64,000 nucleotides of DNA from Pseudovirgaria hyperparasitica (taxonomy: Eukaryota). Both the position numbers and the translations under genes were made by a program. Positions 1 to 64,000 of the stretch are shown in pieces (positions within the stretch are counted from its first letter, which is position 1; the number at the start of each line of letters is the position of its first letter). Below the pieces are notes generated by a model. It had not been told where the DNA came from, made no database searches, and worked only from the letters and a program-made list of their open reading frames with translations. The stretch lies in NCBI GenBank assembly GCA_010093815.1, contig ML996567.1; one strand, 5' to 3'.

Positions 1-34
1 CCTTCTAGTTACTCTCGGACTAATGCTTGTGTAG

Positions 35-352
35 GCTGATGGTCGACTACTATACGTGTTTCTGAAGGACTCAGTCTCGAATACGCATCCGTCCAAGCCT
101 CAATCTCGCCCTGAGGTCGTCCGGCCAAATCCTCAAAGGGATGTAATGGATGTAGATATGGAAGACGATCAACGAAACATTCAGGTACGAAGAGCAGACC
201 CGTCGCTGCAAGATGGGAGATACGGTTTCGGTGACAACAACTACACGGCTAATGGTAGTGGAAGACGAAGGGATCACACCTTTCAAGGATCGGGTTTAAG
301 GTCTGATGATATGATAGGTCGAGGTCGCGGCTTCAGGAGACGAGGGAACTGA
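35..352 (+). CDS. 3' exon of a gene entering from the left edge; probable RRM-type RNA-binding protein with an RG-rich tail
   Basis: Branch point ctaat and acceptor gtag ending at 34. The frame then reads ADGRLLYVFLK...GRGRGFRRRGN*. ADGRLLYV resembles the last strand of a fungal RRM. Confidence 0.5.
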   Translation, partial: ADGRLLYVFLKDSVSNTHPSKPQSRPEVVRPNPQRDVMDVDMEDDQRNIQVRRADPSLQDGRYGFGDNNYTANGSGRRRDHTFQGSGLRSDDMIGRGRGFRRRGN

Positions 353-805
353 AGCCCTTGACGTTGGAATTGGGGTTACAAGCGATAAGGGACTATGAAT
401 GCTGGATACCTTGTTCTCCTGCTATGTATCAAGAGATCACTTACCGAGTTCATGATGGAGAAGGTCTGGCACACAGGCTTGGTATTACTCGGTCACCCTT
501 CGCATGCTGAGCTGGAGTCATCTTGAAGCACTCTTATAATATCTGGACGACATGTTATATCTGGTTGATATGTCTCCTTCTCAGGCTCCCGACCCTTCCG
601 GTTGTATACATAGAAATCTGAGATGATCAACTTTTGTGTCGCAATTACCGTATAAGTACTAGTCTGATCGGTCGGAGTACCCTTAGCCTCCCACTGACCC
701 GCAAACGACCAACAGGACCTCCGTGAGAACCAAAGCTAGGTTTCAAGTCCCCTGGGGATAGTTCCCAAAAAGTAACATTGGTGGCAACAGTATCACGATC
801 AGAGG

Positions 806-1791
806 ATGGCTGAGAATGATAATACAGAGTGGGACGAAGCCCAATGTAAGGAAGCACTTGGTCGCCTTGAGAGGCTTCAAGAGCAGGTTAGTATGGGCTA
901 TGTGTTCCTCATGACTGCTGCAACTACTAATCATTCTTTCTCAAGCTGGACTGTCTGCGTCCGTGTATTCCACATATCCTTGACCTGCTTCGCAACCCGC
1001 AGCCATCGCCTCAGCATCTCGTGAACGAATATAAGGAGACTGCTATTGGCTCATCAAGAAAACTTACTGCTTTCAAAGCAGCATGGGAGTCACAAGAGAC
1101 GAGAAAGATCATGGGCCAAGCGCAACAGAGTTTTCGAAATGATATGGATCTGACAGCAGGCTACCAAGTCCCTCATTACGGCTGGGCCAACGCAATGGAG
1201 CACACAATCGCGACAGAAATCAAGAACGAATCAAATGAGAATCAAAATTCTGAGTCCGATGAGTCGGAAGTAGATGTGTCGGTTGTAGTCAAAGACTTCA
1301 GAAATAAATATCCACATATCAAGATTATTACCGAATCAGAAAACAGCGTGCTTAAGGTGCGTAGTTGATACAAGTGTGGGCAGTTCTATACTGAAACATT
1401 TAGATTCGTGTCCCTTTCGACCTCTCAGCACTCAGATTCACTATTTCGAGAAACATCAATCTGGACGAGGACAAAGCACTCAAAGTACAATGTGGGGGTT
1501 CTGGTTCATTCTCTGCGGCTGTGACAAGATGTATAGCTTCAAGACCATCGCCTAATCATCTGCCTCGCCTTTTGGTATGTCCAGCAGTATCATATACGAA
1601 CAAGTATCTGACAGTAATAGGACATGATAGCAGCGTTTCATAATTCTGGCTACAATCCCTGCGCTCGTTGCAAAAAGATTATTGATGACAATGGGTTGAA
1701 GCCTGCTGCACGACGATCAAGATCTCCAAAACCTCTCGGTGCTGATGACCTTTCCTCCTGGGAGTCCTGGCACGAAGGCTGTCTCAATTGA
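806..1791 (+). CDS. MED27: Mediator subunit Med27-like protein, 4 exons
   Basis: Exons 806-886, 946-1356, 1404-1574 and 1621-1791 join in frame across GT-AG introns. The C-terminus CARCKKII...W.SWHEGCLN* matches the Med27 Cys/His motif. Confidence 0.75.
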
Positions 1792-1824
1792 TCTTGACGT
1801 AACTTTGGCAAGTCATACCCCAGA

Positions 1825-2364
1825 TCAATGCTGGATCCAGTGAGGAAACTCTTGCCACTGGGAGTATGTGCCGTCATATCCTCGCCACCTGGCTGCAATC
1901 GGCCAACGTCGCTTGTCGTTAGAGCCTCTCCAGACGGCATCTGAGTATGTCAAAGGGTTGACACTTCCGTACCTACGACTACGGAAATCGTACCTCTGAT
2001 ACGGCCGCTTTTGATAGAGCTTGACCCATGGCGCTGGTCTCAGGTTATTGTTGTCGAAATTCGGATCGTTTAACCGTGGATCTCTCTCGCTCGGGACATC
2101 CTCCATGTACTCCCATTGAGACCAGTGGGAACGGAGTGGGCGATGATCTTTTGCCATCCCTGCATGACCACTCGTTGTCATGTATATGTCAGGTCCTTTA
2201 TCTCCCAAAATGTCTTTCATTCGGCCCCATTTCGAACCATTCTTCCCATCCTTGGGCCAGACCATCGCATGGTGCGGCTTAAACTTTCGTAAGGGCACAC
2301 CATTCTGGACCCAGCCAACTCCAGGTACGAGGCCAATGTGTCCGAGAGGATTGGGATTCGCCAT
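1825..2364 (-). CDS. Hypothetical 179-aa Trp/Arg-rich protein, single exon
   Basis: Uninterrupted ATG ORF with a TATA-like ttatataa at ~2397-2404 upstream. No family recognised. Confidence 0.55.
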   Translation of the reverse strand: MANPNPLGHIGLVPGVGWVQNGVPLRKFKPHHAMVWPKDGKNGSKWGRMKDILGDKGPDIYMTTSGHAGMAKDHRPLRSHWSQWEYMEDVPSERDPRLNDPNFDNNNLRPAPWVKLYQKRPYQRYDFRSRRYGSVNPLTYSDAVWRGSNDKRRWPIAARWRGYDGTYSQWQEFPHWIQH

Positions 2365-3397
2365 GACTTCGAAGGGAGATTGATGAACTTGAGGTGTTAT
2401 ATAAGGCCCCTGAGGATGTGAAGAGCTTTTTTCGATACAAGGAGACTATACCGGCAGGATTGAAGATAGCAGAGGCTGTTTCAACGCAGAGGAGAAAGCG
2501 AGATTCGTGCTTCATTTGTTATATCTGTTCACACGGCCAGGTGGCAGCTGTTTGAGACGCAAACGTTTTGGGCGTGCACTGAAAGCAAACCACTATGGCA
2601 CGCATCGCTGGCTTGACATCCACACGATAGTAGCATTCATTGACGAACAATCCGCGCATGCTTCTCCAAGGGTCGACGGAACCTAGAGACCTGCATGGCC
2701 AGTGGAAAAGTCCTGGTGATTCGTCCTTCTACACGCCCAAGATTTAGGCAAGCTTGAGGATTTCTGCAGAGAGAAGCCAGGAAATGACTTGGCAAATATA
2801 GTTGTTCAATTGCTATAGGACAGCCTGCGAGATTTTATAACTGAGAAAGATCTGAGCCCACTATGTAGGTTATAGCATGACTTTAAATTCATATGTTTCT
2901 CTTGTTCGTTTAGACATGGTAGAATTCTCACATCAAGCGAGATTTTCAGCAACTCAATTGAACATAAACTGGTGAGGCTAAGTGTGACCATTGCCAATTG
3001 ACGGCAATGAGGATGTGTCACCCGTTGCTTTCAGATATGCTGTATGATATGCTCTAGCGTGATTTTAGAGATTAGGAAAGCCAAATCCTACTTTGAGCAG
3101 TAAGAGAACTTCATGTAAGAGTCGGACGTTGATCTAAATGTCTCTTGGTTCCAGTAGCAAATCATTAGATTCAAGATTAATTAGTGTCTGTCTGGTCATC
3201 CTCGTACGGAACAACTTCGGCGTTTGGAGCTCTATCCAGCTACCTCGCGCGACGAGCTCACCAAAAGTTGTAGTAACTCTCGCAATTTACTCTCTGCCTA
3301 CCTCCAGCGCGTTCTCCGGCGCCCAATAAAGCGCGTAGCCGCTTCTTGTTACTCTCTATACCCTAGAGCCTCTCGAACTCTTTCCTGTCACTCCACC

Positions 3398-6300
3398 ATG
3401 TCAGGCTTGTTCGGCAATCTAGGCGGCCAAAACAAACCAGCAGTAAGTGGATTGTTCGGTAACAGCGCAACTACAGCGCCAGCATCTACAACAAAACCAG
3501 CGCCAGTATTTGGGTCCGTAACCCCTTCGGTTCCTCAAAATCAGAACAGCAGTCTGTTTGGCTCAACAGCAGCCCAGCCGCAACAAGCAGGGATTGGTTT
3601 TGGCAACCCTCCAGCGACCACGACATCACAATCGACAGCGATTTTTGGGGGAAGCTTGGGCGCTACACCCGCGTTCGGAAATACAGGACAGTCAAAACCA
3701 AACCTCTTTGGTGGTGCCCAGACGAATACGACATCACAATCGACCGGATTATTTGGAGGAGGAGCGGGTGCTACGCCAGCGTTTGGAAATGTAGGGACAG
3801 CAAATGCGGCCAGCAATCCGCCCGCTGGAAACAGCTTATTTGGAGGGTTGGGAAGCAATACCTCGCAGTCACAACCAGGTCAGCAATCCATTGGTGGAAG
3901 CCTTTTCAGCTCGACGTTTGGAGCTCCGCCGCAGGGGCAAACACAACAGCAGCAATCGCAACCGCAATCGTCAGGCTCGCTCTCGCAATCAACCACGGCT
4001 CCTTCGCAATCTGCCTACTTTGACCATCTCCTCGAACGAGGGAAGAAAAGGAATCGACAACAGAATGATGCAGGGCAATTCAACGAGCTCCCGAGCCTAC
4101 AGCTTGGTCTTGGGGACATTGCTAGAAAAGTGCGCAACCTAGGCGCAAGCGGAGCACCAATAGCTCAAGCGCGCGACAGCAAAGCGTGAGTAAACGCAGT
4201 CATTGTAATGTGCACATACTTATCGGAGACATTAGACACTATTTACTTGCAGCGTCAGGCGTTTCGACAGGAGCTGCGTTGAAAGACCTCAATTCGTTCA
4301 AGGCGCAAGCTGGGATCGGGGCAGCGGTGTCTTCCCAGGCCGCAGATACCGACGTAGACACGTACATTGCCAATCTCCAATCACAATCCACACTTGCTAT
4401 GATTGCAGAGGGTTTGGAGCAGTCCAAGCGCGACTTCGATACATTTCTGGAAGACAACGTTCAGATGGAATGGGATGCGCAACGTAAACGTATATACGAA
4501 CACCTTGGCCTGTCTAAGCCACATGAGGACATAGATGGCGAACATAACTCTCCGAATCCAGCAGTCCGGGGCGCTTTTGGGAAATCTAGCCGTCGGAATC
4601 GATTAGGAGGTACCACAAATGGTGCGGGAATGTCTCTCAGGGGAGCAAACATGGGTCGATCAGTCATTGGGACACCCAGCAATAGCCGATTTGGCAGAAG
4701 TCATGCGGGAGCAGACACCGGCGATAAATCAGGTCCTGGTGCTCAGCCAGAGAATCCATTGACCCGTGGCAAGCAAGAGAAGTTTGCAGAGAAGGTCAGG
4801 GGTCTGAACACAGCGAGGGATAGAGACTGGACTTATGCTATTCTGGCGCAATTCTCCGAAGTCGAGTCACAGTCTGGAACAGACGTGAATAAGATCCATC
4901 TCAGGAAATTGGAACTATGCTAATGGTTGACCAGACTTCGCAACAATACGTAGATGCCTATAAGGCACTCATGAACATCACTGGAGAAGTTGCGACGGAA
5001 CGTCCGACTGATCCTGGGTCGATAAGGGAACGACAGTATGCGAAAGCATACTTAGATGATAGCACAAACACGGCCGACAGCATTCATATACGCAAGCGCA
5101 TTCTGAGTGGATCACTCAAGTTTTTGGAAAACAAGTTCGTCTCCATGGGTAAAGCGCCAGAGCTGAAGCTAACCAGCATTCTATCAGATTTTTACTCGAC
5201 GTACAAAATGCGGTCGACAAGAATCGACAAGAAGCAGCTCCAGGCGGTGTTCCATCAATCATCAGTACCGTACGTGCTTACATCACACTTCGTGCGAATC
5301 GCAAAGAGCTCTGCAAGAATCCCGATCTACTCCAAATAGTAGGGGATGACTACTGTTGGGTAGTAGTCTTCTATCTGCTCAGAGCTGGCCTGAACTCAGA
5401 AGCCGTCAACTATGTCAAGGAACGTGAGCGCGCTTTCCGGGCATTTGATCGTCGCTTTCTAGAGTACATCACAGCTTATGCGAAAGATCCCGAGCGAAGG
5501 TTGCCGCGTGAGAAGCAACAAAGCTGCAGTAACGAGTTCAAGAACCGCATGCAGAATCCAGACCTAGATCCCTACCGCCAGGCCTGTAACAAGATAGTTG
5601 GACGCTGTGATCTTGGAAGGCGCACTCTTGGAGAACTTACTCAAGGTATGGATGACTGGGTATGGCTACAGTTCAATCTAGCCCGCGAAACCAATCGTGT
5701 CGAAGACAGTGCGGGTGAGGCCTTTGGTCTGGACGAATTGAGGAGTACAATGGCCGAAATTGGCAAGAAGCATTTTCCTCTGGGCACCGAGGGCACCAAC
5801 GGCTTTACAGTGTTCTTCTTCTTACAGATTCTGGCGGGCATGTTTGAAGAGGCTGTAAGCTACCTGTACCAACACAACTATGTATCGGCCGTCCACTTCG
5901 CCATCGCTCTTAGCTACTATGGGCTTCTTCGCGCCTCAGACTTTGCTACATCCGGCTCGGAGATCCTCACCTTTACGACACGGAACAAACCACAGCTCAA
6001 TTTTGCTCGTATGATTGGTCTCTACACTATGGACTTTCGGGCTGCCAAGTCAGATGTCGCTGTCGAGTATCTTATCCTCATTGCTCTCAACGCCGATCTG
6101 CCCGGTCAACTCGGCCAAACCCACACCGATGTTTGCCAGGAAGCTCTTCGGGAGCTCGTTCTCGAAACGCGTGAATTCGCGTCTCTGATCGGCGACATCC
6201 GCAACGATGGCCAACGTATCAAAGGCGCCATCGAACGCCGTCTTCGCTTAGTCAAGCTCCAGTCGGACAATGACTTCCTGCGCAAGGTGACCATCAACGC

Positions 6301-7012
6301 AGCACATGTCGCCGACAGCAACGGCCGCATGACCGATGCCGTGCTTCTCTACTACCTCTCTAACGAAATGTCCAAAGCCTTCGACGCCGTTCTACGCGTC
6401 GTGTTCGAATACCTCGCCACCGACCTGGGCACGTCCGCCACAATCGAGCCCCTGAAGCCACGCGCGACAGACACGCAGGCCAACGCACCAACAAACAGTA
6501 GTCTCAGTCTCCTCGCAACTGAAGACCCCCTGCAGCTTGGCGAAGCCTTCAAACAGCTGCGCGAGCGCTGGGGTGACGTGAACAACTATACTACGCAGAC
6601 CATGGAGCAGGACGCGCTCTTGAACGTCCAACTGCTCATGGTCAAAGCGAAGCGGCTCGTCGAGGCTGGGAACTGGGGCGCGGCGCTGGACTGCATGACT
6701 CAATCCAACATCCTCCCACTCTCAGCCAAAGGAAACACAGCAGCCATCCGGCAGAGCGTGACCAACATGAACCAGTGGGACTACATCATGCGCAATGCCG
6801 GCAACTTCATTCTCTGGGCCATCCTGTGCTGCGGCAAGCAGCGCGAGGTGATTATGCAGCGACAGTACGAGAATGCGCAGAGCAAGAATGTGGCGGACGA
6901 CTTGCTGCAGAAGGCGCGGGATCTCATGGTGTTTGCGGGCCTGGTCCGGTATAAGCTGAGCCCGAGGGTGTACGAGGCGTTGGCGGAGGTGGGGCAGGAT
7001 GTTGGTGTTTGA
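3398..7012 (+). CDS. NIC96: Nucleoporin Nic96/Nup93 with an N-terminal FG-repeat region
   Basis: ATG in ccaccATG context. Introns at ~4186-4235, 4885-4934 and 5135-5187. Motifs ELPSLQLGLGDIARKVRNLG, AHYLLAASGV, DPYRQACNKIVGRCDL, DWVWLQF, AVHFAIAL and FAGLVRYKL. Confidence 0.93.
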
Positions 7013-10000
7013 TGAGGGAGATCTGGGGAGGCTCGGGAGATGATTGTTTTCGGTCTGGTTGTGGGGGTATTGCCGTGGTTTGTGGGAGCAATTCGCACGA
7101 TGGGCACAAGTCTCGACGTGATGAGAGAGAGAGAGAAGGGGAATGTATGATAGAGGCAAAACGCGGCCTAGCTGGTTGCTTGGATAGATGGAGAGAGACA
7201 CAACGATAATAAACTCTGTGTTTGCCATGACGTTGTGTTGTCTCTCCGGGATGATTATAGATGCAAGTTCATGATTCTAATTACAATAGTCCAGTGTCGG
7301 CATATGGCGTGTATACTGTAGTGAGGTACTAGTATCGCCGCCCCCCAGGCCACCGACGCGAAATATAATTCAAAGCCATTAATAGTGTGGATGGAATACT
7401 AGTGTTTGTTCCAAGAACTCCAACAGTTTTTGATTGTATCCATGTCGTGTTGGTAGTTGGGGGAAGCGGGAACATGTATGATGTATCGTGGGGGCCTACC
7501 TGCTGGTTATAGATGGGGGCTGTCTGTCATTCCATGCATGCATGCAAGGTATTTTTATTCTTGATCTGATCTGATCGTAATGCTCTGAGAAGAGAAGTGG
7601 TAGGGATAGATGAGGATGAGTTGGATAGGTAGGCATGCATTTGACGTCATGTTCTGTCTATCATGGATGTTGAGGTGTGTCACGGGGTCGATTCTCGAAC
7701 TGAGAACTGCCATGTTTGGGGCCATTATTATTATTATTGTTTACAAGTTTTTGTTCGGATGTGAGTTGTACATTTGCGTTGTTTTGGTACGTGATTTGAT
7801 CCATATATATTTATTTATATCTCTATGTTATGTTTATACCGTTGGAGGGACATTGTCCCGATGTAAGCTCAGCTAGCTGACAATGGATCTCTTGTTCCTC
7901 CAAACGAGCGCACCCATCCTGCTCCTGTGGGATGTATTTAGCAGCAAAAGTACAACGGTTAGCGTTTCGACAGGCTCTCCCCGTCATGGTAATAGCATGT
8001 ATGTATAGGCAGTTTCGAGGCACATATGATAGGTAACATTAGGAACCCCCCTCTTGGCGCAAGGGCAAGAAGTCGTCAAACAACGGGGTTTTCGGGCCGG
8101 AAAAACAGCGAACCGCGAGGCGACGAACCGCAAATGAGCGGCTTTTTTTTTGGGTATTCAACAGCGTACTTAAATATAGACTACTATCTTATCACGCAAA
8201 GGCATCGGCGTTTCTCGCCTACCCCACCCCGCCCGGTTGATTGGGCCTTGTTGTTAATCATCTCAGATCGATCTGGGATGGGGAATCCCCCATTCGGCCC
8301 GCCTGAAGTCGTTTTTTTCTGTTTGTGCTTAGTATAGATAATCAGTAAATAACTCACACGTCTGATTGTGCTTTGACGAGTGGCGGATGCTTGTCCTGCA
8401 AAGCGTCTTGGAGGCAGCTTGGCTTGGTTCCTGGATGGATCCGGATTAGGGAGGTCGATGTGCATGTTGCAACGATAGGGGCGCACGTGTGACTAGAGCA
8501 GAACAGAACAGAACAGAATGGAACAGAATGGGAACGGAGGGCAACTCTCGATCGAGCAGCTAGGTCGTGGTACGAAGACGGATGACCTGTTCCAGAGATC
8601 ATGCGCCGTAGAATCAGGATTTCATGCGCGCAAAGCAAAGCAGATCTCAAGGCAACTTATATAATAAGGCCTGCCTGCATTTACCAAATCAATTTCAAAT
8701 CGAATCAAATAGATCAATCACAAGTAGTCGCACCAAAGAATATGGCAGGAGCTGCATATAGTGAGACTGGGCCATCCTGAATTGGGAATGTGTAGTAACA
8801 ATACTGTAACAGGATGATAGAAGGTTAGAAAACATGACACAGAGAACGTGATGCGAACAGTTGAAGCAGCCCCTGAAGTTTCGACAATGGATAGGCGGCG
8901 ACGGGCCTTCGGAAAGGACATCGATATGGCTGCCTGCCTGAAACGGACGGCGATGCGCGGGCGGGCTCATGTGAACTGTCTGTCTGTCTGTCACCCATGG
9001 CACCACCACCACCACCACCACCTGTAAACCCCCCTAACTAATATGCCGGGTAATAGAGTGGACTCTCAGTGGAGTAGATTGCAGGGTACATACGTACCGA
9101 GGACGCGTACAATAATAATTAGCTCATCCAGGACTTCGAGTGATTTTTGCGGGGAATTAATCTACTCTTGCGCTACAGAAAAGGGTTCTGTGCGATAGGT
9201 AATTAATCTAGGGGAGGGGTTCAATAATAATTCCCTACTAATACTGTATGTATATAATTATAGTGTGCGATGAATGGTGGATCGGCCGGGGACCCCCTTG
9301 CCAAGCCAAGGAGTGGTTAGTGTAAGCGATGTTTCTATTTATTGTATTACTACTGGAGGAATGAATGGGGTTCCGGTGGATATTGTCAGAGATGGCGCGG
9401 CAGTGACATTTGGTATGTATGTATGTAGAGAGAGAAAAGGGAGAGAGAGAGGTATATTCTCTATTTGACTTGGGACTGTGCGTCCGTGAAGGAAGTAGTA
9501 CATGGTCTAGTATGGAAGATTTACTTTGTAGCAGGTAATGGCTCGTACGGTACTCAACTGGCTTCTTACTGTGGAACTACTAATTACAGCTGACGTTGGA
9601 ACTGCACACAAAGAAGCCAAATCTATAGCGCTGATTTCGAGCGCTGGCAGAATGCTGAGGAATGCCTTGTAAGCGAAGGGGGCGTATCCATCCATAATGT
9701 TTGCGAAATGCTGACTGGAAGAAGAAGCCCTGAGGCTTTGTTCAGCCCGTATTCCTTATGTTTTCTTACACGCCTTCAATGGTCTGTCTCTACTTCTTGA
9801 CGTGAGAAAGTAGTTGGAAGGATTCGCATTCCATATGGAATGTCACCAGCCTACTGTTAGTGTTGTGTATAGTGTTGGCTATGGGGAAATAAATAGAGCG
9901 GGGAGTGACGCTTCGCATGAGGAACTAATGCCACACAGACTGGTGCAGGGGCCAGCCAGCAAGGCTAAGCTCTCAGTCGTGAATTATCATCATGTCGCTG

Positions 10001-10209
10001 TACTTGCTGTACGGACGGTTTCATACCAGCCGTACAGTAAGCAGGTATGTGGAGACGCGGTGAAACCAGGGGGTTGCAGCAGCAGTCAGCGGTGTATCGG
10101 CGCAATGTGTGGTCGAATTTCTTCCTGGAGAATCGCAGAGACAAGCAGCTGGGGGGGCAGGAGATCAACTCGACCAGAAAGACAGAGGAATATGTACAAA
10201 CAGTTTGAA

Positions 10210-10233
10210 GATGATGATGATGATGATGATGAT
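10210..10233. repeat. (GAT)8 microsatellite
   Basis: Read directly from the sequence. Confidence 0.9.
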
Positions 10234-10492
10234 GACGGCGGCGGTGCAGATTTGGGGGTGATGAGGAAGTTGAAGTGTTGGAATAGTAGTCGAAAATAGC
10301 GACAAGGGGGGCCTGGGGGCAGCCAAGTCCGCTTTGTGCCAGGAAAAATGGGCAAAAAAGCCCCCGAAGCCGGCTGGGGTTGGTGCCTTGTGCTGCCTCT
10401 TTTTTTCTCCACCGCCGCCTCCACTGGGTCGAGTGCCTTAATTAGTCCCTTGCTGGTATGTATGTAGTAGTGTAGTATGTAGTGTAGTCCCC

Positions 10493-10528
10493 CCAGTCCG
10501 CCAGTCCACCAGTCCACCAGTCCCCCAG
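10493..10528. repeat. Tandem 8-mer (CCAGTCCN) x4.5 in the HAC1 promoter
   Basis: ccagtccg ccagtcca ccagtcca ccagtccc ccag. Confidence 0.85.
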
Positions 10529-10726
10529 GTCCATAAAGGCCACGTTTCGCCCTCTCTTTTCCATCCCCTTCCATCTCCTCACACACACACACACACCAGC
10601 AACAACAACAACAATACACAGTCATCTCCCTCAAGGCTGCCACTTTTTGTACCTGTTTGCATATTTATCCCCGCACTTCCTGCACGTCCTGGTTCCAGGT
10701 TTTGTTTTGTTTCCACTCATCCCACA

Positions 10727-11673
10727 ATGTCGACTACCACCACCCTACTCAACTCCTTGACACAAGATCTCCTGACCCACAACACCTCGACTCCCTCTCC
10801 ACCGCAACAGACAATCAAGCTTGAGGACATCCAGAATTCCCCGATGCCTCAAACTCCGCCTTCATCAGGCACAATGCCTGGTTCGCTGTCCAAACCTCCT
10901 ACATCCCACCCCAAGGATCAGAAGACACAGCCTAAGAAAAGAAAATCATGGGGCCAAGCCCTCCCCGAACCCAAGACCAACCTCCCTCCTCGTAAGCGAG
11001 CAAAGACCGAAGACGAGAAGGAACAAAGACGCATCGAACGTGTAAAGCGTAACCGTCTCGCCGCCCACAACTCCCGCGAGCGTAAGCGTCAAGAGGTCGA
11101 TGAACTCCGAGACGAGAGAGACCATCTCGCCCGTGAGAATTCTGCTCTGCGGGAAATCATTGCGAAATACGCCCAAGTCGGTGTCAAGATCGAACTCACC
11201 GATTCTCAGCAAAATGTCCTCGACTCCACTGAGACTGCCGATTGGATGACCATGAATCCCCGCAAAGCCTCGTACGACACCTCCGGCCCAGAAAGCTCGC
11301 CGTCCCTTGGCAGCATTGAATCCCCTACCGATACCACCTCCCAGCCGGCAACCCCAGCGATGATGTCCATTCCTGAGCCCGATTTGACACAACATTCTGC
11401 TGCAATGTTGTGTGACCTGCAGTGTCAGTCGGAGCTCAGCAATTGGCATCTTCACTTGGCAAGCCTGGCTACGACAACTTTCTTACGATGGACCCAATCA
11501 TCCGCGACGAGCCTCTCTTCCAGGACAATCTCTTCGACCTTTCCACGGATGACGACAGCGCCTCTCACTTTATGAACTTGAACTTTCTCTCCTCCGTCAA
11601 CGAGTTCACGGAAGCTGGAAACGAGCCCTTCTTCGAGTCCTTTGTCAACTTTCCTGAACAACGCACTGCATGA
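10727..11673 (+). CDS. HAC1: bZIP unfolded-protein-response transcription factor Hac1/HacA. Unspliced form is 282 aa (stop at 11575); IRE1-spliced form is 308 aa (stop at 11673)
   Basis: KKRKSWGQ.LPEPKTNLPPRKRAKTEDEKEQRRIERVKRNRLAAHNSRERKR basic region and DLTQHSAAMLCDLQCQS intron signature. Removing 20 nt switches to an acidic/aromatic C-terminal frame. Confidence 0.96.
11400..11419 (+). other. Non-spliceosomal 20-nt IRE1-cleaved intron (CTGCAATGTTGTGTGACCTG)
   Basis: Two stem-loops with 7-nt CNG|CNGN loops: acaacatt-CTG|CTGC-aatgttgt and tgac-CTG|CAGT-gtca. Confidence 0.93.
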
Positions 11674-11688
11674 GCTTCTGGCTTGCTC

Positions 11689-11732
11689 GCCGAACATTGG
11701 CGCAACAACTTCTTGTTAGCGACGGTTCTGGC
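11689..11732 (+). promoter_or_regulatory. HAC1 mRNA 3' bipartite element (3'BE)-like hairpin
   Basis: TGGCGC (11698-11703) and GCGAC (11719-11723) are brought together by the inner stem aacaa/ttgtt (loop cttc) and the outer stem gccgaac/gttctggc. Confidence 0.7.
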
Positions 11733-12368
11733 ATTATAGCATCCGGGTTCCCGCCTTCGTTTGTTCTTGAGTTTTGACAAAGTACTTGGGAATGTCCGTT
11801 ACCAACACCTACGACTCAACGACAAGAGAATCAGTTCAAGTCAGGGGAGGCGCTCGGCTGCCATCACCGGCGATGCAGCATACATTCGTGGGGCCAGCAA
11901 GGAGACCACGGCTTTCGTTTTGGGTGTTTCACTAGCGAGCATTTTGGCGTCCTCAAAAAAGGATTTTGACGCATTACGTTTGGGCAAGCTACTCGGGCCC
12001 TTGGGGATACCGGCACTATCACGAAAGCGCTTCACGGTAGTGTCTTCGAGTATCGGAGTTGTAGGAGTATCGTCTCATGAAGACCACATGTAGTACCACG
12101 AAATATATGAACTGTATAATAGAGCATCTACTCTACCTCGTGATCTCGTGATCTATGTGATTGTCTATCCTGACCGTGATGGCGTTTGCTAATACGAGAT
12201 GAAAGTGTTTGTTTTGCTTATTCGTTGGTACAGTATCCATTTGCAGTTTCCCATCCCCGCAAAATGTGCGCCTGGCTAGCACAAGCGAACCGAACCAATG
12301 ATTATCGTGACGGGGAACTATATCAATAGTGGAGCCAAAAGCGGGAAGCGCGACCAGAATGATCAAAG

Positions 12369-12376
12369 TGACGTCA
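12369..12376. promoter_or_regulatory. Perfect CRE/ATF palindrome TGACGTCA, 224 nt upstream of the small gene at 12600
   Basis: Exact motif match; function is inferred. Confidence 0.4.
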
Positions 12377-12599
12377 ACCGCTTCTGCTAATTAGCCACCT
12401 ACCTCCGCAACCTCAGAAGGATCTTAAGAAGAAGAGCTCTCCATTCTCTTCCAGTAGTAGACACATCATTTCTTCTGAGCAACACAGTCGAGCAAGCAGT
12501 CTTTCTACTACAAACTCTGTTTCCAAAACTCGATCGGAACTGTCCCCCAATCAAAGATCAACGTCAAACATCTCCAATCAAATCAATCAATCAATCAAC

Positions 12600-12986
12600 A
12601 TGCCTCGCGACGGATCCGGCGCCGCCGACAACGCCATCGATGCCGGTCAGACTCAAGTGCATGGCGTAGGCAAGAGTGTACGTTTCTTGTGCTATTCGCT
12701 TGTGCATGCGTTTGTTCATTCATTCATGCATTAATGCATTCCGCACTGCATTCAAACACGTTTTCCACATTCCCAACACTGTCTTTTCCATTCCACAATA
12801 CATTGCAACGCTAACGTGTGCATGCAGGATGCCATCCCAGACCACACCAAGACCAACGTCGCGCCGATGCCCGAGCCGGAAAAGGGCGCGGCGATTGAGG
12901 GCATGGATGCTAGTGGTGGTGGCTCGGCGGGGATTGCGCAGCGTACGAATGAGCAGCTGCAAAAGGAGGCTTTGGGGAAGAAGTAG
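12600..12986 (+). CDS. Small 78-aa Gly/Ala-rich hydrophilic protein (hydrophilin-like), 2 exons
   Basis: (aatc)n leader and caacATG start. Exon 12600-12677, intron GTACGT...GCTAAC...CAG (12678-12827), exon 12828-12986. Translation: MPRDGSGAADNAIDAGQTQVHGVGKS|DAIPDHTKTNVAPMPEPEKGAAIEGMDASGGGSAGIAQRTNEQLQKEALGKK*. Confidence 0.85.
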
Positions 12987-13409
12987 AGTAGAGTGAAGTA
13001 GGTTGTGTTGTGTTGTGTTGTCGTTTAGCTTGAGGCTCTGAATGTATAACGACCGTTGACGAGAATCGATCGATGTGCTGCTGTGATTGTGTGATGTGTG
13101 CGATTGTGTTTGATCTGCGAAAGAAAGCGTGCATACATCGTTCGTGAGACCATGTGGAAGGAAAGTATACATTCGTGAGAGTATCGTGAGACAAGACGAC
13201 GCCCCGCCCAGGGGTATACGTAGAAGATACATCCATACCCATCCCAAGAAAACAACCAGACGTTAGGAAAGATTGAACGAATACATCCAAGTCCATCCAA
13301 ACAGGAGGGTGTACCGACCCGAATCCCATCCAAGCAAGAGGTTATACCGACCCTCTCTGAAACACCATCATCATCATCAAGTCGTTACAACCAGATCCCC
13401 AGTCCCACA

Positions 13410-14620
13410 TCAAGCCCTCTCCACCGCCGTCCTCCCCGTCGCAGGCCTCATCGTCGCCCGACTCGCCTTGGGACTCACAACCCCATGCCCAAACTGCCCA
13501 AAACTCGCATCACTAAAGCTCATGCCCATCCCCGCCGCCGCCGCCGCCGACGCAGCTCCCACAACCGGCCTCTTCACATCCTCCCTACTCACCGGCCCGC
13601 CATCCCCACCACCAAGCCCCCCAAACCCCTTCTCCGCCTCATCCACGCCCGCCAAACTAAACGTCCGCTGCCGAAACAACTCATGCTCCAAATCATCAAA
13701 CTCCTGCCCCGGATTCGCAGTCTCATACTCCAGCACCTTAACAAGCCTGTACAGCCCCACCGCCAACAACGCGCCCATCACCGGCCCCAGCCAATAAATC
13801 CAATGATACCCATCAAACGCGCCCAGCACGACCGACGGCCCGAAGCTACGCGCTGGATTCAGCGAGCCCCCTGTAAAGGGCACGGCCCCGAGCTCGGAGA
13901 TGAAGAGGGAGAGTCCGATGCCGATGGGCGCGAGGTAGGTGCTCTTGTGCTTTTCGGCGGCTAGCATGATGATGCAGAAGGTGAGTTGGAAGGTGGCGAA
14001 TAGTTCGATGAAGAGGCCGCGGGCGACGGTGGTGCCTTGGCCGAGGGTCGTGGCGACGGCCATGTCGCCTGGGAAGAGGCCGGCTACGATGCCGGCGGCG
14101 GTGATGGCGCCGAGGATCTGGGCGAGGAAGACGGAGAGGGCGCGGAGGGTGTCGAAGGCGCCGATGCAGAGGAGGGCGAGGGTGACCTTTTGGGGGAAGG
14201 GTTAGTTTTGTGTGTTGTCACGGTTGTGTTGCTTTGGAGAGATAGGGTTGGTGGTAAGGGGCTACTTACAGCAGGATTAAACAACCCCCCACTGATCCGG
14301 AAGAACACCCACGCGTTGACCGCCAACGAGAACCCGAAGCTCAACGCAATGAACATGACGACGCTGACATCCGACGTGCCCGACAACGCCGGCGTCGCGG
14401 TGGTGATGTTCTTGGCCGCCGTGTTGGCAACCTGCGTGCCCGTGAAGGCGAAGAAGAGGAACAGGAACGTGCCGACATATTCGCCGATGAAGGCAATGAA
14501 GTGGTTGCGCAGACTGTTCGGGAGCGCGGACAGGAATCGGACGTTCTTGTGTGAGGGCACCCGCGTTACCGGGTATTGGGGACGGGCTGTCTCGCCGGAA
14601 TGGGTACGGACTGAGTCCAT
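13410..14620 (-). CDS. Aquaporin (MIP family)
   Basis: GEYVGTFLFLFFAF, SGGLFNPA|VT and GGSLNPARSFGP (two NPA motifs), HWIYWLGP. Intron 14187-14269 (GTAAGT...CTAAC...AAG). Confidence 0.95.
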
Positions 14621-16490
14621 GGTTTGGTTACTGTAGAGTAGGACAGGACGGCCTGGCACCGACGACAAGGTTGTGCAGAGTAGGGATATCCTTCGGACGA
14701 AAAGGCCTAGTGACCGTCTACCAGTAACGAAACGCGGCGTAGATCCTTTTGACAAGCAAGGATCCGGGATTGATACAAAGTAGACACAAGAGAGATATAT
14801 AACGCTAGGAAACGATCATAGAAACTATACAAAGATCAAGAGTGGACTCCGAAACGAGTTGAGGAAAGAAAGAAGAGACTTGATGACGACGGCAGAGCGA
14901 CACACATAAATATACGTCCACAGGGACATAGACGAGACGTGAGCAGACGCGGCAGAGATACCTACCTACCTACTTAGTTAGCAACTATGAAGATATTCTC
15001 TCTCTCCTTCAAAACTTTAAACTAAAAAGATGACGCCTTTCCGCAAGCCTCCTTGGGGCAAGATGGGGGTGTATCTCCCCAAGCCCTTCATGCCGCTCGC
15101 AACGCTATCATCTGCATACATACCGATTGCCAAGCTGTAACTCCTTCTGGCAAGCAGGCATCCCCCATGTGTAGATCTTGACCAGGCATGAGGTACTGGA
15201 TGGCTTCTTGAACGAAACTCAATCCGAGTCATCTTCAATGTCGTTGGCTGCGACGGAAGAAGGGGGGGAAGGGGGACACGGCACGACGTCTGAGGAGGGG
15301 ATCGGCCTGAGCGTTCAGGCAGGCCGGCCTGTCTGACTGACATACTCATTGGTCGACGCTGTCTTGTGTTGCATAAGCGGGGATTCAGGAGTGCGATTGT
15401 GTGTTGGAGATGGTGAATATCGTTTCTCCATTCAACCCTCAGGGTGGCTGGATGGGGGGCAGAGATATGATGATATTGGTGCCTGACGTGCGTGTTGGCT
15501 GAAGTTTAAATCTCGTCTTTTCCCGTGTAGATCTTGTCCCGTCGTCTGTAACTAATTAGTCGGAAGTCGCACTGCGATGGATCGGGTTTGTGCCGCGATA
15601 ATCCCGAAATCCCCGTGTGTGCCGTGTCCTTGAAGATCGTCCTGACGCCGTTCCGTCTCTCTCTCTGTCTTTGATGGTTGAATTGACCGAGGGATGTTGA
15701 TGGTGCTGATGCTGATGCTCGTGAAGCGTGCTGTGAATACGGCCTCTTGCGTCGTTGTCGAGTCAGTCAGTATGCAGGCATGAGGTCAGATCGTGGAGTT
15801 TTTGCAGTATTCGGCACGGAAGCTCATCAGCCCAACATCATCTCTGGCTTCGGTGTTGGCTCAGGACTCAGCCTCTCCTCCAACACTCGTTCAGTCCACC
15901 AAATGCTGACTGTGGGTAATTGTGGCATAGTCACTACGAAACCCTTGATGGTCCAACGCCCCCTCCTAGTGTCAGGATCCGTTCACGAACCGTCGTGTCT
16001 TGCAAGCGGGCCTCCTCCGGTATAGCTACTGTCTACATGTATAGCTCACTATAGCCGACTAAGTGTCTAAACTCCAAGTGCTCGGCTCTAATATATCCCT
16101 AGAGTCTGTGTACTCACACAAAACTCCTATACACAGAGGAGAATGCTATAGGAGGCGACACAGCCATATGCTCCTTCTGGCTCGAAGCAGGGAAGGTGTT
16201 GGTCTGAGGGCTATGTTTAGATTGACGTCCAGGTACAGGAGGTCAGCTCCGTATTCAGATGGATATCGGACTGTTACCTTGTATCTGCCCTGCACAGCCA
16301 GCCATACACCACACGATAAACTCACTTCGCATCTCAAAGTCACTCTTTTTGTTTGAAATCTTGTCTCCTTCCCGGTCTTCTATCTGCAGCAACAGCCACT
16401 GAATTAACCCCTATTCACTTTGACATCCACCTCTCTTACCATGTCGCATCCCTCATAACCATTCTCACTCTCTATGCGTATGCGCGTAAG

Positions 16491-17430
16491 ATGTCCTCCC
16501 TCGCCGCCGAGCGAAGAGCAAACCGTCAAGAAGCCCGCGACGAAGCCCTCACCAGCTTCTTCCGCACAACGCCCTACCTAATAGCCGCAATCTTCCTCGT
16601 CTCCAGCATCGTCCTCGCCCTCTCCGCCGTACACGCACATCAACTCTCCGCCGAGCCCACATCCCACGACAACAACAACAACAACGGCGCCGTGAAGTTC
16701 TCCCTCATGTACATATCCATACACACACATCCCTCCTCTCCCAGCCACACCCAAGACTAACACCCAAACCAGCCAAATCCTCCTCTACACCTCCCTCGCT
16801 CCGCTCCTCACCATCCTCTACGCCCCCCTCGACGCCGCAATCTACTTCTCCTCCCACCACTCCTCCGTCTACGCCCTCCTCTCCACGCCCCTCCTCCTCA
16901 CCTCCTGGCTCACCACATCCACCTTCTGGACCCGCTGCGAAATCATCCTCATCCCCCCAAATACCCCCCCATCAAACCCAAACATCCACCTTCCCCCTTA
17001 CTGCCCGCAGCGCAGCATGCGCGCCCCGCAAATCGCCCTCCAGAACGCCGTGCAGATGGCCAAGGTCGCGCTGAGCTGGCTCGTCGTGCTGGCGTATCTG
17101 GTCTATGGCGTTATTGCGCTTGTGGCGGTTGTGCGTGGGCGGCGGGAGAAAGTGCGGGGTTTGGAGCTGGAGAGGAGGGTTGTGGAGGAGAGGGGGGATC
17201 GGGCGGGTGGGATGGTGTTTGATGTTGGTGGGGAGGAGAAGAAGAAGAAGAAGAAGAAGAAGAAGAGGCAGATTTGTGCGAGCGGTGATGATGAGGATGA
17301 TGGCAGTTTGGGCGGGAGCTGGGGGAGTGGTGGGTCGGAGGGTAGGACTATGAGTGATTTGGAGAGGGAGGCGGAGGTTGTCAAGGGGAGGTATCTTTCC
17401 GGGACGGGGACGCTGGAAAGGGGTCTCTGA
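16491..17430 (+). CDS. Hypothetical membrane protein with ~4 hydrophobic segments (MARVEL-like topology), 2 exons
   Basis: Intron 16709-16772 (GTACAT...CTAAC...CAG) joins the two ORFs in frame. Four hydrophobic stretches and a charged C-terminal tail. Confidence 0.7.
17239..17265 (+). repeat. (AAG)9 coding microsatellite encoding poly-Lys
   Basis: Read directly from the sequence. Confidence 0.9.
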
Positions 17431-17712
17431 TGGGGGTTGAGGTGGTAGGGAGTGAGGAGTTGTCCGTGTGTGTGTGATACCCATCCTGTACTTTGCAGTG
17501 TTTTGTTTCATGAGCGTCTTTGCCGCCATGGATGGCTGCCTAATAATGCGCTTGAATATATCACCTCCTATCACGCTTTCCAAATCCCTGGAAACTAGTT
17601 TCTACTGACTGTTCCATCCATGTATTTGTTTGTTCCCTCTATGTTTACCCCCAAAAATTGCGCCCCTCCCAATTCATGCCAAAACATATATATCCCAGCG
17701 AGCCCAACTCAT

Positions 17713-19699
17713 TCAAGGACAGTCATCCCCGTCATGCGCCCAGTTATCCGACACCCAACCCGTTATGATGTCCGTCAACGTCCCGTTCATGTACAGTGCG
17801 ATATCATCCTTGCTGCGCTTCTCATCCAGATATTCGAGCGCGAGTAAGATCCATGACTCCAGAAACTCGTTGTAGACGACGTCTACAGCTTGCGGCTCCT
17901 TGTCAGTCAGAGTCTCACTGTCTGAATCGCCCAGTCCTATCGATGCCTGGATGCAAGGCGGGACGTTGTAGAACTTGATCTCGGAGTGCAGTGTGTCGTC
18001 GCCATCGTCTCCAGCGTCATCCTTCGTTGTGTAGCCTGGTATCAGCTCTGGCTTCTTGTCGCCGAGAGGTACCTGGCCGTACGGTTTGTGCTTCCTTAAT
18101 GGAGTGACAACAATTGTCTTGTCATTGTCATCATCTCCCGACTCGATCTCTGGCAACTCGGGCATGAGCCTGTGAAGCGACCCACTTACTGAGGCTGACA
18201 GTGCCTTGTCGACAACAATCGGTCCTTCGTTGTTCAACAGCTGTAGGAGTTTCTTCGCTTTCTTGTACGGAACGTCTCGCAGGTAGCTGAACTGGCTGGT
18301 GAACGGCGAGATGAGGAAGGTGGTGTCTCGTGTGAATGGCCCCTTGAAGACATCGAAGCGCATTGCTCCTGTGTTTGTGATAACGAGTGCTGGGTGGCCC
18401 TTAGCTGCCCGATGCGACTGCTTGAATTGGCCCGGTAGCACTTCGTTTTCAAGCCAGGTGAAGATGCTCGTACCGCTGGGGTAGGGTGCGCGGTTGACCC
18501 AGTAGTCCTGAGGGGCACAGCCGTATCTTGTGTCCAGTGTGAGGTTCTTGCGGGCTTCGTGGATTAACGCGGAAGTCTTGCTGCCGGCCGAGGTAGTGAA
18601 TGTATCCTGATCTGTACCGCTGTGGTGTCGAAGGGAGAAGAGGTTGTTGTCAATATAACGCCGAGAGAAGGTCAAACCTTTGCTGGCAGACACGTCCTCG
18701 CTCTTGCTATGCCCGTTCAGACCGCTAATAGACAGAAATCCAATTGTCTCCATGTACCGGCCGCTTTCGAGCGCAGTCGTCTTGTCATCATACCTCTTGA
18801 AGTCTCGAATGTGGGTATGCCCACCAAAGAATTGCAAGGGTGTATCGTATTGCACAGATCGGATGGCCTTGTATATAGCATCATACTCTTTCGATCGTAT
18901 TGCCACATGCCCGGCTACGAGGATGAGGTCTACTTCCTCGTCTCTTATAGCATACTGAAACCAATCTTGCTTAATGGTATCCTCCACCGTGTGGACAATC
19001 GTGTTATTCGAGTTGCCTGTAAAATCGTAAAGGAAGCCAAAGACCAAGACCCGAATGCCTTGGTTCTTCGTCGTTAGCTTCTTGTATCTGCGGGCAAGTG
19101 GCTCGAAGTTGCCCGTCTTGGGGTTGAAGATGTCCAGGTTGGATGCGAGATACTTGTCTTTGAAGTTCGGCACAGTGAAGTTGAGCTCGCCCTCTGACGA
19201 GCTTGTCTTATATAGCTCATGGTTTCCAGAGCAAATGAAATCTATGTCTTGTTCTTTCACAATATCGTATGTGTAGATTGCTTTTGGGTCCGAAGCATCT
19301 GTCAACCCGTTTCCTTCTATCCTGTCGCCGGTGTCGATGAGTAGTAGATCTTTGCCGTCCGCGTCCGCTCGATCTCGGAGGTGTTTCGCGAATGATATAT
19401 AGTCTCCCCAGTCGGCAGAGTATGACGGTCTGTATTAGATTAGATCATGGCACCGGGGTGGACGTTAGGCTCGAGCAACCTACTCTTGTAGATGCCCAGC
19501 GAACCAGCCATGTACGTCTGTTGTCTGCCTACTACAAGTCAGTTTTGGTCTTCCTGCAGGAGTATACACTATATACGTACAGGAAGTTCAGTTGGCCCCA
19601 AGGAAGCTCTCGAAGTGGCGCTTCTACAGGTGCTGGAGCTGACGGTTGCGCGGCAAATGCTGCAGTAAACAGGTGGGAAAGCAACAAGACAGACAACAT
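17713..19699 (-). CDS. Secreted/vacuolar calcineurin-like metallophosphoesterase (5'-nucleotidase-like, YHR202W-type)
   Basis: Signal peptide MLSVLLLSHLFTAAFAA, then LPWGQLNFL|QTTDVHGW, DTGDRIEGNG, GNHELY, AGH and GGHTH metallophosphoesterase motifs. Two 5' introns. Confidence 0.88.
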
Positions 19700-19920
19700 G
19701 CTGGAGGGTATCTGGCGTGAGGCTATTGTTGAAGGAGAAAGCAGTAGTCGTAGCGACCGATCGAAGTGATCACTGGTCAGTAGACAGTGGTCACCTGCAG
19801 GCCAAACACCGCGACTCCACGCACGAGCTCCAGCAGCTAGCCATGTAATGATTAGGGCAGTCTGTTAGTAGCAACTCCGCGAAAACAAACTGCGCGCGAC
19901 AGAGTCTTGAGTAGCGTCAT

Positions 19921-20150
19921 GAATATGATTAGAATTAGTAGTCCTTATAAAAGAGATTTAGACTATATTAATATCTATGGAATGTATACTACTCATTTGT
20001 TTAGATCTGACTAGTATATATATTACTTCTACTACTAGAATAAAGTTAACGATATTTTATCTTTCGTATTATATAGCACTCTTTTACTAGGTATAGAATT
20101 TAGATATATTAAAGCGCTATTAGTTTATTTACATTACTTGAAATGCCTTA
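19921..20150. other. AT-rich, TpA-rich island; possible RIP-degraded repeat relic
   Basis: About 24% GC by hand count over 19921-20140, with many TA and few CA dinucleotides, inside roughly 50% GC flanks. Confidence 0.5.
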
Positions 20151-20514
20151 TAAGATCGTGGTGAAGTGTGACCTTATAAATAGATCAGATCAAGGTTGGC
20201 AGCCTTCAATCGGCGTCGGAGCCTTGTGGAGGCCCGTGCTCGTACATGCCATACTAAGTTTCTTTGACGCGACAAAAATTATTCCAACCACAAGTCTTGC
20301 TTCACCACCAACACTATTGCATCTTCACGCGCTGTCAGCTGTTTCGTGACAGAATCTTGACGGCTGAAAACTCTTCGGCAAACTCTCAAATTCTGCCCTT
20401 CTCGCGCGAGCGCAAAGAGTCGTCGCGTTCGTCATATTCCCTCCAAAACAACAACAGTCCTCAACGCGCCAGTTATCAATCATCCACGATCGGAGCGCTA
20501 AAGTATCCATCATC

Positions 20515-22269
20515 ATGCCTCCTAAGCGAACTCAAGCAACAGCTGTCGATGGCGAGCGCGTATCGAAGCGTATCAAAACAGTCGTCGCTGCCAAACAAGA
20601 GGCTGAGAAAGCGCCAGCCAAGGCAAGCCTGAAAGCACCAGGTACCAAGAAACCCACAGCTGCGCAGGCCGCCAAAAAGGCCACGGCTGCAAAGGAGAAG
20701 GAGAAAGCCAAGAAAGCTGTGGCCCCCAAGAAAGCCGTCGCAAAGAAGGCAGCTCCGCGTCCCAAGAAAGCCGCTTCTGTAGCTCCCTCTGCTTCAGATG
20801 AGGAATCAAAACCAAAAGGTGACTATGATGTTCCTAGCCTAAGTAAGTATCCCAGCCGTAGCCACCGAGTATCTGGAACTGACAAATGTCTAGGTAGTTT
20901 GAAAGACCTTCCGATCATCAACGACCCACGCTACACGAGAATACTCGATGTCTTCGTATGCGGCGAGGGCGCGAATGGCGAACTGGGCCTCGGTGACGCG
21001 AAGGGCCAAATGGACGTGAAGCGCCCACGCCTTAACAAATTCCTTCACGATAAACAAGTCGTTCGCGTCGCCAACGGCGGCATGCATGTCCTTGCGCTTA
21101 CCCTCGACAACAAGATTCTCAGTTGGGGTGTTAACGATGAGGGCGCCTTGGGTCGCAATACCAAATGGGACGCGCCGACCAAGGACATGGACGCTGCGGA
21201 GGACTCCGACTCCGATGACGACAGTACTACAGGCTTGAACCCTCTCGAATCAACTCCAATGGAAATTCCATCAGACCGCTTCCATCCAGGCGTTAAATTT
21301 GTCGATATCATTGCTGGTGACAGTTGCTCATTTGCTCTCACCAATCAAGGTCGCGTTTATGGCTGGGGTACTTTCAAGAGCAACGAAGGCACCCTCGGTC
21401 TGACCCCTTCTGTACGTGTCGCGCGTCAACCAGTCCTTCTAGACAGCTTGAAGAACATTACCAAATTTGCGTGTGGCGCAAACCACGTCTTGGCTTTGGA
21501 CAAGAAAGGCGTCGTCTATGGCTTCGGTGCTGGACAGCAACATCAGCTAGCCCGTACTATTATCAAACGAAGTGAGCTCAACGCTACTGTACCAACTCAC
21601 ATCAGTATCAAAGACGGGCGTAGAGTCATCAAGATCAAGGATGTCTCGTGCGGCACCCATAACAGCTTCGCTATCGGCGAAAACAACCACGTCTACAGCT
21701 GGGGACTCAACAATTACGCCCAGTGCGGTATCTCGGATGATCTTGGAGATGACGAAGGTTCCATTGTCAAGACACCTACATGGATTGAGAGTCTCAAGGA
21801 GGTCAGCAGCGTTGAAGGAGGCAATTCACACTCGATTGCTGTTGCTAAGGATGGTGACATCCTCGTGTGGGGTCGTTGCGACGGCTCGCAATTGGGTATC
21901 GATCTGAGCAAGGTGCGAGAAGACCATATTGTATTCTCGGTTCCTCAAGCAGGTGCTCTCGTCCAGAAGCGCTCTCCAAAAGTTGTGAAAGTTCCAACAA
22001 AGGTCACTGGTGTGGAAGGAAAGGGACAGTTTGCAACTGCTGGTCCCGACCATTGCATCGCAATCAATAAAGCCGGCAAAGCTTATTCGTGGGGCTTCAG
22101 CGTTGCCTACCAGACCGGCCAAGGCACTACAGACGATATCCCAGTTGCTACACTCATCGACAACACTGCAACTCGCGACCGAAAGCTCATGTGGGCCGGT
22201 GCTGGAGGACAGTACTCTGCCTTTGCTGCCTATCAAGACGAGGCACTCAGGGTCAATGGCACTTCCTGA
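20515..22269 (+). CDS. SRM1: RCC1-family Ran guanine-nucleotide exchange factor (Srm1/Prp20/Pim1)
   Basis: Basic N-terminal tail and RCC1 repeats (GEGANGELGLG, GGMHVLAL, SWGVNDEGALGR, WGLNNYAQCG, AGAGGQYS). Probable intron 20843-20893. Confidence 0.92.
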   Translation: MPPKRTQATAVDGERVSKRIKTVVAAKQEAEKAPAKASLKAPGTKKPTAAQAAKKATAAKEKEKAKKAVAPKKAVAKKAAPRPKKAASVAPSASDEESKPKGDYDVPSLSKYPSRSHRVSGTDKCLGSLKDLPIINDPRYTRILDVFVCGEGANGELGLGDAKGQMDVKRPRLNKFLHDKQVVRVANGGMHVLALTLDNKILSWGVNDEGALGRNTKWDAPTKDMDAAEDSDSDDDSTTGLNPLESTPMEIPSDRFHPGVKFVDIIAGDSCSFALTNQGRVYGWGTFKSNEGTLGLTPSVRVARQPVLLDSLKNITKFACGANHVLALDKKGVVYGFGAGQQHQLARTIIKRSELNATVPTHISIKDGRRVIKIKDVSCGTHNSFAIGENNHVYSWGLNNYAQCGISDDLGDDEGSIVKTPTWIESLKEVSSVEGGNSHSIAVAKDGDILVWGRCDGSQLGIDLSKVREDHIVFSVPQAGALVQKRSPKVVKVPTKVTGVEGKGQFATAGPDHCIAINKAGKAYSWGFSVAYQTGQGTTDDIPVATLIDNTATRDRKLMWAGAGGQYSAFAAYQDEALRVNGTS

Positions 22270-22655
22270 ATCGACTCATTTGATCTTCGTCATCGATCAA
22301 CTAAACTAAAAGCACCAAAATCGATCTGATCCACTCTAATCGTTCTCACATTCATTGGAAGGCGTTTGGGTTACATCGAGTTCTGGTAACAGTTTGTTCG
22401 GGCCTCTGCTACGGCATATTTGCACAAGGTAGCGCGGAGTTCATGGCGTTCATGATTGCGTTGTATTCATATTTCACTTTACCAACCGCCGCCTCAATTA
22501 CTCGAACCTCGGTAGCTCTCCTTTGTACGCTTGATTCTTCTCGTTCGGGCCAGATCTGTTCCTCGCCTTTCGGCTCGAGGCTAGTTCCAGCGGCTAAGAG
22601 GTGGCAATAATACTGTACTCAGGACAGACTTGACTGAAAGAAGATTGTGAGACTT

Positions 22656-22684
22656 GCTGGGTGCTGGGTGCTGGGTGCTGGGTG
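22656..22684. repeat. Tandem 7-mer (GCTGGGT) x4
   Basis: Read directly from the sequence, between convergent genes. Confidence 0.8.
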
Positions 22685-22894
22685 GGTCAGGCTGGATCGG
22701 GCTGGATTGAGAATTGGTTATAAAGCAGGGTGGCCTTTCTGTTTGTGTTTTTGTACTGAGTCAGGGCATAGTTACATTATGACAAAAGGGTTTGAGTTTG
22801 AGTTCGTACGCTTGGGTAATTAAAGCTCGTTTCCCACACAAATGTTCGCAACATGCACATCCGTGATATTCTGCAAATCTGGATTCTAGCCACC

Positions 22895-25800
22895 CTACCT
22901 CGCGCTCCGTAAATACCCTATCACACCTCCACAGTACCCAACAAGCCTGCCCAGCCTCGTCTTCTCTTCTTCCTGCACCACCCTCCACTCCCGCAGTTTC
23001 TCTATCGTGCCTTCGTCCCCCACGATGGTCTCGCCGTGCACTCTCAACAGCACCGCCATCCACGCCTGCACCAACTCGTAATCCCGTCGTTGCCTCAACC
23101 GCACCGTCAGCGCGGAAATCAACACGGGAAGTTCCATCGGAGTCAGCGAGCGGAGCGCAATATCCGCCGCGGGAGGCGGAAGCGCAGATAAATGCGTGAA
23201 CAGCGGCACCGGGTCTTGTTGCGCATGCGAAAACTCTGCAATGAGCTTGCTGAACGCGTCGGGGGCAGATGACATCAGCGAGGCTTTCGTGACGCGTGAT
23301 ATGGGCCCTGCTGTTGACGCGAGCGCTCCGTCGCCGGATGTCTGGGTTGTAGTGTTTGCGTTGGCGGTGCCTTCGGGCCCCTGGTTGAGCGAGGGGAGAA
23401 AGAAGGGTGCTTTGACGGGTTTCTTAGGGGCCTCTATGGGCTTGTTTCGGGCGCGTATGGTGTCGAGGTGGAGGAGGTTCTGCCAGCGGGATTTAGGGAC
23501 GAGACTGAGGGTCGTTAGACTCTCGCTGAGCTGGTCCAGGGACGGGGCGGATGTCTGAAGGTCCTCCTCCTCGTCGTCGTCGTCTCCGGAGTCGGAGACG
23601 AATGCGCCTTCGAGCACGTTCTGGCCGCCTTCGCCAGAAGCTGTGGGCATGGCCGTCTCGGCAATCTCCTCGTCGGAGATGTGGCGTTTGGGCACGTGGG
23701 CGAAGAGCGAGCGGTTGGTCCAGATACTAACACCAACGCTGTCTTCCTGGGCGGTGGCGAGGAATTCGCCGGTGTTGGAGAATGCGAGGGCGGTACATGC
23801 ACTGCGGAGCTTCATGGCGTCGATGAGATGGCCTGTTGGGAGATCCCATACGCGGACCAGGCGGTCCGAAGTCGCGGCAACGATCCACTGGCCATCGTTG
23901 GAGAAGTCAAGGTCAACGACCTGGGAATCTGAGCTCCAGAGCTCTCGAATGAGCTTCTTGGTTTCGATGTCGACAACGCGGACGGCGCCGTCGGAGCAGG
24001 CTAAGGCGATGAGATCGCTTTGACGGTGATATCGCATGCTTTTGATTGTGGTCGTGGGGTACCAGTCCAGTTGATGCTTCAGAACGCCCGTTGCAAAGTC
24101 CCAGAACTATACACATAGTTAGCAAATATATGAAAGCTCCCGGGTCGTGTGATTATACCTTGACTTTGCCATCAGCGCCACAACTGACAACTGTGCGATT
24201 GAGACTATCAACGACAAGACCTGTGACAGCATTCGTATGTTTTCCTTGGCCGCGATGGAATTTTTTAGGTGCGCTATATGGCTCCGCAATGATTTCTTCT
24301 TCCTCCTCTAGTTCAGTCTTGAGTCTTTGGGCTTGCTTCGGTGTCAATGGTGGAGGGAATCGTTGTCGCCTCATGCCGGATTGCAAGTTGTACATGCTTA
24401 TACTACCAGTTGTCGAGCCAACTAAAGCAAACGTTCCACAAGGAGAGATTCCCACAGTCTGTGATGATCGTAAGCGTTTTTAAAATCTTCAAGGTCGGAG
24501 TATGAGTTTCGACTTACGCTGACAGGGCTGCCGTCTCCCGTTGGAAACTTCCAGCGACCAGCCCTTTTCCTGCCCCAGAACCATGTTCTTGCCATTTTAT
24601 CCCCCTCATGGCCGGTCACAACACTCTCCCATCCAGTAATGCTACTCTCAGCTGTATCCTTAGGCCCTTTATACTTGTCCGCGGTGGTCCAGATTCCCTT
24701 TGCAGACGGAACAGCACCGATTCCACCATCTCTATTCAATGAACACGCGATACAAGTAATCTTTGGCGCCTTGAGATCCTCTAGTGTGACTCGAGAGTCG
24801 ATAGATCCGAGACCATCTGTCAAGGCTCCTGTCTTCTTTGCCTTCTTCTCGATCTGGCCTTGACTCAGTTCTGTACTCTGCCCGTCTTTCCGTAGGCTCC
24901 AGCCCCATAGACTTCGATCTCTGCTCGCACTCAGCAACCACTTACCACCACCTTCAGAGCCATCGAAGTCTGAGGGTAAGAACTGTAATGATGAGAGTGG
25001 CGCAGCGTGCCCACTGCGTGAATGCAGAATCTGGGGAACAGGGGAGAACGGCATCTCGTTGAATATCCACGTCTTCAAGGCATTGTCCATACCACTTGTT
25101 ACTAGCACAGCTTGGCCGTGTAGGAACTCGACTTTGCTGATACCACCAGAAGCACCGCTCTCTACAGATGGAGGGTTGTGTGCACCACGCAAGACACTCA
25201 TCTTTCTACCGCCTTTGTTTAGGTCCCAGAATGTGACATCTCCAGTTCCTTTGCATGCAGTCGCCATGACTCCAGATTTTGTGCCGTCACTACCGGCACC
25301 GAGACCGTCAGTGCGAAACGTGATGGATGTTACTGGGAACTTTCCGCCAGAGCCTGTCTTGAGTGCGATCACAACCTTGTCTAGTCTGATGTCGTGTATG
25401 TTCAGAGGCCCTCCTGCGTATGATATGGCGAGAAGCGAGAGCGCGGGACTTGGTTCCAGTGCGACAACTGCCCCATAGTCCGCAGATTGAGGCAGAATGG
25501 TGTATACTAATCTGCCGGTTTTGAGGTTCCAGATTTCGACGCTGCCGTCACTTCGGCCGGCAAAGATTTTGTTCAAGTAGGTTGGCATACTGCAAATCCC
25601 GCCACTCAATGTATTTCTTGATCCCGACATCAGTGTCGTGTAGTATTCGAAGTTTGAAGCCTGCCAGACAATGATCTTAGATTCACAGCACGCCACTATC
25701 CATGAGCCATAGACAAGCAGCTGCTTGACATTTTCATCGAACTCAGGAGGCTTCTCCAGCTCATCGTGCGCTTTACCACGCTTGTACAGCCATACGCCTC

Positions 25801-26215
25801 GAGCCGCATCCGGGCCATCTCCTCCCCATGCGGCCAGTGTCTGGCTGTGTTTCCAACTCGTGGTCGCAGTGATCAGTCCTGGAGTCTGTGGCCGCGTCAA
25901 GAATATGAGGCTGAGACCGCGCTTCAGATCATAAGTCTGCAGACTCCTGCCTACGGATGTCGTGATGTTGAAGGTCGTTTTGCCCAGCGCGGCGGTCGTA
26001 AAAGGCACATCGGTTGGAGACACAAGGCCTACGGTCTACTTTTGTTAGCACTGGCTGTCTCCAAGCGGCGAGAATACACCCACTCTGAACGGGGTGAAAA
26101 TCCGAGAGTGCGCGACGGCCTTCTTCGCACGAGGTTTCTTGGACTCGGCATCTGTCTTTGTGCGTTTGACGATGGGTCCGTCGAGAGAAGCGCCATTCTG
26201 GACAGTGGCTGGCAT
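22895..26215 (-). CDS. UTP21: U3 snoRNP WD40 protein Utp21 (WDR36), 4 exons
   Basis: SRIFTPFR|TVGLVSPTDVPF, WD repeats, LSLVPKSRWQNLLHLDTIRARNKPIEAPKKP.KAPFFLPS and RDYELVQAWM. Introns 26036-26083, 24459-24517 and 24107-24158. Confidence 0.93.
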
Positions 26216-26762
26216 CGCGTTGCTGCAACTCACTACTCACTTGGGCTGCGCTTCAACTTCTGCTTCGACTTCTTCTCACTGCAGCGCTTCCGCAAAAAAA
26301 GTTCGGGAGTGCTCGGACGGGACTGCAAGTACATCGTCGTGCTCAGATATACCGCAGGAGAACGCTCTTGCTGCTTGTTACAAGTGCGATGATTGATGAT
26401 TAACCTACAACTTCTCTTTTACTCTCTTTCACTCTCATGTATACTTGCTGAGCCCATCTGCTCATCTTTAATCAGTGTCCATTCTTTCACTCGTATAAGA
26501 AGTTATCATTCTCAAATCTCAACTTCCAGAGGCTTACGGCTTGCGGCTCAGATATCCGAACGAACCTTATGCAGGCCTGTGCGACTAGACACCCCTCGAC
26601 CTTGTCGGCCCTATGCACGTCATAAGGCGGTGAAAAGGCATTGGCTATCGTGTGACGCTTAAACGCTAGTCGCAAACTATCCAGGGAGTAGAGAGTAGAC
26701 CTTTCTGGATATCCCACTCTCCCTGTCATTGCGTGGGTTTCACTCGGTCCTTCACTACTCAA

Positions 26763-29700
26763 ATGGATAATAGCCTCGTCAGGACCGTCAGCAGTGAAAG
26801 CACGCGTTCGCGCGCCGCCTCCTCCCACCTTCTCACCTCTGCTACACCCTCCATTTCTGCCAATCGAAAAGGTCGCAATGCTGAACCTGGTACCACTGCT
26901 GGCGCCGTCGAGCGTGCCAGCGTGTCGATGCCTCCCCCTGCCTCTAAGTCTGTACCGAGACAGTACGCCGAGCGGAGAGCCTCAAAGGCGTCAGATACCG
27001 CGGCTGCTACCGTGTCGCTGCAGGACAATGCAGGTTCGCGGCACCTTTCCGATGCCCATCTGCTTGACGATACAGACATCACCCCAACTTTAGAAGGTTC
27101 TCACCCGCATCTAGGGACTGGTCAATTGGCTCTGCCAGATGCCATGATTCCACCTTCAAGATCAGATCCTGAACTTGAATCCAACAGAATGTCTTTTTCG
27201 TCCCTGTACTCTGTTGGTTCGGCCATATACAATGCCGCCCGGGGAACCAGCGGTACGAGCTCAATCACAGGCTCAGAGCCTGAAGGTCAGACTATCATTG
27301 GGATGAGGCATGAAACACGTCTAAAATGTGAAAACAGCTCGAGTTGAACCTCAGGTCTCTGTACATAATACAGTCAATGGTCCTGGCACGTCAGTCTCAT
27401 CATCACAGCTTCTATCAACGGCCGATCCAGTAATTAGTGGTACGCCAATTGCTGCGTCAGTGCCCTCCTTGCGAGGAAATGAAAGGCGTAACACACGCGG
27501 CCGAACTATTAACCAGAGACGGATCAGTGGTAGTACAGGTGCTGCCAGTAGTACTAGTCCAGGAAGTCGTGACTTTAGAGACGGTGAGCTTCGTCGAAGT
27601 CCCATAGGCATCATTGGAGTCTGTGCTCTAGATGCAAAAGCAAGGAGCAAACCCAGCCGCAATATATTGAATCGTCTCATTGCAAATGGGGAGTTCGAAG
27701 TCAAAATTTTCGGTGACAAAGTTATTTTGGACGAAGACGTCGAAAATTGGCCAGTCTGCGATTTTCTCATCTCTTTCTTTTCAGATGGATTCCCACTGGA
27801 CAAAGCAATTGCGTATGCTCGACTTCGAAAGCCTTTTTGCGTCAACGACATACCCATGCAAAGAGTTCTTTGGGACCGCCGACTATGTCTTAGAATACTG
27901 GATGCGATGTCAGTGCGGACACCGCAAAGAGTAGAGGTGAATCGAGATGGAGGCCCCACGATACCCTCGCGTGAAATCGCACAGCGCGTCTTTGAAAAAA
28001 CAGGGGTGCGACTTGATGGTCCAGATGACGGTACTGGTGGTGGCCTTCCCCCTTGCCAGAATGTGGAGCTTATCGAAGACGGAGATGCACTGTATGTCGA
28101 TGGCCGCATCATCAGAAAACCTTTCGTTGAGAAACCAGTAAGCGGAGAGGATCATAACATTCACATTTACTATCCGAAACACCACGGAGGAGGTGGTCGC
28201 AGACTTTTCCGAAAGATAAACAACAAAAGTTCGGAGAAAGACGAGACCATGATGACTCCTCGCTGCATCAGTGAGCCCGACAGCAGTTACGTGTATGAGA
28301 AATTTCTTCGTGTAGAGAATGCCGAAGATGTGAAAGCGTACACTGTTGGCACCGGATTTTGCCATGCTGAAACTCGCAAGTCACCAACAGTCGATGGAGT
28401 CGTCAAACGAAATCCAAACGGCAAGGAGATACGTTACGTCACGAGCTTAGATGCCGAAGAGTCACTCATGGCAGCTAAGATAGCTGAAGGCTTTGGTCAG
28501 CGAGTGTGCGGCTTCGATCTCTTAAGGGCTGGAGGTAAAAGCTACGTGATCGATGTTAATGGATGGAGTTTCGTCAAGGACAACAACGATTATTACGACA
28601 AGTGTGCCAGTATATTGAGGGACATGTTCGAGAATGAGAAGAAACGTAAAGACGGTAAACAATCATCTGCACCATCTGCAACCCCTTCAATCAATGACGA
28701 AGAAGTATTCACGGACTCGTCACATCGCTCGTCACGGCAGCGACAGCACACACTCTCTAATCATCGCGCGCAATTGAAGTCCATCTTCCGATCACCTAGC
28801 ATGTCAAAATTACTACACCATAATCCTCATGCTAATTCTCACACCCAAGGCACTACATCTCCAGATATATTGACCCAGACCACCCCAATCACCTCTCCCC
28901 CGAGCTTCGAGAATTCATACCGGCCACCGCCATCCGCCCCGCCAACTTCACAGCCAGAATTTCTCCCTCCCCCAGCGGTAGAGGAGGCGGCTACGGATAT
29001 GGCTTCGGTATCACTACCAGACGACCAAATCGCTTCTCCTGTGCCTGCGCCAGCTTCTAAGGCCCAATGGAAAATGAAAGGAATGGTTTCAGTCATTCGA
29101 CATGCAGATCGCACGCCCAAGCAAAAGTTCAAGTTTACATTCCACACCAAGCCATTCGTAGAGCTGCTCAAAGGTCACCAAGAGGAAGTGCTATTGATCG
29201 GTGAAGCTGCTCTGAAGAGCGTTGAGAAGGCTGTCAGGCAAGCCATGAAGGAAGGTGTAGAAGATCCAGAGAAGCTGAAGACGCTTGCAAACTCGCTAGC
29301 AAGAAAAGGAAGCCAGCCGGGGACAAAGGTTCAGATCAAGCCAATGTTCCGTAGGCGTAAAAAGGAAGAAATGCTACCAGGAATGGATGAAAATACCTCC
29401 GTTGAGTCGCAGCAATCACAGGTGCCAGATCTGGCCCAAGTCGGCTCGTCTCTCAATCCTACAATAGAATCGCCAGGAAAGGAAGGGAAGAACAACAAAG
29501 ACTGGATTCAAAAAAGAAGCGAATCCGTTTCCGGTGGTCTTCTATCCAGATTCGCAGCTGCAGAGAATAATTTGATCCTCGACAAATTGCAGTTGATCAT
29601 CAAATGGGGTGGAGAGCCTACTCATGCAGCTCGCTATCAAGCACAAGATCTCGGGGAGAACATGCGAAATGATCTTCTACTCATGAACCGTGAGGCTTTG

Positions 29701-31355
29701 GACAATGTTCACGTATTCAGTAGCTCCGAACGCCGCGTTACCACGAGTGCCCAAATCTTCGCGGCGTCTTTCCTCCATCAAAAGGAGGTACCTGAGGACT
29801 ATATCTCGATACGAAAAGATCTTCTCGATGATTCAAACGCAGCTAAGGATGAGATGGACAAAGTTAAGAAGAAGTTGAAAGGTCTACTACGCGATGGCGA
29901 GAAGGCTCCCACACAGTTCGCTTGGCCGCAGGACATGCCAGAACCAGCTGAGGTGGTCAAGAATGTTATAGAGCTCATGAAGTTCCATCGTCATGTCATG
30001 CGACTGAACTACGCAAAGTTGCAAGCGGGTGCAGTATCTTCACTGGCCGCTGTCTCAGAGTCCCAAAGCAGTAGCTCATCCCAATCTTCCCCCGGAGTCA
30101 ATGCCACATCCCAAAGTTCCTCTGGGGCCAATGCTATTCAGCCTAGGTGGTGTTGTGGTGAGGATCCTGCACTATTCAAGGAGCGCTGGGAAAAGCTTTT
30201 CTCTGAATTCTGTGATTCAGAGAAGGTTGATCCCAGTAAAATCTCGGAGCTCTACGACACGATGAAGTTCGATGCGCTCCATAACCGTCAATTCTTAGAA
30301 TGGATCTTCACCCCCGAGTTAAGCGAAGAAGCGGTCGAAATTGCGACTGCCGGTTCAGAGAGTACTACCAGTAGTGAGCCTCGACGAACAGCTGATGTTC
30401 CTGCCGAATTACTCAAATCGAATCCTAAAGAGCCGCATGGTGGTGACAAGCTACTTTCAGACAAAGGGTCCATTGGGCAGCGTATGGGATTTCGCAGAAA
30501 GTCAGAAGCTCTAGCTGCAGTCACCTACAAGAACCCAGTTTTCAGTTACCCGCATGAGTCGTACTTTTCGCTCTACAAAGGCATCCCAACGTCTGCAGCT
30601 TCCAGAGCGAAAGTGGACGCGCGCTTGGCCAAGCTTCGTGAGCTTTACAAGTATTGCAAAGTACTTTTCGACTATATTGGACCACAAGAGTATGGTATAG
30701 CGAATACTGAGAAACTTGAAATTGGCCTCTTGACTTCTTTGCCATTGCTCAAAGAGATCGTGCAAGACCTAGAAGAGCTACAATCTTCCGAAGGTGCACA
30801 ATCCTTCTTTTACTTCACCAAGGAGTCACATGTCTATACCTTGCTCAACTGCATTCTCGAGGGAGGTATCAAGACGAAGATTGACCGAAATGCCATACCA
30901 GAATTGGACTATCTCTCACAAATTTGCTTTGAACTCTACGAGAGCCAGAACGTTACGCCGGAGGACGAGCCCAATTCGTTCAATTACAGTATTCGCATCA
31001 CGATCTCACCTGGCTGTCACACTTTTGACCCACTTGACGTGTATGTTGTCTTTTTTGACGCTGTTGGTGGCCATTACTGACATGAGACAGACAACTTGAC
31101 TCGAAGCATAGTATTGGTATTTCACCACGCCGCAGTCTCACAGCACATCATGACTGGAAAGAGATCATTGAGACTCTTCGTGCAAGATTTCACACGTACG
31201 TCCAGGTTTGCAAGACTGTCTAAAGTTTACTAACAATGCACAGGGTGAAATTGCCTAAATCGTTTGTTGCCATCAATCTCTCAGAAAAGGTCCCTCATGC
31301 CTTCAATCTACCTAACGAGACTACCGCTTCTGAGCCAAAGGACGAGTCACTCTGA
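26763..31355 (+). CDS. VIP1: Inositol pyrophosphate kinase/phosphatase Vip1/Asp1 (PPIP5K)
   Basis: IGVCALDAKARSKP, FVEKPVSGEDHNI and VIDVNGWSFVK kinase motifs; RHADRTPKQK and FTKESH histidine-phosphatase motifs. Introns near 27286-27337, ~31041-31090 and ~31196-31243. Confidence 0.95.
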
Positions 31356-31941
31356 GCAATATTCTTACTAGGCCTCTTTGAGGCCTACATTCATTTCCAA
31401 TGGGTAAATAAAGGGCTAGTAAGTACATAGACACAGGGTCTACATTATCTTACGAGATGCTCTTTGGCATTAGTGGTATTTTAGTACAATGCACTCTCTT
31501 TGGTATTCGGTGTACGTAGAGCAAATGCATTGGTGTACAAAGCTGGTCTCACAACTGGAATCGAAGGTTCAAGCCTGTCCGTTTCAAGTGCTCGAAAATT
31601 AGATTAGAATGTGTATGATCGATTGTCTGGCTATGCCATTGTACTATAATATGGAACTGAGCATATGCTAATTCCCCAATGATTGCAGATGGCTGAGGTT
31701 ACCTTAAATAGTAGGACGCCTATGAAATTGGAATGACGCTTGATATCCCGCGTAATCCTTGAACATACACACACTAAATGTTCATTGGACGTCGAGGTCT
31801 GCATATATTCTCCCACAGAGACATGGAGCACGGGATGTGCGAACCGAACGATGCTATTGAGTCAAATCAGGTGATTCCCTCACAAAGTAGAGACAGAAAA
31901 AGTTATGAATTTCTTTCTCATTTGATCGTAACATAACAATT

Positions 31942-32709
31942 TTACGGATGAAAGCGATACAACCAGGGGAAGAAGTGGAACACCAAGCCGAAGAACAGAC
32001 GTATCGGCGCTCCTCGAGGGAAACTGACGTCCTTTGAGGTAGGACAGACTGCAACGCCTTTCATGTCGTATTGGTCCTGGTTGTCTGCAATTTCGACCAT
32101 GCCAGCTGCTAGATCCAGGAAGGAGAGTGGCATATCCGCCTTCTCCATGCTGAGACGATGACCCTTTTGACTATCATCCGTCAGCGCTCCAGGTTTCACA
32201 AAGGTTGCAGATACTAGGCCGTCGTCTTGCGCGCGAAGGTACTTCTCGGCTGCTTTGAGATCGTCGTACACGTAGGAGCTCGTGCGGTAGAGGAGCCACA
32301 TGATAGGGGCAGGGGTGTCTGGTAGAAATCGATGATCGGTGGATGAGGAGGACAGGACGACGAGCCTGGGCAGACGTTCGTTTTGGCTCTTTAGTTGCTT
32401 GAGGGCGGCAACGACGGCGTGTGCGGTGTCTTGACAGACTCTGGTGCCTGGTCGGTTACCACCTGTCTCTGCGGTGGCCAAGAAGGCGGTTTGTGTTCCG
32501 CGAAGGCAATTGGATAGTAGCGTCGTGTCATCCAGGCTGCCTTCGAAGACTTCTACCTGCTTGTTGCTGTTGATGCTAGGTTGGAGTTTGGAGAGCTTCG
32601 CCCATGAGCGGCAGTAGGCGTGTATGTGGGTTTCGGGAGACTGTAGAAGAACGTTGAGAATAGACTGGCCAACGCTCCCTGTGGAGCCAAGAATAGCGTA
32701 AGTAGGCAT
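31942..32709 (-). CDS. NAD(P)-binding oxidoreductase resembling the AflX/OrdB/AvfA/MdpK family
   Basis: MPTYAILGSTGSVG Rossmann start, IHAYCRS, PRLVVLSSSS, YDDLKAAEKYLR, FVKPGAL and LSFLDLAAGMVE. No introns. Confidence 0.75.
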   Translation of the reverse strand: MPTYAILGSTGSVGQSILNVLLQSPETHIHAYCRSWAKLSKLQPSINSNKQVEVFEGSLDDTTLLSNCLRGTQTAFLATAETGGNRPGTRVCQDTAHAVVAALKQLKSQNERLPRLVVLSSSSTDHRFLPDTPAPIMWLLYRTSSYVYDDLKAAEKYLRAQDDGLVSATFVKPGALTDDSQKGHRLSMEKADMPLSFLDLAAGMVEIADNQDQYDMKGVAVCPTSKDVSFPRGAPIRLFFGLVFHFFPWLYRFHP

Positions 32710-33955
32710 GGTGTATGAGGATCAGTGAATTTGTATAAATGTATGTCTCATGTTCACGCATCGACGAGTCCTAATATATATCTGTTGAGTGTGTCAGTAG
32801 AGAAGTTAGCTTTGATTCGGAGTCTGCGTTTCCCAGAGGGCAGGACGTCATCAATTGCCGGATAGAGGTAAACCCACGAGGCGTCAACTTCGTAGAGCCG
32901 ACCCGGGTTCTAAGAGATGTCCATGGGCCAAGGCAGTAAAGTAGGAACGATTCAATCGTATTCCAACATTTGGATGTTTCCACTGGCGAAAGCTATTCGA
33001 GCGATCGCAGAAACCGTTTATGACGTCGGCGGCCCTTGATGCGATCTACGAAGGCGCATGTTAGCGCGCGGCCTTTGAATCGACTATTCAAATTCCAGCC
33101 TTGCCTCGTGCCTCGTGCCCGATGATCATGTTATTTGGGGGTTTTGAAATTCGAGAGGTAAAGACCGATCACGAGTTTTCATCGCTGGTCTCCAGACGCG
33201 GACCCAAGGGTATTGATGCTTTCAATGCATCGGCCACCGACCTGCGTGATCCGGACGACACGGTTGTATTGGGAGAGCTGATAGACACAAGAGTCCGGAC
33301 ATATTCTAGGTGAAGATTTGCTGAGATAGTCTCAAGTGCACACGCGAAGCTACATATCTACACCTAAGACGATGTAGATATTCCACTGGTCCAAATAGGG
33401 CGAAGAGTAGACTCAGCATCACGAGCGCTGGAGTGGACGAGGATATTGTTTCTATGCCGGTATTCTCTCCACGCATCCAAGTCCAGCTTCAATGGATTAT
33501 TGTCGTCGTGCCGGCAGATCTGGATCTGAAGGAGATGAACACGTTGATAACGGGATTAGGAACTGTGAATGCCTGACTAAATGCCTTACGGTGACTGGTT
33601 TGTCGGGTTGCCCTTTTGGGACTAGTGCCCAGTCCCTCGAACTCCGAGATGGGAGAACAGGACTCCAGCTCTGTGGTATTTTGTATGTCTAATCATTCTC
33701 GCAAGACTTACCGGCGCTTCCAGTCATCATGTCTTACGGCCTGACTCACACAATGTATCTCAGCATACATAAAAGGACTATGATTCCTGATCTCTTAACT
33801 CTTTCGCAGCTTGCACTATTCAAGAGACCTGAGTGAACTTATAGTTGACCCCGCTCCACCAACGCCACCATCGTGCCTTTGACCCTCATAGCAGATCGTT
33901 GCTTCACCCGATGACCACTGATTGATAGAACTAATTGACACTCTAGCTATCAACT

Positions 33956-34857
33956 ATGCAGCATTTCACCTACCCCAAGGGCAAGGACAACAAAATCGGC
34001 CGTCACCCAGAGCGGGTATGTTTCTCGCTCTTCAATCTTCACTTACCGCCACTGACCTTTCTTCCAAGGGTCATTACGATGCTACGACTGTCCACTCCAT
34101 CGTCAACACCTCACCCGTTGCTCATGTCTCAGTCAACCCTTCTCCAGAGTCCCCGTACCCTGTCACACTGCCGATGATTGTGCGCATCGCACAATACGAG
34201 AACGATACCGAACCACACGCCTACATTCATGGCTACATCTCAGCCCGCATGTTCAAGCTGCCCAAGTCCCCTGATACTCCCAATGCTACTGAAGAAGGTG
34301 TACCTCTCAGCATTGCGGCTACGAAAGTAGACGGCCTTGTCCTAGCCCTCACCCCGTTTAACCATAGCTATAACTACCGCAGTGCTATCATCTATGGCCA
34401 CGCGCGCCTTCTCGACCCTACGGTCTCTCCGGCCGATGCTGCAGAGAATCTCTGGGCTATGCAGCTTGTGACAGACGGCATTGTTCCGCAACGCTGGGAC
34501 AATTGTCGTTCACCCCCTGATGCCGGCGAGATCGCGAGCACGCGCATACTGAAAGTTCGCATCGACAGTGCGAGTGCAAAGATCAGGGACACAGGAGTGA
34601 AGGACGACAAGAAGGATCTGAAAAATGAAGAGAACGTAGACAAATACTGGACAGGGGTCATTCCGCTGTGGGAGCACCTGGGAGAGCCAGTACCAGCGAA
34701 GACAAATGGAGCCAAGGAGCTACCAGGTTACATCAAAGATTTCGTGAGCAATTGGAACGAGAGAGTCGAGCAGGAGGCCATGGTGAGTGCAGTACCGGAA
34801 GGCATGGAGATCAAGAAGAAGGAGGGAGGTGGGTGGCTTGCTGGGTGGTTGAAGTAG
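33956..34857 (+). CDS. Flavin-binding split-barrel protein (pyridoxamine 5'-phosphate oxidase-like / NimA-like)
   Basis: Exon 33956-34015, intron 34016-34068. RHPER|GHYD, YIHGYISARM, DGLVLALTPFNHSYNYRSA, SASAKIR and WTGVIP. Confidence 0.85.
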
Positions 34858-35449
34858 TGTACGCAGATATGCTAGATTTACAGACCAATGCCCGTTCATG
34901 AAGAAAGCTCTGCTTTCTCGCTGAATCATGCGACCCCTGGTGCCTGGTACATCGAGTCTACAATTGAGATGATGATATCACCAGTACACGGCCGATAGAA
35001 GTGTAGACGAAGCTAGCCAGATGAGGCCATTGATTGACGGAGAAGGTCTGCTGTATAGTGTAATATGACTTTCAGATGGTAATGGTTGCATGCTTGAAGA
35101 AGCCAGACACATAAAAATGATATGTTTGTTGCGAAAACATCAACTTCCCCGCCCCCGCACTAATAATCGGAATTCCGCCAGCCCTATATTTGGCAGCGGG
35201 CGCGGGGCAGGGCAAAGCGGACAGGGCAAGCGAGTCATTCTCGGATCCATGGGTCGGTCCATGCACCCGTCACGAGCACTTCATCTTTAGCTTCAAGGTC
35301 ACTCACAGCTAACTGATACCTATTCTTCTTTGTGACTTACGCCGGGAGCCACCTTCATTCTCCTACACCAGCTAAGAGGTATAAACGTCACCTCTTGTCA
35401 CAAACACTTCTACAGCCTCAGCATCTCCATATCATCTCGAACAGGCACC

Positions 35450-36537
35450 ATGTTCGGCTTTATAGCAGACATCTTGACGTGAGTCTAAGCTACCTTACAT
35501 CTTCCGATTAGGCGGTGACTACAAAGAGCTTCAGCTACGGCTCACGAGATATAAAGTGTCGATGCTGACCTCTCGTCTACAGGTCTGTCATTACCGTACT
35601 CTTCCCTATCTTTGCCTCCTACAAAGCCCTTCGCGCATCCGACCCAGCCCAGCTCGTACCATGGCTCATGTACTGGTGCATCCTCTCTCTCCTGCTCCTG
35701 GTAGAATCCATGTTCGCCTTCATACTGACCTGGATTCCCTTCTACTCATGGATCCGCTTCCTCGTTCATTTTTCCCTCGTCATGCCCGGATCCCATGGTG
35801 CCACGATGCTCTATCAAGAGCACGTTGAGCCGTTCCTTGCACACCACGAAGAAGAGATCGAATATTACATTAGCGATGCACATGAGAAGGCGAAGTCCAT
35901 GGGATTGGCATATCTGAAGCTCGCAATTGAATGGGCAAAGGTCAATGTCATGGGCATGGAGCCTTCACCGCGAACACCACCGAATAGTAGAAATACTAGC
36001 CAGAACTACGCGCAACAGCTGCTAGGCAAGTTCATGATGCCTTCTGCTAGGCCTTCACACGGCTCTGGACCCGGTGCAGATTTGTATGGTCTTGTGACGC
36101 AAGCTATCTCTAGTGCTTCGACATTCTATTCAGGATCGCGAGATGCTCGAGCAGAAGAAATTCAGAGGAGTGGGACTCTTATTCCAGACGATCTCAGGGG
36201 GAAAGACGAACGCATGTTGTATGTAAATACGCAACGTGAGGGACTGCATGTGCTACTTCAAGCTTATGACCGCGAAGCTATGGACCTAGAATCCGAGCAA
36301 GAAGGTCGACCCGACTTACCCAAGAGCCGAAGTGAGGTTGACTTCGACAAGATCGATCGCGATGAAGCTTCTTCAGGCAGCGGTAGTGGTGGACGGAGGT
36401 CTCCTGCGCCTCAAGGAAGTTGGATGCCATGGAACTGGAGTGGCTCGAAGCCTTTAAGCCCTACCTCCAGACACAATCCGCGGGACAACATGACTAGAGG
36501 AAAGACAACTGGCGCTGATCCTGACCTTGCTTATTAG
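35450..36537 (+). CDS. TB2/DP1/HVA22 (REEP-like) family protein
   Basis: MFGFIADILT|SVITVLFPIFASYKALR...PWLMYW...WIPFYSWIR...GATMLYQEHVEPFL. Intron ~35479-35582 (GTGAGT...CTGAC...CAG). Confidence 0.88.
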
Positions 36538-36801
36538 ATTTCGTTATTATGACCTCATGACAACGCCATTGGCTTTTGGGTAGGCGTAAGAACTGGATTT
36601 CATGCAAGGGCGACACTCGACTGGAAGTATCACAACGTCCAGCAGGACACACAGTAAACGATTTGTAGAGATTAGATACTTTAAGCGCGCTTGTAACCAG
36701 CTCACCTACTGGCAGTGCCCCATAAATCTATGTCATCATATATGTACACAGTTCGAGAACTTGAACCAATTACAGACTCTTTGTATAGTACATACTCATG
36801 C

Positions 36802-37876
36802 TCATTTGCCGGCAACAGTTTCCTTGAACGGATATCGTACCTGGTCATCTTTCCTCAGCATAATCTTTTTTTTCCTCTTTGTGGTGACATGCTCCACCCA
36901 TGCCTCTCTTCCATATTCAGCGAGATGTTTGCGTATAAATCGTGGATCCCAGAGCTCGGACGCAATGCCCAAGTCCTTGCAGCATCGCATCAATGCATTG
37001 GACTTGCAGCCTTCGACGGCGGTCGGGATCCCGTCGGGATCAAAGTACTGCATCTCACCGCGGGCAACAGAGACAAGTCTGTACACAATTAAACATTAGA
37101 ACTTGAACCAATAGGTAGGACACGTAAAATGAGAGACCATTGAATGGAAACAAAGAGAGCGAGACATACCTCCCGCCAACAACCAACCCATACTCCCTCG
37201 TAACCAGCTTCCCCGTCACAATGCTCTCCCCCCTCGGCGCCAGCCCCCAGCTGCCCGGCCCAAACGCCTTGTTCAGAATCCGCCGATACTTGATCTCCGG
37301 CAGGTAGATGATCCCGTCCGGCTTGATCTCCACATCATCAGGGTTCAGCGGCGCAAGCAACACTTCGGCCGCCTGCGGGGGGAACGCGCTGTCGCCTAGC
37401 CCATGGTATGTACGAGACCAGTCGATCGCCTGCGCGCTGGGGTCCGGTGGCGGCGGCGAGTCGACGAGGCCTTCGGAAAGATCGTGCGTGCCTGATGTAG
37501 CGGCCTCGTTGCGAGATGTTGGCGGAAGGGGTTCAGCGGTCACCGGGCGAAACCTTCCGGCGACGACGTCGTGGGTGTTATTGCTGCTGCTGTCTGCGGC
37601 AGGTTTGGCTGTGGCGGGGGCTGGAGCAGCGGCTTGAGAAGACGATGGAGCGGGTGCTTTTGCGGGTGCTTTTGTGGGTGCTGCGGGCTTTGAGGTTGTG
37701 GATTGGGAGGATGATGTCCCTGTTGCGTTTCGTATCGGCGGCTTGAATGTGTTTCTGGAGACCGGGGTGCTAGAGGCGAATCGTATGTATGTGAGCGTGC
37801 TTTGGGAGTGGGCGCGGGTGTATGATGACATTGCAGAGCAACGTGTGAGAGCCCGGCGGGCGCACGTTGAGCTCAT
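36802..37876 (-). CDS. MGM101: Mitochondrial genome maintenance protein Mgm101 (Rad52-like)
   Basis: Arg/Ser-rich presequence; [28 protein letters not shown] and [28 protein letters not shown]. Intron 37079-37169. Confidence 0.96.
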
Positions 37877-38301
37877 GGCAATTAGGAGTGGTCGTCGATG
37901 AGGATGCAGAGCAGAGCACCGACGTCAAACGATAATTAGTTTGGGAGGTGAGGTATATCAGATTCGAGTTAGGCTGTGTGTGCCTCAGGCATAAAAAAGG
38001 ACGCTTCTTTTGGCTCGACGAACTCCGCTCCGTCCTCCGCGTTTACAGTTCTCATCACAGGCATCAAGGTCTATGTGCTAAATTATATTGGGACAAGGTC
38101 ATTGAGTTGATCATCCCGTAACGACACATTCGTGCGATCCTTGCTGCCTTCACTACAGTCTCGTTTTCCGAGTTAGACGGTATATGCTTAGTACTAAACC
38201 TGTCGAACTCGGGTACCATGGCCTAGTTCGGAGGCAAGAATATATATAAAGGCTGGGTCTGGATACCGTATTGATCCAATCGCATTGGTAACTCCATCAA
38301 C

Positions 38302-40550
38302 ATGGTCGCAAGTCGGAGACTGAACGTGCTTGTTTATTCTGGTAAGTACATATCAGATGATCACGTATACTTGGAATTTATCATTCTCCAGGCCATGGTG
38401 CGACCAAGGAGTCTATAAGACACTGTTTGTACACACTGAGGAGACTCCTTTCACCGAATTATGCGGTCATCCCCGTGGATGGAAACATTATCCTCAAAGA
38501 ACCGTGGTCTGCGACGTGCGCACTTTTAGTCTTCCCTGGAGGCGCCGATACAGGCTATTGTCGGACACTCAACGGAGATGGCAATAGAAAGATTACCCAA
38601 TTTGTGAACCGCGGTGGCAACTTCATCGGATTCTGTGCTGGTGGCTACTATGGCTCCAATCGTTGCGAGTTCGAAGTCGGAGACAAGAAAATGGAGGTCG
38701 TTGGCGATAGAGAGCTCGGATTCTTCCCAGGAGCTTGCCGTGGTCTAGCGTTTCCAGGATTTGTATACAATAGCGAAGCTGGTGCGCGAGCAGTCGAGCT
38801 GAAGGCCAACAAAGATGCTTTTCCGACCTCCATAGGGCTGGAAGCCCCTTTCAGAGTGTACTATAACGGTGGTGGCGTGTTTGTGGATGCCGAAAAACTG
38901 AAGAGCCGAGGAGTTGAGGTCTTGGCTAGTTTTACAGAAGATTTGAATGTCGATTCCGGGGAAGGGAGTGCTGCCGTAGTCTATCGTAGAATTGGGGAAG
39001 GACATGTCATTCTCACGGGGCCTCACCCAGAGTCAGCACCTCGTAGACTTTTTCTGATCGATTGTACTAAGATTAGACAGGTTTGCCGGTATCAATCTCT
39101 CCAAAGAAGGGGCAGAAGACAACTACAAGCAAGTTGTAGATACTGTAATTGCCAACGAAAAGCCTAGGACGACCTTTATGAAGGCTTGTCTGAGGAAGCT
39201 AGGCATGCAGGTCAATGAAGAGGAGCAGCCGGTACCTTCACTCTCCCGCCTCCATCTCTCAGCTCATCGTCCCTCAGATGTCGGCGAACTCGTTTCGAGC
39301 TGGGAAGAAGTCATCACTATAGATGACGGGGAAGAATATGTGGAAGGTGGTCACGAGACATTTCACCTCGAGAAGCGGTCGTCTTGGTCGATGAAAACCT
39401 TGAAGGATACAGTAGCATCGTCCATCTCAGGAGCAACAACCGAGTCCCCTGCAAAACCTACCGAAGCACCCGCTATGATTGACTATGACAAAGCCTTGAA
39501 GAAAGTCTTCCCGCATGAAGACGAACTACCATCCTACAAAGAGACTCCTAGCTTTAACCACTCCGCGTATTTTGCCCACTTGCAAGCTTATCGACTAAAA
39601 GCTGAAGAGAAGGATGGAGAGTTTGGAAAGTACTTATTATATGGTGAAGTTGTAACAAGCACGCAAACCATGCTCGAAAAGTACTTCATAGTCCAGAGTT
39701 ATACTTCTCTGCTAATTTTCATAGGAACAATGCGCTACTGAAACATCTTCCAGATGGCTTCACCGCCACAGCTACTACGCAAATTACTGGGAGAGGTCGG
39801 GGCACAAATGTTTGGGTTGCGCCTCGGGGAGGGCTCATGTTTAGCACTGTCATGCGCCACCCTGTCGCGCTCACAGTTTCGGCCCCTGTCGTATTCATCC
39901 AGTATCTTGCTGCTCTTGCAATTGTCACTGCTATCAAATCCTATGAGCCCAGCTACTCCAAGCTACCAGTCAAGTTGAAATGGCCCAACGACATCTACGC
40001 ACTCGATCCTGATTTGGATAAGAATGCAGAAGGCGGAGGCTATGTCAAGATCGGAGGCTTGCTCATCAACACTAGCTACTCCGGCAGCGATTTTACCTTG
40101 GTGCTAGGCATAGGCCTCAATGTTGCGAACGGACTTCCCACTACAAGCTTGGATAAACTCGCACATGCACAGGGACTACGGTCGTTCCAAATAGAGAAGA
40201 TCCTCGCGAAGATTCTTGTCTGTCTAGAAGACATATATCGGAAGTTTCGCCGGACAGGATGGAACAGCGAGCTTGAGGACATATACTGCAAGAATTGGCT
40301 GCATACGTACGTGACCGCACAATTCGTTACAGGAAGGACATCTGGTACTGACTTGACTAGTGATCAAGTTGTAACATTAGAGACAGAAGGTGGTATGCGA
40401 GCCCGCATAAGGGGCATCACTCGTGATTGGGGTCTACTAGTAGCCGAAGAGCTTGGATGGGAGGACCGGCCGACGGGAAAAATTGTCCAGCTACAGAGTG
40501 ACAGCAATAGTTTTGACTTTTTCAAAGGCCTCTTGAAGAAGAAATTGTAG
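38302..40550 (+). CDS. BPL1: Biotin-protein ligase (holocarboxylase synthetase)
   Basis: LNVLVYSG and GFCAGGYYG N-terminal domain; VTSTQTML, QITGRGRGTNVW, KLKWPNDIY, KIGGLL and LQSDSNSFDFFKGL. Four introns. Confidence 0.95.
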
Positions 40551-40932
40551 AGCAACATTGTTAGTACCACTTCTTCTTTCGTCTAGCTACAGCGGTCTGT
40601 GTCACATGGGAAAGCCTTTTTCACGCAGCATCTCGCAATTCACTTCCCAACAACGAACGAGATTAAGGGATCCACACTGCCCAAGTGAACAACAACAACA
40701 ACACCTTTTCACGTCTAATCTTGACTGGCGCCTTACGCAGTTTTTGGGTATTTAAATAGCTGTGCCCCCCCGCAAACCTTTCACAACAGTCTCAACCTCA
40801 ACATCCACCGCGTGTCAATTTCGTGGACGTCGTTTTGTTCCGCCTACACGAACCTTTGCTCAGCTCCTACCTGTCAAGAAACAGGTATCGACCATCCTTC
40901 CAAACAGCTCTCGCTGCATTGGAGTTTCTGTC

Positions 40933-42570
40933 ATGACAATGTTTGATAATGTCGCTCCAGATACGCGCCCACAGCGGCCAAGCAGGAATAATTTCTACTC
41001 GAATTTCGACGCGACTTTCAATACGGTTGACCTCCCAGGCTTGATTACAGGCAACGAGGAACTTCCTACAGCTGAAGACGCAGATCATTTGGATCAAACC
41101 AACGTCGACCCATTTGACGACGCATTTGAAGTAGACGACTTGCTTCTGGATTCCGACGAAGATCATTACTTTCCACACCGCCTCTCAGTTATATCCGAAC
41201 GCACTGAGCCATTGTCATTGTCATCGTCACAGCGAGGCGCCTTCAGAAGCTCTCACAGGAACTCTCACAGAGACTCTTTCGAAGCCACACTCCTAGTATC
41301 AACACATCCGTATTCTCGAGATATGTCACAACGTTCCCTTCGCGGTCCTCTCCCCATGGGCTCTAACCAGTTGGCCTTACGAAGCCGCTCCTCTCTTCGC
41401 TCCCTCCCCGTCGAAGAGGAATCAGACTCCGACAGCGATGCGAATTCCAACTACGATTCTCCGGTACTTCGAACCGAATCATATAGCGATTCCAATACAT
41501 ATGCGGAACCTCAAACCCCTCCCAGTCATTCACGTAGCTCCTCAACCAGCACAATCAAAGCGTATCCCATACCTCAATGGACTATTCCTCAACCAAATCC
41601 GCAGCCTCTGCCATCGCGTCCAATGTATCACTCAAGCACACCCTCATGGGTCACTGTCGCATCCGAAACGAAACCAGAACCTGAAGACTCTGAAGATGAC
41701 TGGGTGTCAGAGCGCAGCATCACTCCCACAGTTGAAAGTAGCGTTACGCCCAACCCTTCGCCATCGAAGCGTAGCACCGCCTCTGCACCCTCTCCATTCA
41801 CGCAGAGAATCGTCTCCCAAGGACTAGCCGGTCCCATCCAAATGCGTTCTCAAACACCCATCACCGCCCTCGAGGGTTCGCTGCAGCAGAAAGCCTGCCA
41901 GATCGCCTGCCTCGTTGGCGCTCCCGAACCGGAGCGGTTCAACAAACTCCGACCAACCTCCTTCCACCAACGCGTGTGCCGGGCTCTCGAAGCCAAAGAA
42001 GCACGCATCATCACCCCGGACCAGCCGAACTACGCCACAAGGGCGATGCTGAAGGAGAGCAGCCCGCTTGACGCCCTCAGTCTGCGCTTCCAGCAGATGA
42101 GCTCCACCATGAGCAACATCGGCGTGCTAGAGAGTGCGCTGGAAGACAGCTGGGGCGTCAGCTCCACCGACACCACCCGCCCGGTCTTGTACACACAGGC
42201 CGCATACCAGACCGCCGACGTCACGGCAGCCAGGCGCCCACCACAGGTTCCTGCCTTTCTTCAATGTGCCGGCGTAGAGCACCAGCTCTACCCGGTGTAC
42301 CCCAAGGCCTTCTTCGGCATGCACGCGCCTGCAAAGGCTGTTGCCAAGAAACCTTCGGGGTGGAACCTGCTGGTGGCGTGTCTGGACCCGCGGCGTGCGG
42401 TGAAGGGTAAGGAGGTGTCGGTGGAGGCGGAGGAGGTGCCCCTCGCTCCACAGTCGGAAACGTTGGCGATGTGTGATGTTTGCAGTCGCGCGATCGAGCG
42501 CACTAGGTGGGTGTGCCGCGTTTCTGGCTGTGGAGTCGAGGTATGCACGGAGTGCAAGAAGAGGGTTTAG
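40933..42570 (+). CDS. Hypothetical Ser/Pro-rich, largely disordered protein with a C-terminal Cys cluster
   Basis: Uninterrupted ORF of ~545 codons from the first ATG, ending CDVC-x8-C-x4-C-x4-CTEC. Confidence 0.65.
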   Translation: MTMFDNVAPDTRPQRPSRNNFYSNFDATFNTVDLPGLITGNEELPTAEDADHLDQTNVDPFDDAFEVDDLLLDSDEDHYFPHRLSVISERTEPLSLSSSQRGAFRSSHRNSHRDSFEATLLVSTHPYSRDMSQRSLRGPLPMGSNQLALRSRSSLRSLPVEEESDSDSDANSNYDSPVLRTESYSDSNTYAEPQTPPSHSRSSSTSTIKAYPIPQWTIPQPNPQPLPSRPMYHSSTPSWVTVASETKPEPEDSEDDWVSERSITPTVESSVTPNPSPSKRSTASAPSPFTQRIVSQGLAGPIQMRSQTPITALEGSLQQKACQIACLVGAPEPERFNKLRPTSFHQRVCRALEAKEARIITPDQPNYATRAMLKESSPLDALSLRFQQMSSTMSNIGVLESALEDSWGVSSTDTTRPVLYTQAAYQTADVTAARRPPQVPAFLQCAGVEHQLYPVYPKAFFGMHAPAKAVAKKPSGWNLLVACLDPRRAVKGKEVSVEAEEVPLAPQSETLAMCDVCSRAIERTRWVCRVSGCGVEVCTECKKRV

Positions 42571-43342
42571 GAGGTGGCGGGGGAGGGGGGAGGTGGATAG
42601 TCCAATAGACAACAGAGAGGAGAGAGTTTTGCGTGGTGTTCGAACCTGTGCAATATGATATCGATATGTGATGTGAATGATTGATCAAAGTGTTAACATC
42701 GTGATGTATGTCTCTGCTTTATGCAAATTCAAGGTTTCAAGATGAAGATGTACTGATATACCTACTATAGAGGGCCAAACGAGTGGTATAAGCTTGTAGC
42801 TGTTTATTGAACAAGGACTACTCAGTTCTAGGTAAGACTGTATATGGCTATTCATAAGCGTGGTGTTGCTCATTCCAGGCTTAACAAATGTATAATCCAG
42901 TCGAAGATCTATATCGAATTAACGGTAGAGAGTCCAGTATCAGCAGACTAATTTTGTCAATACATGGGAAAATACTATAACCCTTACCAGAAACAGTCAG
43001 TTTTCTGCTATACGGAAGGCATTATTGTGATATTAAATCAAAGAACAGCTGGTTCTACAGTATCATGCAAGCTGAGCGTGTCGCAGAGAGCCCATAATAA
43101 ACCGCTTCTATATAGATAGTCACGCAGATCATACACTATGAGGTGTGAGTTCTGTAAGTTTAACCCCTATGTTAAGTCTACAAAAACTGTACTAATCAGC
43201 ATAATAAGCTGTTCTAGGTAATTGATATGTTGAAATATTAATCATTTCAGGTCCGTAAATAGACTAGCTTGAAGCATTCCCATGCTCAAAAATTCGCATT
43301 TCTTCGACAAAGTCTCCGACCACACAACAAAACCTGCTGACC

Positions 43343-44614
43343 ATGAATTTTTCTGCGATCATCGACTATGACGATGACTACATACAACCGCTTATCATAA
43401 GTTCTCTGCAGAAGAGGCTACCAAGTTCCACGTTCGAGCTCAAAGATTCAATAGACACCTGTACACCAGCCTCTGCAGTGCTGCAATTTAGGGACTATGA
43501 GTCTATTGACTTTCAGCACGCGGTTTCCAACCCACAAAGTCTCGTCAATGCATATATAATCCGCAAAGCTCTTATTCGAAAGCATTACCTTTCAAACACT
43601 GTCTCAAACTGGATTACGAAACATCCAGAAACACCATTGAAAGGCCACGTGAAAGCTTCCGTGGACTTTGAGCTCGACTATGCAGAGTTCCTCGATGATG
43701 CGCTAGTTGAAGCCTTTGAGCTCAGAGAGAGCTTCGAGAAGAATGAAGGCAAGGAGCCACAAGACCGGGAATGGTGGATATTGAAACCAGGCATGAGTGA
43801 TCGAGGGCAAGGCATTCGGCTCTTCAGCACGGAAGAAGAGCTACAGGAGATCTTCGAGGAATGGGAGGCTGAAAACCCTTCGGACTCGGACGATGACGGG
43901 GAGACATCTGATACGGAGGATGCCAGGAACCACGAGAGAGAGGGCGATGGCATCATCACATCACACCTCCGTCATTTTGTCGCTCAGCCATATATACACC
44001 CACCACTCCTCCTGGAGCCATCCATAACAGATCATGGACCCCGGAAATTTCATATCAGGACATATGTATTGGCTGTTGGTGCCCTCAAAGTCTACGTACA
44101 CAAGCCAATGCTCGCACTGTTCGCCGCACAGCCGTACTCACCGCCCTGGGAAGCAGACTCAGCAGATGCTCTCCGAGCACATTTGACGAATACGTGTCTT
44201 CAAGGCAGCGACATTCGCGAGGGTAGCGTGAACCAATTCTGGTCATTGACCAGGCCTCAAAATGCCCCAGAGGACTGGAAAGATGCGGTCTGGAGTCAGA
44301 TATGTGACACAACAGGCGCATTGTTCGAGGCTGCCGCCAGAGGCATGATGATCCATTTTCAGCCTATACCAAACGCTTTTGAGATGTTTGGGCTGGATTT
44401 TATGGTTGATGAGGACTTAAACACGTGGCTGTTGGAGGTGAATGCATTTCCGGATTTCAAGCAAACGGGAGATGACCTGAAGGGTATCGTTGAGGGCTTC
44501 TTTGAGGATGTGGTGGACCTGGCGATCAAGCCGTTCTTTGGCTTAGGCAAAGCAGCCGTGGGCGGGAATGAAAGGTCGAAGCAAGTGCTTGATATAGATC
44601 TAGGGAGGAGATGA
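43343..44614 (+). CDS. Tubulin-tyrosine-ligase-like ATP-grasp protein (Pby1-type ligase domain)
   Basis: NAYIIRKALIRKHYL, WILKPGMSDRGQGIRLF, QPYI, RKFHIRTYV, HLTNTCLQ, FEMFGLDFMVD and LLEVNAFPDF. Confidence 0.9.
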   Translation: MNFSAIIDYDDDYIQPLIISSLQKRLPSSTFELKDSIDTCTPASAVLQFRDYESIDFQHAVSNPQSLVNAYIIRKALIRKHYLSNTVSNWITKHPETPLKGHVKASVDFELDYAEFLDDALVEAFELRESFEKNEGKEPQDREWWILKPGMSDRGQGIRLFSTEEELQEIFEEWEAENPSDSDDDGETSDTEDARNHEREGDGIITSHLRHFVAQPYIHPPLLLEPSITDHGPRKFHIRTYVLAVGALKVYVHKPMLALFAAQPYSPPWEADSADALRAHLTNTCLQGSDIREGSVNQFWSLTRPQNAPEDWKDAVWSQICDTTGALFEAAARGMMIHFQPIPNAFEMFGLDFMVDEDLNTWLLEVNAFPDFKQTGDDLKGIVEGFFEDVVDLAIKPFFGLGKAAVGGNERSKQVLDIDLGRR

Positions 44615-44722
44615 TGTCCTGAGAGTTCTATATCTCTAGTATTGTATCAAAAAGTTTACTCACGTCCGTCATATATACAAGATCATCCTCGATTAACTAT
44701 TCACGCTCAACACACCTCTAAT

Positions 44723-45711
44723 CTAAGAGGAGAACCTCCATAAATAGGGGAGGTGGTTGTATAGCTCGTCGAACTCTTTAGCCATCCATCCCCTTGCCTG
44801 GCCACCTCTTCCCACGATGACCAGACCTCCAGCAAGCCAGAGACCAGTCAGAGCTGCTGCTGCTCCATTAATGCTATACCACCTCCTCTTGCTACGCAGC
44901 TGTCCTCCTGGTCCTCCTTGCGTGACTTGCACTGGTGTCCACCCCTGCCACTTCGCCCAGCCCCAGACGGCATGGAAGACCCCTACACCCACCAAAGCAG
45001 TATATCCTACAAACGACGCTATCGGATGTTTCGCAAACCCATGCGCAACATACGAAAGGTTTATTATTGAATTGTCACCGTGGAGATACATCGGTAGCAC
45101 CCTCGTGACGAATACATGTGTGGCCACGAGCGGAGACAATGCAAACCCCAGCGCACTGATACCCGAGACCTTGGGCCATGCTATTGTTCGTCTATCTTTA
45201 CGTGACTCCGCGCCGTACCAGCCTAGGGACTGGCTACGGCGGTAAAGGCGCAATGCCACACCGGCTGCGACATGTGTGATGGCTGGTATGCCGATTAGCA
45301 GTGCTTCAAGAGGGAAGCTCTGGTAGTATGGGCGCGTAAGGAGGAGGTATTTGTCGCTCGATGTGACGGAACGGGTTATGAGAGGGAGGATGGCGGTGTT
45401 CGTGACATGGAAGGCGGCGAAGACGGTGAATGTGTATGAGGAGTATTTCTGGGCGCGGATTACTTTGGAGTCTATGAGTTACTTTGGACAAGATGTATAT
45501 GAACGTTCTACCACGTACAATACCATGCTGGTCCATGGTTACCGAGTCCAAATATCGAGGTCGTAGAGCTCTGCGGCGGTGACGTCGCTTGTGGGAAGTA
45601 GCTGTCGCTTGAGACTTCGTACGGTGTGTCTTCGATTGGGGATGGATCGACCTCGGTCAAGCCGAAGGGGGTTTCCCCGTCGCCTGTACTGTCAGGCCGG
45701 TGATGTGACAT
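44723..45711 (-). CDS. MCP1: Mitochondrial outer-membrane Mcp1-like protein (DUF1691)
   Basis: WYL|IRAQKYSSYTFTVFAAFHVTNT, YLLLTRPYYQ, HVAAGVALR, HV..TR.LP and SYVAHGF. Intron 45463-45518. Confidence 0.75.
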
Positions 45712-45956
45712 TTGGTGTTTATGAATATATGTTGGGATCCTGTCCACTCGGCGTCGAGATATTACATATGTCCGTGCGCGACGCTACATCATTTCTAAGA
45801 TCCACCTTTCAACACTGGACAACTTCTGCACTTGCAATGTCAACACACGATATAATCTTCCACTGACGACCAATGCAATCAACGGCGCGCACGACCCAAC
45901 TCTGGAAATTATCTGTCCTTCCAGTCTGACGAAACTCGGATCTCGCAGTCTTCATC

Positions 45957-46511
45957 ATGCCGCCGCGCAACTATGTAAACCCAGCTCCTCAAACAGAGAG
46001 TGCCCGAGACGCGGCGCGCAACTTCTTCTGCGACCTATGCCAGAAAGCCTACGCGCGTCAACCAGAGCTTGACTCTCACTTGACATCATACGAGCACAAC
46101 CACCAAAAGGTCTCTACAGGTATCACGTCTTATCGTTCTGTAGACATTTTACACTAAACTCCCACAAAGAGACTTCAGGACCTTAAAGAAGCATCGCGCG
46201 ACCCTGGCCGTACAGAGCGTCAGCGGCGCAAAGAGAACGCAGAAGCAGGACTCGTTCGTCTCGATCTCGACGGGGCTAAGAAAGCTGTGAATGATGCGAA
46301 CCCCTCTGTTGAGAAGAAGAAGGGCGGCTTCAAGCCTATGACTATGAAGCGCAACGATGACAAGTCGAGTCAGCAATCGGCAGCACCGAAGCCTGGTTTC
46401 AAGAGAATAGGTGGAGCAGCAGTACAGGCTGAAGAGCCCAAAAGCATATTCGATGATCTCGGATATGAGGTTTATGATCCACGTTACCCTACCGAGTGCG
46501 ACGAAATCTGA
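45957..46511 (+). CDS. Small C2H2 (U1/matrin-like) zinc-finger protein, 2 exons
   Basis: FFCDLCQKAYARQPELDSHLTSYEHNHQK|RLQDLK; GFK motifs and YEVYDPRYPT tail. Intron 46110-46169. Confidence 0.8.
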
Positions 46512-46994
46512 ACTTTGCTTCATTCAATGTAGTTTTCAATTCGAATCCGTGAATCTTTTTAACCCTCCCTGTGATGTAGAGTGATTATTGTGACAGCAAT
46601 GTGTATATTCAGCCATATCCTTAGAGCGCACTATATTGCCTGCCCGTACATAGTCTGTATTTGGATGAGTGACAATACACTTAAGTCTCTGACATATTGC
46701 CGTAGTCATTGTCCTGCTGCTGGTCAGATAAATCTGAGCATATATTTATATGGATACTTCAGTCCCTCTCAAGACTGTATTGGGACGCTTCACAACGACA
46801 GACCGATGATTGATTCAGGCATGGCTGTTAACAAGTTTCTGTATTTCTCTCGACCGAGGTCCTGTTTTTAGGCTTGCGGTCGTAACGATCAGTGTATCTC
46901 GCCGCATCGACAATGGTCGACATGGTGATCTACTCTGTTCCAAAATCAAAACCCGACTCCAACGCTATGCAAATATCAACTACACGGAGATATC

Positions 46995-47424
46995 TCATTT
47001 GAAGACACCATCAAAATCACCCTCTTTTCTTGGCACTCTGACCTGTTCCCAGTTATCGAGGTCGCGTCCGGCAAGTTTCTATGACGGGTACCCGTTAGCT
47101 ATGACAACTTGGGAGAATGCGAGTGTGACCTACGAAGTACTCTTCCCGAATGTCGAATTTATGATTCTTCTTCGCTTCTAACTCTTGCATATATTGCTTC
47201 TCTCCTTCTACGCCCAGAGCCTGGACCTTACGGTTGTGCCGTTCATATCTTAGAGCCGTTGCTGGCGTGAGGAAGAAGCTACCCGCAACGATAGTGAGGA
47301 CGAATGGTGCACCGAAAAGCGCAAATGGGTGTCGACTGAGGTTGCGGCGATAACTTGCACCAACTTTTCGGAAGAAGGCATCGACTGGCCCCGAAGGGGC
47401 TTCGACTGGCTTTCGAGGTGGCAT
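46995..47424 (-). CDS. COX16: Cytochrome c oxidase assembly protein Cox16
   Basis: RHPFALFGAPF...GSFFLTPATALRYERH and DIREEYF|KLAGRDLDNWEQVRV. One intron. Confidence 0.92.
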
Positions 47425-47534
47425 TGGGGTAATTCTGTCTTGGGCGGGCGGTCGTTACTTATATCCCACGGTCAATCTTCATTTGACGTCGTCGGCAGAG
47501 CTCAGACGACCAATTAATGTGATAGATCATCATC

Positions 47535-47549
47535 CACGTGATCACGCGT
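47535..47549. promoter_or_regulatory. Adjacent CACGTG (E-box) and ACGCGT (MCB) motifs in the 208-bp COX16/ATR divergent promoter
   Basis: cacgtg at 47535-47540 and acgcgt at 47544-47549. MCB elements are typical of DNA replication and repair genes in ascomycetes. Confidence 0.45.
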
Positions 47550-47632
47550 CACCCCAGCCGCGTTCATCTTGGAATCTTCTCAGATACAACAAACAATTTA
47601 CTACCGCCTCATGGGGAACGATTCGAGAAGTC

Positions 47633-50600
47633 ATGGCTCGCGCGAGCGTGTTGTCAACGCAGCGTTCTGCCAATAGTGTTCGAGAGCCTAATGGCATTCC
47701 TCCTCCATCTACGATTGCTGCTCAGATTGTAAATCATCACGCGCAGAGCAGCACAGCACGCGAGCCAGAGAAAAAGGCCATCTTTGCTCAACTGCTGCAG
47801 GACTACTTGAAAGATACATCATCTGCAGAAGAGCCAGATCCTGATGTCAATGCACAGCTCGTAACGGTTGTTGCTGAAGCAGGCCTTTCAGGGTTCACAG
47901 AAAATCCTTTCGACCAACAGACCCTAATTGCTCAAGCCATAGACAGTCTGTATGTTATTGAGCTAATACTGAAACGGACTCCAGAGCTCATTTTGTTCCG
48001 GACGACTCAAGAGGATGACAGTAAAGGACCTCGTCTTTTTACTACGCTGCTCCCAAAGATCTTGTTCCTCGTAGGTCGAAATGGTCTTGACGAGCTGCAA
48101 CAACACTTGTGCTCCCTTTTAGTAGGATGCTTTAAGACTCTACATGGGTCTGGGTCACTATGGCGTGAATCCATGTCATTGCTAGACATCTACAAGGGAA
48201 TTGTTGAAGGTTCGCAAGTCCCTTCCGACCCTTCTTACATGCTGACCCCTTTCAGCCGTGCTCCAGGCTTTCGATAGAATAAATTCTGACCCCTCTGCGT
48301 CTATCAAATCATTCAAAGTGAGCCTACCTCCGACTGATGGTATTTTCAAGGTATGGCCAGAAAGTCAGCATTTGGTAGCCCTTCCTCCCGGCTGCCAAAT
48401 GGTTGTGGCATCCTCCACACAAGCGACAATAATAGCCAGGTCCTTCCTTGAAGTCATCACGCAATGTCAATCAAGAAAGCTCAAGGCCTCCCTCAAAGCT
48501 CATTCATCGAATACCGATCGTTCCTGGCTTCTGGAAACTTGTGGCCGTTTGTGGTCATCGTTTCAAGCAATCAGCTCGCACGCGTTCACCCTAACCCAGC
48601 GTCAAATCTTTCAAGTTCGATTTCTTCAGCTTTTAGATGAAGCATTTTATTCACAGAAAGACGGCTATCAGTCGTTAATCTCTTTGCCGCGTTCGCTTAC
48701 TATCGTCACCGACGTCTATTCAGACCTGTTCAGTGCTGCATACCAAGAACACGAATCACTTTCTTTGGAGGGTTGCTTGGCTTGGTCACTCATGCGCCTT
48801 CTTTCGATGACTCGCACCACCACGCAATATGGCGTGCAAAGACAACAGATCCAAATGGTAGAAAGTTTGAGCTTCCGAAGACTTCGTAGGCTATTACTCA
48901 CACTTCCGTATACTTATGAAGGCGCATCCGGCTTTTCGAGTCCCGACTTGAAGGTACGTCGAGTCCTATTGAGGCTCGAATGCAGACTAAATGCAATTGA
49001 TAGGTCGCAATCAGTGCTGCTTTTGGTCATGAGATGGCGGAGAAGTTCAAAGATAGCTATTTGACTTCAGATGCTACAGATGGCACTAGAGACTCGATGC
49101 CCAAGTTTACTGACCCTACTCTGGAAGCTACGTTTGCAAGCCTTCTTCTGCAGGGAGAGGAAACCGGAGGACAGACAAGTCGACCTACGAAACGAATAAA
49201 ATTGAACGACAGAAGTTGTAATGAGCATCAAAGCAAGCTCCTGAACGATCTTGTTAGCGAATGCGTCCGAAATTCAGAACCTGAACATGTTCAAGTTGAT
49301 AAGGCAATCAGCGAGGAGTCCCCCAAAGACGCTATCGTTACTCCTCAACAATTATTCGAAGCGCGCCATCCCGAGTAGGTGGTCCCAGTAACTCTCATCG
49401 TAGGAAGCTGACTTAACAGACTCGTATTTGGGGGGCCTAATATAGATGATCAGCACGAGTTTCTCAGGTCTTTCTCTTTGATACCATGTGCATATTCGTC
49501 TTCCCTTTTCGAGATTGTAGGAACCTCGAGGAATCTGCGGCGACTATGCTCGGTTTGTGATATAGAAAAGAACCACACAAGTCCCGAATCAGGCCCTGGT
49601 AAAGATTACCACGAGGATCACCTTGTAGAACAAGCGTTGTACATATACGAGATAACAGACCTCATGCCACGGGCGCTCCGGCCTCGCGATCGAGTACTAC
49701 TTGCGAGTTCAATACGCCGGCATGCTTTACACACGCATGACACGGCATTCTTGGATTTGTTTGAATCAAAGGCCGGGGAATGGTGTTTAAAAGCATTGAC
49801 AAGTTCTCACAGAGAAGTTCGTATCTCAGCCGGGTAGGTTCGCTAAAAGTCTGGAAGGCAAGTAGTATCCCCTGACTGTGTCCTAGCCGCGCTATTATTC
49901 CTTTCCTGCAAGGCCATGTTGCAGAGGTCACTCGAACGAAGAATCGTCGAGAAACGCTGAAATTCTTGAAAACCTTATCAGAACGGAATGAGCTAGTGGA
50001 GCAAGAGACATTGATCATGATGTGGGGCCAGGTGGCTAGGTGAGTACGACAAAGGTTCCAGCGGACTTGCTGACGATCAAATCAGAGTATGTGGTGACGA
50101 AGAGTTGAACCTAGCGTTGCTATATCTCATCGACTGCCTAGGCCATTCTAATACCCCCATTTGTGGGATCGCTTACAATGAAGTACAACCTGCACATCCC
50201 CTCTCGACAATCGCTGATTATCGTAGCTTTCCGGGTTGGCCGCCGCGCTTGAAAAGGCACCAGCAGACTTGATTAGACCATTCTGGAGCAGTCTAGCTAT
50301 CACTGTTGTGCAAAATTTGCATACACGCCCTCAGAAAGCACAACTACTGGCTGACTGGCTCAGCATGAGTGTTAATCAACTATTAATTTTAACTCAAACA
50401 GATACGGTGCCTTACCTAGTTTTGACTAAGAAGGTCGATACCCTGAGGCGCATAGCTACAGCTCGAGGTGCATCAGCTACAGTCAGAGATGTCTGTACGC
50501 AACCGAGCAGAAATCTGGCCGCAATACTTGCCCTCTTGCTGTGCCAACCATCAGACTCCGTAGAGAAGGCTAGCTTGGAGCTTCTCGTCACAGCCGCGCC

Positions 50601-53600
50601 TGAATTTCAAGAGACCTCTCTGCAAGGTCTAATTTGTGCTGAGCCAATATTGGTAGCCTTCGAAATGCTCAAAAGAGCCGCTGATATTGAGCAGTCCAAA
50701 AAGAACCAGGTACGGAAACCGTCTAAAGATATATGTTGAAATGAAAACTGAGTAGTTTCGTGTAACAGGTGCAAACTGGCTTCCACACGCTCACCGTTTT
50801 GGCCGAAGGTAGACGTGATAAGAACAAACTTCCGAAGACACAAGTTTTGAAAGGCTTTTTTGAGAAGCACATTCTTGGTATCATGGCTCACATTACCGCT
50901 GTAATCGACAGTCCCAGAGATCCTCGTCCTGTGTCGGAAAGAAAGCGATGTTTAGGAGCTATTGAAGAGATGATCAATCTTGCTGGCGAGCTTGTTAGCA
51001 ATGCAGTCCCACAGGTATATGTATCACAGTCATGATCAAGCACTTGACGCTAACAAGGGAGCTAGATTCGAGCGTGCTTGCAATGCGCATTGGATGAGCA
51101 ACAGCTTCGGGATCGAGCGTTTCAAGTCTGGATTACTCTGGTTCGCGCAGTCAGTGACGATGACTTGAGTATCCTCCTTGATCCAACGATGTCGATTATT
51201 GCACGTCGCTGGTCCAATTTTCAGAGCGACACGCAAAGCCTGGCTCATGACCTCGTGTCGGATCTGTTTAAGAACAAAGGTGACTTGATCAAAGAGCACA
51301 TTGATACATTCCCATCTTTGAGAGGAATTGATATGCTTTCGAAATTCGAAGGGCAAGTTGCAAAACGAAGGATAGGGGGATCAGATCCACTTCGACAGTT
51401 CGACGCCTTCTGTCGTCGACTACAAGACGAAAGCACAACAGTGGTCTCACAAGCTCTTCAAGAAATTCTTCCGTTCCTAGAGTCAAACCAGCGTGCTCTG
51501 CACGAGTCTGCGGTGAGCCAAAAATCCGGACACACTATATCCCAGCTTGCGCGCTGCTTTCTAGACGTCCGCGCCCGCTTTGGCGATGATGATGCCGACA
51601 TAGCCCGTTATGTTTCTTCTGCCTTGGGTCTCATAGGCTGTATTGATTCAAACAAAGTGGAAGCTATAAGGGAGAAGAAAGACATACTGGTTCTGTCCAA
51701 TTTTGAGCGCGCGGCGGAGGTGATCACGTTCACTGCTCATCTGCTGGAGCATATACTGGTCAAAGCCTTCCGATCAGCGCCAAATTCGAGGGCGCAAGGC
51801 TTTCTTGCGTATGCTATGCAAGAACTTCTTCGTTTTGGTAAATTCCATGAGGTTGTGGGACAGAAGCCACGTGGGGCTTCTAACGAAATCAGCTATCAGA
51901 AATGGCACAGCATGTCAGAGCCCGCTCGTAATACTCTGATACCGTTCGTCAGCTCGATGTATCGTATACAAAACAACGTTGGCAACGTCTCTGATGTTCG
52001 GTTATTTCCAACATTCAGCAGTGAAACGAGTCACTCTGTTTGGCTACGCACTTTCACGTTTAACCTTCTGCAAAAAGGGAAGGGTGAGAATGCCGTCATG
52101 CTTTTTGGAGTCTTATCTCGTGTCATTCGGGGACATGATCTGTCTATTGCTACATTCATGCTTCCTTTCGCTGCATTGAATGTGATTATCGGTGGCACTG
52201 ATATAGACTCCAGTGATGTTGCCCAAGAGCTTCTCGCAATTCTCCAATACGAGCAAGAAGGTGGCCAGGTCGAAGACGAAGACATCAAACAGTGTTGTGA
52301 AGTAGGTGACCATTCTTTGCCTAGTAGAAAGTGCTGATCTATCCCAGAATGTCTTCCAAGTCCTCGACTACCTATCTAGATGGTTGCATGAAAGGAGACG
52401 AGTAGTTGCCGATGCGAAGGTCGCTGCCTCGCGTGGAGGCCGTATGCCCGCCGAACTAGACGAACTTAAGGAAATTCAACTGATCAGCAGTGTCGAGAAC
52501 GTACTCAGTATAATACCAGCTGAAGTAATATCCCGGCGTGCTGTCGAATGTGGTTCCTATGCGCGCGCACTATTCCATTGGGAACAGTACATGCGCCAAC
52601 AAGCCGGAAAAGCAGAATCGCTCGGAATCATCTACGACCGACAACCCCATCTGCAGTACATGCAGCAGATCTACTCCCAAATTGATGAACCTGACAGTAT
52701 TGAAGGTATATCTGCACATCTTACGCTTGTCGACCCAGCTCGGCAAGTCCTGGAACATCGTAAAGCGGGAAGATGGTCTGCTGCTCAGAGCTGGTACGAG
52801 TTGTCTCTTGCTCAAGACCCGGAGAATCAGGATTTACAGGTGGATTTATTCACATGCCTCAAAGAGTCAGGCCAATATGGTATACATAATCCACTCATGC
52901 TGAAAAAAAAAAGCTTACTCTGAACAGATTCCTTGCTAAATTACGTCGAGAGTTTCAGTAACTCTTCTTCTGTGCTACCTTCTCGGGCCCTGCCCTTTGC
53001 TGCTGAGGCAGCTTGGGTCACTGGCAAATGGGACCGACTGGAGAAGGCTCTCGCACGTGTGCCAGAAGATGTATCACTCTCTACACAAGACTTCAACATG
53101 GGCGTTGGTAAAGCCCTACTCGCACTTCGTAAAGGCAACGAGGACAACTTCAAATCCACACTATCTGCGGTGCAGGAAGGCATCACGCGAAGCCTTACGG
53201 CAAGCTCAACGTCTTCGCTACATGCTTGTCACGTCCAACTGCTCAAGCTTCATCTGTTATACGAGATCGATGCTATCAGTGGCTGCGGCAACTCGCAGCT
53301 GAAGAGCCGCGAGGCTGTCCTGCCAGTACTGAACCAGAGGTTGGAGATAATAGGTGCATACACATCTGATAAGCAGTATGTACTAGGAGCGAGACGAGCC
53401 GCTATGCAGCTATCGAAGTAAGCATTTTCGGTCTATGCAAAGGAATGGCACTAAACATCATAGACTCCGATTTACTGAATTAGACGAAGCATCGTCGTGG
53501 CTGACAAGCGCGACCCTGGCACGCAAATCAGAGTTCTCGAACACAGCTTACAACGCTGTACTGCACGCAGCTCAGTTAGGAGACGAGGAGGCCAAGATAG

Positions 53601-55741
53601 AGCACTCTAAGTTACTGTGGAAAGAGGGCCACCAAAGAAAAGCGATACAAACTCTCAAAGGTGCCATTGATACGGACTCTTTCCGTCCAAGAGAGCCAAA
53701 TGCAGCCGAAGTGCCGGCCATCACACACTCTACAGTATCTACTGGTATCGAAGTCAACGACCAACCCAATCGACTAGTAGCTCGTGCAAATCTACTACTC
53801 ACAAAATGGCTGGATCAAGCTGGTCAAACACAATCAAATGAAATCACCCGACGGTACCAAAACGTCATAAAATCTTATGCTCGATGGGATAAAGGTCATT
53901 ACTACCTGGGCAAACATTATAACAAGATCCTGGAAGCAGAGAAAGCTCTCCCAAGGAATAAGCAAAGCTCATCATATATCTCTGGAGAGCATACTAAGCT
54001 GGTCATTGATAATTACACGCGATCTATGGTATACGGAGCAAAATACTACTATCAGGTTGTTCCAAAAGTCCTCACGCTGTGGCTGGACTTGGGCATGGAG
54101 GTTCATGAAGCAGCACGGAGATCCACAGCAGAAGTAGAGCTCTCCAACATGCGTATCAAGAATCTCACGTACGTACACAAACAGCTACAGAAGTATGCCG
54201 TTGAGCGTATACCACCGTACGTCTTCTATACGGCATTCCCGCAAATCATTACGCGCATCAGCCATCCGAATGTGAAAGTTTGGGAGGTCCTGCAAGATAT
54301 AATATTAAGGATTGCTTCAGCTCATCCCCAACAAACATTGTGGGCTTTGCTGGCTGTCGTCAAATCGACAGCAGTGGAACGAGCAAGTCGAGGTCAGCAA
54401 GTACTCAGTAAACTCAAAGAGATCTCGAAGAAGCAGCGAGCAGACAACTCGGGACTCGACTTGAGGGTGCTCATTACGCATGGCCAGCGACTGACGGAAC
54501 AACTTCTGAATGCCTGCGAAGTAGCCGTGGATGCAAGAGTCACCCATGTCAGTCTCAGTAAGGATCTTGCATTCAACATGAAATTAGCACCATGCCAGTT
54601 AGTTGTTCCAATTGAGGCTACGATGACGACAAGCCTTCCGAGTGTACGGGACTCGACACACGTTCGCAAACACAAGGCGTTTCCAAGTCCAAGCCTCGCT
54701 CTAACAATAAGCTCGTTCGAGGACGATGTTCTCGTCTTGAGCTCTCTTCAGCGGCCTCGCAAACTGACTATAGTTGGTTCCGATGGCCGTAAGTACGGTC
54801 TCATGTGTAAGCCCAAGGACGACCTCCGCAAGGATCAACGCCTCATGGAGTTCAACGCAATGATCAACCGGTCTCTGCGGCGCGATGTGGAATCGTCTAA
54901 GCGTCAACTCTATATCAAGACTTATGGTGTCACGCCCCTAAATGAAGAGTGCGGCACTGTCGAATGGGTGGACAATCTCAAGCCAATCCGAGACATCATC
55001 ATTCGCATCTATCGTCAGAACAATGTCGTCATAGACTATAGTGAAATCCGCACCCTTCTCGACGCAGCTTGTGCGAATCCACCACATTCCACCGAAATAT
55101 TTACTCTCGACATACTTTCCAAGTTCGCACCTGTATTACACGAATGGTTTACAGAGTCATTTCCTGACCCGTCTACCTGGCTTGCAGCACGACACCGATA
55201 TTCTCGATCTTGCGCCGTGATGTCAATTGTCGGACACGTCCTCGGATTAGGCGATCGACATGGCGAAAATGTACTGCTCGATGCGGAAGGCGGCATATTC
55301 CACGTTGACTTCAACTGCCTCTTCGACAAGGGCCTGACTTTTGAGAAGCCTGAACTTGTTCCCTTCCGTCTCACTCATAACATGCTCGATGCAATGGGGC
55401 CAGCTGGCATCGAAGGACATTTCCGCGTTGCTGCAGAGCTCGTGTTGAGGATCTGCCGACAAAATATGGATACTCTGATGACTATCCTCGAAACATTTGT
55501 GTGGGATCCAACAGCGGACTTTGTGGGTGCGCAGAAGAAGAGAAAGAGGACTGGCGTTGGGGCAGATGTGCCTGATACACCACAAGAAGTGCTAGACGCG
55601 GTGCAGAACAAGCTCAAGGGGTTGATGAAGGGCGATAGTGTGCCCTTGGGGGTTGAAGGATATGTGGACGCGCTGATTAGACAGGCCAGGAGCGAACGCA
55701 ATCTGGCTGCGATGTACATAGGATGGTGTGCGTTCTTCTGA
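47633..55741 (+). CDS. MEC1: PIKK checkpoint kinase ATR/Mec1/Rad3 (UvsB), about 11 introns
   Basis: HEAT/UME-like and FAT regions (ARALFHWEQY); kinase motifs SLQRPRKL, CKPKDDLRKDQRLMEF, LGLGDRHGENV, HVDFNCLF and PELVPFRLTHNM; FATC end MYIGWCAFF*. Confidence 0.96.
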
Positions 55742-56412
55742 GGGTCGTCATGAGTGGTATTGCACCAAGCCGTATCATGCTCGAGCCTATAGTGTATGGT
55801 ATCTAGAAATGTGCCTATGGAGGACAGCCTGAGAAGGTATCAGAATCCTCAGAAGACCTTAGAAGACTGACTGGAAACATGATATGAAAGACGTATGAGA
55901 GACAATAGAAGCGAGCGACGAATGTTTCACTTCATGTCAAACAACACTTTAACCTTAGCCTAAAGAGGGATAGTGTGGGTCCGTGGTGCCTGTAGGTGCA
56001 GGTGCGATAAAGTTGACGTGCAGATCATTGACATGACATGATATCTGTATGCACATGCACGTATCCATCCAAGAGGTTTATACTGTACTGTGTTCGTAGA
56101 ATAAATGTTAAAGGTACCACCGGACATTTGGTAGCAGGTTAAGTCTCTACATATGTACCTTGGTAGTTATTTTCACAGTACAGTACCTTGCGCGCGTGCA
56201 GCCCACATGCAAGTGCCTCCGAAGTACCGCGTGTACCCAGGTAGCTCCATGACGTTTTGGCCAACAACCTTGGCCTTGAGACTGCCGCATGCCTTCTTAA
56301 CTGTCCTCTCTTCATACACCTTTGTGGACTCACTTATTCCTTTACACCTGTCGTACCACCACCGAAAGGATATACCTTGACAGCAGTATCCTCATCTTAT
56401 ACGTTATCCAGC

Positions 56413-57729
56413 ATGTCTAGCTCCACTGAAGGCTCCGCCGTACCCGCCTCCGCAAAAGGCTCGTGGTCAAGTTTCCTTAAGGTCAGCATATTTGTACGAT
56501 GCTGCGATTCCACAATTGACTGATGGAATGTACAGTCTATTGCGTCTTTCAACGGCGACCTGTCTTCCCTCACAGCCCCCGCATTCATACTCTCCAGTAC
56601 CTCGCTGGTTGAATTCTCCACCTACTGGGCCGAACATCCTTCCATATTCATAGCCCCTGCAGCAGAGAAAGACCCCGCCAAACGGGCACTTCTGGTCCTA
56701 AAATGGTTCCTGAGCACTTTAAAGCAGCAATACAGCACCCGTAACGAAAAGCTTGGAAGCGAGAAGAAGCCGTTGAATCCCTTCTTGGGGGAGCTCTTCT
56801 TGGGTAGATGGGTGGATGGGGCTGGAGAGACTCAACTCGTGAGCGAACAAGTCAGGTATGTGTGCTTCACAGTGTGTCGCACTATCAGACTAATACTTTT
56901 TGTAGCCATCACCCTCCAGTAACGGCGTACTGTATCTGGAACAGTGAGCACGGCGTTCGTCTTCAAGGATACAATGGACAGAAGGCGTCCTTTTCCAGTA
57001 TGACAATCAATGTCAAGGTTAGTCAAATCCGCCGCAGAATGTAGTTCATGACACTGATGCGCTGCTCAGCAAATTGGGCATGCGATCCTGCACATAGACG
57101 AATTTGACGAGGACTATTTGATAACATTGCCTCCACTCCATATCGAAGGACTTTACAGTGGCGCACCGTTTGTAGAGCTGAATGGTGACACGTACATCAC
57201 CTCGACGAGCGGTTACACCTCGAGGATAAAATACAGCGGGCGTGGTTGGGTGTCTGGGAAGAAGAACTCATTCAACGCCAGTCTCTACCATGACGGTAAA
57301 GAGAAGGAACCTCTTTACACGGTCGATGGACAGTGGACTGGTTCCTTCAGCATCAAGGACACGAAAACAAAAGCTACTCTAGACACGTACGATGCCGCCA
57401 AATCCAAGACGACATCCCTGACAATTGCTCCTGTTGACGAGCAAGACCCGTTGGAGTCACGGAGAGCCTGGCAGAAAGTCGCAGCAGCCATTCAGAAAGG
57501 AGATATGGATGCGACATCACGAGAGAAGACGGTGATTGAGCAGAGTCAAAGGGAGCTCCGGAATAAAGAAAAGGCAGAAGGGAAAGAATGGAACCGTCGA
57601 TTCTTTGTGAAGACAGACTCGCATGCCACGTTGGAGAAGCTCGCGAAGAAGCTCGGCGTTTCTGTTGACGGAGACAAAACTAACGGGGTTTGGACGTTCA
57701 GTTCTGAGAAGGCAAGCGTTGCCAAATAG
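56413..57729 (+). CDS. KES1: Oxysterol-binding protein Kes1/Osh4, 4 exons
   Basis: [48 protein letters not shown] and [10 protein letters not shown]. Confidence 0.93.
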
Positions 57730-58653
57730 CCTTTCCAGCCTCGGGAAGGAGGATGAGGATGGAGGAGACCAACAGGTTGCAAGCGAATGCGACACAGGGG
57801 CTTAATTCGTTCCTGGAATCTGTTCTGACATTTCGTAGGGCGTTCAAGAGTACAAGCTGCTGTATCGGCACTATATCACATTCTTGAAGAGCCGCGCCCG
57901 GACTTGGTAGAGTGTGTTTCATCATGCACGTATTAATTCTGGAATACCCAATCAAGGCTGCTCGAGCCGTTCCAGTTTTCTCCATTCAGATGGCAAACAA
58001 ATGATAAGGGCGAGATGGCCAAGTGATTGATGTCTGCAAACCAGACAGCATCAGTCTATCAGTCAGTAGCAAGGAGCTGGTGGCTAGCGACTGGAATGGT
58101 GGATGAATAGATCATTGGCCCAGACACGCTGAAGGTACATGACTTGAACGTTGATTAGCACTATGGATACGCTATCACTAATTGATCACCTTAGATTCGA
58201 TCGCGTCATCTTCATCGTCATCCATGTTGCCTCTGGTTCTGGCCCTGGCCTTGGTCGTGACCCACAAACGCCGCAACACTTACACTCCCTTGTCCCACTA
58301 AAACTTAGTTTCTGCTATCACTTACTTGCACCTGTTCTTCCCGCAACCCTTGCTAGCAACCGTTACAGGATTCGTGGAAAGCAAAAAAGTCGTTGACGGT
58401 GATATTCCCCAGGCGGTATTTCACTTCTGCCCCTTTGTCGCCATGCGCTTTCTTCCCCTCTTCGCTGTTGCAACTTCTCAGGCATAGACCCATAGTATTG
58501 ACGCACTTTTTCGCTGAAGAGGCTGTCTAGCTACTCCTTGCAGGCTTCAACTAGCTGCCCGCACCAGAACCCCCCAATCGCATCATATCTCTAATTATCT
58601 ATCTCCGAGTGATCTCCTGGCCCAACCACAGCTTCTCTCTACACAGTCTACAG

Positions 58654-60030
58654 ATGGCCTCGCAAATACCCCCATCAGCTCCAGATCCCTCAAATACCAC
58701 TTTAAAGCCCACAGACCGGCTCTCTGATATCCTTCCTCCCCTCATCTTCGGAACTGCAACCTTCAACGGCCAGTATAACCCTGATCCTTACGCACTCGAC
58801 ACCACCGGTCTGGTTGAATCTGCCCTGCAGCTTGGCGTCCGCGCATTTGATACCTCCCCCTACTATGGCCCCTCGGAGCTGCTTCTGGGCACTGCCCTGA
58901 ACACGCCCTTCGTCCTTGACAACTTCCCTCGCGAGGAGTACTTTATCCTTACTAAAGTCGGTCGAATCGCCGGCGACGAGTTTGACTATTCGCCCGAATG
59001 GGTTCAGCACAGCGTGAAGCGCAGCTGTGAGCGCCTGGGCACGGCATACTTGGATGTGGTATACTGCCACGACGTCGAATTCGTCTCCGAAGACGAAGTC
59101 CTCACAGCCGTCAAGGAGTTGCGCAGACTACGCGACACAGAAGCCCTGATCCGCTATGTCGGCATCTCGGGCTACCCGCTCCCCGTCCTCGCACGCCTCG
59201 CAGAACGAATCCTAGAGGAGACAGGTGAGCCACTCGATATTGTCCAAAGCTACGCAAACTTCACCCTGCAAAACACCACCCTCGCCGGCCCAGACGGCAT
59301 CGAGAGACTCAGCAAGGCGGGCGTGGACGTTGTTCCCAACGCGAGCGTGCTAGGCATGGGCATGCTCCGCCACTCGGGCGTGCCTGTCGGCGCAATGGGC
59401 GACTGGCACCCGTCGCCCAACAATCTGCGCCGTGCCGTGGCCCTCGCATCCGAGTTCTGCGACCGGCACGGCGAGCGCCTCGAGGTTATTGCCATCCGGT
59501 ACGCGCTCGAGAGCTGGCTGCGCATCGGATCGCGTGTGGGATCGCGCGGCGACCCGGCGAGCGGAGTGCCGTTTACGCGCGAGAGTAATGCGCAGGTCGG
59601 AGGCGCGAAGATGGGCGTCAGTGTCATGGGTGTGAGTAATGATGATGAGCTGCAGAAGACGATGCAGGTGTGGAGGAGTATCCTGGATGGGTTGGAGGAT
59701 GGGCGGGAGACGGCTGTCAAGGCGGGTAGGTGGGAGCGGGACCACGAGTGGAGCTTGAATAGGAAGCGCGCGGTGCAGATTCTGGCTGAGGGCGTGGGCG
59801 AGTGTCTGGATGGCTGGCTGGATTATGTGTGGGAGAGTCCGGGTGAGGGGTTTGTGAATATGAGGGGGAAGAGGAAGGGCGGGGCTGAGGAGAAGGTTGC
59901 GGAAGAGGGAGTTGCACCATGGCCGACGCCTGATGCGAGTCCGGAGCCGGAGTCGATGAAGAAGGTTGAGCAGACGCTACCATTACGTGTTGGCTTGGAT
60001 GCGCAGGGTGACAGACCTGACCGTAGCTGA
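58654..60030 (+). CDS. ARA2: Aldo-keto reductase, D-arabinose/L-galactose dehydrogenase (Ara2-like)
   Basis: LPPLIFGTATFN, AFDTSPYYGPSE.LLG, TKVGR, YLDVVYCHDVEF and GISGYPL. Confidence 0.85.
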   Translation: MASQIPPSAPDPSNTTLKPTDRLSDILPPLIFGTATFNGQYNPDPYALDTTGLVESALQLGVRAFDTSPYYGPSELLLGTALNTPFVLDNFPREEYFILTKVGRIAGDEFDYSPEWVQHSVKRSCERLGTAYLDVVYCHDVEFVSEDEVLTAVKELRRLRDTEALIRYVGISGYPLPVLARLAERILEETGEPLDIVQSYANFTLQNTTLAGPDGIERLSKAGVDVVPNASVLGMGMLRHSGVPVGAMGDWHPSPNNLRRAVALASEFCDRHGERLEVIAIRYALESWLRIGSRVGSRGDPASGVPFTRESNAQVGGAKMGVSVMGVSNDDELQKTMQVWRSILDGLEDGRETAVKAGRWERDHEWSLNRKRAVQILAEGVGECLDGWLDYVWESPGEGFVNMRGKRKGGAEEKVAEEGVAPWPTPDASPEPESMKKVEQTLPLRVGLDAQGDRPDRS

Positions 60031-60251
60031 GATGAGATCTTGGGCTAGACCGACCGTTTAGAAGGCATGGCGCTGTATGCTGTTTGATATTATGCGTTTA
60101 CACATAGAAGCGAAGCACATGTCAATGTTGGATCAACACTACTACTCTTTTTCAATCCAGATCCGACCGTACACGAGATATGGCGGATTCCAAAAGAGAG
60201 ATATCCCGTAATTCATCCACCCATCAAAAGACGCCCGAAGAACAAATCCAC

Positions 60252-60879
60252 CTATAGCGGATTCAATCCCAACTCCTTCTCGAGCTTCTCCGCCTTTATT
60301 GCCTCCTCACTCCCCACGGCCACGATCTTCCCCACAACCAAGTACTTTTCTTCAAACCGCTCCTCCCAGCCCCTCAACGCCTCCATCTCCTCCGCGCCCA
60401 AACCCTTCAGATCATCCAAAGGCCCGGTGAGGTCCTTGGTCAGCATATCCTCATCAAAACTGCCACACGCAAGGCCGCGAGACGCATCACGCCCTGCGAA
60501 GTTCGCATAGGGGCCTCCTGGCCCATAGAACGAGGCGCCTGTCGACACGTCGAACACACGGCCCCGCACGGCAAAGTAGATGGGTTTGCCGTTGAGGCCG
60601 TTGTATGGGAGGAGTGTCGGCGGGGTAAATGTGCGGAAGACGGTGGGCGCGGGGGCTTTGGGGAGTGTTTGCGGGGCTTGCGGACGGAGGCGCAGGTAGA
60701 CGAGGTAGAGGAGGATGGAGATGAGGATGATGTTGATGGGAGTGAGGAGGGTGGTGCTGGTGGTATCCGTGGTGCCCGGGGGCAGGGTTTTGGGGACGTC
60801 GGCTGCGAAGGACCGTGTTAGTTTAGGTGAATGTGATATATATGTATGATATTGAGGGTATGGACGTACTGTCTGCCAT
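60252..60879 (-). CDS. DAP1: Membrane-associated cytochrome b5-like heme/steroid-binding protein (Dap1/PGRMC1)
   Basis: Exon 60870-60879, intron 60803-60869. TM segment, then IYFAVRGRVFDVSTGASFYGPGGPYANFAGRDASRGLA and WEERFEEKYLVVG. Confidence 0.92.
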
Positions 60880-61380
60880 TGGGGCTGATGAGAGCGTGGG
60901 TTTCCGCCGGTAAGAGTGGTGATTTATGTTCTCTTGTCGGTGTTTGGGGTGTGGAAAGGAGGGGATGGCTGGGAAGTTCTCCAAGCAGAGTTTATACGAG
61001 GAGTGAATGGGGTTGTTTGGTCAGACCACAAGATATTCGGAGGCCGAGTCGTGCCAACTCCCGTATCTGGCACCTTCTGAACATTGGACTGATGACGAAA
61101 GATGGTGGATGACTTATCCCTTTGTCAGCGACACGTGCACAGCCCAGATCAGAACATATCGACAATAGCATTAATTATCTATTCGTATCATTGAAGCTCC
61201 ATTTCTCTCAGTCCCGACCATTCGCCCAGCCACCAATCCGCGAAAACTCTTTGCGACTTCACTTGAAACCTCTCCCGCCGACTGTATTCCCTCGACTATT
61301 CTCCATGTCCTACACAGCTGGTACTCGCCAGATTTCACCCCACGGTCCCCTCTCATAAAACTCTCCTTCAACACCTATCA

Positions 61381-62615
61381 ATGGCGCCTCCTCCCTCGTC
61401 TCAGTCGTCAAACTCGAACGTCTCTCGACCAGCTGCGCTGCATCGACCGAAGGCGCCGAACGCTGTACTCGCTGAAGCAGAGCTACAATGGATATACACC
61501 GAAGAGGAGTTACTACACACTCCGTCGATTGTCGACGGGATGAGTGCTGAGCAGGAGCGTGAAATGCGATCTAAAGGTATCAACTTCATTGGACAGGTCG
61601 GGGTCATGCTGAAGCTATCCCAAATGACCCTGACCACTGCCGCCGTCTACTTTAACAGATTTCTGATGCGGAGGTCGCTGGTGAACAAGAAAGAAGGAGC
61701 AAAGGCCTTACACCACTATGTAAGTCGGCAAATCGCGCACGGAAGGCGCTTGGCACTAATACATGGAAGCAAATCGCCGCCGTATGCATCTTCCTGGCCA
61801 CCAAAGTGGAAGAGACTTGCCGTAAGATGAAGGAAATCGTCGTTGTCATTTGCCGTGTTGCCCAGAAGAACCCGAATTTGATCGTAGATGAGCAGACCAA
61901 AGACTATTGGAGGTGGCGCGATACGATACTCATGAACGAGGATCATCTTCTTGAGGCAATCGCCTTCGATCTCACGATCGATAAACCGCATAAGCTAATG
62001 TTCGACATGTTACAGTACTACCGCGAGTCACACAACAAGGAGCTAAGGAATAGCGCATGGACCTTTATTAATGACAGCGCTCACACACAGCTCTGCATTC
62101 TGTTCCCAGCGCGCACGATAGCTGCAGCTGCTGTATATTGTGGAGCCAAGTATTGCCGCGTCGACTTGCCCGACGAAGGTGGCAAGCCGTGGTGGGAAGT
62201 GCAGCATGTGTCGTTGCGCGAAATTCGCAGAGCTTGCAACTATATGGCAGGGATATACGAGAAGACGCCCGTGAAGGAAGGGGTCGAGAATATATACGTA
62301 CGTCTTCGCTCGCCGGTGGATGGCCCACCGGAGGACGCAAAGACTCGACTAAAGACGTCGCAGACACCCGAGAGTGTCGACATGGAGCGAGAAGGCAGCA
62401 GCCAGAGCGTGAAACGTGCGCGAGAAGACGACGAAGTGCAAAATGGAGATGCCGAACACAGCAAACCGGGAGACAAAGAAGCCGCAAACGGAAAGGAGGA
62501 GGCCGGACATCAATCTAAGAAGGTCAAGACGGGAACGAACGGGGTGGGGAGCGGCGCATCAGCCACCAAAGAGGACGAGGAGGTGGCCTCTGAGGAAGGT
62601 GAGGTCGAAGAGTAA
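61381..62615 (+). CDS. Transcriptional cyclin (cyclin K/T-like, Pch1-type)
   Basis: QWIYTEEELLHTPS, GINFI.QVG.MLKL, FNRF.MR, FLATKVEE, WRWRDTIL and EEGEVEE* end. Intron ~61720-61769. Confidence 0.88.
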
Positions 62616-63323
62616 ATCCGGAGCACAGCAATATTTTCGAATCTTCTATCGCTGGAGTCCACTCATGCAGGCATAACGGCGTTTCAGCGTCGTCGACATC
62701 TTTTTAAGATACCAAGGGACCAGGCGTTTTGAACAAACTCGTTGGGTACGCGAGTTACATTTGCAGGCGTTCCTCTGTTCATGTCCTTGGAGCTATTATG
62801 CTCTGGACGAGACGCCCCTTGCTATACATTCCACGACAAAGGCATGTAGTATAGCAGTCAGGTCCAATAGAAAGCACCTTGACATGACTTGGCATGGCAT
62901 GGTTTGACTTGACTTGTGCTCGTTGTGATACCCCGAATACCCTTTTCCGTAGCAATGCGTCTCTTTTCACATGATGGTCGGCCCGCAGAACGTGTGTCCC
63001 GGAGCCCGTCCGAGTCAGGAGACGCCTTATCGGATCTATCGGTAGGCATGCCGAGATCGGATACCTTGATGTCCTGCCGTTGGGCTTTTTCCCCATCTCC
63101 ACTTCTCCGTCCTCTCACCCTCGCCGTCGCCAACCTACTACGCTGGATACTTGCCCCTGTCCTTTGAGAACTGATATTGTCGTCGGCTGGACTATATCAA
63201 ATCTCCTGCATGCCTTTCTCGAGACTCTTATGAGACATCACTTCATAAGCTGTTCCGGCGCATAGCAGCCAATTACCCAAGCACTCTTCGTCTCGTGAAT
63301 CGCCCGCCCGTCCAACGCCCATC

Positions 63324-64000
63324 ATGGATCAGCAACAGTCTCCTTTACTCCGTCTACCGACCGAGATCAAACTTATCATTTGGGACATGCTCTTCCTCCC
63401 GGGCCATGGGATCAGTGCAGCTAAAGCAGTTTCCCGCGCGACAACACAATCGCATGAACAAGACGCAAACCCCGAAGAGCCCTGGACAATCCATATTCAT
63501 AATCTTCCCCCTTCAGAATCCGGTCCTCCTCCACTCCACCGTTCAACGTACCTCATCCGCAATCACACCACGCTCTTCACTTCCCGCACCACGCGCACAA
63601 CATACGCCCTCGCCCTGCCGCCCAACACACCTCCCTCCACCCCCCTCACCACCATCTACCCTTTCCGTGCCGCCATCTCCCTCCTCGCAACCTGCAAGTA
63701 CCTCCACGCCACCCTCACCCCGCTGCTCTACTCCTCATACTCCTTCTCCTTCGCCACAAACATCGAGGCCATCCCGCCATTCCTTGCCGACCGCGGACCC
63801 CTCGCCCGCGCTCATATCCGCCATCTCGCACTCACGAAGCGCGCCGCTCCGTATACATTGTCTGCCGACGCAGCTGCTTGGACCACGGCTATGGCGTTTC
63901 TCGCTGCTCCATCGTCGGGGCTGCGGCTTGACAGTATCGATCTTGGCGTCCAGGCACTGATTCCTGGTGGCAGCGGTGCTGCTACTAGTGCGAATGCTGA
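63324..64000 (+). CDS. 5' part of a hypothetical protein with an F-box-like N-terminal motif; runs off the window
   Basis: Open frame from ATG 63324 to the window end, absent from the ORF track because it has no stop: MDQQQSPLLRLPTEIKLIIWDML...SLLATCKYLH...LLYSSYSFSF. Confidence 0.75.
   Translation, partial: MDQQQSPLLRLPTEIKLIIWDMLFLPGHGISAAKAVSRATTQSHEQDANPEEPWTIHIHNLPPSESGPPPLHRSTYLIRNHTTLFTSRTTRTTYALALPPNTPPSTPLTTIYPFRAAISLLATCKYLHATLTPLLYSSYSFSFATNIEAIPPFLADRGPLARAHIRHLALTKRAAPYTLSADAAAWTTAMAFLAAPSSGLRLDSIDLGVQALIPGGSGAATSANA

Follow-up and report, generated by a model that had tools for sequence, protein, structure and literature searches.

The element at positions 11689-11732 of the window is, with a probability that we put at about 0.75, a conserved 3' hairpin of the hacA/HAC1 mRNA and the filamentous-fungal counterpart of the 3' bipartite element (3' BE) of yeast HAC1. 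The window is the whole stretch of 64,000 nucleotides of Pseudovirgaria hyperparasitica that was analysed (contig ML996567.1), and all features described here lie on its plus strand. The hairpin is composed of an outer stem, the word GGCGC, an AACAA/TTGTT stem and the word GCGAC. It is placed behind both stop codons of hacA, at 11573 and 11671, and hence in the 3' UTR. The same hairpin was found in 70 of 80 metagenomic hacA loci, where it is mostly translated as the C-terminal tail of HacA. The sequence comparison supports the view that evolution has kept the RNA fold more than the peptide, because the stems covary and the hairpin persists in 14 loci with the stop codon inside its loop and in 6 with the stop further upstream.

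The start codon of hacA is the ATG at 10727. Exon 1 (10727-11399) runs from there to the 5' IRE1 cut and encodes the bZIP domain (Pfam bZIP_1, E 8.7e-09; bZIP_2, E 4.8e-07). At E<=1e-5, 1429 homologues of the window HacA were found, the best about 50% identical; they include Dothideomycete proteins and JGI 'transcriptional activator HAC1'. The 20-nt unconventional (IRE1) intron was located at 11400-11419. Its region matched Rfam RF04247 (Hac1/Xbp1 non-canonical intron) over 11371-11441 with 51.9 bits, above the gathering score of 41 (E 7.7e-09), and it forms twin hairpins with CNG|CNG loops (z -3.79 for the twin-loop fold). Besides this intron, no Rfam family was found at E<=10 across 10400-12400.

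The 20 nt of the intron are present in the X1 and X2 contigs and absent from the X3 and X4 contigs, which come from a second sample and study (depth 123 and 206) and were compared as assembled contigs. What is missing from X3 and X4 is exactly 20 nt, aligned at 11397-11416 and corresponding to 11400-11419 under the CNG|CNG cleavage rule; the two placements are equivalent, since CTG is repeated at the two cuts. This intron is their sole gap, with 0 other differences from the window over 10625-12100. No run is on record as RNA; we read X3 and X4 as RNA because of the missing intron, the uneven depth and the end of the X3 contig at 12100. In the contigs of sample S2, the hacA mRNA is thus spliced. 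The missing 20 nt, together with the RF04247 match, indicate that the spliced ORF ends at the TGA at 11671-11673. Exon 2 (11420-11673) ends with ..NFPEQRTA in the spliced frame, as given by the ORF at 11416-11673, its translation and the identical contigs, and the spliced HacA protein is 308 aa long. The unspliced-frame ORF (10442-11575, protein P0001, 282 aa) stops at 11573-11575, also 5' of the hairpin. The X3 contig (1501 nt) ends at 12100 and X3 depth is nil beyond, a weak hint for the end of the 3' UTR, which would span approximately 11674-12100. The hairpin is included in the transcript contigs, and the transcript is collinear with the genome.

The outer stem of the hairpin begins with GCCGAAC (11689-11695), which pairs with 11725-11732 in both the MFE and the centroid folds and aligns with the covarying outer stem of relatives. 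The internal loop ATT (11696-11698) follows; the covariance model places an inserted 'a' here, and relatives have one unpaired base before GGCGC. Motif 1 is GGCGC at 11699-11703 (TGGCGC from 11698). The distal stem and its loop occupy 11704-11717 and comprise AACAA (11704-11708), the loop CTTC (11709-11712) and TTGTT (11713-11717), with five base pairs in the folds. The second extra base of the window adjoins this apical loop in the covariance-model alignment, so that the distal stretch is 15 nt in the window versus 14 or 11 nt in relatives. A bulged A (11718) precedes motif 2, GCGAC, at 11719-11723; this position is A or T in Dothideomycete-like relatives. GGCGC and GCGAC pair with each other as G-C, G.A, C-G, G-C and C-G, that is, four Watson-Crick pairs around a G.A mismatch. 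The 3' strand of the outer stem (11724-11732) reads G, GTTC, a bulged T and GGC, namely G at 11724 and then GTTCTGGC at 11725-11732. The bulged T recurs in L031-type relatives (GAGCC-T-GGC). The MFE and centroid folds agree on an extended stem-loop. Taken alone, the window fold does not stand out, with z -1.10 over 11671-11750 and z -1.89 over 11685-11737; the case against chance is made by the relatives.

The relatives were metagenome and metatranscriptome contigs (L001-L080), many of them close kin, which had first been located by a regular expression for the GGCGC and GCGAC words. Given this selection, counting codons at the motif is circular, and the counts serve only as background codon usage. 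The canonical hairpin lies 236-404 nt behind the intron. Its 70 loci comprise 69 covariance-model matches at E<=1 and L076, where it lies at the contig end; each matching locus gave a single match, at the expected place, over 296,543 bases on both strands. GGCGC and GCGAC were invariant in 49/49 distinct sequences, and the words vary in four loci (AGCGC..GCGA[CA] in L036, L047, L052 and L053). No hairpin was found at L068, and neither intron nor hairpin at L078; the contigs of L021, L056, L062 and L073 end before the expected place. Two chance matches of the regular expression (L033:1092 and L075:1591) were taken out. Identical sequences were removed before alignment A2, and L038 and L076, with the hairpin at the contig end, were dropped from the rows. 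Alignments A2 and A4 (32-nt flanks) were used, and A3 (14-nt flanks), in which the GGCGC word was split, was dropped. A covariance model (R1) built from 48 relatives, with the window left out, was then searched against both strands of the 64-kb window. It gave a single match, at 11666-11755, covering the full model (1-88) with 33.6 bits and E 7.3e-06, E-values being rough owing to the short calibration.

Aligning the 3' ends of relatives showed that the outer and distal stems covary. The RNAalifold consensus recovered the outer stem and the motif helix, with double changes at 4/8 pairs. In the 11 named pairs, 88.1% of cells were paired, compared to 75.9 +/- 1.1 in shuffles, and the covariation score was 0.340 versus 0.157 (0/500 shuffles reached either value). 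The 31 distinct distal stems formed 109 bp in total against 70.0 when shuffled (0/5000 reached this), and 29/31 had at least 3 bp versus 45% of chimeras; all of these shuffle contrasts are inflated, as the controls ignore kinship and many loci are close kin. In slid registers, only 30-49% were paired. All 12 of 12 representatives folded to the same architecture, and across hairpins the distal stem has 3-5 bp and a small loop.

The coding status of the hairpin was then compared among loci. The conserved HacA tail of the original prediction exists: named proteins of Aspergillus, Penicillium, Talaromyces, Monascus and Uncinocarpus end in ..QPS.GAST.RCDGQ.IAA.., and Dothideomycete HacA proteins in ..SASGA...[CS]DEALAA... 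In L051 and L058, which carry the hairpin, no intron was located, and these two loci are outside the frame count. The hairpin is translated in the spliced frame as this tail (..SGA...[CS]D..) in 48/68 loci with a readable frame. GGCGC and GCGAC are in the spliced frame in all 48 read-through loci, as had been expected of the tail codons. Between GA and [CS]D, the residue changes follow codon complementarity (T..V, P..G, S..G and A..A). A stop lies within the hairpin loop in 14/68 loci and upstream of the hairpin in 6/68; the hairpin is kept in both sets. The tree requires 5 changes for the upstream-stop state and 4 for the in-loop-stop state. In the coding lineages, the peptide may be under selection as well.

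The window is a further, separate upstream-stop case, additional to the six loci. Its stop lies 28 nt 5' of GGCGC, the GGC does not fall in the spliced frame (frame_rel 1), and the hairpin is not read in the spliced frame as the HacA tail. It is the only upstream-stop case that is also frame-shifted among 66 sequences scored. The sequence layout was as first described, with the TGA at 11671-11673, GCCGAAC, TGGCGC, the stem, GCGAC and the closing strand all reading so; the distance of 25 nt from the stop was right within one base, there being 24 bases between the TGA and the T of TGGCGC. The claim that a premature stop and two 1-nt insertions ended the coding role while motifs and stems persisted agrees with our results. 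What had been called a decayed copy of the tail is the original 3' end of hacA itself. Among the peptide remnants proposed in three frames, PNIGATTS (from 11690) and SDGSGIIAS (from 11718) were confirmed in the sequence and align with tails of relatives such as SGATSLVSDEPGIAAE. ASGL (from 11674) is probably not a remnant, since the outer-stem gcc gaa cat t aligns with gcc ggc tca (A-G-S) of relatives. A 19-nt insertion (gcttctggc and gcaacaact, as the old A-S-G-A-T-T) was also considered and was dropped because gccgaaca aligns and pairs like gccggctca of relatives. The idea that the tail is a by-product of the RNA element is supported more by the relatives than by the window, and the window is not unique as a stop-before-hairpin case, so it does not stand as a sole natural experiment.

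According to the original prediction, the motifs of the S. cerevisiae HAC1 3' BE are UGGCGCG and GCGAC. The element was reportedly described by Aragon et al. in 2009 (Nature 457:736). In the portions of the literature available to us, it is an extended stem-loop in the 3' UTR, whose distal stem carries two short, conserved motifs in juxtaposition (PMC6116095, PMC2905327), in a HAC1 mRNA behind the unconventional intron (PMC6116095, PMC4279078, PMC11880305). The window hairpin shares the 3' UTR location, the extended stem-loop behind the intron and the two facing motifs. The differences, within the same portions, are that the yeast intron is 252 nt long, pairs with the 5' UTR and blocks translation, whereas the window intron is 20 nt; that the yeast element occupies nt 1134-1192 of HAC1, whereas the window hairpin starts 18 nt behind the stop; and that recruitment to Ire1 clusters and efficient splicing are shown for the yeast element and would only by analogy extend to the window hairpin. 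The open papers and supplements searched, those of PMC4279078 included, do not print the yeast motif letters in their accessible parts. We infer the identity of the two elements from architecture, position and one sentence on Neurospora crassa.

A 3' UTR stem-loop was likewise identified in HAC1 of Komagataella (Pichia) pastoris, a budding yeast with a HAC1 intron of 322 nt, because it resembles the yeast 3' BE (Guerfal et al. 2010, PMC2905327, available in part); its letters are printed in a figure. For hac-1 of N. crassa, likewise a Pezizomycotina gene, the element known from the 3' UTR in yeast 'also appears to be conserved' (Montenegro-Montero et al. 2015); this single sentence, in the available part of PMC4488935, comes with no structure, coding overlap, covariation or test. 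A further likeness is the in-frame hairpin of most Pezizomycotina hacA genes, which has the same words, three helices and bulged base. The window hairpin differs from it in being untranslated and in having two extra unpaired bases, a longer distal stem (5 bp) and a re-paired outer stem. In metazoans, XBP1u is targeted by its nascent peptide through a hydrophobic region and a translational pause (PMC4891664, as far as its accessible text goes). The task, bringing an unspliced mRNA to IRE1 at the ER, would be the same for the window hairpin. However, XBP1u works via translated protein and independently of the 3' UTR, whereas the conserved unit in the window is an RNA fold that survived the loss of translation.

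The comparison shows a sequence of events. In the ancestor, as in most relatives, the hairpin was written in the last 14-24 codons of the spliced frame, dictating the HacA tail. In the window lineage, a TGA arose 28 nt upstream of GGCGC, and the former frame was then broken by two extra bases, of which one is in the internal loop and the other adjoins the apical loop. Both motifs and the three helices were retained with compensatory changes, leaving the hairpin wholly in the 3' UTR, as in budding yeasts. Since the spliced and unspliced stops both precede the hairpin, no ribosome must unwind it. The folded hairpin would bring the unspliced mRNA to clustered IRE1, directly or via RNA-binding proteins, and this recruitment would make removal of the 20-nt intron efficient. 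This Ire1-targeting role is inferred from S. cerevisiae.

Conservation and covariation are silent on what the hairpin does, and a conserved RNA hairpin could also act in the control of mRNA decay or nuclear retention, in 3'-end formation or, where it is translated, as a ribosome pause. We regard such another role as unlikely. The yeast 3' BE region has also been tied to 3'-5' decay of pre-HAC1 (available parts of PMC6627864 and PMC5814838). Moreover, yeast HAC1 targeting needs translationally repressed mRNA (PMC4279078, in its accessible part), and, unlike in yeast, ribosomes must pass the hairpin in 48/68 loci. However, the position behind the intron, the extended stem and the two juxtaposed invariant words are those of the published targeting element, and a pause role is impossible in the window and the six loci where the hairpin is untranslated. 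It is very improbable that the hairpin is a neutral relic, a tail that recently became non-coding and whose motifs and stems have simply not eroded so far. The modest z-scores of the window would suit a relic, and the six upstream-stop relatives keep the GGC in the old frame, with offsets in multiples of three, as expected for young nonsense mutations. Against this, the window sits on a long and isolated branch (0.72; highest identity 55%) and differs from L031-type relatives on both sides of three outer-stem pairs. It has two indels, both at unpaired positions, but none of the 10 motif bases has changed and the pairing is intact. Several independent lineages whose stops are early or in the loop have also kept the hairpin.

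The hairpin could instead be a palindrome at the DNA level, for example a binding site for a protein in the 3' end of the gene, given that an inverted repeat is symmetric in DNA and that GGCGC and GCGAC are near-complements. This we find hardly plausible, as U.G pairs on the sense strand (17 at columns 31-58 and 11 at columns 39-50) would be C.A mismatches on the other strand and therefore indicate a sense-strand RNA. In addition, the bulges and the G.A mismatch are conserved, and the stem letters vary freely if paired, which a sequence-reading protein would not tolerate. The chance that the stop and frameshifts are assembly errors, or that an additional intron puts the frame right so that the tail is translated after all, is practically negligible. 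The comparison was made on assembled contigs, and the window may itself derive from X1 and X2. Apart from the IRE1 intron, the contigs of the second sample (X3 and X4) are nevertheless identical to the window over 10625-12100, with no other joint reported, and therefore the stop and indels are not assembly errors.

A broader proposal, to which we give slightly less than even odds, is that the HAC1 mRNAs of ascomycetes inherited the 3' bipartite element from their common ancestor, and that it has been within the frame in Pezizomycotina for hundreds of millions of years. The HacA tail (..QPS.GAS...CD..IAA..) would then be mainly a translation of the hairpin and not a protein motif. The stop would have slid into or before the hairpin several times harmlessly, the window being the most advanced case: yeast-like, untranslated, with the frame lost and the fold kept.

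Reviews on hacA mRNA, in their accessible parts, treat the switch in the 5' UTR and the role that the unspliced protein might have, and for a 3' element in filamentous fungi the literature searched offers, as far as available, the single sentence on N. crassa (PMC4488935). A hairpin with two invariant words in 70/80 loci is a concrete, mutable candidate for the targeting of hacA mRNA to IreA. The HacA tail, and part of the overlapping, long conserved unspliced-frame ORF, may reflect RNA constraint and not protein function, a caution relevant to engineered 'constitutively active' hacA alleles for raising protein secretion. The early-stop lineages, the window above all, are ready-made controls for telling RNA and peptide apart.

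The hacA/HAC1 open reading frame begins at ATG 10727 on the plus strand and encodes a bZIP domain (Pfam bZIP_1, E 8.7e-09). A protein search with its product found 1429 homologues at E<=1e-5; the top ones, from Dothideomycetes and unnamed contigs, were only about 50% identical, and several bear the label 'transcriptional activator HAC1'. The Rfam Hac1/Xbp1 intron model (RF04247) matched 11371-11441 with 51.9 bits (gathering score 41), and the twin-loop fold at the intron had a z of -3.79. The CNG/CNG rule places the 20-nt IRE1 intron at 11400-11419 (+). The unspliced frame stops at 11573-11575 (+), 114 nt before the outer stem of the main hairpin, and the spliced frame stops at TGA 11671-11673 (+), giving a protein of 308 aa. 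The sequence before the gene and the leader itself contain simple repeats, (GAT)n followed by (CA)n and (CAA)n (10208-10235 and 10578-10612). A 31-nt tagtgtag-type repeat at 10458-10488 occurs again on one other, unrelated contig in each of the four sequencing runs described below; the copies differ by a 2-nt GT, and it is a short dispersed repeat.

The hacA stretch of the window was compared with contigs from four public runs, X1-X4. Contigs of X1 and X2 matched the window letter for letter and may be its own source. X3 and X4 come from another sample (S2) and study; their contigs lacked exactly 20 nt at the intron site and showed zero further differences over 10625-12100. The kind of X3 and X4 is unrecorded; we read them as RNA because their depth was uneven, the 1501-nt X3 contig stops at 12100 and what they lack is precisely the IRE1 intron. 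Since they differ by these 20 nt only, the mRNA has no further intron and the spliced frame closes at TGA 11671-11673. The original prediction had described a premature stop and indels here, and the agreement of the second-sample contigs indicates that these are not assembly errors. At 11397-11419 of the window, the S2 contigs (X3 and X4; depth 123 and 206) showed the spliced form only, which is no proof of complete splicing, as rarer variants get lost in contigs. Because the read aligner passed over 10570-10624, no position was obtained for the 5' transcript end.

The letters previously noted 3' of the stop were found in the window sequence. On the plus strand, the outer stem strand GCCGAAC (11689-11695) is followed by ATT (11696-11698), GGCGC (11699-11703), the distal stem and loop AACAA-CTTC-TTGTT (11704-11717), A (11718), GCGAC (11719-11723), G (11724) and the other outer strand, GTTC-T-GGC (11725-11732). 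In both MFE and centroid folds these segments paired into a single long irregular hairpin, whose fold alone was unremarkable (z -1.10 for 80 nt, -1.89 for 53 nt). A covariance model, R1, was built from 48 relatives (alignment A4) with the window left out. On both strands of the 64-kb window it gave a single match, 11666-11755 (33.6 bits, E 7.3e-06), and aligned two extra bases of the window as insertions, one between the outer stem and U-GGCGC and the other adjoining the apical loop. Relatives of the L031 type read GCCGGCTC-A-GGCGC..GCGAC-GAGCC-T-GGC; they share the GCC/GGC pairs and the bulged T with the window, in which three inner outer-stem pairs are changed on both sides (GAAC/GTTC).

One scan of metagenome contigs with a HacA protein alignment yielded 80 loci whose identity to the protein of the window was 36-68%, and nearly all contained GGCGC-stem-loop-stem-GCGAC 236-404 nt 3' of the intron. 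When 49 distinct hairpin copies including the window were aligned (A2), both words were invariant (49/49). The RNAalifold consensus comprised the outer stem and a helix joining the words (G-C, G.A mismatch, C-G, G-C, C-G), with double changes in 4 of 8 consensus pairs; columns 28-61 held CG 19, GC 12, AU 3 and UA 2 times. Against shuffles, which like the chimera controls ignore shared ancestry although many loci are close kin, 11 named pairs had 88.1% of cells paired versus 75.9 +/- 1.1 and a covariation score of 0.340 versus 0.157 (0/500 shuffles equal for each); sliding one strand by 1-3 columns lowered paired cells to 30-49%. Distal stems were scored by script, because their register shifts between lineages. 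The 31 distinct inner sequences formed 109 bp in total versus 70.0 when shuffled (0/5000 equal), and 29/31 had at least 3 bp versus 45% of chimeras joining two different sequences. Stem types included AAC/GTT, ACC/GGT, GAC/GTC, AGC/GCT, AGCA/TGCT, GTCC/GGAT, GCCC/GGGC and TGTG/TACG, the window's being AACAA/TTGTT. All 12 folded representatives had the same architecture, 11 with negative z (-1.4 to -3.2). R1 matched 69 times across the 80 loci at E<=1, once per locus and at the expected place, its seed loci matching by construction. Leaving out L021, L056, L062 and L073 (contigs too short) and L078 (neither intron nor hairpin found), 75 loci reached this place: 70 had the canonical hairpin, four an AGCGC..GCGA[CA] variant (L036, L047, L052, L053), and L068 no hairpin. 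In L076 the hairpin lies at the contig end.

Coding status was determined by removing the intron by script and translating the spliced frame, which was readable in 68 loci. The hairpin was translated in 48, with the stop 36-72 nt 3' of GGCGC and tails such as ..LQSASGATSVSDEALAAGQL, ..HAGSGATSLVSDEPGIAAE.. and ..LQPSLGASTSRCDGQSIAASG. The stop lay inside the apical loop in 14 (e.g. GGC GCA GCT TAA TGC AGC GAC) and 9-51 nt upstream of GGCGC in six. In the window it is 28 nt upstream, and among 66 sequences scored only the window also has GGC out of the spliced frame. On a tree from the short alignment of the bZIP-to-intron protein segment (58 rows), 'stop upstream' required 5 changes and 'stop in loop' 4; the window stood alone on a long branch (0.72), within none of the other early-stop groups. 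In a Eurotiomycete-like group whose members L037, L069, L077, L079 and L080 translate the hairpin, L071 has a TAA in the loop and L075, a spliced transcript contig, a stop 39 nt upstream; these are either very young changes or errors in single metatranscriptome contigs.

Of 55 distinct downstream regions, 10 (L032, L034, L036, L040, L047, L048, L052, L057, L059, L060) have a second small hairpin 19-22 nt 3' of GCGAC. It consists of two copies of self-complementary [AG]GCGCT, 2-12 nt apart (e.g. AGCGCTcaAGCGCT). All 10 belong to a single clade, the one in which stops have shifted into the main hairpin or to a place before it; the window lacks the second hairpin.

The main hairpin is conserved and covarying on the sense strand, and is kept with or without translation. 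An assembly error or hidden splicing behind the stop and frameshifts is hardly conceivable and, to the extent that contigs can tell, excluded. That a DNA-level site is conserved instead is very improbable, since stem sequences vary freely and the frequent U.G pairs, possible on the sense strand only, point to RNA. It is also improbable that the hairpin is a neutral relic: the window's branch is long, and the window has acquired two indels and re-paired its stem at three positions, yet GGCGC and GCGAC are untouched, and other lineages have kept the hairpin independently. An RNA element with another role, in decay, retention or pausing, is unlikely but deserves more weight.

We infer that the hairpin most likely serves as the 3' bipartite element (3' BE) of S. 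cerevisiae HAC1 does. PMC6116095 and PMC2905327 describe the latter as an extended 3' UTR stem-loop whose distal part juxtaposes two short conserved motifs. According to further reports, recruitment of translationally repressed HAC1 mRNA to Ire1 clusters requires it (PMC4279078), and Pal1 and Pal2 bind it (PMC13703316); one paper remarks that it 'also appears to be conserved' in N. crassa hac-1 (PMC4488935). The window hairpin has the position and architecture of the yeast element and is probably homologous to it. As both the unspliced (11573) and spliced (11671) frames stop before it, it can keep its fold, as in yeast. In coding lineages the fold would persist only under poor translation of the mRNA, and a long, repressive 5' UTR, reported for Aspergillus without stress, fits this. 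The 3' BE is already known in yeasts, with one mention in a filamentous fungus. Full-text searches returned no report of the element inside the hacA reading frame, as the explanation of the conserved HacA tail, or with repeated stop movement across it; Aragon 2009 with its supplement, Saloheimo 2003 and Mulder 2004 may bear on each.

The conserved tail described in the original prediction is real: ..QPS.GAST.RCDGQ.IAA.. ends HacA of Aspergillus niger, A. fumigatus, A. flavus and A. nidulans, and of Penicillium, Talaromyces, Monascus and Uncinocarpus, and ..SGA...[CS]DE..AA.. ends Didymella, Pyrenophora, Exserohilum and Glonium proteins. Residues between GA and [CS]D vary widely, yet their codons are complementary (T..V, P..G, S..G, A..A), so the peptide largely follows what the RNA permits. 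With some corrections, these results support the proposal that an RNA element shaped the tail. In most of the Pleosporales-like relatives (among P0002-P0120) the unspliced frame runs on past the hairpin without a stop, so that the proteins reach 405-470 aa and the hairpin has two readings, ..CRVPLA..ATRLSQ.. being that of the unspliced frame. RNA constraint may account for some of the conservation reported for the unspliced-frame product.
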